A DNA stretch of 63,103 bases, filler included, from Basidiobolus ranarum (Eukaryota): NCBI GenBank assembly GCA_040143965.1. It is 3 parts of 3 records of this genome, joined end to end, with 100 filler letters (N's around TTAATTAATTAA, not from the genome) between each part and the next. Parts side by side here need not be neighbours in the genome. Positions count along the whole stretch, not along the records: positions 1 to 21,030 come from JASJQH010000215.1; 2 more parts are not named here. One strand, given 5' to 3'. The notes beneath the pieces are model-generated. The model had not been told where the DNA came from, made no database searches, and saw only the letters and a program-made list of their open reading frames with translations. Position numbers and translations under genes: made by a program. Shown piece after piece: positions 1 through 63,103 of the stretch. How positions within the stretch are numbered: position 1 is the first letter of the stretch; every line of letters begins with the position of its first letter.

Positions 1-1420
1 CTGCCATCATTATCAACGAGCTAAGATAACCGTTAGAGATGGCGAATAGTAGGAGGAACATCATATATACGTAGTCATTCCCAATGATTAGTGGTAGGTA
101 GTTTTGGCCATTGAATTTGAGATTACTAGTTAGAAAGATTGGTATAAATATAATACGTCCAAGCGAGCCTAGTAATAATTTTCTTTCGTTCGTAAATACG
201 AAATATTCGTTACTAGGCAAACCCCTTCCAATCCAATCTCCTAGATTGAATACCAGAAAGTGAAACTCGATAAATAGCTCTTTGAATAGACCTTGACCGT
301 AAGAGGCTCTAATTTTAGACGTGATAGATGGGAACAACCCAAGTGTGACAAGAAATATCAGAATTATAGCAAATACGAGTGATCGAACAGAGTAGAAAGT
401 CTGTGAAATTGTTTGTCTGTTGTTGACTGAATTTGCCCGAGGATTGTTGCGCTGACTTTCCTCCAAAGCACTCTTTTGGGCTATATAGAACTCGAATAAT
501 GGTTGCCGCTCCAACACGTAGTAAGATCCAAGCGAAATCACTGCAACCAATAGTGAGCATATAAAGTATAGAAAGACTCGATATTGAAGTGCATCATCTC
601 CATTTCCAGTGCTACTTGAGTTCTTGGCAGCAATAGCACTGATGATTTGAGTAGCTGCTACAGAAGTTCCTACAAACCCTTGCCCGCTTAAATCACAATG
701 TCAATCATTGAGTGATAATCTAATTTTATAAGTGAATGAGGAATATGTTACCTCATGACAGCCTGCATATATATCGGTGCGAAGTCAGATACTAAACCAA
801 ATACTGCATTTTGTAAATATGATGTGGTGGCTCCAGAAATAACTAGCAATACCATCACTAGATAGAAAGAAGCTTCGGCAGTGATTTGTGAATTTAACAC
901 TAAGTAGATACATAAAGCGAATATCAAGACGTTGATGACGAGAGAACTGACGATTCTACGGGGGAAATTTGCCTAATAGAATTTTAAGTATGGGTTCAAG
1001 AGCATTACTGATTATTTGACTAACCTCTTTCTGAGTTACCAAAGCCCAAGTTAAGAAACCAAGGTTTGAAGTCATGAAACATACTGAAAAGTAATTTTGG
1101 AAATTGTTGGCGTACGCGGATCCTTGAAACTTCAAATGAAAATATTCTGAAGCCGTTATGAAAACTAGAAGACTTTGTAAGTATACATGAAGATCTCCAA
1201 CAAATTGTTATGAATTTAAGCTAATACCGTTCCAAGGCAACAACATGGCAGCTCCTTGTAAAAGGAAAATAAAATATACCAAACGATAATGATCAGGGGG
1301 AGGCTGTAGTAAAGGTACAGGGATTAACTCTTCTTCAGAGTCAATATCAAAATCGTCTTCTGTAGGTTGAACATAATCTCTGTGTGTAATTTTAGACGCC
1401 ATTATGGGGTCAGTTTCCAT
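1..1420 (-). CDS. Equilibrative nucleoside transporter (ENT/SLC29, Fun26-like), multi-exon, runs off the window start
   Basis: The first exon encodes PPPDHYRLVYFIFLLQGAAMLLPWN. After a GT-AG intron it continues FITASEYF...NNFQNYFSVCF, then LQNAVFGL...PIYMQAVM/GQGFVG. These are typical ENT motifs. Confidence 0.92.
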
Positions 1421-4416
1421 ATTATAGGTTGAACAGAGATAGAGTTCTTTATAGTAAATACAGGTTAAGGTGTGATAAGAGCAGAAAAGAAAGGACAAAA
1501 TGGATTAATTTACAAATGTTTGAATTTTATAGGAGAATTTATGGCGCAACACTTGATGATGTAGTCACTAAAATGATCAAACCCTCTAAGGAATTTTGTG
1601 ACTCTATTCGCACCCTTATTAGTAATTTGGCTCTTATGACTGCCTTTAGTATATGTGCTTGTAGTGATTCGCCATAGCATATTGGATGATCAGTATGGAA
1701 TTCAGGTGTAACAGGCATTCAATTATTTCTTGAAATTGATATATCACCTCTCCTAAGCTTTGGCCTAGTAATATATTCATCCACAATTACATTTAGTGCT
1801 GTTTCTTTCCTTCTCGATTGTTCGAAGCTCTAGACTGCATGAATGTGAGAAGCTTTGAAAATCTTGAGTTGACTTTGTTCGAATATAACATATGTTTTTG
1901 CAAGTTATGACTAAAATAGCCATTTTTAAGCCAGCAATATCCTAATATCACGGGTTAGTTTCCGTGACTAGTTCAAGAACCAGTAGGAGTTTTAATCAGA
2001 GTTTCCATTGATGCATGCTTAGTTGGCGAATATATTTGGCAGCAGAGAAGATTCATGTGAACAAGCATCAGAATATATCAGAGTCATCTCATTTGACGGT
2101 GTATATAGAAAAACAAGACAGCCTGTAGCAGTTGAGCCTGACGACGAAATGAAAGTATATGATTATATTTCATCGTTCCTTCTCAGCAAACCAGCGTTCT
2201 TTTTTGGAAGTGTGGTAGTTACTCTAACTCACGTGCCAACCCCTAAACCTACCCCGAGTTGGCTTTAAATTGAGATGCATAAGATCTGTTATACTAGAGC
2301 TCAACTGAACCTACGGACAAAAGATGTGTTCCCGTGATACAGAACATCTGGCAATGTGTAAAATATTCCAGGAGAAACAAGGCACAGCCGTATTGTTGTG
2401 ATAATACACCTTAACGATGAAAAAAGTGCTTGATCTATTTGTTCTGAGTGTTCAACGTTCTGTGTCAACAGTATGAGACATCAGAGTTGCTTACCTCTTA
2501 TTGGTAGATGATAAAACGGGCCATGCTATATGGCATCAAATTAACCTGATGCGTACCAAGAAGATACGTCTCCACTCGTGGGAAGCTCTGGTGACTGACC
2601 TTGAAGTGGTACTCATAATCTTCACTATAACAAGTAGTAATCGAGGAATATAGGTGAAATCACTAACAATACTCATGGATCTGAATAAATGGAGTTGATA
2701 AGTCATAGTTGGTCATACCAATACAATTAGCTTAGCTGGATGAAACATATTGTACCCCTGAGGTTTCGAAGACACAATTAACATCGGGCCTCGATTTGAC
2801 CACCAAATTGGATCATTTATTTATGAAAAAGAGCTAGTTTTTGTAGGTTAGAGTATGGAGATATTGATACAATACCAAAGTAGCAAGCATCCGTCAATCT
2901 TAGCTACCAGGATAACTTTGCTCAATGATTCTTTGCTGGGATTGTTGAAGTGCGTACCTAAATACGTACATATTTTATATCGCGTATTTATAGTGTATTT
3001 GAGCAGCATTGAGAGGTTAAATTCGAGGTACCTTGAGAATAGAACTCTCAAGCCAACACAAAATTCTTCAAATATTAGCTCATATCCCTGAACACTCTGG
3101 ACATACATTCTAGTCATTTCTCTTCGTCCCACTACCTGATATCATACTATATGACAACGTTTTGTACTGAGCAATCATATCCTCAACACTTGTAGTAAAT
3201 GAATAGTTGTAACATGCATGGCACTGACAAGATTTCAAAGGAACTGCAGGCTGCTTGAAGTAGAATGGTTATCCAAGGTTAGCAAGTCATACAATGTGAT
3301 TAGGGGGAACTTGGTATTTCTGCTGAGCTGAAGTTTTGCACATACAGATCTTGAGGGGTTTCGTAACTACCATTGAATATTTCGAAAACACAGGGTAGTA
3401 CTAATGCACAATCCGTAGTCTAATTTGTAATGTTGCCACTTTGGTGTATCTAGTATAAAGTATGCTTAGTAACTTCCTCTTTTGATTATCGGGAGGAGTG
3501 ACCATATATAGGAGTACCGTAATTAATGTATCTCAAAGGCTATTCATGTACATGTACATTCCGCTAACCCTGTTTTGAAACGAGTTAAACTACAAGATTC
3601 GTTTATTTCTTTGGCCTTTTATATATTCTCAAATCGATTCGGATCTTGTGCGAGCTGTGCTGAATGACTTAAAAGCACTTCCAAATAAACACATTCACTG
3701 TAGCTGAACTATATGTCAATCATCTTCCATAATAGCTGTACTTTAACCAACATTATTCATAGAGTTTCTTAAAGCTGGACTCAGCTTTTGGGCGTACCAG
3801 AAATGGTTAGCAATGTAAATAATGCTGATGAGAATTCAAAAATAGAATCAATACTTACTCATTGGCGTTGCCAAGATTTTTCAATAACACTACTGAATAG
3901 CCAATCATCGGTAAATAAAGACTATATCAGTGAACTAACAAAGCCTGGATTGACACTCATTCTCCATCAACCATAGCATGAAATCAAAAGCTGATCTGAC
4001 TGTTAAGCACCCTCTTCAAGGTACACAGGATAACAACCTGTAAAGCATATCAAGATAGGATTCAGACACCCCCAGTCAACTCCTTACTTAAATTAATACA
4101 AAGATTCCTCTCATCATTAGCACAATATCATCGAATTTTTAAAGTACTTGATTGAATTCGTTTATTTTACTAAGGATTTGAAAAGGTGAAAAGTTTTCTT
4201 TTAAACCAAAATCAATAATATGGATCCATGATAATCTCGACTTTACAGATCCAACCTTATTCAATATATAACCTAATGATTAAATATCTGATATTTTGAT
4301 ATCTGTCATGGTATATACTACGTAGATTCAGTCTCGATTGCACTTTAGTATCTCTTCCCCTGAACCAAGCTTATCAGTAAAATATCACGCGTTGACTTTG
4401 GAAGTCACTTAAAAAT

Positions 4417-5317
4417 ATGATGAACCGTATACTAGGAAGACCACCACCACCTGAGGAATTGGTAATTGTTCTTTAAACATTGTCTACTTCTTGTCAACTC
4501 TTTTATCTTTACTTTATCTCCTTAAAAGAAACCATCTAAATATGCCAATTCTTACCATTTCTTCACTCGTTATCCATACACTTCAAAACATATAGGTACG
4601 CAAATGGCGACAAAGTATTCGGGCACAAGAGCGCACCTTAGATAGACAAATCCGAGGGATCGAGTCGGAAGAAGTGAAAATCAAACGGTCCATGAAGCAG
4701 TTAGCCAAGAAAAAAGATATTACTAATTGCAAGATGTTGGCCAAAGAACTTGTTCGCTCAAGAAAACAAAAAGATCGTATTCACACAAGTAAAGCTCAAT
4801 TAAATTCAATAGTGATGCAACTACAGCAGCAACTTGGTAAGTCCTCTCTATTTCAACCATTCTGTATATTTCCCCTTTATTCAATGGGTTCTTTTTCTTT
4901 GTATAGCCACTTTAAAAGTTGCCGGCTCTCTTCAAAAAAGTACCGAAGTGATGACTTTGGTTAACCGCTTGGTTAAACTACCAGAAATATCTCAATCTAT
5001 GGAGACTTTGGCTATGGAAATGACAAAAGTATTCTTCAATATTAACAATATGGGTCAAAAGACTTTTTTATTGATCGATTTTGCTTTTGTAGGCTGGTAT
5101 CATGGAAGAGATGATAGGTGATACATTGGACGCCTTTGAGGATGACGACATCGAAGAAGAAGCTGATGAGGAAGTCAATAAGGTACTATTCCAAGTTACT
5201 GAAGGTTTACTTGGAGAAGCCGCACCTGTTGGTGCACCACTTCAATCCGAAGCTGAACCTGAAGAAGAACCAGAACTTGATGAAATGCAAGCTAGATTAT
5301 CTGCATTACGTGCGTAA
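4417..5317 (+). CDS. VPS24: ESCRT-III subunit Vps24/CHMP3 (Snf7 family), 4 exons
   Basis: Exon 1 4417-4461 ([15 protein letters not shown]), intron 4462-4595, then [20 protein letters not shown]...[48 protein letters not shown], and the C-terminal [14 protein letters not shown]. Confidence 0.95.
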
Positions 5318-6854
5318 ACATAAAATAGGCTAATGTTCATGTTCTTTATTTCTGATTAATTTTTCTTGTTTGTATTCAACCTTCCTCTACTTATCATGAA
5401 GTCAGTCCACAATAAATCATTGTCATAATTTATTACTTGGCATCATGTAATGTATACTCCCATATCCATTGTAAACTCTTTTATCTTCAATTTATGAAAA
5501 TTGGTTTTCTCTACGAAATGCATAAAACAGTAACGTGCTGAATACTTGGATAGAACATATGTGGAGAGCCAAAAACTCATTCAGGTCAGAATCATTCAAT
5601 AGTTTACTCAGAACAAAAACCATTTAACTTCAAAAAGTACTTGGTAATTGAGTAACATCATACTCTTTTATTATATGCTTCGACATACTTTCATCACGAT
5701 ATTGATCGAATATAACGGTTTCTATTGTCTTGTGCAGGCCACTTCACTTGTACGTCAGCAACCATCTTATTAGAAGGTCTGATGAGACTCATTATTATGT
5801 GGGATAGAAATATCGGTTTCAAATGGATATCAATCGCAAAACTTTAATATACACCTTGTAAACAATCAATTCAAAAAACCAACATATGGGTTTACTTGAC
5901 ATGACTTACCTCATCAACTCACTTGTCAGACCATACCTATAGTGACGATTTGTCTACATAGCTACAGCGCCAATCCCCATATATCACCTTATCTTGGTTG
6001 TATCCGTAGCCACACCAACGGCCTCGTTTGAAATCGGCTCACATTCTCTAATGGTTATACCAGAAGCCAGTGGTTGCCTCTCATGTGATGAGTAACAGAA
6101 CACCCATCACACTGCTGCAACTATATGAGGCCTTGAAACTGGTTCTATGAAGGATAATAACCAATATAGCCTAACAATTTAGCCGCAATAATGTGTTGAT
6201 ATGCAAGAATATTCGCATCATTGACTACCAATTCGGGGCTCATTCCAGCAGATAACCATTCAACATGAATCTCATGACATTATTTCGTGAATACTGCGAC
6301 ACCCTTCTCTATTTATGGATTTCTTGGAAAATACTTAATTTAGTCACCAATGGATGAATATTTTCACGAACCCCATGATATGTTTGAAATTCGTGAATTT
6401 ACCAATGAAATAAACTCTCGATTTTGGGGTTGCGATGGATTTTTAAAGTACTTTTACTTAATACAGCATGAGAACGAGCCACCATTGTTCCTCGTGGCCG
6501 ATGGTGCATGGGCATGAAGGGTGGGAGAGGATGGTGGTGATTCCCATTTTTCTATCCGGTAGAAATATCGAAGTAGCATGCGTGTTGTAACAGAGCACGC
6601 GCATTATAGAAGTAAATGTCGAGGATTGGCATAGCGCGAATTATGTTACAATACCTAGCAAAATTTAGGTCATACGTTATATCACAACAAAAGTTAAGCG
6701 TATAGATAGGTTCAAAAAAGTGGAGCGCTGTTAGGTCAGGTTGCGGAAAGTTGTTGAATCAAAGGGCAGAAGGCGGATGAAGATGCAAATAGCGATGCGA
6801 GTGGAAATATAATGGCTTACAATGTGCTACAAATAATGAAATCTCAGCATAATA

Positions 6855-7793
6855 TTAAAATATGCTAGTATTGAGGATTGTTGCGGACAACCATGATACA
6901 ATATCATATAAGTTATTGGCAACGGTAGCGCATTTATCGAATGTTAACAACATCTCCGAGGTTTGGGATGTTATTTCTTGACCTCCCTCATCAGAAGCTA
7001 CCCAGTAATCCTTTTCGAATATACCCAATTCATCTTCATCATATGCTGATAATATATCTGTGGAAGAGGACCAAGGATACTGATTTTCTCGGATGATAGG
7101 CTCCGGCTTTAACTTCGTTGGCTGAATTTTTAGAATAGTCGAGAAGGATTTACGAGTTGGATGCGTATGAAATATAATGCCTTCTTCATCTTCGCTAACA
7201 TCATCCTCATCCGAGCTAATGGCAACACATTGTTCTACTTGATTATTAAATCTCAGCTTAGGTCGATTGTCCTCGACTTTGATGGACTCTGGTCGTTCAA
7301 AAGACCCGACTTTACGAAGAAATACGGCAGATTTGGAAAGAGGTATGCGATTTAAAAACAAATCGCTAGAGTTGACCTTCTTAAGGACTGGTTTGAGTCC
7401 ACTAGGAGAGGTGGGAGACTTTAAGCATTCAGTATGAAGGATATTCCTATTTTGGGTATGGAAAGGTCCATATAGCCAAGTGATATCACTGTCTTTGAGC
7501 CTACATAAGCAAGAATGAGTTAATTGTACCAAGTATAAAAAGTCGTTTAAGAAATCTTACCAATTGAGCGATTCAGGAGTGACCGTTAAAAGGTTATTCC
7601 TTTGTTTTGCCCAGCTTCTCCAACAGGCATTCTCTAGGCGCGAACCATTATCAAGAGTTTTTTTTGATTTGGCAATGATTCTCCAAGACGCTGTAAGGTC
7701 TTCTTCTGTCCAGTTGTGAGATAGGTAGTCAACACAGACAGAGGGCTGTTCGGCAGGTATGGATTCCGAATATGACAGGTCGATGTGTTCCAT
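6855..7793 (-). CDS. DUF1752 / Reg1-like putative PP1 regulatory protein, 2 exons
   Basis: VDYLSHNWTEEDLTASWR...RLENACWRSWAKQRNNLLTVTPESLNW, an intron at ~7501-7560, then LKDSDITWLYGP and KLRFNNQVEQCVAI (RVxF-like site). Confidence 0.85.
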
Positions 7794-10700
7794 CGTGTAT
7801 GATTGACGTTGTGTAGTTATGAGAGTTAGAGGGTAAGATGAAGAAGCTTCAATATAAATATGAGGCTTTGAGTGTGATAATTGATCTTTAATGGAGAGTA
7901 AAAGTGGTTTCTCAAAAGAGTTAAGAGTGAGGATTAGACAAACTCATTAAACGACTCTGGAGAGGCGTTGTAGAAGTTCGGATAAGTAAGATCAGACTGT
8001 AGAGTGAACGACTAACAAGAGGGGAGAATTGAAATTTATATATCAGAGGAAGCGTATTGATTTGAAAATAGGGTGATAAGATTGTACTCGTTACCAACGA
8101 CCGATGATTCGACAAATACGGTATTAGAATTTGAAAGTTTTGAGAAAGAATAGCCTTCAGATGATAAAAGATAAGATGAAAGAGGGAGTGTGATAGAAAT
8201 TGAAATGGGTGAACGATGATTTGCTAGGTAGCCGGAACAGGTTTCAGTGTGCTTTACATTCAGTTGATGGAACATTATTCTCGATTTAATATGACAAAAC
8301 TAGTCAAATAAAGTTCGACTAGTGAGTTGGACAAAACCAACAGCTATATTAAATCCTTTTTTGATAAGCAATGATTTCTTAGCGAGCGCAAGAAACCGAC
8401 TTTGGCCGTGGTGTTTGAAATACTTGTCTGATACTGATCCAATATCTTTCGAAGGCGACGCACACCCAAGGTTATTCGGATGCGATGGCTCAGCATATTC
8501 TGAACCCGGAGGTCGTTGGCGTTCCATGGTTTAACCTCAATCTCTATGGTTCTATGAATAAACAATGATCTGATCCCACTTTCAGTCATCGCTCTCTGTT
8601 TATGTCTGAAAGCCAATGATCATAGAAAATCCATCGTGGCATCATTCTGGTATGTTTCATTGAGCCTAATTAGGCCGTGACAATGGAGAGTGTGGCCTTA
8701 GTTGCCCTAATCAACTAATTTAGAGCTTGCACTTGCTTAAGTTTGCCGCATTAGTGAGCTTACTCCCTGCGATCATACTTAATCTCAAACATCATGGTTC
8801 AGGGTCACTCGGTAGGGCATATTGGTTAGTCAGATTCATTAAGTATATTTACGACATCGCCTCACAGAGTGCTATTGTTGACAGTGTTCCACAGTTCGGA
8901 AGAACTTGGGCTGATCTTGGTAAAGTATGGGCATGCAGGAGCAACCAGCGCAGCACTGCAGCCTCAATTGACAAGATACGACAATCCATTCCATCTGATG
9001 CTGCAAATCCCACGTCACACAGCTTAGCTTGAAGTCCATATGCTCTGACTAGGTCTATATTTATCTTTATCTTACTAGAGTCTCTGAGAGAAACCGCGCG
9101 TGAGGGCTCATCCCAAAGTCTCCTTTCCGACCAAACCTCTGCACAAAGTTGAGCCAAAGGGTGTTTACGGAAGGCATGATGTAGCTGAATAAATCAAGTT
9201 TATCTTACTGTATGGTTAACATGCATTTTGAATCAATGATGAAACTTCTCAGATCGGGTGATTCGCTATCGGTTAAGTCTCATGCTGAACCTAGCCACTC
9301 TAGATACTGAAAATGAACTCACACTACTAAATGATTCAAGCTGACGATTGTGTCAATAAATTCTGGACAAGATAGTAGGCAAGCTGGAGTGTAGCAAGAA
9401 GCTGTAAAGCGCCAGTGAGTTTCAATACCTGCTGTATGATATCAAGATCTGACTCTTACCAGCTCCACACGCCAACTTTACAGAGCCGTAGCCACTGTTG
9501 ATTCTTGATCCGAAATCATGAAGTAATCCGGATAGAGTGGGATCATCGTTTACCAGGGAATGGGCACATACGTGGAAAACGAACTCCATATTCCATATCA
9601 GTATTTGAAGGTAGCCAAGCTTGAAAATTAACCGGATGGCAAAGGAGTGCAGCGAAGCACGTAATCTTCATGGCTCTATCCGACCTCAAACATCATCAAT
9701 AGGCAAACTCTTCTGAAAATACCAATTATCCGTGAACCGAAAGTCGCCGGATCACGGCCATTTGAAACCAAAGGATCAAACCCTCACATTTCCAAAGTCA
9801 ACACAACTCTTGCGGTATTGTTCCCATTGCCAGATTGGATGGTAACAGTATCTCCTGGGTCATCAAGAAAGGCCATATCTAGACCTCTAAAGCAAATTGA
9901 AATCCCAGATTCCTTCCAAAAGTGACTTCCTGCCAAGGTTGATCCGTACATAAACATCACTCCCTGCTTGATAATCAACAGAGAGGGAGAGAGAGCTTCG
10001 CACTCCAATTGCGTTACCACAATCCCCTCTCCACGTAAGCTGTACATGGTAAATTATATTTATATTGATTGCTGCTTAGATTTCTGTGATTCTCCAATCA
10101 AAATGTACACGCATCCTCACCATAATTTGCTTACTTGCCAATACTGTGTACACAATTGAAAGCAGTCGAAATCGCGTTAATAGAAAAGAATGCTACACAC
10201 ATAGCTATGTAGGCAATATTTCCAATCCCAGCAATGACTCTAGAAACTAGACCCTTATGATGTTTTGTCTCGGAACACGCTTTAGACAACAAAAGTGGCG
10301 GTTTGCACAAACAATCACAGTACCGGTTGGTTTTCAGTTCACATTTGGTATGTGATGTCTAAGTATCTGAAACCTAGATAATTGTACAAAGGAATCGAGC
10401 TACTCTGTCATTAATTCAGTTTCATTTGTATAGGAATCGCTATATATGATATCTTTCATATGCAATAGGAGGCAGTGCATGATGGTCAGATATCTATACA
10501 AGTTCTATCTTCTGGCCTTGTCGGAAAGCCCAATATTCCTCAGCTTAAATATAGTCTCAACGGAGCCAAGACGATAGGATTGATTTTCTACCTAGTCCAC
10601 AGCATCGGCTAAATATAGGTTACACCATTGCTTTCGACCATTAGAGTCTGATACTTGTTTCTGGTATGCGGCAGCCATTCACCTAGATATCTGAATTCTG

Positions 10701-11303
10701 TTTACTAATACAAGGTATTCCCCACATTTGCTTAACCTAAACGATCCCCAAACCAACACGATCACTTAAACACCATTTCGATCAAATTCATAAATATTGC
10801 TTTAAATAGCGTGATCAATCTTTATTGATTTCTTAGCTGCGTCTCACAATTGAGAATCTGGACTATACAGATGTAGTCTAATCAGTAAAGAGCGCTATTA
10901 TCTTTCTGAATCATTCAGATGTGCACTATGGTACCTGAGATTGTACTTAGCGCATGCCAATGATTTTACTAACACCACTACACTCATACATACCCATTGC
11001 TTTGACACACCTAGTTCAAGTACATAGAAATGCTTTACGATCTACGACCTTTGAAGTAAAACAAATTTCCGATCGAGGAATTATCATTTGCGATAAAACT
11101 ACGATCTGAGAGCAGTCGATTTAAGGTTAGCTGGTTCGAAGGAAATTTCTTACATGATGGACTAAAAGGTTACTGGCAATCATTGAGCCAGTAGCAAGGC
11201 ATGATCGACGGGAAGGGTGGCGCAATTACGAAAAGAAATATTGTCGACTATCCAGGTGTTATAAAAGGCACGGGTAGTTGTTGACAATGGAATTGGGAAG
11301 AGA

Positions 11304-12316
11304 ATGCTGTGTGTTTATATTTTAGAGAATTTGACAGGAACTACCAGAACCTATGTAGGTTTCACAGTGGACCTCCGGAGACGCCTAAGAAAGCACAATC
11401 GAGAGATTGTAGGGGGGGCGAGAGCCACCGAAGGTAAATATTGATTACTTCGTTTATAGCTAGTCAGTATTTGACGATAAACTTTCTAAACTACGAAGGT
11501 CGTTTATGGAAGCCATTTCTAGTGGTTACTGGCTTCCATACCAAGAAATGTGGGCTACAGCTTGAATGGAGAATAAAACATCCCCCTAGAACATGGTCGC
11601 AGTCGCGCTCAACATCGAAAGTATCGGGTCGTCGACGTCGTCGTAAGAATAATTCGAAAAGTATTATATATCCAAAATCACTATTCCCTCAAGCCAAACC
11701 ATCGAATATTTATAAAGAGAAATTTGTCAAAGTTTCTTGTGCTAAATTATCCAAAAAACTGTATCTAGCACATGCAGTATGTGCTATCCTACACCTTGAG
11801 AAGTGGACCACAAATGCCATCCCTCTAGCTGAACAGGGGAATATAGTACTCCACTGGGATGAAATAGATGATCTGAAGTCCATCAAAGCTCCATGGCCAG
11901 AAAGTATCGAACATAAGCAATTCGATTGGGCAAATTTCATTACTCAACCTTCGACCAGAGTCAAAAAAGATACCTCTAAGGATTCTATTCAAACCTCTGA
12001 CACCCCGTCTCAAGAGTTCGTATTAAACATGCGAATTGATCAGGATATCAATACTCAATCGGATGATATACCTCCGAATCCAGAAGACTCTTCCTTTGCC
12101 TCGCCATGCACCGATTCCTCTGCATCGCCCCTGACCCCATACAATCAAGATCACAGCCAGATTACGCCAGAGTCTCCTCTGCAAGCGAAATCTAAAAGTT
12201 TTCTTTCCGAGTTGACTCAACCACTACCTTCACCAGAGATCCCGCTGTTTGGTTTAAGACGATCACCAAGAATTAAGCGTTTGAACGAGAGGTTACTAGA
12301 TGAGGCCAGGCTATGA
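11304..12316 (+). CDS. Slx1-like GIY-YIG structure-specific endonuclease, 2 exons (intron 11434-11498)
   Basis: Exon 1, absent from the ORF track, reads MLCVYILENLTGTTRTYVGFTVDLRRRLRKHNREIVGGARATE. It splices in frame to GRLWKPFLVVTGFHTKKCGLQLEWRIKHP. YVGFT, RRLRxHN, GGA and LQxEW are Slx1 motifs. Confidence 0.88.
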
Positions 12317-12945
12317 ATTCCTTTAGAATATTGTCTTATTGATAAAATACTAGCTAATATGGAAAGCAATTCTAATTCAAAATCCCTCACTATATCCCAG
12401 ATACATTCGAAATAATGATAGGAAACTCTGGCTTAGTTTTAATTATATCGTCAATGGAAAGTCATAAGGTTAGACGACTTTGGTCCGTAAGTTTAATGGT
12501 TTTGAATTTAAAGGGTCTACTTGTTGAGCTATAAAATCTGCGCTCTTGATCTTTAGCCCTAGAAGATATTAGAGATGTACAGGATCATATTTGTGAGCAG
12601 ATATGGCATTAGGTGGAGATATCATTGTCTCCAAACTTGTATAACGAGCGTTACGTTTTCTTGAACCACATTGTACTGTATATATGATATTGGATGATTT
12701 AATCTAAAATATACGCCTCATATGGCAGTATCAGATATTCGCAGACTTGATCGGTTTCAATCCAATTTACACAATTATGTTGACGCATGGTCAAACGACG
12801 GCCTGATGGAACAGGTCTCATATATTTTAACTGCACAGTTTAATGAACATTGGTTTGCGACCTGAGTAGTATTGAGCTAAATCATTATCAACCAGTCTAT
12901 CCAAAACAGTCAAAGCGGTATTCTAATTTCAGGTTAGGAGAATAC

Positions 12946-14400
12946 TGTTGAAATATTAGAAAAAATTAGCGATTATTCATATGTATATTTCCTTAATATT
13001 TCATCAGTCAAAATCGTAATATCAATTTTGGATACATCACACGAATGTTGAGATAAAGCAAGATTTTCGAACTTGTCCAAAACTCTCCACCCTTTTTCAT
13101 CAACCTCCTTAACACTGTAGAAATATATCCCTGCTGATATAGATATCTATTTAAAACTTGTTGAAGTTTATTGCTTTTATCATATTTGTTATCCCTATCT
13201 TTATACACCTAACTATCCGATTTATAGCTATGTACTAAGCAATACAACATATATTTAGCGTATCTGTTAATTATTCAACTTGAAATTTCAAAGTAGTCAA
13301 GATTAACTCTAGGATATTCCACATCCACAGATGTTTTAAACACAACCATATTGCTCGTTTGTGTATTTCCACCACAAAGGATAGATACGACACCTTACTT
13401 CAATTAATACACACCTCTCAAGTTTATAATATCTCCATTTCTTAAATGCTCCTTCACAATGCTCAAATATTCACCATAAAGCTCATATAGTAAGTGGTGC
13501 AAAACTTCTACTCCTTCCACTAATCCTAAACACTTCAATTCATGCTAAATACTTACTACGTAAATACTATACCCTGAAAATGTTGTACAACCATATTTTG
13601 CACTTTTATTAGCTCCAGTATTCCAGCACTGAGAATTCTCTATTATTCATAAAAGCACCAAGGATATTCCATTGGCAATCATCTCTACTTATATGTTTCT
13701 TAAAATATTGATCCACGTGCCTATTTCATATTGAATCTTTACTCGGCAATATATTAAGAGCATCAAGTTTGTATTGAAACATAGACATCAATTGTTATTT
13801 TTTTTCCTGCCTTTATACGCCTAACTGTTTCACATATAGTATCTAAGTTAGCCAACATTGTCTAGTCATATATCACATGGTTCATACTTGGAGCATACAT
13901 TTAGGATATATGTGAAGTATTCAGGAATTAGAAATTTCAAACCTGAAGCTTCAGACTGATTCAAATCAGCCCCAGAACTGCTCATTTTCCTCCCACAGAT
14001 GTTCCAAACCTAGACCCATTGTTCGCTCTCAACAGCACTCACAAAGGTGCAAATGCTTTATTTTTGGTCAAAGAAATGATAATTCTCACATTCTGAGTAA
14101 CTCTATTTCCCAAAAATTCTTTTATCAATATCAAACTCACTCAAAAAGTCTAAACTTGTTATAACAGAGTATAAATGTGCTGTCCAAGAAATAATCGAAT
14201 TGAACTTGAATTTCAAAGTCATCCAGGTTTGCCTCCCCCTCCACCCAAAATGGCTCATATTACTCCGATAGGTTTTCTGAGCTTAAACTTGAGTTATTTT
14301 TTGTTTTATCTACAGAAGTAAAGCTACATTAGTTCTGTGACTTAAATCAACATATTGCAGGCTCAAAATCCCTTCATTCCTTAATCTTACTGAATATCAC
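12946..14400. mobile_element. Possible decayed transposon relic (AT-rich, no intact ORF); boundaries approximate
   Basis: Begins TGTTGAAA like the LTR-like repeats. Contains two diverged copies of a ccacagatgtt..aaac....attg.tcg....cacaaagg motif (~13325 and ~13994). A minus-strand translation near 13500-13720 gives a stop-interrupted VDQYF...SVLEYW...SKYLA, weakly resembling a hAT C-terminus. Confidence 0.3.
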
Positions 14401-16633
14401 TGAAGGTTTACTCTAGGTACCACATATAACCATACAGCCAACAAGTCCTCTAAATTATAATGTCAACGCGCTCTTCCTTTGTATGATGTCAACCACTACC
14501 TAGTGTCTTTCAAGATATTTTGAACGTTCCAATTTAATGAATTATAAAAAGTGATAATCGGGTGGAGATTGTAGCTGGTAAATATGGTGTGGCATTATGG
14601 AAATATAGGAACATAATCAGCCATTCAGGTTCTTTTGGGTTCAATAGCAGCACAAACCATGATATGATTGTTCATTCCAGTGCCTGGGTTAAGGTATGAA
14701 TAATCCTGCTTGTACAATCAACAATTCATGCAGTCAGCATTGTATGCTAATGAGTAAGCAACTTTATACGCTTGTCCTTTGTTTTCAACAAATATTTTGT
14801 CAATTCGATACCCACAGATCCGTCAATGAAACATGTGTGTTAGAAAGTATACCGCAAATCTGATTTCTACTACGCGCAGTAGCTGTCTCCCGAGGTTTAA
14901 GGGATTGCGATGCGAAAGCGATGTGACAACATACAGAGACAGTCATGATCATGAGCTACAAAATATTAGTTTCTATTTACTTCCCATGTATGTGCTGACT
15001 TGATTCTCAAATATGTGGCCAATCTTATTCAACCTCATTCGACACAAAGCCTAATACATTCCTTGATTATTTACTGGAAAGTGCTGCGAAGCAAAGAGTG
15101 CATACAGAGATTCGATATCTCATCGAATGACTACAGACGTCAAATATACGTACTCCTAAAGAGAGTTTGAAAATCAGCAAGGTACACTAACCGTAGCGAT
15201 TCGTAGTGGATTTGAGGCTTTTTAGAGCAAAGCCCATTTCTCACTTGGTATAATGGAGATTATTGAGAAAGATTTCATTCTAGCTTACTAATTAGAGTGT
15301 ATATGCGCATATATAGACCTATTCAATGCTGGCAACAACTAACTAAGACCCTGCGGACCTATGAAAGGAAATATGTTATTAGATATTACCAAGTGAACGA
15401 ATGGGCCATTTGCCAAATGCTAGTAATATCTTCCATGTTTCAAGGGATTTCGCCATCATATGACAAGTTGGCCTTGGTTTTCGAACATAAATAGATGCAA
15501 ATATTACATAGATGAAGTTATAATGTCATCTAATACCGTTAAACGATTGACAACTCATGCATTGATGTACAGGCACATCCATTCTTTCGTGTTTCTATCC
15601 TAGATTTGATCGTGCGATACTCATTGCTCATGCATGACTAGATTCCACAGTCTATATTCGTATGAAAGGGTGATATCTAGTCATCAGATTCAATGCACTA
15701 TTTATATGCACAGATGCATCTACGAAATGCAAAGATCAATATATTCATGAGCCAGCTGTAAGTATCCAACTCGAGCCTCGTCCACAGCACTCATGTAAAG
15801 TCACATTGATTAATAGGCCTCTCAAATGACTCAAAGCCCATTCAAATAGTCAGATTCGAAATGTCATATGAGAGTCAGATGCTTGCTTAATCTAAACGGA
15901 GTGCATATCAGTATAAATGGGGCCATTGGGAAAATTCCCGGATAGACTTGTGATGATGGTCGCTGCTCATAAATCGTGCTTTTGAAGCCCAATATTACTT
16001 AAATCGTGATGAGTAAACCGCAAACTATGTATTCCAATGTCTTCTTGCACAGTATGAATCTTGAAGCCGGAAATCCGGAGTGGCCTGTTGCAAACTCGAA
16101 GTTACATTCTGTACAAACCAGCTAAATGACATTTCATTATCGAGGAACATTTTGCGAATTTAGTATCATGTTATTATATATTACTATTCCGCAAGACTTG
16201 TGATGCGTGCTTTAACTAAGCTCAGAGTGCCTCGATCAGAAATTACAATACTCTAGCTATTTATTGCCATCTTACTTTATTTCAATATCAAAACATTTCT
16301 GACATGGCCCGCTCACTTACAGATATTTACTTGACGATATCTATGCTAAGTGTGCTTAGAATCTTTCAGGCATATTATATCCAGCACAACAGTACACTTG
16401 CCACTGGAGTTTTAAATTGTACTACGATTGTATATCGTGACGACTAGTCGTAGACTTTCAACAATCTAGCTAGCTATAGTGCTTATCAGTCTATTAACCT
16501 CAACTTTACAATATGGAATGTTTGTTTATTTAGTTAGATAATGGTATGAGCATTCACTAGTTCGTCACTGATGTGAGCAACAAAATGATAATATTGAGGT
16601 CAATCTTACACAAGTCAGGCTCTCAAGAACCCT

Positions 16634-16840
16634 TTAAAATCCAATGCCGTATTTATAACCCAGCCTATGATATCTAGGACGTCGACCTGTCACAGAACCC
16701 AGAGAATTTGCGGTTTTGGGGATCCTGGAGGTGTAAGATTTCAACCGGCTTGTTAATCTCTTAACTCTGTTATATGAAAGGAATTGACTACTCGCAACTA
16801 GACCGGAAAATATGATTAGAAGTAGTAGGGGAAGGGACAT
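16634..16840 (-). CDS. 68-aa microprotein with N-terminal hydrophobic segment and C-terminal PRYHRLGYKYGIGF
   Basis: Intact ORF, TATATAAA ~65 nt upstream, and a paralog 1 kb away with the same C-terminal motif. Confidence 0.75.
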   Translation of the reverse strand: MSLPLLLLIIFSGLVASSQFLSYNRVKRLTSRLKSYTSRIPKTANSLGSVTGRRPRYHRLGYKYGIGF

Positions 16841-17804
16841 TATTAGTGTTTCGAAGTAGGGTATGTGTGAGATGATTTAAGATTATACCAGGAGAAGTCC
16901 GGGCTTTATATACAAGTAGTTAGCTAAACTATGATCGCAGCAATGCTCAAAACATCCATGAATATTCCCTGACAGGTGACAAATATGATCTCAAGTTCAA
17001 TTCAATTAGTTCAGGTCCTGAGCCTGCTACGTTAAAGGAACCTCGCTTGCTGTTTAGTATAGATGTATTGATGGTTTTTTAGTTGCACATATTGGTTATT
17101 ATAAACAGTATTCAGCTTGCAACATACATTGTAACTCTCGAGAAACGAATAAAGTGATAAGCAACAGGTATTTTACTCATTCAGATTTTCTACAGGTAGG
17201 AATAATTTGATGTTCAGTTGAATGTTGTACAGATTCCATGCAAGTAGAAATGCTATGGCGCATTGATATGGGCTAACATCATGATCCATGTTTCTTATCC
17301 ACCAGAGGGTGTGATACGTGCTCTGTGTATCTTCGATTAGGAGATTTGGCCAGGCTTAGAAATCGAAGCGTGATTTTACAATCAACAAAGAGATCCCAGT
17401 GTTAGTTTTCGTTAAAATAAATGGATGCATAGTTGTAGTTTGCAATGGGATGGTAGGGCTAAACTATCATGTATGTTGCATACTGCCAACGTGCAGAGAA
17501 ATTAATTTAAGCCATTTTATCAGTTAATCGTGGTATTTGCATAGAGTAGGACTTCATTTGTTTTATTCGTTATAATTTATACAGGGCTGAGGTAGAGTAT
17601 TCAGTCTCATATGGAACCATGAGCTAGTTGCCATGATAAGAAGAGAAAATATTGTGGGATAGACTCCGTTATGTGTAAAGAACAAACTTCTGTTATATGG
17701 AGTGGCTTAGACACGAAGATATTGTATTTAGCAAAATGGCATGGACAGGGGGGACTGATTGTACTCATTTTCGCCTGGAAAATAGCAACGATATCAGAGT
17801 TACT

Positions 17805-18002
17805 TCAGAAGCCTACTCCATACTTGTAACCAATCTTATGGTATCTCGGTGACTTGTGACTTTTCGTGAGTAAAGCAGTTGATTTAGCCACTGAGGGCAG
17901 CCATTTGTGTGGAAGAGCAAACAACTTACGTCTGATAGAGACAAAAGTATGAAGTAGGCTCAACAATATGGAAAAGATCAGAAATGTATAGGCAAGTTCC
18001 AT
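17805..18002 (-). CDS. 65-aa microprotein with N-terminal hydrophobic segment and C-terminal PRYHKIGYKYGVGF
   Basis: ATG at 18002 (MELAYTFLIFSILLSLL), TATATAA ~55 nt upstream, and the motif shared with 16634-16840. Confidence 0.75.
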   Translation of the reverse strand: MELAYTFLIFSILLSLLHTFVSIRRKLFALPHKWLPSVAKSTALLTKSHKSPRYHKIGYKYGVGF

Positions 18003-19235
18003 GTTCACTAAAAAGGTGGGTTAGTGTAGTATGACTTTGTTGGAAGAAGTGTGCAGCTTATATACCTTTTGCAATCTGATTTTTAATGTACTTGGAAGAT
18101 ATCGAATCCGAATCTGGCTATTCTATGCACTGTTTCTAACATAGCATAAGAAATGATACTAGAACTACGAGAATTCGCTCGTTAGCTACATACATTTGTA
18201 CGCAACAATACGCGCAGCTGATACATGAAGCATTCACACTCATGTTTTTCAATCGCACCAGGGGTAAGAGCTACTACGCTTCCATACAAATCACTCCAGC
18301 TGCTTAGGGAGCGTCATTTTGATTTACCTCAAAAGGAGTAAATCCTGATCAACAGACTATATTTTACTCATTCTTTTGGATGCTTTCCCGGAGTCTACAT
18401 GGAGATTGGTAAAACAATGACTGCAATGACGACACTCGTCTAAGCAATACTCACAACATGCAATCGGTTATAATGCTACATTATTCTTGCGATCGAAAGA
18501 TGCTATCGGAAACACCTCAAAGAATCGTTTCAAGATTTAAAACATTTTCACCAGATGTGATGATTCTGAGAATAGATAGGCAGTGTCTTGGCTCATTTCC
18601 AACTGATGCATCTAATTGTCACAATGTAACATCGAAAGAACAGGGATTGTCGGCTAGTCTGTCCTATTAACTGCTGTCTGCTTAGATACCCTATTCATTC
18701 AAATACACTAGTCAGTTTGATACCAATCAGAGTTGGCGTCATAGCATCTCCCTTACTTGGTCTGAGGTGCCCACAAATTGAGAATGGCTGCACGCAAAAT
18801 AATGACTTGAGTATGATGTAGTTATGAGGTACTTTCATATGGTTCTCATTTGACATGTCAATCGTTGTTAAGCTGCAACTGAAGATTATGAACGTTTGAA
18901 GGGATATAGGATGTATGCACAAGTTTCATAAATAATATTAACCCCATTGTATAGGTAGCCAATAAGAACAAAGATGAAAAGTCTTTTTATGCCTCCTGCC
19001 TGAGCATGAACAATTTAAATATCAGAACAACTTCAATCAAGCCTGAGCCATATTAGGAATCAATCAATCTTGCTAATAAACTTTTCACAGATGAGAATTC
19101 TCTAGTCTAGAGATGAAAAGCTCTGGAAACATGCCTACTAATACAGTAATGGTAAAAACATTGGACATTAGATATTGTAAAATAAAAATTGGCCAAGAAC
19201 AATTACAGAAAATCAATTTTATCTAACCACATATT

Positions 19236-19563
19236 TGTTGAAATTAGCATTGCCTAAACACCTATATAGTCATATATAGCTTAGTACTTAGTTATCTTAT
19301 AATTCACCAAGATATTATCCATTATTCTCAATTGGAATTTACTTAGAATATTTTTCACAACTTAGAAGTTCTCAGATATATAGATTTTTCAAACTTGTGC
19401 TAGAAGCCCCAAACTTTGCACACATGCTCCTGGGACCTTCCTTAACACATTCTACATGTTTGTTTGTTTGCATCTTGACAAAACTATAAATGTCAACTTT
19501 CTACTCAATAAATCAACAAGTGAAAACCACCAATTCCTCTAATTCTCCAAACCACTTCCAACA
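19236..19563 (+). mobile_element. LTR-like repeat (TGTTG...CAACA), copy 1
   Basis: Starts TGTTGAAA and ends TTCCAACA, with an internal CTATAAA (~19485) and AATAAA (~19507). The first ~210 bp match 41875-42068, and similarity starts exactly at the TG. No matching target-site duplication (TSD) seen. Confidence 0.7.
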
Positions 19564-20431
19564 GGCTCCCAAATACTTTAACATATTCAAGTACCTAAGT
19601 ATCCATAAACCATGTTTAGCATGATCAATATTCAATTAGCTAGTATTTTGTGAGTCTAAATCTTCACACAAATTTTGGATATATCTGAAACTTTCACACC
19701 AATGCAAAACTCCACAGATTTTAACCCCAACATCCTGCTAATATGCTTCTTCAATTCTGACGTAAGTGCAAATAATTATTTTCAATTCAATAAAACAAGT
19801 GCAAATTACTTATTTATTCTAATTACCCTAAACGCTTCCTACCCATCTCAGAAACTCACAACAAAAACAGTTAATTATTGTATATGCAAGCTTCACGTGC
19901 CTCCACTAAGATAAATCATTTCAGACTTGAATGTTTTACTAATCTTTGAATATGTTTTCTAAATCTGAAAATCTGAAAATTCTTGATCTAACGAAGAGTA
20001 AATACATTATGTAGATCATTCTTTAGTGCCTACCAGTGCTTACATTTTCCAACAGTAACAACAGCCCGGACTGGTACTTATTGGAACTTGCGATTACTAG
20101 ATTGTTCACCATGTATTATATTCCATTTGACACATCTCCTACTGCTAATTGTTTTATTACAAATGCCAAATTAAGATATCTAATCATTAATGTCTAATAC
20201 ACGAGATTCTGCGTTAAGAACAAACTCCCTGTAACAACACAGTCAAAAAGAATTGGAGTTTACAGAATCAGGATATATATATACAAGATTCTAATGAAAA
20301 GCATTTGGATTGCTATGTATAAACGAGAGTATATTATATATGAATGCATAAATGAACAAGCAGACATTGATATCGATTTAGAATTGCTACAAGGATAGCA
20401 GAAACTTGAATATTCATTCCTTTAGATATTC

Positions 20432-21030
20432 TTATAAAATTGTACAATACGAGGACCAAATTCTCTCAGGATAACGATTCTCTTCGGTGAGTTCATCCCA
20501 TTGCGTACCGTACATCCAAAAATTGAAGTCTTTCTTTTCATACTGTAAGTGTACTTTACTCAATGACAAAACGTCCACTGATAGTCGTTGTGCCAGAACT
20601 CTTTCATATGACGACCCAGCAGTCTGATTTCGAGAATTGGAGGCAGAGACAACATATCTGCAAGCGTCCATTATATTATCAGCTAAAGCAGCAGAGTCAA
20701 ATGCAACACCTGGTAACTCTTCTTTATCGACGTTTACATTGTAAGTTAATGGGATATTTGTAATTGTAATTGGGTGAATCACCGCGAAAGGTAAATATCT
20801 GCTTTCCTTATAGCCTGAGGTTACGATCGAGCCATGGTTGCTTTTTTCCCAGATATTAGCACTTGAGCCCTCACGCTCCCGCCACAATTCAAAATCAGCC
20901 ATGTCACGCGCAACAATGTGGGAATTCTCACGAGTTTTAAAATGAACCATAACAAAACTGCTTTTTTTCAGTAACCCACTACCATGACAGTCCTTCCATT
21001 TGCTCCGGCCAGTATGATTTCAATTGGAGC
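20432..21030 (-). CDS. SSUH2-like protein, 3' part only (truncated by the spacer), with CaaX terminus
   Basis: The frame extends upstream of the listed ORF as SN*NHTGRSKWKDCHGSG (degenerate CxxCxGxG repeats). It ends FWMYG...YPERIWSSYCTIL, resembling the SSUH2 C-terminus as I recall it. Confidence 0.65.
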
Positions 21031-21130
21031 NNNNNNNNNNNNNNNNNNNNNNNNNNNNNNNNNNNNNNNNNNNNTTAATTAATTAANNNNNNNNNNNNNN
21101 NNNNNNNNNNNNNNNNNNNNNNNNNNNNNN
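21031..21130. other. Artificial assembly spacer (N44-TTAATTAATTAA-N44)
   Basis: N run containing a six-frame stop linker. Confidence 0.97.
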
Positions 21131-21883
21131 CATCTATTAAGTGATCTTAAGTAAAAGCTTTGCAGTGGCGTGAGCCTGAACCTACTCCTTTCCAAGCGGG
21201 CTAAGATTATGGCTGCGGATTCATGGGTATACGCTGTATCCCTGGTGGGCGCTTTTTGCTTACTAATACAAGACTGCTGGTTGTGCAGGGTGAGTTGCTA
21301 AAATAGATTACCGAGTTTGATTTGTTCAGGCAAGCTGTGACACCAATCATATACGGTTATAGAGATTTTGAGAGTCCTGTAAATTCATAAGTTTTAACAA
21401 ATAGAGATTTTTGAATAGCGCTATGCTTTAGTAATATATTCCTGAAGTTAACGAACTGCGATTGGCTTTTGTTCAATCTGACTCAGAATCCTATAATTTA
21501 TTAAGACATTCACACATTATATTGGTGGATTTAGTAATATGGGGTAAGATATGAGAATAAGAAGCAAGTGATTTATACTAGCTTGGTTATATGATTGTCT
21601 AATAGGCAGTTGTCTAGGTTTTCGTACCAACAATATTCGTTTTAAGCAGTGGGTCGTTTGAGCAAGTTCACAAAGAAATTAGGGAGGCTCGAATATTTAT
21701 TATCGATAAGAGAGCTGGTGATTCTCGAACTCGACACTTTTGAAAACTATAACTGTGGTTTCGACTAGTTGATGGAAGAGAAAAGAAAAAGTGGATTTGT
21801 CATCCTAAATTTCTAGTTTCTATAAATAAAGAAACAATCCCAGGTACTCAGCATTGTATTCAACCATAGTCTCTCCATTGAAC

Positions 21884-22790
21884 ATGCCTGCTACTGAGAA
21901 TTCACGCTATGAACTATACTACTGGCCTGCCACTGGCAGAGGTGAGGCCATTCGCCTCCTTCTTCAATACGGCAAAGTACTGTACCATTCGAGAGAATTG
22001 GCATAATCTTGAGGTGCCACTAACCAATGATTTATAACAGGCAAACTGGTCCGAACGTCATCCCACTGTAAGTTGTTGATCGGAAAGAAATCAGAAAAGA
22101 CCTCCATATAACAGGATGTATCTTTTATTTTCAGAACTGGCCCGAAGAAAAGCCCAACACTCCTTTTGGATGTCTTCCTGTCCTCATAGAACACCGCGAG
22201 GATGGTTCAGTAAGTAAACTCTAGGTAGACATCACCCAAAATCTCGATTCAGGATACCTACATGGTTTATTGATATATAGGAATTTCAACTTGCTGAAAG
22301 TCATTCTATCGAGCGTTACCTTGCTCGTAAATTTGGTAAGCGATAATAATAATAATGAGCATATATCTAGTGGAAAGCTTATGTATTTGATGGACAAATA
22401 GATCTTATTGGCTCCAATGAACGTGAAGCTGCCTTAATTGACAGTTTCGCAGAGGGATGGGCTAATCTGATGAATGATATGGTTCAATCTCACTTCGGCA
22501 AAACTGACGAGGCTAAAGAGGCTGGTAAGGAACAGTTCAAAAAGTCCTCTAGTGAGATTATACAATACCATGAGAAGCAACTCAAGAAGAATGGAAACGG
22601 CTACTATTTTGGGAACAAGCTGTCTCTTGTTGATATCTTGGCATATAACACGCTTCAATCATTGAAGGGTGTAGGAAGTAAGGTTTTCGACGAGGTTTCT
22701 AGCTTCAAAAAGCTTATTGAGAATGTTGAGAGCGACTCCGTTATCGGATCGTACGCTCAAGAACGCCTCAGTGCTTACAAACCAGTTTAG
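21884..22790 (+). CDS. Glutathione S-transferase (Tyr-type, sigma-like), multi-exon
   Basis: MPATENSRYELYYWPATGRGEAIRLLLQYGK, WPEEKPNTPFGCLPVL, LAESHSIERYLARKF, and C-terminal GYYFGNKLSLVDI, joined by GT-AG introns. Confidence 0.92.
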
Positions 22791-24353
22791 AAGATCAACA
22801 ATGGCCATATCTTGTATGTACATTCCTTAGGGGTAGTTATGCAGTAACCATCCGGCTCAATAAATATTCGGATATCTCTTTTCAAAACCCATACGTTATG
22901 TACATTATGAGTGGTGGGATTAGCTTCAATGACGATAATTAAGATTTGAGTAGGGCAACTAAAAGGCTGAAGAGGTGGAGTCTCAAATTTCTTAGCATTT
23001 ATATAGGACTCAACAGATGTAAACTAGAATCAGAATGACTTAACAATGATTTGATGATTATGATGAGACTTACGCACTTAATTAATAGTAGTAGCTGTGT
23101 CAATATAGTACTAGTAACATTAAGGCAACTCTTTGGACTAGTAATTGTACTAATGGCATACTTTCATACCAAATCTTACTAATATCGAGGAAAGCCTCGG
23201 GTGTAGCTAGATGAATAGCTTGGATTATCTAACTTCATATCTGATGTGTAGAACTAACCAAAGCACACACGATAGGTCAAAATTCTAATGTGGTAAAATT
23301 TCCAGCAAGGCAGATTGTCTGATGATAAAGGAAAATATTCGAGTCGGCAATTAATGATTAAACATCCCGGCATTGTGGGTTTCTAGAAATCCTGATTAAA
23401 GATATTTACCACGCAGAGACGAGTTCCAAAATCGCAATCATTCTTATGTTCATGATGACTTCAGCATTAAAGCTAGACTAAGATGATAATTCTCATCTTA
23501 CTAGTGATGACGATGTGTATCTCAAACCATTGTCGTTTTTAATCAACCTAAATGCATACTCCGCCTGACGATACTTCCATCCCCTGAGAACCTGATCAGA
23601 GCATCGAAAATCCACTATATAGTCCGATAAAAAGAATATTTACGCTGCTATTAGCTCTCCAATGCATTGTGCCTGGTCCATGCGTGGTAGCCTATATGTT
23701 CTTTCCTCATATATCACTATTGTATACCTAGCCAATATCACAATTCTGTAGCTTTCATGTATCATAAATGAAGCAAATTACACTTCGGTCTCTTCAGATT
23801 CCGGAAAACCAGCTTTCTTTGCCCAGAACTTACCTATACAGCTCTCGATACAACCTAGTAAGTAAAGATTACATATTTCTCGTTAGTTCTGCAACCAATA
23901 AATTCAAATACTTGTATCAAAATCCCTTACAAGATTGCTTAAACGCGTGACTAATGCATATTAGGTAGCAGTACAGGCCAAGATCCATATGCATTAATCA
24001 CTTCGTTAGTAGGTCTTCAATGCTTTTACCTGCAGGACCCGTGATATATGCGGTATCGGTTACAGCGGGATTCTTTCGCATCAAGAGGGATATATGCCTA
24101 GCTGTGAGCAATGAGAAGTTTATAAGAGCTGTCCAACTGCCTATCTATCATGCTACTTGTTCGAATTTTTTGTTGCGTTTGATTTCTCGTATATAGACAG
24201 GTCTCTTTGTTCTTAGTATTGTTTACTCACTGAATTAGTCAATCGCCTTTCGAAACTTATATCTGAATATTCCCGATTATTCATTCCCAGTACACGCCCT
24301 ACAGCTCTAGAATCCGTTATCAAACAGTCAGATTTCAGTATTTTACTTGTAAA

Positions 24354-24917
24354 ATGATAAAGATGATAGGATTTGTGCTTACGGTTCAACTGTTGTTTAT
24401 CATTCATATGGCTACTGTACAATCAGTTGAAGTTTTGGATATCATTGAGTGCCGAGCCTGTTTCTCTGCATTAGCTCCTGGATGTAAGGAAAAGATGTCA
24501 AGTGCGGATACAAACTCTAGTAATGCGGCAGCGGCGATGAGAGACTGCATGTGTACTAAACAGTATTTCAACGCATTCACTGCATGTGGGGCATGTTCCG
24601 CAAAATCAATGAATTCCAATATTCTACCAGATCAAGCTTCGTTAGAGAATTTGAAGATTTCCTGCGCTGCGATCGGAACGAATATTGACCAAAACTTGTC
24701 GACTGGTGCTGGTACCGCAGGCAATGGCAGTATAGGTGCAAGTGTCAATAACGGAAACAGCGGTCAGGCCCAAAATGGCAATGGCAATAGTAACTCCTAT
24801 GACAATAATTATGGAAACAGTATGAACAATAGGCGCAGCAACAGTAATATCAAGCTTAAATCATCCTTCTATTCTTTAATCTTCCCTTTGTGTCTTCTAA
24901 TTACGTACTTTTGTTGA
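24354..24917 (+). CDS. Secreted 8-Cys protein with G/N-rich linker and GPI-like hydrophobic tail
   Basis: Signal peptide, CRAC...C...CMC...CGAC...C, low-complexity spacer, hydrophobic C-terminus. Confidence 0.8.
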   Translation: MIKMIGFVLTVQLLFIIHMATVQSVEVLDIIECRACFSALAPGCKEKMSSADTNSSNAAAAMRDCMCTKQYFNAFTACGACSAKSMNSNILPDQASLENLKISCAAIGTNIDQNLSTGAGTAGNGSIGASVNNGNSGQAQNGNGNSNSYDNNYGNSMNNRRSNSNIKLKSSFYSLIFPLCLLITYFC

Positions 24918-25417
24918 TCATTCCATTTCCAAGGCAATATCCAAGTAAATTAACTCTAGTATGTATTAGTCAAAGTAGTTCGATGGCCATTAATTGTATG
25001 CTGGGACCAGTTGTCGCTTCACTGGTCTGTCAATCATTTCATGCCACTACCATACATATAAGATTGGACAGGCATATCGCCTTAAAAGGACAACTCATTA
25101 AGAGAATTGCTTACAAATCGTGATTTCAAATGCCCTGTGCCCTTAATCCTATTGATGGCACATCATTTGATTCTTATACGTCTTCTGCTGATAATGTAAA
25201 ATTCCTTTCGTTCCAACTTCTTCCTGCAAAGCACAAACCATGTTTTACACACACTTCCACCAACTAAAGACACTCCGTCTTTAGGGCGGCCATGGTTATT
25301 TCAGAGTTATAAAAGTACCATTTCTCTCATCAACCCTAGGCACAGAAACACGATAGAAAAATGATGGAATATCCATAAATCTGCAATTGAATATCTTTAT
25401 TTGGTCAACTAGAACTC

Positions 25418-26840
25418 TCATTCATTTTTAATGCTCACAATTTTGTCCCCCTTGTGCAGATGCAATTTTGTCCAGAACTGGAAGAAGTTCACCGTTGTCC
25501 TGACTGATCTCCCATAGCATGACACCCTTGAGATTCATGCAACCAGCGTATTGCACCTTCCTAGCAAGTGACTGAGGATCGTCGTACCTTCATAACAAAA
25601 GGTTTAGCTCAATTGAATTCAATGAAAACCGCACTTAGAGTCACTTACGATATATATTGCTTTGTACCGGGATTATACAACCACGGGGTTTGGGTAATAT
25701 TGTCATATTGTCGAATCCAGGGGCTATTGGCGGTGGTTGGATTACTTAGATATTGACGGATTTTGATCCAGTCAATGCTTTTAGAAAAGCCCCCTCCTGC
25801 ACAGTTGTGTTCATTAGAGCCTCCCTGAACTGCCACAAACTGTTCGTGTGGTTGATTGGTGGCCATACTGTTTATCGCGTACATCGAATGCCCATAAAAT
25901 GCAGTTCCGATCGTTAATTTGGAATTTGGAACTCCAGCTTTCATCCAACTTTGTACTCCATCAACAACGCTGGTAGCCGCTCCACCAGATCCTTTTACTA
26001 GCGGTGCATTTGGGCCAGTCACAAGCCCCCAGATGCCATTCAAATCGTAAGTCATCAAATTTATCCAATCAAAGATTTCCGAAAACTCGCGCACATCACT
26101 TGAAGGCTTTCCATCGGCACCTGCGAAAGGAGTGGTTGCAGTGGCAGCGGTGATCAGTTTGTTACCCACCGTACTGCGTAGAAGTTTCAAGAATTCCAAG
26201 AAATTGGCCGTGTCTTGGGGGGATATTTGATTACCACATGCACCCTGTACACCTGGATACTCCCAACTATTCAAAAAGATCGCGTAAGTAAATCAACCAC
26301 AGATAGTAAGAAATGATAGATATGTCAATTAAATTGATAAACAGTTGTGCTCTACTATCTGGAAAAGTAATTATCGTTATTACTTACTCGAGATCAATCC
26401 CATCCAATTTGTACTGATCCATGATTGATTTTATAGAATTTGCGAATGTCTGTCGTGATCCAGGTGAAGCAACTATAGAGCTGAAGGTAGCCGAACCACC
26501 CCAACCACCCAAGGAGAGCAATACTTGGGTGTTGGCAGAATGGGCGGCAGTAACTAGGCTCCCAAGGGCTGAAGGAGCTGTAACAGCCCCGGAAGCTTGA
26601 GGGATAGCGAATGCTACAGAGAGAAGTCATTGATTAGATGAGATATGAATCACAAATGTCTTAGACTTACTTACCATAGTTAACATGCGTGATCTTGGAG
26701 AAATCCACTGAGTTGGGTGAAAACCCAGTCCAATCTGCCCAATAGGCAACCACTATTTTCCCATCAGAGCCCACAGGTCTTGCTTGGATGGTGGAGTTGA
26801 ATAAGAGCAAGATGCTAGCACAAAGGTATGTTGACTTCAT
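25418..26840 (-). CDS. Secreted GH18 chitinase, 4 exons
   Basis: Signal peptide, VVAYWADW, KITHVNYAF, SLGGWGGS, catalytic DGIDLD/WEYPG across an intron, INLMTYDLNG, and final exon YDDPQSLARKVQYA...GVMLWEISQD. Confidence 0.95.
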
Positions 26841-27822
26841 GGCAAGAAAATGGGGTTCTCTCAAATGGGATTGTAGAGGGTCTTTTGAGAAGAGTGAGCT
26901 ACTTTGGTGTGTTTAAATAATGCTGTGAAAACCAAGGCTGCTGAGCCCACATCTGAGGGTGGATGAGACCTTCTGAGGCCTATTCATTTTGGATTTAATT
27001 AGATGTGCCTATTTAGTCACAAATTAAAAACATCTCTCCCCGTATCAAGTAACAATGCGACCGGCTGTGGTATTAAAAAGTACATCGATTTACATTGTAT
27101 CAAGTAGATCACTCGCGTACTTGGTACTGGACTTGATATCGAGTCAAGTATCGAATGACAAATTTAGCTCGTAGGGTGGGACTCTATTGGCTGATGCTTT
27201 CATCTGGGGATTATCATATAGAATAACCAGAGTTTGATGGCAAGCAGAATTTAATCTAGCCTTTAAAATAGCTCTGGCGGGTTATTATCTCAGATTAATG
27301 ACAATCCATGACTAAAAATAACATACATGCCTTCATACATGTAAAACCTGGCATTCGCTTTTCAAGGGTATGTGTCAAAATTAGTAGCCTCCGAGTTAGT
27401 TGCAGTCTCTAGGATCAACAGACCGGGGCAAAGATCTCTGGAGTGTCGATTTGAAGAGTCTTTGATCACGATTCACATCTACGAGAACAGGTTTACAGTC
27501 GGACAAATCAAAGCTCGCTCTTTGCAACAGTACCGAGTAGCAACATCGCAGAGAAAGATTCCCGTTGACATGATGGGAATTGAGTCAGTGTTTGAAACAT
27601 CTATAGGTTAGGTCATATAGACCGAATATTAACAAGTAATATGTTTATTATGGATTTGTAGAGATTCTGAGGTAAGCCTACATAAATATGATATGGATTC
27701 TTCATGATTCAGTAGGTGAGGAGACTACAACAAGATTCGATAGGGTAATTTTTCATCTCAAAATGGGAAACGCAATTCAGATTACAAATGTAAAATAGAA
27801 TTATCTGTAGCCCATATGTACA

Positions 27823-29273
27823 CTAAAATGTGGTGGGGAGGTCTTTGTTTACATTCACATGATGCACTTGCTCGAGGTTTTTGCTCTTCTTAGCGTGTCT
27901 AAAGGCTAAAGCTTGTCCAAATACGAAACCGATAAGGATAAGGCATACCCACGCAATGTAGAGTCCTACCAACACTTTTGACGCTGTAACAAGCTTAAGA
28001 CCTAAGCCGATGTTTACCCAGGCCAGGAGTACAGTCGATCTTCCAAGCCATTGGTGCATATGCTCATACCAGGGGGACTTGGGTCTGTTTGGTTTCCAAA
28101 GTTTGTTCATGACAAAACCCAAGACAATTTGACAGGCCATGGCTAAAAGAACAACCAAGCCTATAATCTGCATATCGAATGAGGATTAACTTACTAGCCC
28201 TATGAGACGAGGGTCAACTGGATAAATGGTTTACCTGATGTGATGTCTTGAAATGATTTCCCTCACTTAAGATAATCCCTAAGACAATGGCGGTGATAGT
28301 GAAAACTGCTACCCCACCAAACATTACACCTCTGTGAACTATGAACCACTTGTCCCATGTAGGTAGTCTCCACTTAAAATATCTCGCAATAAATACCCTG
28401 ATGATTGGGATAGAAAATCTTAGTAAATGGTATGGAATGTATCAGTCTCGACTAAATTACCCAAATGGCGCGAAAGCAGCCCAGGCAATGAACATCAATG
28501 AGGCTAAATTGTAAGGCGCACCGTTGTTTTAGTTGATGACAGCTTGTTCAAAATAGCAGCAAACCTCGCTTACCATGTGCCAACATCATCGATCTTGCTG
28601 CTTTATTCTCAGTGGCTTGTCCAATGGATCCGGGTTGGGACAGATCAAGTGTGAAAGTTCCTTTTGAGCTGTGAGGAATAATATTTGCAGCAACTGAGTC
28701 AGAAGTAGGTCTTGTAGCACTCACAGCCCAGATGAAATCTTTGGTATCTTTTGTGATAGGAGAGGCATTAGTGGTGTTCGGCTGTTGTAAACGTCGAAAG
28801 TTTACGATCATTCGATTGGTTTGGCTGTTAACTCCACTTCCTCCTAATAGTTGAACGTTTTGTTCGGCATTAGCAGTTGGTTGTACATGTCCGGTGGATT
28901 TTCGGTTAGAGAGCACCATTTGGTTTTGAGAACCTAGCCAGGAGATCTTAACAGATTTTGTGATTAAAAGATGTTGGCATAGAAAGTATGTGAATGTGCT
29001 TCTACTTACATACATGTCAGCGTCCCTCATTGACTGACCAACACCCATGGCCACCCAGCTAGATTCAAAGTTCAGTAACATAGTATAAGGGCACTTATAT
29101 AACTAAATAAGAATATACCCAGTGGTAGGAGGAACCTCCATTTGGATATTAGCATATCCATCATCAGTAAGGTCTATGTTAAAGCACGCATCTTGCGAAC
29201 AATATTGACTAGACATTGTAACTTGCAGAGCGGTGGTAAGTACACCGATTAGCTGGATTAGGTTACGAAACAT
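27823..29273 (-). CDS. DOMON domain + cytochrome b561 membrane protein, multi-exon
   Basis: Signal peptide, WVAMGVGQSMRDADMY (DOMON), then b561 histidine motifs LAHG, WFIVHRG, TSHQIIGL and HMHQWLGR. Confidence 0.9.
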
Positions 29274-31829
29274 TCTCTGTAGCAAATGGAAAAATGGTGA
29301 GACAAGAATATGTAGCACAATATGGAGAAGTATGCATACCTGTGTCGTGTGGTTTTAAGGTTTATGTGGAATATGTTATGGAGAGTTTATGGATCCTGTA
29401 ATCCTGGGAGATTGGTAGATAAAAGATTTAGAGCTTCAAAATAAGATGTGAAGTAGCAGGCATGGATCTATTTATGTAGAAATTCCGATGGTGAATCGCA
29501 CTGGAAACAATGTATACACTAGCAATACATCTCTAGCTACACCACCTGGTTTCGTATATTTTTGCAACAGTTGAATTTGCAGAATCGATGGAGTGACACA
29601 ACGCCAATTGATGTCTTGAAACACCTCTATGAAGCGGATATCATTGAGTGCAAACAAAGGTAATTCCTTGAGTTCGTAGATTTCTTAGAATTACCAAGCC
29701 AAAAGTAGTAAAGCCTTAATCGATTTCGGAGTTACAAACCCAGATCACTACAAGCATTTGTAAATCATGAAGTTCTCATCAACTGATTGTAGATTTGCCA
29801 AGAACTTTCAAAAAAAATCACGCACAGAGAAAGCGCAGGCGATAGGGAGATAGATTATATTATGATCACTTTTAATATCTAGCAAAGCTTAATAATGCCC
29901 TATTTCGGTTTGCATCAAAGACCTCAATTATCAATCAAACGAGTATTCGATATGTTTGACTGGCCACTCAGCCTCCAATTAACGTTGGTTTCAACAGAGA
30001 CACTTGGGCTACCGATTAGAAGGACAAGTTGATAGAATGACTACGTGCCGCTGCAGCGCCTATATCCATGCCTGTACAGAATGTGCAGAGAAACTGTGTT
30101 CCCGGTACTGAAGATTTTCCACCCTTCGGTATACAAGTCCGGCACCATATAAGTTTGAAATCCAGGCTTGTATTGTATCGGTATGATAATCCCCCTACCA
30201 GATGTCAATCCAATTGATTATTAAGGATTGGATCGGGTCGGGATAATAATGCTACGGTTGGGTAGTGGGTTTGATTGCACCATAACTTGATTGAGTCGTA
30301 TCAACGAGCTTGACTGGGTGCTCATCGTGCCAGGACTTACCAATTCAAATGAATTGATCAATCACTTTGAAATCCCCCTATTGGTCATCTATCTGACAAT
30401 AAACATACGGCCTTTAAGCAAGTACTGATAAGTGACCTCACTCAAGGCTTATCTTGGCTCAGACTTCACAAGGTTCACTCCTAATCGCTGATTGCTATGG
30501 GACTCGCACTCAGAGTTCATGCTATAGGGTAGCCTAAGATCCTGCCAATCCATGCGACACAGAGCATGGTTGAGATTTGCAGGTTGAATACTGATATTGT
30601 TGATGGAACATCAGATCGAAAGACGGGCTCGATAAGGAAGGGTGAGTCTACCGGGATATTTCAAGTTGATATCTTCCTTCTACATCACCGTGCGGCTCAT
30701 TGATTAGTTGCGCTTCCACTCAGGCCAATTGCTAGGCAGTATAGCTCAAACAGTACAGCTCTACTGTGGCTATTTTGGTATCGAACGTTTCTTCGTATTA
30801 GTATAAGCTAGTCATCAGTGACGAACCGAATCGAACCTCGATAACTCCATCCAACTATAGCTTGAATACTGAAAATTGACCGATTGCACCATATTCCAGT
30901 CACGGTTACCGTAATTGATAAAATGATGTGCTTCAATAGACCAAGCACCGTTGGATATATTTTCTCTCGTCCTCCTCACACTTGTATTTGTGATGTGCTG
31001 GAGAGCATTTGGATGCATTAATATGCGATTTGCGAATTCTCTTATTCCGCTCGATATTTATTACATCTTCGATCATTTGTATCGACATGCTATTGTCCAC
31101 TTGGATGGTACTCACTCATATGCAGCCAACCATGGTTACATGGACTACTAAATCCTGGCAATAAAGTGGGTTTTATTCGTTCAGGTCTGCGCTCAGCTTC
31201 CATTTGGATATCAGGTACCTGACTAGAGTTAATTGAGGTGTTTAGTGCTCCTCCAGTCGCTTCTGATGCGGTATTGGCAGCTCCTCTTAATTAAATTAAA
31301 CAGTATATTAACCAATCAGGATATCTATGAGACTGCCATTATCACAGCAAAACCTAGGTGACCATTTAGATGTGGAGGTCGCTGAATCAATCTGCCACCA
31401 GTGTTCATTCAAAAGCTATCTATTTGTCACACGATGGATTTGTTATTGTTCTTTCCCCAACCTTTGGTACCCAGCAACCATTTACCATACTTACCTTTCG
31501 ATTTCGATATTTTTAATTTCAACGATATACAAGCAGTCCATATGGTAATTACCTGCGCCATATCATGTCTGTGATAGATCTAGGCCTTTATCAATTGGGC
31601 CATCTAGACGTTGATGGTAGGGTAAAGGACAAGTGGTTGTACTGAAAAGAAAAAAGATTTACTTTGCAGAACTTCCATGTATAGCTTGCACCTGAAAATT
31701 TAATTTGAAAAAATGTTCACTGACCGAACAAAAGGACCTGCTAAATAGGATAGTAATGGAGCCGTAATATCTTGTCAAAGGGTATATAATTAAAGCGGTA
31801 TAGCTTGGTTTTCATTAATATTACGGACC

Positions 31830-32684
31830 ATGAGGCTGACTACAAGTATCATTAGAATGTTGACCCTGACGACTTTGTGTCTTCTCGTTGATTCTCAAGA
31901 TACGGCCAAGTATGAAATGAGTATGACTTGGAAGATGGACCCCGATACCCCTGACACATGGCGACTTGATGGCCATCCTGATAGCTTGAAACGTTTTCAC
32001 GTAGTTCAAGACCCCATATCATCTGTGCCCGACGACAAGATCTTCCAAGTAGAATATCCCAAGTGGCGTTACTCTCCAGCTGGCTCCCACGACTCTGGTG
32101 GCGTACACTTCTATACAAATCCGTTTGGTAGCCGCATGTTTAAAAAAGCCATCCTAACATACGAAGTTGGTTTCCCTAGCAACTTCGACTGGGTAGAAGG
32201 CGGTAAACTACCAGGAATATTTGGTGGGGACCCGTCCGATGGATGTTCAGGAGGGAGGCAGTCAGATGGAAAGCACTGTTTCTCCACTAGATTAATGTGG
32301 AGAGCTAACGGAGTTGGTGAAATATACAACTATATACCGCCACAAGGGGATGGGTTTTGTGAACAACAGAATATTGTATGCGATGATGCGTATGGTATCT
32401 CTTTGGGGAGAAACTTCAAGTTTAGCAGGAGCTGGAATCAGATACATCTATTTGTTCAAATGAATGACATTGACCAAAATAATGGTAGTGTGGAGCTCTA
32501 CCTTAATCACACCCTTGTTTATAAATCAGATACCCTCATCTACCGTAGCTCTGATAAGCTAGGAATCAACTCGATGATGTTTAGTACTTTCTTTGGGGGA
32601 TCTGAACCCAGATTCGCAACTCCCGTTGATACTGAAGCTTATTTTCGAAACGTCCAATTTAGCGTTGGCGATGAGATTTTATGA
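31830..32684 (+). CDS. Secreted polysaccharide lyase family 14
   Basis: FDWVEGGKLPGIFGG, CSGG, CFSTRLMWR, GEIYNY, YGISLGR, FSTFFGG; intronless, with signal peptide. Confidence 0.92.
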   Translation: MRLTTSIIRMLTLTTLCLLVDSQDTAKYEMSMTWKMDPDTPDTWRLDGHPDSLKRFHVVQDPISSVPDDKIFQVEYPKWRYSPAGSHDSGGVHFYTNPFGSRMFKKAILTYEVGFPSNFDWVEGGKLPGIFGGDPSDGCSGGRQSDGKHCFSTRLMWRANGVGEIYNYIPPQGDGFCEQQNIVCDDAYGISLGRNFKFSRSWNQIHLFVQMNDIDQNNGSVELYLNHTLVYKSDTLIYRSSDKLGINSMMFSTFFGGSEPRFATPVDTEAYFRNVQFSVGDEIL

Positions 32685-33785
32685 AGTTATTTCTGGAAAA
32701 TAGCTACTATAGAACAACCATACCACTAATATAAGCCTTACCCTAGAATAAATAACCATTTGAACTTCTTTAACAGTTAAACCGTGATAGCTCGAGATCT
32801 TGGAATCGACAACCAAATCAAATATGACAATGTAGCGACTGAACATACCTAAGATCCAACAGTGAAGCAACTGGGATTCTGATGTAAATGTTTAATGATT
32901 TATATCATCCATTCAATTAGCCTTGTGGATGTTGCGCTATGAATGTATATGAATTGATTCACACAGTATCATAACATAATTATTCAGCCGAACCTTATAC
33001 TCAAAAAGTAGCCTACAGAACCAACTGCGATAAAAACCGTTGTAGTAATCTTCTCGACATGAATCAGATACCAAACTCACCAGCATCTCCACTAAATGAT
33101 TTACCTATCATGTCCGATACCAGGATTAGTAATGGCAATTTTCATTCCATTTACCAAGCTTTTGATCCTCCCATGGCCACCCAATTCGAACTCACTAGCG
33201 TTACTTATAAATGTAGCTACCATGTGAATTTTACCTGATTTAAATCCATTTTAAACGAGATACCTTGCGCAGACAAAGGCATCTCTAATACCACATTATA
33301 TTGCATACTGCTAAACACTTTTGGCAAAATCAACACCAAGGATTCCTATCACGTTAAAGGGTGGAAGCTCTAGGTCGAAGAGGAAATTGTACAATCTAAA
33401 AATAGCGATCACTAATGTGCTGGGTGTGTTTTTATCTACCCACTCAAGTGCGTGGCCATTATGGCGTATAAAGAGAACTTGGCCCAAGTGATTTAGATAG
33501 TGAAGACACGGATCTTACTCACTTCGGTACTAGCTGTGGTTGGCTGAAAAATTCATGTTAGGACTAAACAATGACACGGTCACCTCATAGTGATTCCAAG
33601 CTTTGAAATTCAACATGATGTACAGGATCTGACAGATGTAACCCTAGTGTTTCTTCAGATAATCCCATAGATGAATCTTCGATATGAAAATGGGGAACTG
33701 ATTGCATTTATTAATCGAATGAGAAATGAAAGGTGCGAAACTCGGAAATGAAGTTCTTATTAATCTATTACTTCATCGGTTTAAT

Positions 33786-35360
33786 TTAGAATAAACAAAG
33801 TACCAAGTATAATGTGATGAAAAGGGAGGATGTTGAGCTGATGGTGAGAGATATCGCACTGCTATGTGGCACTTTGTTGTTCTGGTTTTGGGTACCAGCC
33901 AATCTTGCGCAATTAGTAGTGTCTTGCTTACTAGGGGTCACAACTGCACTCAAACCATCGAAATTACAAACAGTTTCCTTCTCACCATTCTTGGTATAAT
34001 ATTGATTAAACATATAAGACAAGCGTTGAGGTGTATCACAGGTAGAATATACTCCATAAGTACCAGTCTCACCATTGCTAGAGATAGCATCACAAGACGC
34101 CTCCCCACAGAGCCAGCTAAATAACTTCCCTACATCTACCGTAGTTGAATTGGTAGGTTTGGATGAATAGGCACATTTAAGTGTATCGGTCATACATTTA
34201 CAGACATCCTCCGAAGGTGTGCTCGGGAGTTTCGTACTGGCTTTCCAAGCGGCACCAACTTGTGGGCATTGGCTTGGCTTTCGGTTAGGATCAGCTGAAA
34301 ATGTATCCATATTCAACACCTTTGGACTGACTGCTGATAAAGCATTCTTGTAGTTATCGTAGTCGGGTCTTTTGGTCACTTCGCCGCTAGAGCTAATATT
34401 TACCAATCCATAGTTGTTATCTTCTTGGGAATACTCATATACGATCCCTCCAGAAAATGTATCCTCCATATCAGGACCGTAAATAGATTTAACTTCGTGG
34501 AAGCTACGCACGCCGCTAGTATTACAGCCATATTCGCTCAAAAAGATGGGAATGCTATAGTCGGCATATTCCTTGGTTCGATCAGCAAACCCGGAACTTT
34601 GGAAAGTCGCTTGATCCCCACACCAAGAGTAAATATTGTAACCGTAAAAATCGGCCTAAGTTCAAAACAATTAGTATATATGTATGATATAGTGCACAAT
34701 GAAATAGCCTTCACTTACCCTCTCAGAGTCATCACCACAGTTGAAATAGTGTGCGATATCAAGTCTAATATCAGCATCATCATTGGTTGAGTAACCGATG
34801 GGAATATACCTCGGCTTGGTACGCATATAGGCCTTCATGTCACGAATAACAGCTTTGACAAAGGGAGAAGAGGAGGTTGTAGGAATATCATTAGGAACCT
34901 CATTACCGGCAAAGAAACCAAGAACATTGTTGTATTTCGCGAAGGCATCTGCTGTCTTCTTGTAGTTGTCAAGTAAATCTATGTCATACTCAGGATCCTT
35001 ACGATTGATCGAGTAAGTAGGTGTGGCAATATCCAATACCAGGTAAATACCAGCATCTTCCAAGGCTTTCATACACTCATCGTGATTCAGAGTATGATCA
35101 ACCTGATAGACTCGAATAGTGTTAAGGCCCAAGTCCTTGAAGTTCTCGATGTCACGCTTACAGGTAACAGGATTTGCAAGTGGATCGTCCGATGTTCCAC
35201 GCGCTCCTCCTCGAGGCTGGTACGCAACACCTTTAATATAGAATTCGTTTTTGGTGACGCTGTCAAAGAACTTGTGTCCCTTAATAACAATAGGATTCAA
35301 CGCAGATGCTGAAGAAATATAAACCAGCGAGATCGCCGACAGGACTGATAGAACTCTCAT
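33786..35360 (-). CDS. GH72 1,3-beta-glucanosyltransferase (Gas1/Gel family) with X8/CBM43 domain and GPI signal, 2 exons
   Basis: FYIKGVAYQP, LGLNTIRVY, FFAGNEV, SEYGCN, FSGGIVYEY, Cys-rich X8 domain, hydrophobic tail; intron ~34657-34718. Confidence 0.96.
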
Positions 35361-36828
35361 GTGAATTAAAATTAAGATGGCTGGTTGTATATCCTAGTGT
35401 GACACCTTTTATATGGCAGGAAGCCATGTAAACAAATTCAAGTGTATATATAACGACATCGATTCTCGAAGGCCATTGGCTATTTGTTTCCCGCGAATTT
35501 CCAATTCAATCTGGCCATATATATATATATATAGAGATTAGACGTAACAGCTGCTATAGGCAGCCTATAGATTCTAGAAGACTTTGATTGAGCACATCAT
35601 GGTCAGCATTTCAATGCACAGCCATATCGAGTCTAGTAATAGAATTCTTTTGAATGCAAATCATTGAACTGAAAGCTTGATAGACTGGTGCCCAACTTTG
35701 TGCAAGATCCGCTCTCTGGGTTCACTTGCAGAATAGACATCTTTCATCAGCTGCTGCATCCAAAAGTGGATACCTCTCAGCGCCCATAGAGGTATATATG
35801 GTGTAAGGCATGCTGGTTGCTCGATCTAGGACTACCTATCTTGCAAGCGCTTTCATTGCAAGAATTCCTCAAACAAGTCATTATTCTGCAACCAGCGCGT
35901 CTGATTGAAGAAGCTTCATGTAACTAAACATTGAGATGAATCGCGATTGGTTGGCAAGGAAAATTGAAAAGTATCTCCAATCGATAAAACCGGATTAATT
36001 GACAAAACCAAGCTATATCCTGACATATCGAGGTAAATAGATTGAAGCCACATTATCGATGCGTTGCGTGCAAGCCAAGTGCACCTTGACATTAACCTGC
36101 AGGCCCATGTCAAAAGGTCATGCCATCAATGGCCAAGCCCTGGTCTACTGCTCCACTGTCAAATGATCTTACTTGACTATTGTCGTCAGCCTTAGTTAAC
36201 TAATAAAATCGAAGGGTATCTCGGTTCGTCAAACACTTCTCACAGTCTACATCGTGCTTGGTTCTAATTTAACAAATGTTGAGGTTGTTTACGCTTCCTG
36301 AATTCATCTAACTGGTTCGTTGAGACGCGCGCTCTATGACGTAAGAGAGTGGGTGAATGTAGCTGCTGAACTACTAGAGAATTTCTGCTGTTTCGGAATT
36401 TATCATCGACCTCTCTGTTTGGTGTGGTGTCATGTATTCTTTGTCACGTGAGAAACATTGCGATAAATCTAAGAGGTTAATCCAATCTAACTCCTCCATG
36501 GAAATTTACGGATTCATGAATTTTACAATTCTAAAATAAGGAGCTTTCAATGTTAATTTTATGTTACGGCCAAAAACCATTAACATAACCTTACTAATTT
36601 ATTTGTAACATCATTCCCTATCTTACCTTTTTCAATCATCTAGACCTTCTTTGACTTCTTATACTAGTTTAGTACCCCTTCAAAACCTAAAGAACCTTCC
36701 CTCTAAGCCAACTCGCTCTAGACCCAAAGCTATTTGGTTTTGAAATATCCCTGAACTGAGTAAGACTAGTCGTAGTACCGGGCTAATAGCAAAGAGCATC
36801 ACAAGTCACTTTACTTTAAAAAGATATC

Positions 36829-39078
36829 ATGGTAGAGATTTGGTCTCTCGCTGTGGCCTTCTTTTTTGGGGGAGTTTTATTAACGCCAATCATCTTTGCT
36901 GCTACCGCTTTCATCCTTTTCTATTGGTGGCAAAGTCTTGTGTTAGATCACAGCCCGTCATTAGCAACTCGTTTTGACTCGTTGTTGCCAAAGCCACACA
37001 AAGAAGCTCAAAACCAAGCTATAACCCAGCTAAATTCGAGATCTGGCTGGATACGTATGACAAAGGAGTTCAAAGTAGACCATGTCGACTCGAACAATAT
37101 ATCAGGCTTAATGATGCAAGGAATAAATAGTTTAATCGAGGGGAAAAACGCTGGTCCCAAACGGCCAAAGAATTCATACTTTGCTGTGCTCAAACATGAG
37201 ACACTTTCCCTTTATGCAGATGAAAAGATGTTAGAATGCCAGGGAGTAATAACTCTTTCTTTCTATACCGTCTCGATTTATCCCTCTTACCTGCCTGATA
37301 ACGAAGTCTTCCATAAAGAATTACCAATAAGATTGAAGAAGAAGACCGTCGAAGATGATCTGATGGAAGACACTAAGAGTGACTATTATATCTTTGTAAA
37401 CACGCCAGTTTTCAAAGAAGATTGGTTTTTTGCACTATGTAGAGCATCTAGACTAAAAAAATGGGGAGCAACTAATACTCAATTCGACCAAAACCCTGCC
37501 AACTTCGAACCTACCGCTATGCGATTGTTAATTGAGAAAGTGAATTCAGATGAGCACCATCGACAAACACAATGGTTAAATGCATTTATTGGAAGAGTAT
37601 TTTTAAGTATGTACAAAACTCAAGCTATCAAGGACTTCATGATTCGTAAAGTACTACTCAAATGTACTAAAGTCAAACGACCATCATTCATCAAAGAGTT
37701 TGTCGTTAAGGATTTATTACTTGGTGATAATGTTCCCTCCGTGACCCACCCCAGGCTAATCGATTTGAACGCAGTTGGTAATATGACTGTGGAATTTAGA
37801 GTTCATTATAGCGGAGGGTTTAGTATGGAGATCGAGACCGAATTAACTATCTCTATGCCGCCGCTTATAAAAACCACTACTATACCTGTGAAGGTTGCTG
37901 TAAGAGTGAGAAGTCTTGAAGGCCGTATGCAACTCAAAATAAAATCACCACCGACCAATCGTCTTTGGATTGGCTTTACAGAGGAACCCAACATCTCATT
38001 GGATATCGTGCCTATTATATCCGGTAAAGTTATCCAATCCACACTAATCCTGAAGGCCATCGAAAGGCAGATCCGTACGGTGCTGAGAGAGGTCATAGTC
38101 TTACCAAACATGGACGATACTCCCTTTTTTCCTTCAGAAGGGCTGGGTGGGATATTTGATGTTGCTGGTATTTCTAAATTACAATCTGAGGTGGTTCTGA
38201 GTCCTCAATCGGAGCCGGATGACGCGGATACTAGTATAGAAGACAATATCATCAACCGCGAAGAGCTCAAAACCCCTACCGAGATGTTCGAGGACAATGG
38301 GGCTGGAAGTAGTGGAAACAGTGACGAATATAGTGATAACGATTATTTTCAGGAGATAAACGAGAACTTGGCTGTTGTTACACAAATTTCGTCAGAAGTC
38401 ACACTTAAAGACCCGGTAAATCTTGCCGTCCCCGAAAGAAGTCAAACAGCCCCTGTTATATCAACACCTCCCACTGCCAACTCTACACCTATGATGACTT
38501 CGTCCAGCTTAGGAAGAATGAAGTCAACCGATGGTTTTGCTTTGGAGGGAGGACTACCTAACGTAACAGCTGTTACCCGTGGTTACGCCATGGCCAAAAA
38601 TACTGACCTTAAAGACTCTGGGTGGTGGAAAACCGGTAGGGATCTAAAGCGTAACTCTCTAGCAAGTCTTATACCTGTTATACACTCAGTAGAGCAATCA
38701 AAAGAGCAGCCCTTCAACGACAAGCTTGGCAAAATCAAATTGCTACCTTCGTTAATGGCATTTCGAAGTTCTACTTGGGGAGCTGCAACAACCTCCAAAG
38801 AGAATAGCAGCACCAGTGACCACATAAGTAACGGTCAAGCAAGTAAAGCCAACACCAACTCCTCTTTCGCCAACTCACCAACATTATCTTCCATTGCCTC
38901 TATCTTCTCACATGGTAACTCGATGTCTACTAAGTCATCAAATATAGAATCCAAAAGCAATGCAGTCCCAGAGGCCGAGGAGCCAAAGGAATCCACTCCA
39001 GGATCTAGCAACACTACCATCATATCATCACAAACAACAAAATTCTTCACCTCGTTATTCACACCCTCTTCTACTTGA
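36829..39078 (+). CDS. Nvj2/TEX2-like membrane contact-site protein (TM + PH + SMP)
   Basis: N-terminal TM segment, YFAVLKHETLSLY and KEDWFFAL (PH), QWLNAFIGRVF, IKSPPTNRLWIGF and IVLPNMDDTPF (SMP), Ser-rich tail. Confidence 0.9.
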   Translation: MVEIWSLAVAFFFGGVLLTPIIFAATAFILFYWWQSLVLDHSPSLATRFDSLLPKPHKEAQNQAITQLNSRSGWIRMTKEFKVDHVDSNNISGLMMQGINSLIEGKNAGPKRPKNSYFAVLKHETLSLYADEKMLECQGVITLSFYTVSIYPSYLPDNEVFHKELPIRLKKKTVEDDLMEDTKSDYYIFVNTPVFKEDWFFALCRASRLKKWGATNTQFDQNPANFEPTAMRLLIEKVNSDEHHRQTQWLNAFIGRVFLSMYKTQAIKDFMIRKVLLKCTKVKRPSFIKEFVVKDLLLGDNVPSVTHPRLIDLNAVGNMTVEFRVHYSGGFSMEIETELTISMPPLIKTTTIPVKVAVRVRSLEGRMQLKIKSPPTNRLWIGFTEEPNISLDIVPIISGKVIQSTLILKAIERQIRTVLREVIVLPNMDDTPFFPSEGLGGIFDVAGISKLQSEVVLSPQSEPDDADTSIEDNIINREELKTPTEMFEDNGAGSSGNSDEYSDNDYFQEINENLAVVTQISSEVTLKDPVNLAVPERSQTAPVISTPPTANSTPMMTSSSLGRMKSTDGFALEGGLPNVTAVTRGYAMAKNTDLKDSGWWKTGRDLKRNSLASLIPVIHSVEQSKEQPFNDKLGKIKLLPSLMAFRSSTWGAATTSKENSSTSDHISNGQASKANTNSSFANSPTLSSIASIFSHGNSMSTKSSNIESKSNAVPEAEEPKESTPGSSNTTIISSQTTKFFTSLFTPSST

Positions 39079-40117
39079 CGCAACGAATAATACTCTACCT
39101 AAGGGTAACCGTATATACAATATAATTGTTTCATTGAATACCCACTCCATACCTAAGTGACTGAACGATATTTTTCACCTACGAGTTATCACTCCACTTT
39201 TATTTTACCACTCTCTTTGTGTTTTCACTCTCTAAGGTTGACATCTCAGTTGTGTCATTCTTTGGTATACTCGATTATTCTACTAGTTAGCATATATCTT
39301 TCGTTCGTTCGCACACCGGTCTCGCGAATTATTTTAAATATTTCCTCAACAACTGTATAAAAGAATTGAATTCCGCTTCAATGTGAACACCACTGTGTTG
39401 CTTCTACGATCAAACTATTCAATAAACTAGCCTCTTGTCAAATTAAACGATTTAATGGTCGCACATTATCCTTACCTAAGAATTAGCGTGACCAAGTATT
39501 ACCTGCTGAGACTCTCAAATTCAAGAACACCTTGAAGTCTAGAACTATTACAACCTTTATAGTCACTGCATATGATTGATTGCCTGAATCCTGTATATCA
39601 AGTTATACACCAACCTCAATAACAACCGCATCTTAGCATCATCCAATCAACTTCCCCATCGAAATAGTCTAAATTAAAGGTTTGTTTATGGTTAGGAAAG
39701 GGTAGAGCATGAAGACGAGTACGGATGCGGGTGCGGGTATTGGTGTAAGTTACAGGATTATGGATGACTTCGATTTCCAGGTGGAACGCCATTTAACCTT
39801 TTTGGAGGAACATCAATTAAACCAAAAGGGATTGTTGAGGAGAATTCAATCTACTGCCCAGAAAATACCTGGGTATCAGTTGTTGACAGGCTCCGACTAT
39901 TCCCTTTCTTCCCATGGGATGCGTCTGGAAGAGAGTTAGGTCACGACCAACATTTTTCTCGATTGCTGCCAGCTCACAGAGAGTAATATTTGACGTATTG
40001 TGACGAAGAATGTGTCCAATGAAAAGGGTACCTGTTAAATTGAAGAAGAGGAAGGATTCTGTATATAATCGCACGACGAAGTGGTATGCTTTACAATAAA
40101 CCTCGAGTCCAACCAAG

Positions 40118-40365
40118 ATGAACATCACCAAACTTATTTCCACCACCCTCTTCCTCGGGATATTTACAATGGCAGTGAACGCTGACAAGTGTAAGTTGTG
40201 TATTGGACTAATTGGTCACTTTCTCCCTTCAACGAATAAGAATACTCACTTGCCTATCTATATTTAGATTGCGGAGGAGGATCCAAACGTGAATGCCACT
40301 TTCAATCGTACCCACCAAAGCAAGTCTGTAACTGCGTCGCTTGCACATATCCAGTTAATTGCTAA
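40118..40365 (+). CDS. 56-aa secreted six-cysteine peptide, 2 exons (40118-40190, 40268-40365)
   Basis: MNITKLISTTLFLGIFTMAVNA-DKYCGGGSKRECHFQSYPPKQVCNCVACTYPVNC*. Intron GTAAGT...TACTCAC...TTTAG (77 nt); TATATAA at ~40062. Confidence 0.8.
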
Positions 40366-41874
40366 CTCTATATGTCAATTTCCCGACTTTTTATTGATGG
40401 CCAGATAGTTTATATTTGCATTACGTTAGCTCTGTAGCCGTAGTTGCAGAATGAATAAACTAATTTCACCAGATGGATGCAACATCCGATTTAACTGATG
40501 TTTACCAAAGCAACGCAAGCAACATCTTTCATATACAAATGATGCCCTTATCACGCGTATTCATCACTGACATTGACAAAAGTATTATCCAAGAGTGACG
40601 ATGGAACGGAATATTTGAAATACACCCAGTGCATCAAGAACAATAAAGCATAAAGAATAAGTGCAGTTGATGGTCATGCAGAGACATTATGAGGTACATA
40701 TTGATGTTTATTATGCATCTTCTGTTATCATTTATAAGATACATCTTACATTTTGATTCGGTTTCAATACAATTCATATATCCAAAGCTCCCCAAGTGTT
40801 TTTCTAACTTTTGGAATACCCTAGAAATGCTCATCTATAGATGCTACTTTCTATTTCCTACCAATATATTGTACTTCATCATCATGGTTGAGTCCGAATG
40901 TAAGTACTCTATTTCAGAAAATCAAAATCACATATAACACTCGTAAGTATCTTAATAGCTCCCAACTGAACTTCAAAACATCAAGCAGAATGTGAAATGC
41001 ACCTGTCTTGATGAAAAGAATCCTGGTAGAGTTTCTTTTTAATAAACTGAAGCCTCGAGTGACCATTGTTGACTCTATTCAACCGGCGGAAAGTTATTGG
41101 CCAAATAAAATTGAGTAGGCCTGAGATATCTATATTACAAATGAATTATCTCTCACTGCAGGTTCGTATTATTAAATCACATTTGTAAGTATTATATCTT
41201 TATCTTCCCATGCTAAGCGAATAATATATATTAAATAGTTTATATTCCAATGACCATGTATTAGAATATGTTGTTAGCTTGGTTGGCTTCCGTATGATTG
41301 ACAACAAGAAGCTATTATGATAATGCATCAGTTTTGAGCATTTTTGCTCAGGATAATGAGAAGGCGGGAAAGGTTGTCTAATATCGATAGTCAGGCTTTA
41401 GTACCAATCTTTTGCCATATGCTTTGGATTATGTTCTAATTGAAGTGTAGATCTCTCAATATCTGTCTTACAGTCAAATGTAGCTAAAAGGTTATGGTGA
41501 ATATTCATTTAGAACTTGCCATTCAATCAAGAGACTATGCAATAGAAGCCTGCGCCATTGGTTTAGAGGTCAAGGTCATGTGATTTTTTCTCCAAATTAT
41601 CAAAAGTTGCTCTTGCTAACTCGCAGTTGTTATCATACCATACAAATTTAGCTATATTTTGCTAATTCTAATTAGACTCGATTTGGTAATATCCAGATAA
41701 AGAACAAACTCTCAGAGTATCGGTGCTTGTTGGTATTGTTGCACATTATATCCGTTAGAATAGTAATACGAGATGAATTTATTAGCCATCAGACTCCAAC
41801 TCGATATGGAGTAGAATAATGAAACTGGTTGTATCTCCAGAGGAGATTGAGAACCTAAATATGTATATTGTTGC

Positions 41875-42068
41875 TGTTGAAATTAGCATTGCCTAAACAC
41901 CTATATAGTCATATATAGCTTAGTATTTAGTTATCCTATATTGAACTAAGATGTCTCCCGTTATTTGGTATCGGAATTTACTTAGAAGTTTGAAGATATA
42001 TAGATTTTGATAACTTATGCTAGAAGCCCCAAACTTTGCACACATGTTCCTGGGACCTTCCTTAACAC
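41875..42068 (+). mobile_element. LTR-like repeat, copy 2 (truncated by spacer)
   Basis: Highly similar to 19236-19448; starts TGTTGAAATTAGCATTGCC and runs into the N gap. Confidence 0.7.
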
Positions 42069-42168
42069 NNNNNNNNNNNNNNNNNNNNNNNNNNNNNNNN
42101 NNNNNNNNNNNNTTAATTAATTAANNNNNNNNNNNNNNNNNNNNNNNNNNNNNNNNNNNNNNNNNNNN
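42069..42168. other. Artificial assembly spacer (N44-TTAATTAATTAA-N44)
   Basis: N run containing a six-frame stop linker. Confidence 0.97.
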
Positions 42169-42169
42169 C

Positions 42170-42400
<231 letters not shown>

Positions 42401-42798
42401 TCTGTTTCTTCGTTTGTGATGATTGTTTGCATACCTTACTCAAATAAACAATCCAATATATTTACATTTGTATATGGCGTACTTTGTATTTTCCTCGCGT
42501 TCGAGTATTCAACGTTGAGGACTGGGTTATTTCGAAGCACCAGAGAGCGATATAAATATATGTATATACTACATCTTACTGAGCCATAGTAAACTGATCA
42601 ATGTTTCTTGATGGCATGATTCGCTCCTTAGCTTCTGATTTGAGATTTGTGCTTGAGTAACATATATACATACAGTGAAATTTGATTCATTCAAGTTGGA
42701 TTTGATGTATAAAATGTGTCCGTCAAAATTCCACTCTCACATCATGCTTTTCCTTAACCTCAGTTAAGAAGGCATAAAATTTTCAAGTAGTAGGTATC

Positions 42799-44573
42799 AT
42801 GGACCCCATTACGCACCTTCATATATTAGCTGAGCCAAGCATATTGAATCCAGAGTACTGGTCTTATAAAGGTGAAGGGAATGCCAACCTTATTCTTAGT
42901 TATCAAGGCCCGGATTCTCTATACGTAAGCTTACCTATCCAATTTACGACTTTTGTGTCAAAGGTGTCTAAACCAATCTCTAGGAAAATACCATTCTAAG
43001 GCTAAAGAAGATAGAGAAAGAGGAAAATAAATCGAAAACACAGGATGACAGCTATACAGAAAACCTTGAATTTATAGATACAGTGATTGGTCCTTTGATT
43101 GGACTTAATTATGTTGGGAAAATGGTAAGACATTTGCTTGTAGCTGACTTTTGATGGATATTTCACCCGGGTAGTCCTCATTCAACTATTCTTTAGTTAC
43201 TTTGTGAACTTCAGAGTGACTTTCTCACCGAGCTATCGAAAAAGATTGAACTAGACCGACCAGAATCCAGAAGATTTAAAACCATAGATATAAAGGAACG
43301 TATCGGTTTGATTTGCTCTGACCATACAAAACTCTCTTCGGCACTTTTTCCACCAGAACATGTTATTTCCATAGAAATCAAGGTAGTTCTTGCACTTTGT
43401 CATGTATGGCCCTCCATCGTGGAAGCACGCATAACTAATATTTCATTTAAAAGCCGAAGTGGGGCTTTCTCCCAAACTCAGAATACATCAGTGATTGCAA
43501 TCAATTAAAGCGAAAAGTTTGTAGATACTGCATGCATCAATATCTTAAATATCAAAAGAATCCAGATATCCAAACAAGGAGTCATTTTTGTCCGCTCGAT
43601 CTATATTCAAAAGACAAAAAACGTGTTAAGAGAAGTTTGGAATGCCTGATTGATACACCGCAGAATAACTTGAAAATCAACCTCAACGATCGACGAATAT
43701 CATTCGAGCAAGTAAGGGTTGCTTATGTTCCTTTGCACTCCATGTGCATCATTTAATCCAGTTTCCCAATGTAAGGAAGAAGATATCTTGCGTGTTGAGA
43801 GTTCATTAGGCATCAACGATTCGAAGAGCGAACCCGAGACAAGGTATTGCTTTCAAAGTACAGTATATCTCGTTTCTCGATTCTCACTGCCTTCCTCGAA
43901 TTAGGAAAGAACGGGTGATTGATTTACTTTCAAGTGCAGTTACGAAGGCGCTGTTGCATGACGGGATTTTGGAAAAGTTGAAAAAATTACAAAGTACTTT
44001 AGACGAGACTGATATAGAGGGAGTTTTCCAAATTTATGACAACCTGACTGAAGAGGAGAAGCTTGAATTGACCTCAAAGCCTTTAGATTGGGAGCCGGTA
44101 GTGAAGCGATATATGCTAAGAATGGACCGAGGAACAGGTATCTTTTTCTATTTCTTTCTACTGGCAATTTTGGCAGACGCTTACTCTTATGATGCAGAGC
44201 TTCCAGAGCGTCAGAATCTATCCAAGGAAGAAAAATTCCAGAGAATTTATGAGTTTATGGTGTCAACGACGCTCAAGGATTGTTCTGTTATGTTGACATT
44301 GATTTCCTCGAAATTCATGCCCTCTCAAAAGAGGTAACATCGTCGCCTTTGAATTTTTTTTTCTTGTAATACTGACATTGACTTTTATCAAGGCATTTGA
44401 CCGATGCCGTCTTTAGTTCATTTGAGGTGAATGACCATCAATTTCTTTATAAAGTAAGAATAGTCGATTTAGACCCCAAATCTATATCAAAGATCCCTCA
44501 CTATTTTAAATTAGACCAAGAAATAGTGGCGTATTTTCGTGAATTGTGCGTAGAAAGGACATGTACACCTTAA
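42799..44573 (+). CDS. IPK1: Inositol-pentakisphosphate 2-kinase, multi-exon
   Basis: YKGEGNAN, IEIK/PKWGF, CRYCMHQ, FCPLDLYS, PQNNLKI, STTLKDCS and IVDLDPK motifs in order across introns. Confidence 0.93.
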
Positions 44574-45003
44574 AAGATCAACACGCTAAGCTCAGTTGTA
44601 TATCCTCCGACCAACTAAAGGCTTGCTCAAAACTTTAACAAATGAAGTTGAACCCAGGTCCATAATAAACTGTTGACATGCTAATTTTGAACGTGCACTG
44701 GCGCCGTGACAGCTTTATGAGCAACACTCTAAAAGTCACTAGCCGAAGCCAAATTAGATTTTGTCAATATTGAGTTTCGAGAACTTCGCTTTAATTCGTT
44801 TGAAAAAATACATTTTGTGGTGCGCGCTGTTTCGAAGAGCGTATACATATGCAAAAGCGCACAAAATTAGACCTTGTGTAAGTTGAATGCGATATTTGTG
44901 AGCATTACGGTGGTACATTACATTTGCATGTATTTTAGCTTAAACCAAAGGTGTATTCTTGTGCATCTCTATCGTTCTCATACTTTCTCTGAGGTGGCGG
45001 ATT

Positions 45004-46186
45004 CTAAATATCCTTTTGAGGAGAGTTATGCTCGTTTGGTGGTGGCGGATAAAAATCTAGTTGAGGTTGCCTCTGATAATTACCTCGAGCACTGGAGTGA
45101 TGAAAGCCTTGGTGATTACTCCAAGGCTGATTTGAGTGATTTGGTGGGAGAGTTGATTGCTCTGGATTATGATGTCCATTTGGTTGTCGATGCCTCCAAT
45201 TATTGGATGCCGGTCTGCCAACATTCCTGGGTTGATACTGTGTTTGCCCTTGAGTATATCTGACGTGATTCGCTGAGTGGTCCCGGGATCCGTAATTCGA
45301 GCGTGAATTTGACTGTTGCCTATACCCGTTGTGATAATTATACTGGTGGTTGGTATGTGCAGCACTCCTTTGACTAGTCTCTAAATTGAATTCTGCTTGG
45401 ATGTAGCTGTAATTTGCATTGATGGGGCTGTTTGCGAGCGAAGTCATAATATGTGAGACGTCAGAGTCAGAATAGTATCCATTAGAAAATGTAAATTTCT
45501 GGGTATCAGTGATAAATATTCTATAAAACCCTTCCTGAAATGTAGGCTTGGTAAGCATTTGTTGAAACTTTCGAAGGATGCCCAGGCCCTCTTTTCCATG
45601 AACTCCGGTGGGGTGTTCTTCACGATTGCGCACACGAACTTCACAGCTCTTAATGCAAAAAAGAAAACAAGTCAACCATTGTTGGTGGTACTTTCCTTTT
45701 CAATAAAGTAACAAAGGGACCTACTTGAAACGAGGTAGCGAAGAAGATTACTTCTGGACATAAATCAAACTCGAAGGCAATCCTTATCCAGGTTTTTCGC
45801 TGTGCACTATCGAAATTGCACCTATCGATGACCACATTTTTCCCCTATAGTACTTAAATGGTAAGATTGATTTATACTGGAGACCTACTTGATATATCCC
45901 ATTTACCTCTGTCAACCATTCATAAGTAAATCTTTCACAAGTGCGTCGATCGCCCATATCATCTTGATTAACCCTGCACCAACTCTAATAAAATTGTATC
46001 AGCAAACAATTCAGCTTGTCTAATCCTGAGTGCTTTGAATACCTTATCATAATAACACAAGCTGTTCGCAAACGTACTCTTACCACTTCCGGGTGCACCA
46101 ACTAGGATTAGAACTTTGGGCTTTTGGGCAGGCTTAAGACTTGGGCCTTCGCTTTGAATTGTTTCTGATGTTACGTGCGAATCCAT
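45004..46186 (-). CDS. P-loop (AAA_33-like) kinase with Q/N/H/Y-rich tail, multi-exon
   Basis: VLILVGAPGSGKST, VNQDDMGDRR, VIDRCNFDSAQRKTW, CEVRVRNREEHPT, PTFQEGF. Confidence 0.85.
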
Positions 46187-47213
46187 TGCTACACCTTGAA
46201 GGTTGTTACAAAGATTTTAACTAATAAAGAAAGATATTGATTTTATCATATTTGATACATGGATGAATTGAGGGTTAGGGTTTACAAGATTGTCAAATGA
46301 GATATTATGGCATGCAATGGCTACCAAATCAAATTTATAGTCCTGTTCCATCAGGTCTAGAAATATCGAGCCTCAGAGTGAAATTAGTGAAAACAGATCC
46401 TGAGAGTGGATTTGAGCCGTATAAATTTTAGACTACTTTATCCAATATGATATATACAGCATTCTAAGGCCCAATAAGCTAGTTCAATTTCCCACTTGAA
46501 CGATATCTTGACATGATTTCCAAGCTCACCAACCGCGCCATGTTCCTTGTAAACATTCAGCAAGTCAGTACAATCAACATCACTTATTCTATCTACGTCC
46601 TACAAAGATGTGACGATATTGAAATAGGCTTAGCACCTCCAAATATCAGACTGATCGTGAACTGGAATGCAATATCGTTGATAGCTATCCGAATAAGTCC
46701 CTAATCCTTCAGTCAAGGAGCCAGTCTAGGAACACTATACTCTCTTCACCCTTGGGCAGTAAATTCTACCGATAATAGGCCCTGTGGTGTCCATATGCAC
46801 ACACGAAGATTTGGCCACACGCTCGGAAAGCTTACAAGGGTTAGTTGGGAGTGCCCATATTGTTTTCTAAGGATCTGATCGATCATCATTACTGGATGGA
46901 TACTCACAGTACATGGATGTGTGATTTAGAGCCAGTACTCCACGGGAATGCAGCATTGCTAGCCCTTAAGACCCAAATCAGTGAATTACGGAATTTATTC
47001 GAGAGTTAGAAGGAATTGGAGTGACCATCAATATTTACGTAGAACACATCCCAATCTCAAGCAAGCAAGTAATCAGCCATTTTGTAACAAAGTAATCAAC
47101 AGTCATTGACGATATTTGGTGGGTTTCGAGCCATCTCTGTATTTATGTACAAATCGGATACTCTGTATTATGGTATTAATCTAATAAATAAACAACAGCA
47201 ACTCTCTTCAAGA

Positions 47214-48662
47214 TCACCAGAGGAAAAATGAATCTTGATCGGTCTGATCTGGAGACTCTTCTTCGAAGTCCGATTCGGAGTCTGGTTCAATATTGGATGA
47301 ATCTTGCCAGTTTGGAAGAATATCCGATAATGGTTTAGGGTTGGAATTGATCGAGTATCCTAACGTTTCTAGAATACTGATTAGCTGGGGGCCAATGGGA
47401 GAGTATTTGCTTTGCTTGACATTCTTGAGCTTTGCCTGTATTGAGCCAGGACCGCTCTTATATTTCATGACAAAGTCGGGTGAGTTTAGGTTACTCTGAT
47501 AGTCCAGGTGACATATCGAACTACCTTGGGTGAATCTACGTATAGAAGTTTCCAAAAAGATGGTTTCGTTAAGGCTTTGAGCATTTTTCGGTAAGAATGC
47601 GATGGTGTTAGGTTTGGTTCCTGAGTCCAATAAGTCTTGGGTGAGTTTCGACTCCAAAGTGTCTTGAAGTTTCCGGAATATCCCCCACCTAGAGGAGCCG
47701 GTTTCGTATCCTTGTGATAACAGTCTGTCGCTTATTTTGTCGGACATCTCTGTCAGCTTTGTCATACTAGGATACTCAACCAAGTACTGATCAAAGGCAT
47801 TCTCAGTGAAGCCCACAAATCGAGTACCACCGTTTCTTAGGGTTTGGAAGTTCGGTCTTGGTGTTAAGCCTGTCTTGAAGTAGTTATCCCACTGAGTAGT
47901 AAACCCTAGACCATGGATCAATTCATGAAGGATGACCGAGAGGAAATCATACTGTCGACGTCTAATGGGGTTCATGTCCTATATATAATATTCGAAGGTC
48001 AAACACAGTGTTCTCAAAACTAGATTGGAATTATATCCTACTGCTTGAAACCAGAATCTAGCTTCTGAATTGAAAGTTGCTTGGATGTCTACACCGCTAA
48101 ACTCTGGCAGCTCTGGAAGCTCCATCTGCTTGACCAATGCTTGGGGATATAGCCTGCGCTTACCATCGCTTCCTTTTAATTTCATACTTCTGGCTGGGCC
48201 AGCATAACCTACAAATACCACTTGGTTAGTATTTTCCACATTAATAGTGGCCATGAATACTAGGATGTGGAATTTACCTAACAGTGATGAGTGGCACCAA
48301 TCCATGTCTTCGCAATAGTTCACATAAGAAGCTTTGACATTCACAGTACGCTTGAATTCAATCACATTGCTCAATATATCGAAAGCTATCTGAAACGTTG
48401 CTCTGGCTTTCTCACAGGTGGCTGGGCTCTCCGTACATCTAAACGAGGATAATCTCATGGAAGAACGCTCTTTATCAGCGTCTTCTGATGGATTGGCATT
48501 GTTCCCTGTCGGGTTGTGGCATTCCACAGGAACGATATAGTTGGGTTCAAAGGAGTTTGGGTGTTCGTAACACAAGCCACCGGCAGCCACATCGTCCAAA
48601 GGAACTCCGGCTCCTCCTGCTATTAGTTTTACAAGGATGGTTAATAGTGCAACTTTATGCAT
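47214..48662 (-). CDS. Secreted putative zinc metallopeptidase (HEXXH), 3 exons
   Basis: Signal peptide, LYPQALVKQ, DIQATFNS, YDFLSVILHELIHGLGF, GSSICHLD, DFVMKY. Confidence 0.8.
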
Positions 48663-50115
48663 CGCACAGTGAGTTAATACAAGAGGTGGGGTTAAAGGGA
48701 AGGGTTAAGTGAGGGATTAGGCGAGGAATCCTTGGGAAAGTTGCCATCCATTTGATTTATATCAAAGACTTTGGCAGCATTTAGCCTATTTTGTTGATAG
48801 AGAATCAATATTTCGGAAAATAAGCTCTGAATGTTTGGAATCAACTGTGATTGATCGAATATCTTCCATACCCTCTATTATCATTATTCGAATGGATTTG
48901 GCACGGAGAATTTAAGGTTTAATCTGCTTTCTCACTGGTTCAGGTTAAGAATGGTCATCAAAGCTGGTTAATCATGTGGGTTATCTATTATCTAACCGAC
49001 CATTAACTTATCTCACCAGGATGATCAACAATGTATGATTTATGAATCCAGGCACACAGGCCCGTCTCCATAGGGGTTATGGCCTGAGGGATAATCTTGA
49101 ACAATACTCGGCTAGTAGTCGTGGTCAATGAACAATGCCAGACCAGATGACTTACCGAACAGCAAGGCGTGCTAGAGATAAGGCCATTTGCATCAGAGAG
49201 TAGAGCGGGCTCAAGTATAGCTATATTAAATGTATGTGATATCCCGTCACAATGGAGATTGTGTTTCAAACGGGTATGATGCATAGTGGATTGTGGGCTT
49301 CGTGGGGAGAATTTTCATCCCACCCCTAGCTTGAGCGCGTATTTGACTTGCTCTTTTGTAATTGGGAGCGTATGTACATGGTTCGGGTATCCATTCAATA
49401 GGAATCATTACGAATATGTAGAGCTAGCGTTCGCTTTCCCACCAGTGGTTGATTTCACGGAGTAGAGTGTGCGATTAATCTTGATTCCCTTTACGTTGAT
49501 ATCCATTGCAAGCATCCAAGCACCGCCACATATAGTGGGGCGTCTCAACCTATTATGTGTTTGGGGAAGTCAATAGCAAACGAGGACAATCTCCTTTGTG
49601 CCAAACAACTCTGTCTGGATCCCAACGTTGGAGGCGATATGATTTCATTAGTAATAAGTAAATATTAGGCCAGATCCAATAGACTGGGATCTGACATGTA
49701 CACAAGGATGATATTGTTGGATTGTGAATGATAAGATGTACCATGGGAAGAAGTGATGGTTTCATATGAAATGTGTAGTCGCAGTTGACAGCTGGTGAGA
49801 ACGCATTATGGATGGGTTACACATGCTACTTATGTGCAATACGGAAACCACTCCCTTCTCAATTCTCGAAAAAACCGGAATTCAGATGGGCACCCTCAGC
49901 AGGGCAATGCCGTGTGGTAACCGTAGTAGCACAAGTGAATAACGTAGACTGTGTTCTGTTGACTTTCCGGCCAGAAATGGGCTATTCAATGCAAGAGGGA
50001 TTTGACAACATTGATGTAGTGAATAAATAATGACCTTTGGTGTTTATTAAGCAAGTAATTCAAAAAGTATTGACTTGCGAGATTTAGGGTCACAAACTAA
50101 CCATACTAGATTTAT

Positions 50116-51475
50116 CTACATGAAGTTCTTTCTTAAGATGGTGCTGACTTGATCAAATACAACTAACAAGATACCACCACCAGGTCCCAACCTCAACACC
50201 TTAGGTACGAATCCCTTGTACAGAGCAGCAAATCTGCAAGCAAGAAGCTTAGTAAATCTATTCTTTCTTGGGGGAAATTAGAAATCATCGCTTACCCTTC
50301 TTCAACATATACAGTCTTCAGGGCCGGAATCGTCCAGTTGTATTTAGGAACAATTCCAGGTGCTTGATTTTGGATTCTAGTTTTGACAACATCGAATGGT
50401 GTATTGAGAAGAGTACCAGCTGTACCACCAATAGCACCGGCAGTAAAGTTACGCATAAGTTCTCCTTGTTTAGTCTGTAGGAAACAATAGCTTAGCTTTG
50501 AACAAACTGCCTGAATCCATATCTAATCTGACCAATAGATCTTTACCTCAGCTTCTGGAAGGGCCGACCTGACACCGTAAATGACACCAAAGTAGCCACC
50601 ATTCCAGAAAGCGTGACGGAAAATCGTGGCCTCTAGGCCCTTGAAGAAAGCGAAGGGACCTTTTGAGAGAGAGCAATTCAGAGCTTATTAGCTTTGTGTG
50701 CAAGTAAATCCTAACATCACCCACACCATACCCTCTTCAGCAAGGATCTTTCTAACACAATCCATGGTTCCTGTATATTTACCAGCCTAGTAGAATTGTT
50801 AGTAAGAACGTGCATATATTAATTAGAGTTTCATCCACATCAATTAATTACACTGTTTTTATCTTGTAAACGGATTTTGACCAGCTCAAAGGAAACAACC
50901 ACGAAAGCCTCAGTAACACCAGCACTAACACCAGTCAGAATAGACAAGGACTGTGTCATTTGTGGCATTCCGAAAAGATTTTTATAAAGAATGCTGTATT
51001 GCTCGTTAGCGGCAAATTTGATAGCACGTTTAGGTGCTTCGACCATAACGGGTGGAGCTATGCCACGATACAAACGACCGAAACTATATAAAGCATTAGA
51101 CAAAGAAACAAGGTGTGAAATGGAATTCACATACCCTTCAGTTTTAATAATCTTTCTAAAGCAATCGACTATGGAAGTGTATCCATCAACGCCACCTTTT
51201 CCGACTTGTAATTGGAATCTAGTTTTAACGACTAAATGAATAAAACAGAGAGGTTAAGTATATGGGACCTTTGAAGTGTTAACTACAACTTGTACCATCC
51301 AGTGGATACATGGTTAGAATTTCACTGACACCAGCCACAGCACCGGCTACGAATTGGAGGTGGAATGGAAGAGCTACAGTACACATATTCGTTAAAGTTA
51401 GATTCACAGAAGATAGCAGTAAACTTAATATTTACGCTTCTGAGATACAACGGGTGTGTTTGGCTTGGTAGTCAT
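50116..51475 (-). CDS. ODC1: Mitochondrial 2-oxodicarboxylate carrier (SLC25A21/Odc1-2), multi-exon
   Basis: PLPFHLQFVAGAVAGVSEILTMYPLD, LYRGIAPPVMVEAPKRAIKFAANE, RHAFWNGGYFG, LYKGFVPKVLRLGPGGGILLVVF. Confidence 0.93.
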
Positions 51476-53341
51476 TGTGAGAGAACTTCAGGAAAAGTCA
51501 ATATTAATAGAGGGGTTTGTAGTTCCAACCAAAATACGTATCAATAGGTGTGCCGCTTGTGAAGTCACAGGGCGTAGTATATATACTGGTTTGTATAATC
51601 CCCAAACTGCATTTAGAGCCTCCCCAAGGAAATCGATTGATGTCAGAAGAGTAGGTTTATCTTTACTTGAATTCAATTAGATCCAAACAAGTGTGAAATA
51701 TTGGAAGTATTGTTAGGCATGAGAAAACCCATCAACAAGCTTACACTAGCTGATGAATACAAATATATGGCATATCGTTTTATGCCCAAGATAAGCTGAT
51801 GAGGTTCAAAGTCATATAGCGTTTCGCCACTATTATCCGTGACGGATCTGTGGAGTGGAATGGATATGACTCATGGTAGGCTAATGAGGGAGAGCGCTAT
51901 TGTAGTAAACGATCCCAATGCTGTTTGACAGGAGACAGATTAGGTAACTAGAACAAACAATGGGATTCCTATCTCAACCACATGCATTTGAACGATAGTC
52001 TTATATTGTGGGCTCTTTAAATAGGCTAATCACGTTGATTGCACCAAACATCGATATAATTGGATAAACTCACATCCAACTTGAGAATTCTCATGATATC
52101 CCGGTTCACTTTGCACCGCTTAACTCTGATCCGTCGCACAAAGCATGCATTCAGAACCATTGCTGCCGACGGGTCTATCTAACGGAATTAGTGATAATCC
52201 CACCCTCATTAGTCTGGGGATAAGTCCGCTTTAGTCTACAGATAATTTGGAAAGAGCCGCATTCAAAGGTGATCTCAAGTACGCAATGGCATCGGAACTT
52301 TGAATAGCAGTTGTTGATGGCGTGATTGGATGTCACCGAACTGAAAGCTATATTCTAGCCGTAACATGTTTGGGGTAGCGGAGCGCATGCACTTTCCGTT
52401 ACGTAACAAGAAAGGCTCGAGGGAGTGAAGTGGCGTGGCGTGGTTACCATTGATATTAACCGAGTCTGAGCATGACAACGGAGCTATTCATAAATAAGCA
52501 GATGATTTCTCCTGCAATTGCACCACCACATCGTTCGATCCGTCACCTAAATCCACAGGTGCTTGGACAATCCTATCGAGAATCACTAGTAAATCTTAGA
52601 TGAGTCGTTCGACAGGGAGAAGTGGTTTGATTCCAAGCGAGGAGCTAGTCACGTGATGCCTTTCACGACACTTCAAAACAGACGCTATGATGTGGTTTAG
52701 CACGATTGCTTGTACTCGAAATGGTAGCGGAGACATACCAAATAACGAAGAATCTGTATTGGTGCAACCTCTTCAGCTAACGATTTGACTGTTAGAGCGC
52801 TACAATAGTGCCAAAGGTACCCTCAGATGCCACTGTGTTTCCATATCGTAGGCGTTGTTTGAATCACACATTAACCGCACAACTCGCGATTCTAGAAGCC
52901 TTAGCGATGCACCATTGTATGCATTGGTGGTTTGTTAGGCATTGTGAGGGAGTGGGATTCACCCAGGTTTCTGCATTCCCCAATTACAGTGCGGAGTATA
53001 AGATTTGATTATTTGCTATCCCTACTTGATTCTGATGTAGTAAAATTATTTCCGCTTTAAGCATAAGTAGATGGTAATAGGTGAAACACCGCTATCCTTA
53101 ATCGTAGGCGCTAATAGGAATGTGCCCGGGCACGCTGCATGGTTTACCTTTCAAAGCTTACAGCTGGTGGATACTTAGTAAACAATCTCTGGATCGATGG
53201 TTTGAATGACTTGGTAGCGATCCAGTGGCAGGTTTACCTACGTCTACCCCGATAACTGTTTCCTCAACGGTGGGTGGAAGAAAGCTATAAAAGACGTAGC
53301 TGCCGTTCCATCAACTGAATTTTATACGCTTATCTTATCCA

Positions 53342-54175
53342 ATGGAGAAATCATGGTGGACATACGCTTACTTAGTCGACTGGACAATTGCTATTGCTCT
53401 TAGTGGCGCGGCCGTTCTATTGCAGGTCTTCCATAACTCTCGACCAGAACTTGATTCCACATTTGTAGTAGATGACCAAACGGTAACAATTTTTGGACTG
53501 TACGCGATCACCCTGATTGTGCCTTTCGTCACCATAGTGCTTTACCAAGGGTTTATTGTGTTTTGGGTGCACTGGATTCGCCGTGCCAGTGAACATCGAG
53601 ACGTTGCAATGATACACGAAATACACAACGGCTTTCTGGGCTTGACTTCTGGGTTCGGTTTGACAGCTATCATCATAGAAAGCATATATATGATATTGGC
53701 GAAAGTACCCAACAGTGCATGCCAGGGGAAATCCGAAAGTGCCAACGAAACAGGAAAGGTGTATCCTTCTATCTATGCAGGATACACTTTTTTAGGAATG
53801 ACCTACTTAGGCATGTATATATCACGCAAAGTCCGTTCCAACAATGCCAGTATCGTGTGGTTATTCATAAACATACTGCCCTTCTTGGTATCGACTTTGG
53901 TTTGCATCTCACAAATCAACCAAGGCCGGACTACTCTCGTTAATGTTCTCTTCGGGATCGTTATAGGAATGGCAATGGCCATATCATGCTACAGGATATA
54001 TTTCAATCCTGAAGGAAATGTAAGAGCTACCATAACGGAGCCTCTGCAAAGGAAAGAAAATATAGAGGAAGGGAGTATTTATTCAAAACAACCCCAAGCC
54101 ATCGGTAAAAGCAGCCCAAGTAGGAAAAATGGGAGTAATTCAAATAGCAAGAACTCATCCATTCGATCATATTGA
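53342..54175 (+). CDS. PAP2/Dpp1-like multi-pass membrane protein lacking catalytic motifs
   Basis: YLVDW, HNGFLGL, YPSIYAG and SQINQGRTTLVNVLFG sit at the positions of PAP2 motifs; about six TM segments. Confidence 0.7.
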   Translation: MEKSWWTYAYLVDWTIAIALSGAAVLLQVFHNSRPELDSTFVVDDQTVTIFGLYAITLIVPFVTIVLYQGFIVFWVHWIRRASEHRDVAMIHEIHNGFLGLTSGFGLTAIIIESIYMILAKVPNSACQGKSESANETGKVYPSIYAGYTFLGMTYLGMYISRKVRSNNASIVWLFINILPFLVSTLVCISQINQGRTTLVNVLFGIVIGMAMAISCYRIYFNPEGNVRATITEPLQRKENIEEGSIYSKQPQAIGKSSPSRKNGSNSNSKNSSIRSY

Positions 54176-54969
54176 GGCAGTTTGTTGGTAGTGCCTTGAA
54201 TTATTCTGCCATTGCCTTTAATTATTCCCTTACTGTATATCCTTGAAATATCTGAATTTATCAATGCACATAAACTTGACCTCAATTTTTCAATCTAAAC
54301 AGTGGAGCTCTGCATCCTGTTAGACGATAGTATGTCCCTATATCATCATAAATACTTGAACTGAATTAAGCTCCACTGGTTAATGAGATACCATCAGCAG
54401 ATATGGGTGTATCATCAAAATCAGTAATAGTAAGGGTTAGGGTTAGGATTCTCTTCATCTTGAAGACTTGAGTTGTCATATATATATGATATAATAATCA
54501 TTATACACAAATGATAATCCATGTCAATTGGGTCGAGGACAGTCCAATGAGCTGTATCCGAACTTCAACATACTGTATTGTGTTCCCATACTATACATTG
54601 GCCCTGTTGATCCAATATCTTATTATCTTTTATTTCAAAGATAGCACCAACAAGATAATGAGAGTCATTAATAATATAACAGAACAATGTCTTCGAAATC
54701 TCCAACCAAACCGAGCTAGTGCTTACATCCCATAATAATATAATGCGACTGATAGCTAAGCACTATATCTCACATGCGAACAACTAACGAAGCGCGGATA
54801 TCTCAATTTAAGTAACTAGTTTAGTGTTGGACCGATTTATTATTTAGGCTTGGATTGGTATTGGAAATCATAAGGGTGGTTATTGTTTAGAAGATAACAA
54901 AATTTGTAGATTTCATATAAAGGGCATATCGTTGTTGGGAAGTTAAAGTAATATAGGCACTATATAAAT

Positions 54970-56716
54970 TTAGCTGGAAGACATCAAGTCTGGAGTATTG
55001 CATCTTCCAGGATTCCTAGCGCACCACAAAGGCTGTAGAGGCTCTGCCATGATACCGCGACGGACAAGGCGATTTCTCACCTCATGAAGTCTTAGCTGAG
55101 CGTCAAGAAGAGTGCGAGTGTTTCCTTTCTGATCTTTGGATCCGCTCCAAAGGACCTCAGCTGCCGCCGAAGTTCGGGGCCAAAGATACCTGTCCAGGTT
55201 GGTGAAATCGGCTTGTTCTGTCCACAACAAGACCTCACCACCCCAGATATTCTTTGCCTCACTCTCAGTCAAATTGGCCAGAAGATCGTAAGAGTAAACG
55301 CGCTGCCAAGTTTTGTATGGATCACACCTAATATTGTATGGATGTAAGTTAGCTGTTCAGAAGATCAATGCACAAAAATCCTTACCATGAAATAGATTTC
55401 TCATCACCGCCCACAAAGTCACCATGGCCACAATCAAGATACCAATAATCGTTGGAGCTAGCCAACACGGGGTAGCCCTGAGCAGCGACCTTCTTGGTAT
55501 ACTCAGGACCCAACCACACCTCGATTAAGGTGTCTTTGGGGACAGTCAAGTTGTGATGGGTCACCGCCTCTTGCCAAGTGATAGGGATCTTCTTGTTCTC
55601 TCTGATCCAACCGTGGGTTTTATCTAAGAACGGCATTAGAATCTGATTGTAGTCGTTGAATCCCTTCGCTGACATGTAGTTTCTTATGCTTTCTGATGAC
55701 ATCCAGCACTCGAACCGGACCTCGTCACCACCGATGTGAATAAAGTCAGAGTCAAACCAATGGACTACCTCGTCCAAGAACGTTTTGACTAATCGATCGG
55801 TACGAGGGTTGGTGATATCAAGCTGTCCACTTACTGGCTCTGCAGCATGGACATCCCAACGGTTGTAGTCCATGCAGACGGTCAAATCTGGATGGGATAG
55901 TCCCCAGGAGTACGCATGTCCAGGCAAATCAAACTCAGGGATAATCCGCACCCCTCTTTCTAGACCGTAGCGCACCAGATCACGAACTTGCTTTTCATCA
56001 TACATCATGTCCGGACCGTATGCTCCCTTCAGTGCTAGCTCGGGTGTTCTTTTGGTTAGCAACGGGAAACTGTGCGAGTCAATGATATGCCAGTGAAGAA
56101 TGTTCATTTTGTTGTAGGATAATCCGTCGATGGTGCGCTTGATATCCTCTACGGAGAAGAAGTTACGCGAGGTATCCAGCATAAGACCACGGTATTTGAA
56201 GGCTGGCCAGTCATGGATGGATATTGGGTAGTTGTTTATGTATAGTCGGTTCTCTTTGTTAGAGTAAGATACTAATTGCGCAAAAGTCTCCAATCCCCTC
56301 AGAGCTCCAAAGATTGACTTGGCCTTCAACCTTCCCTCCCTGGAGTTCTCTTGGAGTTGTAAACTGTAAGATTCGTCAGTATTGAAATCGTATTTTGGAT
56401 TGTTGTTTTCTATCTCAATATGAACGACGTTCAAGTGGGTAGACTCGGGCTTTTGCGACCAAGTACTAGCGCGAAGCAAGTTCTGTGGATCGTTAGCCTT
56501 CATGCGATCATTGCGAATGATACCGTGATAGCGCTTTACGGCAAGGTGAAGGATATCAGAGTGTCCTTGGAAGTTGAACTTGAAGTCTTGGCTTAGGAGT
56601 ACCGTAGAGTTGCCATAAGTGTATTCCTGAGGTATTGGCCAAATTGTGGCACTGACTAAGGGGAAAGCTAAACTAAGTAGGTATAGCGCGGTGGACTTCT
56701 TTCCTAGGAAAAGCAT
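54970..56716 (-). CDS. GH20 beta-N-acetylhexosaminidase, 2 exons
   Basis: YRGLMLDTSRNF, KMNILHWHIIDSHSFP, IPEFDLPGH, HIGGDEV, YWYLDCG, GGEVLLWTEQ, WPR. Confidence 0.97.
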
Positions 56717-57632
56717 TGTTGGCAGGGTGAATGAAATATGTGACACTGCCTTGAGGTCTGATGGGGTTTATAAACATGTCGACCACTAAACACAATCCTG
56801 AATTAAGATTGGCTGCCAAGTCTCCTGCATCATATTGCAATGCGATGATAGGGGGATGTATACGGGCAATATTTCTAATGCAACAACAAAGGAAATCGGT
56901 GATTATTCCTAGGGTCTAACTAGTCATGCTTTCTAGCAAGTAATTTCCTACGTTTGCCGAGCGTGATAACACAGAAAACATGTAGCTGCAACTGGGAAAT
57001 CGCTTTCTTACATCATCAATTATGATCTTTACAAGCCTCCATTGTCCGCACAGCTGATGGCTTTGGCGAGAGTTCAGTGGTGCACCTTCCCTCCATTTAC
57101 CCATGCACAGACTACCAAGAGGTACTCTTCTGTCAAATTCTCGCTAGTACACGCCGAAATCAAGAAAATAACTAAATGTGACTTCACTATTGTCTAATAT
57201 GGTTTAATTGTTGGCTACACGTCGACTTGGATCCCTGTTCTCATTCCTCTTTTCAAATCTGTCAACATGTATATGATAGATCTTCTTGGCTTCATTGGGG
57301 ATGCCCCGCTCGTGCTCGTAAATTCATGTCCTCTTTAGGAAATATTCTCTCCAAAAACAGGGATCTCCAAAGGTGATCCATCTTTAATTTAGCGACGTAC
57401 GTATGATCGCCCGAAACCCCGGCGATCGCATCGCTCTCAAGCCCTACACATGCGTGAGGTGATGTCGTTACGTTACGCTCTGCCAAATACGATGTGATAT
57501 GCTCTCACTTCTATATTACAAATGGATATGGTTTATTTGATAACATAATGAATGATCTAACGTGAAGAAGTCAATAGAAGCCCTCTACTTGGATCAACGA
57601 TTAATTAGTGAACATATGATAATGGAAACGAT

Positions 57633-59442
57633 CTACAAGAATTCACGAGGACGATCACCCTTTCCACCCGCCTGGTCGAAAACGAGACCGGCAACCTTGA
57701 AAGCAAGTTCGTCACACTCATGACGAGTGGCTGCTTCAGCGTAAACACGAACAACATCTTCAGTACCGGAAGGACGAACAAATGATCTTCCATTATTATA
57801 TTTGGCTACCAATTGCTCTATCTTCGACTGCAATCCTTCGGGAGAAGCCAGAACTGTATCGGCTTTGATAGGCTTGAAGATGGTACGATCACTAACGACA
57901 ACCTTGCCCAAACGGCTGGGTAAATCGGTGTATGCTTGGTCCCATTCCTTCAAACTCCATTGACGGTGTGTAAGAATTGCCTCCACAAGCAACATATCAG
58001 AGATGGCATCACCAACTGCTTGATTAATAACCTCAGTTAATGCACGTAGTTGTTCAATAGCACTGGCTTGGGCGGGGGTACGGCCTTCAGCGGTATGAAT
58101 GGTGCGCATAGCTTGAGGGCTGAAGACAACGGTACCGTGACCGTTTGCCTCGAAATAGACTCCAACATCATATTTTTCAGCCTCGTGATGCAAATGTTTA
58201 ACACCAGTGCATGCAAATGAAACTGGAAGTCCCAGGTCTTTAGTGAGGTAGGCAGTAGAACTACCGTTGGCATATGCGGTTTGTACGACACCAACATTGA
58301 CTCCCTCCAAACCAGCGGCTTGAACCAATTCTCTGATGTACATAGAGGCCAAACCAGAGATTTTATCACCATCCAATAACTTGAAGGTCTTGTTGTCAGA
58401 GTCGACGTAGAAGTAGACAATGCGATCAGCATCACCATCATAAGCACATGCACGATCGCCATGAGTCAGAGTCAGCCCGCTAGGGAAGGTCTGATTAACC
58501 TTAACAAAGTCAGCACCACACTGGTGATTGAGCTTTCCAAGAGTATCAATATTATCGTTTACGATCTTGACTGAGATAGTGTCTTCACCAATGACTTGAG
58601 CCAAGTCACGAAGTTTAGGAGCGCCAACACCGTTAGCACAGTCAACAAACAATGGAGAAAGCTTTTGTTTTCCTTGGGTGAGCTTTTTGAATGCAACAGC
58701 AAGTTTGTTATAGTATCCTTCTTCGGTGGGTTCACCATAAGCTTCAGGAGTACCACTGGTATTCAAGCAGCGAACAACGTAATGTAATTGTGGTGTGGTT
58801 TTGATTTGGTGGTCAATGAACTCAGCATCAGAGGCCTTTAAACCATCAATTAAGGAGGAAACCAAAGCTGGCCCACTTGGTCTGGTATCACGAGCGAACA
58901 CAATTCTAGCTGGCTTGGATAAATCAATCTTGGCAACTGAAACAATGGATTCAAGCTCTTTTACAAGCTCCTCATCAGTAGAGGCGTTGGCAAGTTTGGT
59001 GGCATAAGCTTCCCAAGATTGTTCAAGCATTTCACCTAATGGATCAACAATTTTGACACCATTATCCTGTAGCAAAGTTGGGTTAGAAACGTATACCATA
59101 CACAACAATTACGACACAAACAAACAACATACCGGTTCAGGATTGTGAGAAGCAGTAATCATAATGCCGATGGTTTTACCATCAAGCTTTTTGGAACGAA
59201 GGACAGCTAAAAGAGCAGCTCTGAAGATAACAGAATCCAATAGCTCGGCTCTAATTTGAATGAATTAAGTTAATAAGAGGAAACACTCACTACATTGAGA
59301 TGGCCAAAGAGTTCAAACAAAAGTGCAGGAGAATAGATACATACTTCATACGGAAACCAGCAGTACCATACTCAAAAGTGATTCCCTCTGGCTTAGGGTG
59401 GGTAGCAGAAGCTTGCTTGATTTTGTTAAGGTCGAACGACAT
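57633..59442 (-). CDS. PCM1: Phosphoacetylglucosamine mutase (Pcm1/Agm1/PGM3), 3 exons
   Basis: [53 protein letters not shown]. Confidence 0.97.
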
Positions 59443-60077
59443 TATGATAATTGTAAAGGTGTAGAATTACAACGTGAACCTTTGAAATGCCAGGCTATTT
59501 AACTAGAGGATTGCGTACATTGTACATGACCTAAGGTAACACTCTAATTGGTAGTAATTATAACAAGACTGATGATTGGCTGTGGCTACTAGAGCGATAA
59601 CCTTCATGTTGTCCAGTATCCTAATTCGTCCATCTAAATAAATATAGCGTTGTTACAAATATAAATACTATTCGGCGATATTGCCAGCGATAAGCAAATA
59701 TTTTTGTAGATAATTAGTTCTAAAAAGGCATGGAAATTCATAACAAAAGGTCCGATTTCCATGCTAATGGATAGGTAAACAAGCGGTTTCACTTGGATTC
59801 AATGCGTAAACTGATAATAGTTGATCTAGAGTATTCGTCATACATCCCGATTCAAATCACTACAATACAAACCTAGATGCTTTTGTGCCCTATCGTATTA
59901 TTACCATAGGAAGCAGGGTTACTCATGCCATATGTGTGCGACCAACAAGCCCTAGAGTTGTGGAGAAGAGAGATTAGCTGCGAGTGGCATTACCAAGATT
60001 ATTTGATGCTCTATTATTATCCTAAACTTTATATGTGTTTATCGCTTACAAGCATTTAGCGGGCTAAGATATAACCC

Positions 60078-62052
60078 GTCTTGGTTCCAAAATCATCTAA
60101 CGCTACTGGCTGGCATGGTCTTCAAACAATTTTGGTTTGTGCACCTATTTGACGAAAAATATTAGCTTTTATTCTCTTTTCTCTCTTGTATCCCGGACAG
60201 TACCTTAAAAGGCCATGGCATTCTACAGTTGACATCTTGTTTCTTCTAAAAACTCTCGAGTTTGGAATAGTTTTGAATTTTTCCAATTCTGAGAGCTCAT
60301 ATTCGGGGAAACAACTTGAAGTGATGAACTTGTTCAACAACAGAACTTCGAACCCTTCTTTTCGCAGCATACGTCGCATTCCTTTCCCTCTAATTGACTC
60401 GTGAAATTTCACATTCGCAGATGACCGGTCACCTAATACTAAATAGCATCTCCGAATTTCCTCCTCAAACTGTTTGCTAATTTTTGGTCAGATTGTTGTC
60501 TATTAATTTTGTTGGAGAACTTGATTTTTCTGAAAGGTAATGCCAGTGATGGTGTCTGTCAAATCATCTACCTTTTTACGGCGATATTCGTACTCTTTCT
60601 TGGAAGTTTCTTCAGAGCTATTTAAACAATTGGTAGTTTCTTTTACTAAGGCATCCAATCTTTTATTTCTCGTCCATATTAAGCTTTGAAAAGTATGTTT
60701 ATCTTGAAGGACAGCACGAACGCGATCCTCAGATAGTTTGAAATTGCGCTGAGTTTCGGAAAGAGCAGCAGTGTGATCAACATCAGCAAAGCTAACAGCA
60801 GCAACGCCTGCGACAACATCAGCAGTATTATCTTCATTAGTAACCGACTCTACTTCAGTAAGACCTTCCCGACGCGGAACTCCAGCATTTAACTCCAAAG
60901 GAACCGTATCTTTCATTATTACAATAGTAGCTTTTTAGTGCCTTTGAAACACTGGCTTTTATCTTGAAGTACTCGATAAAATTTTCAGTCATCACTGTTG
61001 AAGCAGGTGTTTTAATAAGATGATTTTCAAGCTCTTATTAGATTAATGACATTACCCCAAATATCGACCTTGTTTCCAGTGAAATTCTTGTTTTTCAATA
61101 TATGATAGTTCAAAATCTTGGTATCTATTGTCATATAAGAAGGGATAAAGCCTTTTCGCAGTGGGAAGCAGTTAAACGATTCCATATCATTCTCTTCGCA
61201 TACTTTTACGAGCATATAAAATGCGCGTAAATGTTGCTGCGGGTTTGCTTTGACGTCGTAGTAAACAGAGCCCTTTGCCAACTTGTAAATGTCAGGGTAA
61301 ACATCCAAAGAGTTTTGAATCTGATGCACAGCCATGTCATCCAAGAAATTTGCTGGAGCCGTTGGTACAGTTCTTGAAGATATTTCTGATTTAATCTTAT
61401 TGCAGACATCAAGTATATTGTCTTCGACTGAAGTTTTTATTTCCTCTTCTGAGCAGCTGTTGCTTTTTATATCTTGAGTCAGCTTCTCGATCTGCTCTTT
61501 TTTTCGTAAAACCTTGTTTAGAAACATTCTGAGACGATTTCCAAAGTGAAGAGCTACATTATTAATGTAGGCGGTATGAATCTTGGTGCTCTCATAAATT
61601 GTTATTTGTTGAACATTTGCCAATTTAATAGGTGCATAAGAAGCAAGTTGACAATATTCTTCTTTATAAGTGTTTATTTTCTCTCTCGCCTGACGCACTT
61701 TGGCTGAAAGCAGGGATTTGCCGGTCGTACTTCCATCTCTGACCCGTTTGTCAATAAGAGACACAAAGACTTCACAAAAAATCTTTTGTCACATATTCTT
61801 TCAAGCCGAATTCATTGTCTTTTGCAAACTCTTTTATAAAGATGAATTTTAAAAAGGCAAAACAACTCCTTTAGTACGGGCCTGTATTGTTCCTTCCATT
61901 CAATGGTAGACACCAACATCTTGACAGTCATTATTCTCTTAACGGTTGACGAAGAACTCTTTAGCTTCCTGTAAAAGCAAAAGATATATAAGAACAAAAA
62001 GTGTGACTGTTCATGTATGCTATTTATTTACCTATAATGTTTCTTCTGACAT
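60078..62052 (-). pseudogene. Decayed Fanzor1 (TnpB-like RNA-guided endonuclease) gene with introns
   Basis: Fragments in order: WKEQYRPVL; FLKFIFIKE...TKDFCEVFVSL; TAYINNV..HFGNRLR; YYDVKANPQQH; FPLRKGFIPSYMTIDTKIL; LPFRKIKFSNKINRQQSDQKLANSLRRKFG; VLGD.S..NVKFHESIRGKGMRRMLRKEGFEVLLLNKFITSSC; HGLLRCTNQNC; FWNQD. Frameshifts, stops and deletions throughout. Confidence 0.85.
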
Positions 62053-63103
62053 AGTGTAGTATAAAATTATGTATGGGAGATAAAGTGGAAAAAAAGAAAA
62101 AGAAGCATGTAGGTTATTTTTGAAGATAAATTAGTTTGTTGACGACATGCGTGGATGTGACGCTTTTATAGAGTTTGAATGGTGTGAGAATTTAAAAGCA
62201 TTTAGACTTCACTCAGCCTCCAAGGGATTAACCAAAGAGCTAGAGTTGCCAACCTCATGAAACAATGCTGAGATCACATTGCATATATATTGAGAAATAG
62301 CACACTGACATGTTTGTGCCAAGTCAAATATCTATGCTTAACAAATTGTACTCAGAACGCTAATTTAGTGGAGTAGACCGGAAATCTTTGGGATACTCAT
62401 CTTGTTCTGTGCAGAAACATGCCGCATCTAATGTGTTAATTCAATAGTAGTCGAAGTGCCTTTCTAGTGAGATTTCCCTCACATGACATCTCCTACTATG
62501 AAGATTGCCACAACTAGTAGAATTCGTCTCATTTATAATGATGGGTTTTGACTGGACATCATTGTTTTTGCGGGTTCTCGTGCTACACGAGAATACTAAA
62601 TCGCCAACTTCAGGCAAATCTCGTTTACTTGCACATCCACGACATCAGTTTTATCTTTATACGCGGATACCAAAATATGCAATACAGTTGGTGTATTACC
62701 TAACACTGGTTGTGCATTCTGTTTCGAGGTAGTGTATGATAAGTCCATCGAACCTACAGCTGTGTGCATCACAGAGCATATCATGCGCCAGCCAATGGAT
62801 GAGAAAGTGATCAAGAGACATGAATAGTCATATCGCACTTACAAGACTAATGCTAACTTTACGGTGAACAAACAACGTTTGTACTCTGAGCAGATTAGAT
62901 GACTGAGTGACTCTCTAAACCAGTATCCATTCAAGACCACTTTTGTCATGAATGTGTTAGGTGCCCGACTGGGAGTGGATATGAAACCTCGAAGAATACA
63001 CTGTGAAGCTCATGAGACGGAACATATGTGAGCGCAAAGGAAGAGCGGTAAGGGTAGGTGATTAGAATGCGAGCTCTCAGTTACACTACATACGGATATA
63101 TCG

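Follow-up and report, generated by a model that had tools for sequence, protein, structure and literature searches.

The locus examined here raises a simple question: are two very short open reading frames (ORFs) in the genome of Basidiobolus ranarum, which resemble each other mainly in their last 14 residues, genuine genes, and if so, what kind of protein would they encode? The window, i.e., the whole stretch of DNA that was analysed, is 63,103 nucleotides long (assembly GCA_040143965.1), and both ORFs, which we refer to as A and B, lie in its first part. The initial annotation had described them as two co-oriented ORFs of 65-68 aa with near-identical last 14 residues, and both the coordinates and the identity of 11 of the 14 residues were verified:

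16634..16840, minus strand: microprotein gene A, an ATG-to-stop ORF of 68 codons plus a TAA stop
17805..18002, minus strand: microprotein gene B, an ATG-to-stop ORF of 65 codons plus a TGA stop
16637..16678, minus strand: conserved C-terminal motif of A, PRYHRLGYKYGIGF, 11/14 identical to B
17808..17849, minus strand: conserved C-terminal motif of B, PRYHKIGYKYGVGF, 11/14 identical to A

The ATG of A and the stop of B are separated by 964 nt. The ATG is preceded by an in-frame stop at a distance of 12 codons in A and 6 in B, and the start context includes an adenine at -3 in both ORFs and a guanine at +4 in B. The consensus of the two tails is PRYH[RK][LI]GYKYG[IV]GF-COOH, with the replacements R/K, L/I and I/V, and in both ORFs the stop codon follows the 14-residue motif directly. 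A six-frame regular-expression scan of the window found the motif only at the ends of A and B, and tblastn revealed no further copy in the window.

Is this similarity a matter of chance? The tails are more similar than chance would allow: among the 19,503 pairs formed by the 198 ATG-initiated ORFs of 40-120 aa in the window, A and B share 11 of 14 terminal residues, and the next best pair shares 6 of 14. The 13 nucleotide differences within the tail are distributed 2/1/10 over codon positions 1, 2 and 3 (hypergeometric P = 1.3e-4 for at least 10 of 13 at third positions), and 8 of the 14 codons differ only synonymously. Third positions are saturated (10/14 differ), whereas first and second positions differ at only 3 of 28 sites (binomial P = 3e-11). 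Nei-Gojobori counting, applied to what is a single pairwise comparison of 14 codons from two sequences, gave a pN of 0.11 for the motif, a pS beyond the saturation limit and a pN/pS of about 0.10, compared with a pN/pS of 0.70 for the remaining 51 aligned codons. The low pN/pS and the third-position bias together indicate that the tail peptide has long been under purifying selection, in this frame and on this strand, as had been proposed at the outset from the many synonymous differences. Codon usage, by comparison, speaks neither for nor against coding: the scores, 0.10 bits per codon for A and 0.06 for B (ranks 45 and 62 of 160), are intermediate, with background small ORFs at 0.03 +/- 0.12 and known genes at 0.25 +/- 0.11.

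Conservation is limited to the tail, again in agreement with the initial annotation, since the parts of A and B outside the motif align no better than shuffled sequences (the score of the real alignment is equalled or exceeded by 1565 of 2000 shuffles). With tblastn the match can be drawn out to 31 residues, 48% of them identical. When the DNA of both loci was aligned with 300-nt flanks, similarity was found only in the last ~45 coding nucleotides and in the region of the TATA box, and a local alignment of the 150 nt downstream of A and B did not rise above background. What the two proteins do have in common outside the tail is a layout, in which a hydrophobic start is followed by a basic cluster and then by a basic linker; the hydrophobic N-terminus and the basic, variable linker reported earlier are thus present in both ORFs (Kyte-Doolittle means of ~2.0, net charges of +12 in A and +9 in B).

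16775..16834, minus strand: hydrophobic N-terminal segment of A, approximately residues 3-22, best 19-residue Kyte-Doolittle mean 2.07
17934..17996, minus strand: hydrophobic N-terminal segment of B, approximately residues 3-23, Kyte-Doolittle mean 2.04

There are no acidic residues in A and one in B, and cysteine is absent from both. A hydrophobic N-terminus combined with a net charge of at least +8 occurs in 3 of the 198 small ORFs of the window: in A, in B and in an ORF that belongs to a cytochrome b561-like gene. The flank preceding the hydrophobic stretch is neutral or acidic (MS-, ME-) and contains no K or R in either ORF, and KR (A) or RRK (B) directly follows the stretch. The uncharged stretch of B comprises 21 residues, which is a transmembrane length; in A, the residues VAS-SQ, which resemble a signal-peptidase site, come after a short hydrophobic core (~14 residues). 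The N-terminal segment of A is a candidate signal-anchor or signal peptide. AlphaFold2 models, built on a two-sequence alignment, predict a helix at residues 3-37 of A (pLDDT 86-88 over the first 20 residues) and from residue 2 in B (pLDDT 90-94 over the first 20 residues); the predicted helix continues through the basic cluster in both proteins, and after the first 20 residues confidence is low. One element of the initial description stands only in part: basic sites were said to precede the motif, and A has KR at 27-28 and RR at 53-54, the latter abutting the motif; in B, RRK at 24-26 is the only such site, and the residues before the motif (...SHKS-PRYH) include no abutting dibasic site.

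Another question is whether the ORFs have promoters of their own. A TATA box at a similar distance from both starts had been noted, and TATATAA indeed precedes the ATG by 72 nt in A and by 62 nt in B, within a block that can be written in the same form for both genes:

16893..16913, minus strand: TATA-box block of A, GTATATAA-N7-ACTTCT, 72 nt upstream of the ATG
18045..18065, minus strand: TATA-box block of B, GTATATAA-N7-ACTTCT, 62 nt upstream of the ATG

This block was derived post hoc from A and B themselves, and its exact recurrence is therefore circular. TATATAA at -100..-40 occurs in 3 of 197 small ORFs of the window, and in the 40 nt after the box A and B are identical at 17 of 40 positions, compared with 10.6 +/- 2.6 in 153 control pairs taken from other TATATAA sites, 2% of which reach this value. 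These two controls, which are less circular, provide moderate support. A generic local alignment of the 100 nt upstream of A and B did not rise above background, with 547 of 2000 controls reaching or passing the score of the real pair.

The initial annotation recognised no named family, and searches of Pfam, the PDB and protein clusters likewise produced no true match. No Pfam family was found for A or B at E<=10, and a profile search of the PDB at E<=10 returned no match for either. In 5.8 billion clusters searched by word index, there were 0 matches to A alone and 0 to the A+B alignment among proteins of near lengths, although this type of search requires three common 5-mers, of which A and B have just one, and is weak here. 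Among longer proteins (120-2000 aa) of the same collection, 624 candidates were scored, none with the motif at E<=10. A phmmer search of B against 1.84 billion representatives yielded three matches at E<=0.001, which were rejected as translated repeats or repeat-rich sequences matching the linker and not the motif. Searched as a DNA pattern, Y-H-x-x-G-Y-K-Y-G-x-G-F was found 0 times in metagenome, prokaryote-genome and viral contigs. The looser pattern G-Y-K-Y-G-x-G-F, together with T-R-R, gave 15 metagenome loci, all of which were discarded as chance: 4 end in TGG instead of a stop, and 0 of 15 show a PRYH-like context or a small ORF with a hydrophobic N-terminus. Three of these loci (L001:51-77, L005:7109-7135 and L013:8427-8453) are one sequence, VHGYKYGVGF*, in a frame that stop codons interrupt shortly before it, and were likewise taken as a chance match; the identical sequence with its stop sits in three metagenome contigs from different records.

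An exact look-up showed that A and B are absent from a collection of 15 billion proteins. The same collection contains a 749-aa protein of the middle contig of the window as a singleton 90% cluster (NCBI/UniRef), with no relative at 90% identity or more in the collection. The genome has therefore been annotated, and A and B were not called. In a protein language-model atlas, the nearest entries to A are small secreted prohormone precursors, with a score of at most 0.82 that one third of shuffled proteins also reach; B has no usable match there. In the portions of the literature available to the search, longer substrings of the motif are absent and 'GYKYG' appears only in reviews of amphibian peptides and in one engineering paper. 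A motif of 14 residues is too short to reach significance in E-value searches of this size, and since the collections contain no bulk unannotated fungal small ORFs, the absence of relatives is weak evidence.

The window consists of three contigs joined end to end (1-21030; 21131-42068, 20,938 bp; and 42169-63103). The length of the middle piece is exactly that recorded for the contig of the 749-aa protein. The spacers at 21031-21130 and 42069-42168 have the form N44-TTAATTAATTAA-N44 and are artificial six-frame stops; synteny across them is therefore not real, and the true neighbours of the pair are only those in 1-21030. These include a nucleoside transporter fragment, a Snf7-family ORF and an ORF with a fungal AreA GATA-like domain. 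The nearest long ORFs are one of 195 aa at 20432-21019 on the minus strand, which reaches the contig end, and a Ser/Pro-rich, basic one of 292 aa at 11438-12316 on the plus strand; neither has a Pfam family at E<=1. In the ~8 kb around the pair (12300-20430) there is no ORF of at least 100 aa, no Rfam family and no sizeable repeat, and six ORFs of 75-85 aa in this interval have no Pfam match. Compared with the rest of the window, the region holding A and B is unusually empty. The contig ends at 21030, ~3 kb upstream of B.

The other two contigs carry ordinary fungal genes, including GH72+X8, PL14, GH18, GH20, AGM1, a mitochondrial carrier and others. The GH72 glucanosyltransferase (with X8) appears as two minus-strand ORFs, 33786-34655 and 34671-35393, that lie ~15 nt apart, presumably because of a short intron. 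On the same strand, a cytochrome b561-like ORF adjoins a CDH-cytochrome/DOMON-like ORF (27823-28185 and 28548-29102), and the two are probably exons of one membrane ferric-reductase-like gene; the first of the two ORFs is the only small ORF besides A and B that pairs a hydrophobic start with a basic composition. Rfam has no family anywhere in the window.

What, then, would A and B be? The reading that we prefer, with a probability of roughly 0.42, is that they are real, unannotated protein-coding genes, namely old, lineage-restricted tandem paralogues encoding membrane-anchored proteins with a C-terminal docking motif. Each gene would have its own TATA-box promoter and no intron; the TATA boxes, together with in-frame stops upstream and the hydrophobic N-termini, are most simply accounted for by single-exon genes. 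Their products may be composed of three parts: an N-terminal hydrophobic helix of ~20 residues that would insert into the membrane; a fast-evolving, very basic, disordered linker of ~30 residues; and the strongly constrained 14-residue C-terminal motif, which would be the functional module. According to the positive-inside and charge-difference rules, a basic cluster after a helix and none before it orients the helix N-out/C-in. Because both proteins lack positive charge before the helix and carry a basic cluster after it, this is the orientation that their charge distribution suggests, and the segment would then act as an uncleaved signal anchor. The tail would be cytosolic and membrane-tethered, presenting the motif as a short linear docking site. 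The analysis establishes the ORFs, the selection on the peptide, the common architecture and TATA box and the lack of relatives in the collections searched; that A and B are expressed, have this topology and bind a partner is what we infer.

The initial annotation had left a choice between peptide precursors, possibly RiPP-like, and single-pass proteins. The precursor part of this proposal loses ground because there is no dibasic site at the motif of B, only one core per ORF and no tailoring gene among the ORFs scanned, and the single-pass anchor now appears slightly favoured. An anchor with a cytosolic tail is slightly favoured over a secreted precursor because of the charge distribution, the 21-residue stretch of B, the predicted helix that runs through the basic cluster, and a Y-x-x-hydrophobic element. 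The last of these, Y-x-x-[LIVMF], is kept in the same column of both tails (A: YHRL, residue 57; B: YHKI, residue 54), and the motif ends in a free aromatic C-terminus in both.

Membrane proteins such as TGN38 (YQRL) are known to carry tyrosine-based Y-x-x-hydrophobic sorting signals in their cytosolic tails. The tails of A and B would resemble such signals in that YHRL and YHKI occupy the same position and the tail is predicted by the models to be flexible and membrane-tethered; the difference is that four residues suffice for a sorting signal, whereas the constraint in A and B spans 14. A second comparison is with the yeast proteins Pmp1 and Pmp2, which have a single N-terminal hydrophobic helix and a short basic cytosolic C-terminal tail in about 40 aa, and for the first of which Pfam probably has a model. 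Homology of A and B to them received no support, as there was no Pfam match and no PDB chain at E<=10. By analogy, both pairs would be very small paralogous fungal proteins associated with membranes, in the case of A and B by prediction; A and B are longer (65-68 aa), with a disordered linker of ~30 residues and a distinct Tyr/Gly-rich terminal motif. Pmp1p and Pmp2p of Saccharomyces cerevisiae associate with the H+-ATPase, and their double deletion halves its specific activity (PMC6521590). The two yeast proteins thus act via a larger membrane protein, and a comparable partner for A and B can be suggested only by analogy.

The alternative that survives best, possible in our view but rather unlikely, is that A and B are secreted precursors. 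A cleaved ER signal peptide would then be followed by a basic pro-peptide or by part of a cationic mature peptide, and the product, either the C-terminal 14-mer or a ~40-residue basic peptide released after KR/RR(K), could serve as an extracellular signal or as an antimicrobial, effector-like or RiPP-like peptide. For A, the short hydrophobic core followed by the small residues VAS|SQ favours secretion over an anchor; the uncharged stretch of transmembrane length in B argues the other way, as does the basic cluster placed after, with no positive residue before, the hydrophobic stretch of both copies. A dibasic site occurs past the hydrophobic segment at an equivalent position in the two proteins (KR 27-28 in A, RR 24-25 in B), and RR also abuts the motif of A, but none is found by the motif of B (SHKS-PRYH). 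Conservation confined to a C-terminal peptide is what a mature-peptide model would predict, although each ORF contains a single core without repeats. The atlas places A by secreted prohormone precursors, at a score (<=0.82) that a third of shuffles attain, and offers no usable match for B.

Lineage-specific small secreted proteins, or candidate effectors, are a recognised category of fungal proteins. A and B are like them in being small orphan genes in a gene-poor region, with a hydrophobic N-terminus and fast-diverging tandem paralogues; they differ in lacking cysteines, unlike most fungal secreted effectors, in being extremely basic, and in being kept only in the C-terminal peptide.

A closer precedent for secretion would be the Kex2-processed precursors (KEPs), which one account (PMC7329392) describes as combining a signal peptide (SignalP-positive) with highly repeated cores cleaved by Kex2. 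The cores of ustiloxin (YAIG/YVIG) and phomopsin (YVIP) are given there as a Y-x-I-x pattern, and a gene for DUF3328, a cyclisation factor needed for the cyclic ust-type products, has been found near 22% of KEPs, on average 3.09 genes away (PMC7329392). A and B share with KEPs and UstA an N-terminal hydrophobic segment of the ER-targeting kind, dibasic sites and a short Tyr-containing core. Both ORFs have a hydrophobic N-terminus that may correspond to the KEP signal peptide, with that of A appearing cleavable and that of B looking like an anchor of transmembrane length. KEP cores are repeated, whereas A and B contain one motif each, and KR/RR flank the core in KEPs, whereas RR is found only at the motif of A and none at that of B. 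Y-G-I-G (A) and Y-G-V-G (B) recall the Y-x-I-x cores (PMC7329392); YGIG of A fits the pattern, as a four-residue resemblance, and in B the place of the cyclised Ile is taken by Val. A scan of 29 of the 33 ORFs of at least 120 aa, plus 6 smaller ones near the pair, turned up no gene for DUF3328, a tyrosinase, a methyltransferase or a protease; the scan was limited by the contig end ~3 kb upstream of B, and intron-split genes could escape it. Membership of A and B in the KEP or ustiloxin type, as delimited in PMC7329392, was not supported on these grounds: no repeated cores, no dibasic site at the motif of B and no DUF3328 gene among the ORFs scanned.

A more doubtful reading is that neither ORF is functional today, the tails being relics of a once-selected coding sequence, or kept for another reason, and the ORFs being unexpressed. 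It would fit the lack of homologues in the collections searched, the missing annotation of A and B in an annotated genome, their codon usage, which is not clearly gene-like, and their location within ~8 kb (12.3-20.4 kb) without recognisable genes. Relics should decay evenly, however, and here 25 of the 28 first and second positions in the motif codons are preserved although the flanking DNA is at random-level identity. In addition, the stop falls at the same place in both ORFs, neither reading frame is broken, the two have a common architecture, and a TATATAA box is kept at a similar distance in both; Rfam has no RNA family in the window.

Still less probable is that each motif is the last exon of a longer gene, the two genes being paralogous and their upstream exons having gone unrecognised. 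Introns do occur in fungal genes of the window, e.g., in the GH72 gene split at 34655/34671, and the contig ends ~3 kb upstream of B. The initial annotation had itself named the last exon of a longer gene as the outcome that would count against it, and searches of the upstream segments and of longer proteins gave this no support: the best tblastn match between the regions upstream of A and B has E = 0.69, the best blastn match is 14 nt long, and the motif occurs in no protein of 120-2000 aa (624 candidates, E<=10). Both ORFs, moreover, start with an ATG and a hydrophobic segment, with a TATA box 62-72 nt upstream. Equally improbable is that A and B belong to a new class of fungal ribosomal peptide precursors with one core each. 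Tandem one-core genes, in place of a single gene with many repeats, would then each release a cationic Tyr-x-Tyr/Y-G-[IV]-G peptide from the C-terminus, possibly carrying a tyrosine cross-link like that of ustiloxins, and the genes for tailoring enzymes would be found past the end of the contig or in another part of the genome.

Returning to the preferred reading, of membrane-anchored tandem paralogues with a docking motif, A and B most likely represent a new family of a familiar kind, i.e., lineage-specific, small, N-terminally hydrophobic microproteins. The evidence presented here does not tie them to any known pathway; fungal genomes are rich in orphan small ORFs, and on present evidence the pair is a modest, organism-restricted curiosity. 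If expressed, A and B would be two genuine genes that annotation overlooked, and they would show how a microprotein family with only 14 constrained residues can escape every homology search.

Follow-up and report, generated by a model that had tools for sequence, protein, structure and literature searches.

A degenerate Fanzor1 gene in Basidiobolus ranarum with its nearest full-length relatives in Rhizopus microsporus

The 63,103-nucleotide stretch of Basidiobolus ranarum DNA analysed here (the window) carries on its minus strand, from 62052 to about 60039, what is very probably a Fanzor1 pseudogene, Fanzor1 being a eukaryotic transposon-borne relative of TnpB and Cas12. The pieces of this relic lie in three reading frames and follow one another in the order of full-length Fanzor1 proteins. 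A preliminary description had confined it to 60078-62052; the ATG start at 62052 stands, but the 3’ end was set about 40 nt short, as the relic runs on to a TAA at 60041-60039. The features are listed below with the evidence for each. P0002 is a full-length Rhizopus microsporus protein (761 aa), the profile was built from nine homologues, and P0182 and P0335 are sister copies in B. ranarum.

62032..62052, minus strand: exon 1, the ATG at 62052 and five further codons (MSEETL), after which a TAG (62034-62032) stands in frame, from translation; the gene model of P0335, whose N-terminus reads MLGEETLEEAEKSF, has Glu at the TAG position.
61969..62031, minus strand: putative intron 1, 63 nt, GT..AG, phase 0, the AG being preceded by a run of pyrimidines, from the sequence and the contiguous reading of P0335.
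61863..61968, minus strand: N-terminal piece, which opens in frame -2 with EAKE and passes, through a frameshift near 61960, into frame -3 as KLKSSSSTVKRIMTVKMLVSTIEWKEQYRPVLKEL, from homologue alignment; 66% identical to P0002 15-43 and 84% to P0335.
61775..61861, minus strand: frame -1 piece FAFLKFIFIKEFAKDNEFGLKEYVTKDF, from tblastn, the profile and comparison with P0335; a deletion of about 32 nt immediately before it has removed the stretch AHNVNDLVTHT, kept in P0335.
61027..61788, minus strand: 253-aa open frame, frame -2, ending at TGA 61029-61027, from PDB and profile matches; it corresponds to the Fanzor1 region that precedes RuvC-I, with REC and WED assigned by position, and its last 166 codons are the public hypothetical protein P0141.
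61021..61036, minus strand: deletion junction, with about 112-120 codons gone (the last WED strands and RuvC-I), from comparison with P0002 and the profile.
60906..61034, minus strand: frame -3 piece LENHLIKTPASTVMTENFIEYFKIKASVSKALKSYYCNNE, whose counterpart in intact relatives follows RuvC-I, from tblastn and the profile (E=4.1e-10); 50% identical to P0002 373-412 and 94% to P0182.
60541..60911, minus strand: variable insert in frame -1, flanked by YYCNNE and LPFRK, from a weak match to P0002 494-572 with a shared EYEY stretch; it is part of a 143-aa ORF (60503-60934) and is parted from the preceding piece by a frameshift at about 60910, a region that P0182 reads in one frame as YYCNNEDMTPLELNAGV.
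60445..60555, minus strand: frame -2 piece LPFRKIKFSNKINRQQSDQKLANSLRRKFGDA, with frameshifts on both sides; 68% identical to P0002 573-606, profile E=4.9e-12.
60204..60442, minus strand: frame -1 piece with VLGD, RuvC-II and the first half of the TNB zinc finger, from PDB matches.
60145..60203, minus strand: putative intron 2, phase 2, 59 nt, GT..AG, in which CTAAT resembles a branch site, from the sequence and homologue models.
60039..60144, minus strand: last exon, with CTNQNC, TGA at 60095-60093, WNQD and a degenerate tail to the TAA at 60041-60039, from P0002 675-694 and translation.

Both large pieces of the relic match experimentally characterised Fanzor1 nucleases directly. In phmmer searches of the PDB the 253-aa ORF matched PpFz1 (9cf0_P) with E=6.9e-62 and SpuFz1 (8gkh_P) with E=3.1e-8, while the RuvC-II/TNB piece matched the same two chains with E=3.4e-18 and E=3.8e-7; homology to validated Fanzor1 proteins is found for the REC/WED part as well as for the RuvC/TNB part, and the fossil Fanzor1 proposed earlier is borne out. 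Residues 15-43, 47-260, 373-412, 494-572, 573-606, 607-675 and 675-694 of P0002 align by tblastn, in that order, to 61949-60078. The pieces are also collinear with a second R. microsporus protein, P0001, by tblastn, and with the nine-homologue profile, which the main piece (the 253-aa frame) matches with E=9.9e-112. Judged by these scores the collinear match to Fanzor1 lies far beyond chance, and the ORFs and frameshifted pieces can be read, as had been suggested, as one Fanzor1-type protein. The motifs on which that suggestion was built are all present on the minus strand: LPFRK (60540-60526) followed by KFG, VLGD (60439-60428), LLNKFITSS of RuvC-II (60340-60314), the zinc-finger remnants CFPEYE (60313-60296) and CTNQNC (60143-60126), and WNQD of RuvC-III (60089-60078).

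The four window ORFs gave chance-level matches only in Pfam (Kbp-5, E=0.012; S-antigen, E=0.18). PF07282, the Cas12f1-like TNB family, is matched weakly and below the cutoff by intact relatives of the relic (E=7e-4 to 2.4e-3) and shows no match to the relic pieces; this weak zinc-ribbon likeness links the intact relatives to TnpB and Cas12f, and the relic, unlike TnpB, is a eukaryotic gene with introns. The label that a large sequence database gives in precomputed form is PF26935.1. No second Fanzor1 copy was found within the 63-kb window, where the best tblastn match outside 59500-62600 had E=0.34.

Intact Fanzor1 proteins bind an omegaRNA, for which the 3’ end of their own transposon is the template, and target DNA that has a short TAM and matches its guide; the RuvC site with which they cut consists of an Asp in RuvC-I, a Glu in RuvC-II and an Asp in RuvC-III (Saito et al. 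2023, PMC10432273; Xu et al. 2024, PMC11423790). The copy studied here is very probably a dead nuclease gene, because it combines a RuvC-I deletion, a Glu to Lys change in RuvC-II, frameshifts and stops, in agreement with the preliminary description. The RuvC-I deletion, which had been placed near 61020, appears as a run of 120 unmatched profile positions (318-437, including the invariant I-D-P-x-R-x-D) whose flanking matches abut at 61021-61034, and by tblastn P0002 residues 261-372 have no counterpart in the relic. Missing with this segment is the catalytic Asp of the CVLIDPGRRD motif of the relatives (IDPGR), D400 and P401 being invariant in 9/9 homologues. The deletion is private to this copy, because P0182 and P0335 retain the missing WED strands. 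In RuvC-II, whose motif is L-I-D/N-E-F/Y-x-T-S, the catalytic Glu (E681, likewise invariant in all nine) has become Lys, encoded by AAG at 60331-60329 within LLNKFITSS.

RuvC-III, whose motif is W/F/Y-N-R-D, keeps its Asp in WNQD, yet this lies two codons past the in-frame TGA; N-R-D is found at this place in all four of the nine relatives whose models extend to RuvC-III. The first Cys pair of the TNB is degraded (CFPEYE vs FCPECE in relatives, C688, P689 and C691 being invariant in the alignment) and the second is kept in CTNQNC, which leaves the relic short of the two pairs of a zinc ribbon. The relic should be incapable of omegaRNA-guided targeting and cutting of the Fanzor1 kind, because about 115 codons including RuvC-I are gone, RuvC-II carries Lys, half of the zinc finger is lost, and seven frame changes and two in-frame stops interrupt the remainder.

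Two of the breaks in the reading frame are better read as introns than as lesions. A frameshift reading holds for the seven frame changes, which have no intron-like gaps, but not for the step at 60203/60145 (59 nt) or for the gap after the first seven codons (63 nt), both of which have the form of short GT..AG introns; two short putative spliceosomal introns are still recognisable in the relic. Intron 2 accounts for the switch between frames -1 and -3. In four of the nine aligned homologue models (P0001, P0018, P0019 and P0007) GLL[RK] is followed by Y..., which looks like read-through at the site of intron 2, and the R. microsporus copies and the relic appear to share an intron site after GLLR. 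Splicing at both introns leaves no continuous frame.

These genuine-looking introns, together with the survival of a 253-codon frame in an otherwise shattered gene and the public annotation of 166 of its codons as a protein (P0141), might suggest that the locus is alive, either as a spliced or recoded gene or through the 253-aa frame being kept as a stand-alone REC/WED-like protein. We consider this very improbable: the remaining frame changes have no GT..AG gaps and the matches on either side of them abut or overlap, the RuvC-I segment is physically missing, the first start codon in the 253-aa frame comes at residue 88, no stand-alone protein of this kind is known, and sister copies are broken elsewhere along the gene, as neutral decay predicts. 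The Fanzor1 relic is, as an object, an ordinary case of a transposon gene in decay, and nothing points to a function today.

The relic lies about 600 bp upstream of AGM1 (phosphoacetylglucosamine mutase, 57633-59108, minus strand). AGM1 matches B. ranarum K7432_005477 at 100% identity, whereas named Mucorales orthologues reach only 62-68%, and because of this neighbour the host is taken to be Basidiobolus ranarum and no Mucorales fungus. A second AGM1 copy of B. ranarum, K7432_004906, shows 89% identity. A family elsewhere in the genome, perhaps with intact members, had been foreseen, and this is borne out in part. Five other annotated B. ranarum fragments on different contigs (P0149, P0172, P0182, P0207 and P0335) are 74-86% identical to the relic and 38-67% identical to the Rhizopus copies, but none of these is intact. 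At least six degenerate copies, by their sequence likeness, appear to form one Fanzor1 family in B. ranarum. P0182 and P0335 are broken at places other than those of the relic, which fits neutral decay. Contamination, with Mucorales DNA misjoined to a Basidiobolus contig, would explain why the nearest relatives are Mucorales and could be read into the local drop in G+C (0.37 over 60001-62000, 0.42-0.44 in adjacent bins), but the relic is merely 55-61% identical to any Mucorales protein, it lies close to a gene wholly identical to that of B. ranarum, and five more copies sit on other contigs of this fungus; we give such an artefact hardly any credence.

Among solved structures PpFz1 of Parasitella parasitica (PDB 9CF0-9CF3; PMC11423790) is the best match to both large relic pieces, and its motif order is identical. 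The same paper describes PpFz1 as an active omegaRNA-guided nuclease with a 5’-ATN TAM and a 75-nt omegaRNA, whereas the relic has no RuvC-I, has Lys for Glu and carries frameshifts and stops; the paper also describes an FRI domain, a RuvC insertion between RuvC-I and RuvC-II, whose position is matched by an insert in the relic. The likeness of these inserts is one of position and not a demonstrated homology, because the 143-aa middle ORF gave chance matches only against the PDB (best TRIM25, E=0.36). We place the PpFz1 FRI after YYGNET, on an MBP-tag offset that we take to be about 370 residues. SpuFz1 of Spizellomyces punctatus (PDB 8GKH; PMC10432273) shares family and domain order with the relic and is much more distant, its matches being significant but weak; it is active, with a known omegaRNA and ‘ghost’ omegaRNA loci (PMC10432273), and nothing comparable was found at the relic.

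No omegaRNA came to light: an Rfam search over 59000-63103 returned 0 matches, and the predicted RNA fold of the 3’ flank (59900-60145, minus strand) did not surpass those of shuffled sequences (z=-0.29). Around the relic we detected neither terminal inverted repeats nor a target duplication by which the transposon could be delimited. Five direct and five inverted short repeat pairs of 14-21 nt occur near the relic at chance level, and we take them as chance because no pair is arranged so as to bracket the relic consistently. No transposase ORF was found within reach of the relic, the window stopping 1 kb upstream.

The nearest full-length relatives are the two R. microsporus proteins, P0002 (BCV72DRAFT_303884) and P0001 (RHIMIDRAFT_283552, 742 aa), to which the 253-aa frame is 60% and 55% identical; the C-terminal part is 61% identical to P0007, a near-copy of P0002. 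P0002 and P0001 keep an open frame and the full RuvC triad motifs (IDPGR, NEY/DEF, WNRD), which the relic does not. We built trees from two parts of the gene. The REC tree has 58 rows and 260 columns; from 167 matched proteins it takes in the 57 whose match spans 195 or more of the 253 query residues. The C-terminal tree has 33 of 47 qualifying rows, 14 near-duplicate cluster members having been dropped, and P0007 serves in it as stand-in for P0002, which fell under the coverage cut.

In the REC tree the relic pairs with P0002 (support 100/97), and a four-row clade adds P0001 and P0142 of R. stolonifer (100/99). These lie in a 22-row clade (98/96) in which 10 of the 21 rows besides the relic carry names, every one of them from Mucorales (Rhizopus, Gilbertella, Thamnidium and Helicostylum), the other 11 being unnamed Logan, JGI or ENA rows; Fanzors of Coemansia (Kickxellales) are placed in the second of the two main clades. 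The clades for the AU tests were picked after the tree was seen. Placing the relic outside the 22-row clade was rejected (p=0.00021, at a cost of 58.5 log-likelihood units), while placing it as mere sister to the three Rhizopus rows was not (p=0.0675). In the C-terminal tree the relic groups with P0007 and P0001 (90/84) within an 11-row clade (99/97) that includes R. arrhizus and Mucor flavus. The two gene parts, analysed apart, give the relic the same neighbours, the R. microsporus copies being sister to it in both trees. A placement of the relic within the Rhizopus subclade of Mucorales Fanzor1, beside the R. microsporus copies, is supported by these trees, and the Mucorales likeness named in the preliminary description, with the horizontal transfer that it raised as possible, receives support as a reading of the trees.

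Basidiobolus belongs to the phylum Basidiobolomycota (NCBI taxonomy) and Rhizopus to a different one. On balance we favour a history in which a Fanzor1 transposon passed from Rhizopus-like Mucorales into the Basidiobolus lineage, grew there to six copies or more and later became extinct. Horizontal transfer of the transposon from the Mucorales donor would have come first, the family would then have multiplied in the Basidiobolus lineage, and its copies would afterwards have decayed neutrally. Vertical inheritance of an ancient Fanzor1 lineage, already present in the ancestor that Basidiobolus shares with Mucoromycota, with loss elsewhere and no transfer, is a less likely account that still deserves some weight. 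Transposon families hold many old paralogous lineages, and the Rhizopus copies differ from each other by up to 60% (P0001 and P0002 are 40% identical over their full length); the AU test leaves a position outside the three Rhizopus rows unrejected; and the placement of Basidiobolus is itself unstable, a ‘rogue’ taxon placed sister to Mucoromycota in one phylogenomic study (passages of PMC10079182). Vertical descent has to contend with the nesting of the relic among named Mucorales of four genera in trees of two separate gene parts, with an identity between relic and P0002 (60%) that matches that of P0001 and P0142 (58%) and exceeds that of P0001 and P0002, and with a conserved housekeeping enzyme, AGM1, that is just 62-68% identical between the hosts.

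Basidiobolus has been noted for gene transfer from bacteria (PMC7466969; PMC10079182) and for having otherwise Mucoromycota-type domains such as CotH (PMC10079182). Saito et al. 2023 (PMC10432273) proposed eukaryote-to-eukaryote spread of Fanzors in general terms only; transfer into Basidiobolus, if true, would be a concrete and datable case. The relic suggests a cross-phylum transposon-transfer signal of moderate interest, and its nesting among Rhizopus copies makes that transfer a testable case. A full-text search found no paper that names both Fanzor and Basidiobolus; the supplementary tables of the Fanzor surveys may list the family. The relic puts a Fanzor1 family in a phylum for which that search found no mention of Fanzor, and the B. 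ranarum family would, if this is true, be the first described in Basidiobolomycota. The B. ranarum ‘hypothetical proteins’ K7432_016632, K7432_016194, K7432_007029, K7432_011096 and K7432_013685, together with the 166-aa model in the window, can accordingly be re-read as fragments of one apparently dead Fanzor1 family.

Stop-to-stop ORFs of 71, 253, 143 and 121 aa, with shorter pieces in other frames, lie on the minus strand from 62052 to about 60039, collinear and in a single order with full-length Fanzor1 proteins. In phmmer searches of all PDB chains, the 253-aa ORF (61027-61788) matched Parasitella parasitica Fanzor1 (PpFz1, chain 9cf0_P) at E=6.9e-62, the best match, and Spizellomyces punctatus Fanzor1 (SpuFz1, 8gkh_P) at E=3.1e-8, and for the 121-aa ORF (60122-60487) the values against these two chains were E=3.4e-18 and 3.8e-7. 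Twenty database homologues were used as tblastn queries against the window; P0002, a 761-aa Fanzor1-like protein of Rhizopus microsporus, mapped piecewise.

Segments of P0002 located in the window by tblastn
Residues 15-43: 61949-61863
Residues 47-260: 61743-61048
Residues 373-412: 61031-60912
Residues 494-572: 60778-60540
Residues 573-606: 60540-60442
Residues 607-675: 60442-60203
Residues 675-694: 60146-60078

A profile of 9 homologues recovered the same pieces (main piece E=9.9e-112). The phmmer matches and the collinear tblastn and profile matches bear out the preliminary description, which had assembled separate ORFs and frameshifted pieces into one Fanzor1-type protein. The relic is a newly recognised member of the known Fanzor1 kind. 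A full-text literature search found no paper that names both Fanzor and Basidiobolus; the Fanzor surveys' supplementary tables may list Basidiobolus entries. The pieces were unrecognised by the Pfam models searched, a set without PF26935.1; a Fanzor-specific Pfam model may exist, since relatives P0001-P0020 are tagged PF26935.1 in a large protein database.

Features of the relic and the adjoining gene
62052-62032, minus strand: exon 1, reading MSEETL, then TAG
62031-61969, minus strand: predicted intron 1, 63 nt, GT..AG
60203-60145, minus strand: predicted intron 2, 59 nt, GT..AG
Last exon: in-frame TGA 60095-60093, WNQD 60089-60078, degenerate tail to TAA 60041-60039
57633-59466, minus strand: phosphoacetylglucosamine mutase (AGM1) gene, adjoining the relic

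The relic is a thoroughly dead Fanzor1 pseudogene, with 7 frame changes lacking an intron explanation (two coinciding with deletions), 2 in-frame stops and 2 of 3 catalytic residues lost. At the exon 1 position the sister copy P0335 reads MLGEETLEEAEKSF. N-terminal frame changes fall near 61960, at 61862 and near 61780; that at 61862 coincides with a deletion of ~32 nt, where the stretch AHNVNDLVTHT, present in P0335, is lost. The 253-codon frame stops at TGA 61029-61027, where about 112-120 codons are absent (P0002 residues 261-372 by tblastn, profile positions 318-437), among them those of the I-D-P-G-R motif, in which the Asp and Pro are the same in 9/9 aligned relatives. The frame changes again near 60910, 60545 and 60443. 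In RuvC-II (LLNKFITSS) the codon at 60331-60329 is AAG (Lys), at a site that is Glu in 9/9 relatives; of the two Cys pairs in the zinc ribbon, the first is degraded (CFPEYE) and the second kept (CTNQNC). These lesions confirm what had been described: a dead copy with the RuvC-I DPG segment deleted near 61020, the catalytic Glu lost, and zinc-finger remnants and WNQD remaining. Seven frame changes stand as damage; the sole correction is that another frame step, and a gap, are attributed to the predicted introns. The 59-nt intron would explain the final frame step, and several homologue gene models continue 'Y...' past GLL[RK], as though entering an intron there.

[quoted passage not shown] 2024 (PMC11423790) describe; the likeness is one of position, and a PDB search detected no similarity of this ORF to any solved chain. 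Xu et al. report the FRI domain only from Parasitella and Rhizopus.

A full HMMER search against 1.84 billion representatives yielded 517 matches at E<=0.001, the closest of which, beyond the relic's own 166-aa annotated ORF, were four short B. ranarum proteins. Further searching added a fifth; all five are on different contigs, with 74-86% identity to the window copy and 38-67% to Rhizopus copies. P0182 and P0335, two of these relatives, keep WED strands (…KALKSQNAKTMKFEGTIETDGVGMSILK…) lost in the window copy, which means that no other copy shares the large deletion; the P0182 gene model also skips RuvC-I, through either deletion or annotation. The longest Basidiobolus protein in any search is at most 213 aa, and the known annotated copies therefore all look degenerate. 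The family anticipated elsewhere in the genome thus exists as five more fragments, with no intact member among annotated proteins. By tblastn there is no second Fanzor copy elsewhere in the 63-kb window. The guide (omega) RNA was not found (Rfam, 0 matches; fold of the 3' flank against shuffles, z=-0.29), nor were convincing terminal repeats around the relic. Pieces of the dead gene stand in public annotation as 'hypothetical proteins': P0141 (166 aa, 61027-61527, minus strand) and, on other B. ranarum contigs, K7432_016632, _016194, _007029, _011096 and _013685.

The nearest relatives outside Basidiobolus are R. microsporus P0002 (60% identity) and, at 55% each, R. microsporus P0001 and R. 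stolonifer P0142; P0007, a near-copy of P0002, has 65% over 142 aa. In a careful maximum-likelihood REC/WED tree (58 rows, 260 columns), with which a quick tree agrees, the window copy pairs with P0002 (support 100/97), these two group with P0001 and P0142 (100/99), and a 22-row clade surrounds them (98/96). Its 21 other rows comprise 11 without a name and 10 named ones, every one of the latter from the Mucorales genera Rhizopus, Gilbertella, Thamnidium and Helicostylum; Coemansia (Kickxellales) Fanzors fall within the other main clade. In AU tests of two groups, both picked after the tree was seen, uniting the 21 rows without the window copy was rejected (delta lnL 58.5, p=0.00021) and uniting the three Rhizopus rows without it was not (delta lnL 17.1, p=0.0675). 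An independent C-terminal tree (34 rows, 124 columns), in which an X links the two pieces from the window, likewise grouped the window copy with P0007 and P0001 (90/84); the 11-row clade around this group (99/97) includes copies from R. arrhizus and Mucor flavus. The likeness to Mucorales Fanzors noted earlier is thus upheld by both trees.

B. ranarum belongs to Basidiobolomycota and Rhizopus to Mucoromycota (NCBI taxonomy). Vertical inheritance from an ancestor shared by both phyla is not favoured, because it does not predict nesting among Mucorales copies, even with Basidiobolus sister to Mucoromycota, as one study reports (PMC10079182). This nesting lends support to the earlier suggestion of horizontal transfer, and we lean towards transposon transfer, in its simplest form with a Rhizopus-like donor and Basidiobolus as recipient, as the somewhat likelier origin. 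Spread of Fanzor among eukaryotes was proposed, in broad terms, by Saito et al. 2023 (PMC10432273). Contamination with Mucorales DNA is unlikely, since the relic is only 55-61% identical to Mucorales, is linked to a gene 100% identical to Basidiobolus, and its family is present in six places. The linked gene, AGM1, matches B. ranarum K7432_005477 at 100% identity, two further Basidiobolus proteins at 88-89% and named Mucorales orthologues at 62-68%. The relic carries a moderately interesting, testable signal of cross-phylum transposon transfer.

The two other Basidiobolus AGM1 proteins are a second B. ranarum copy, K7432_004906 (89%), and a B. meristosporus copy (88%). Basidiobolus genomes are reported to be regionally duplicated, with which the AGM1 duplicate agrees. 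The window is gene-rich fungal DNA; domain searches also identified a GH20 hexosaminidase, a GH72 glucanosyltransferase, a PL14 lyase and an MMM1-domain protein, and four ORFs of 233-292 aa (6855-7556, 11438-12316, 47214-48704) had no Pfam match at E<=1e-5. The GH72 gene, with an X8 domain (33786-35393, minus strand), spans two adjacent ORFs, probably split by one short intron rather than damage, since profile positions run to 207 and resume at 207 in the next ORF. G+C over the relic (60001-62000) is 0.37 versus 0.42-0.44 in the three preceding 2-kb bins, and its AT skew (-0.106) is the window's most extreme.
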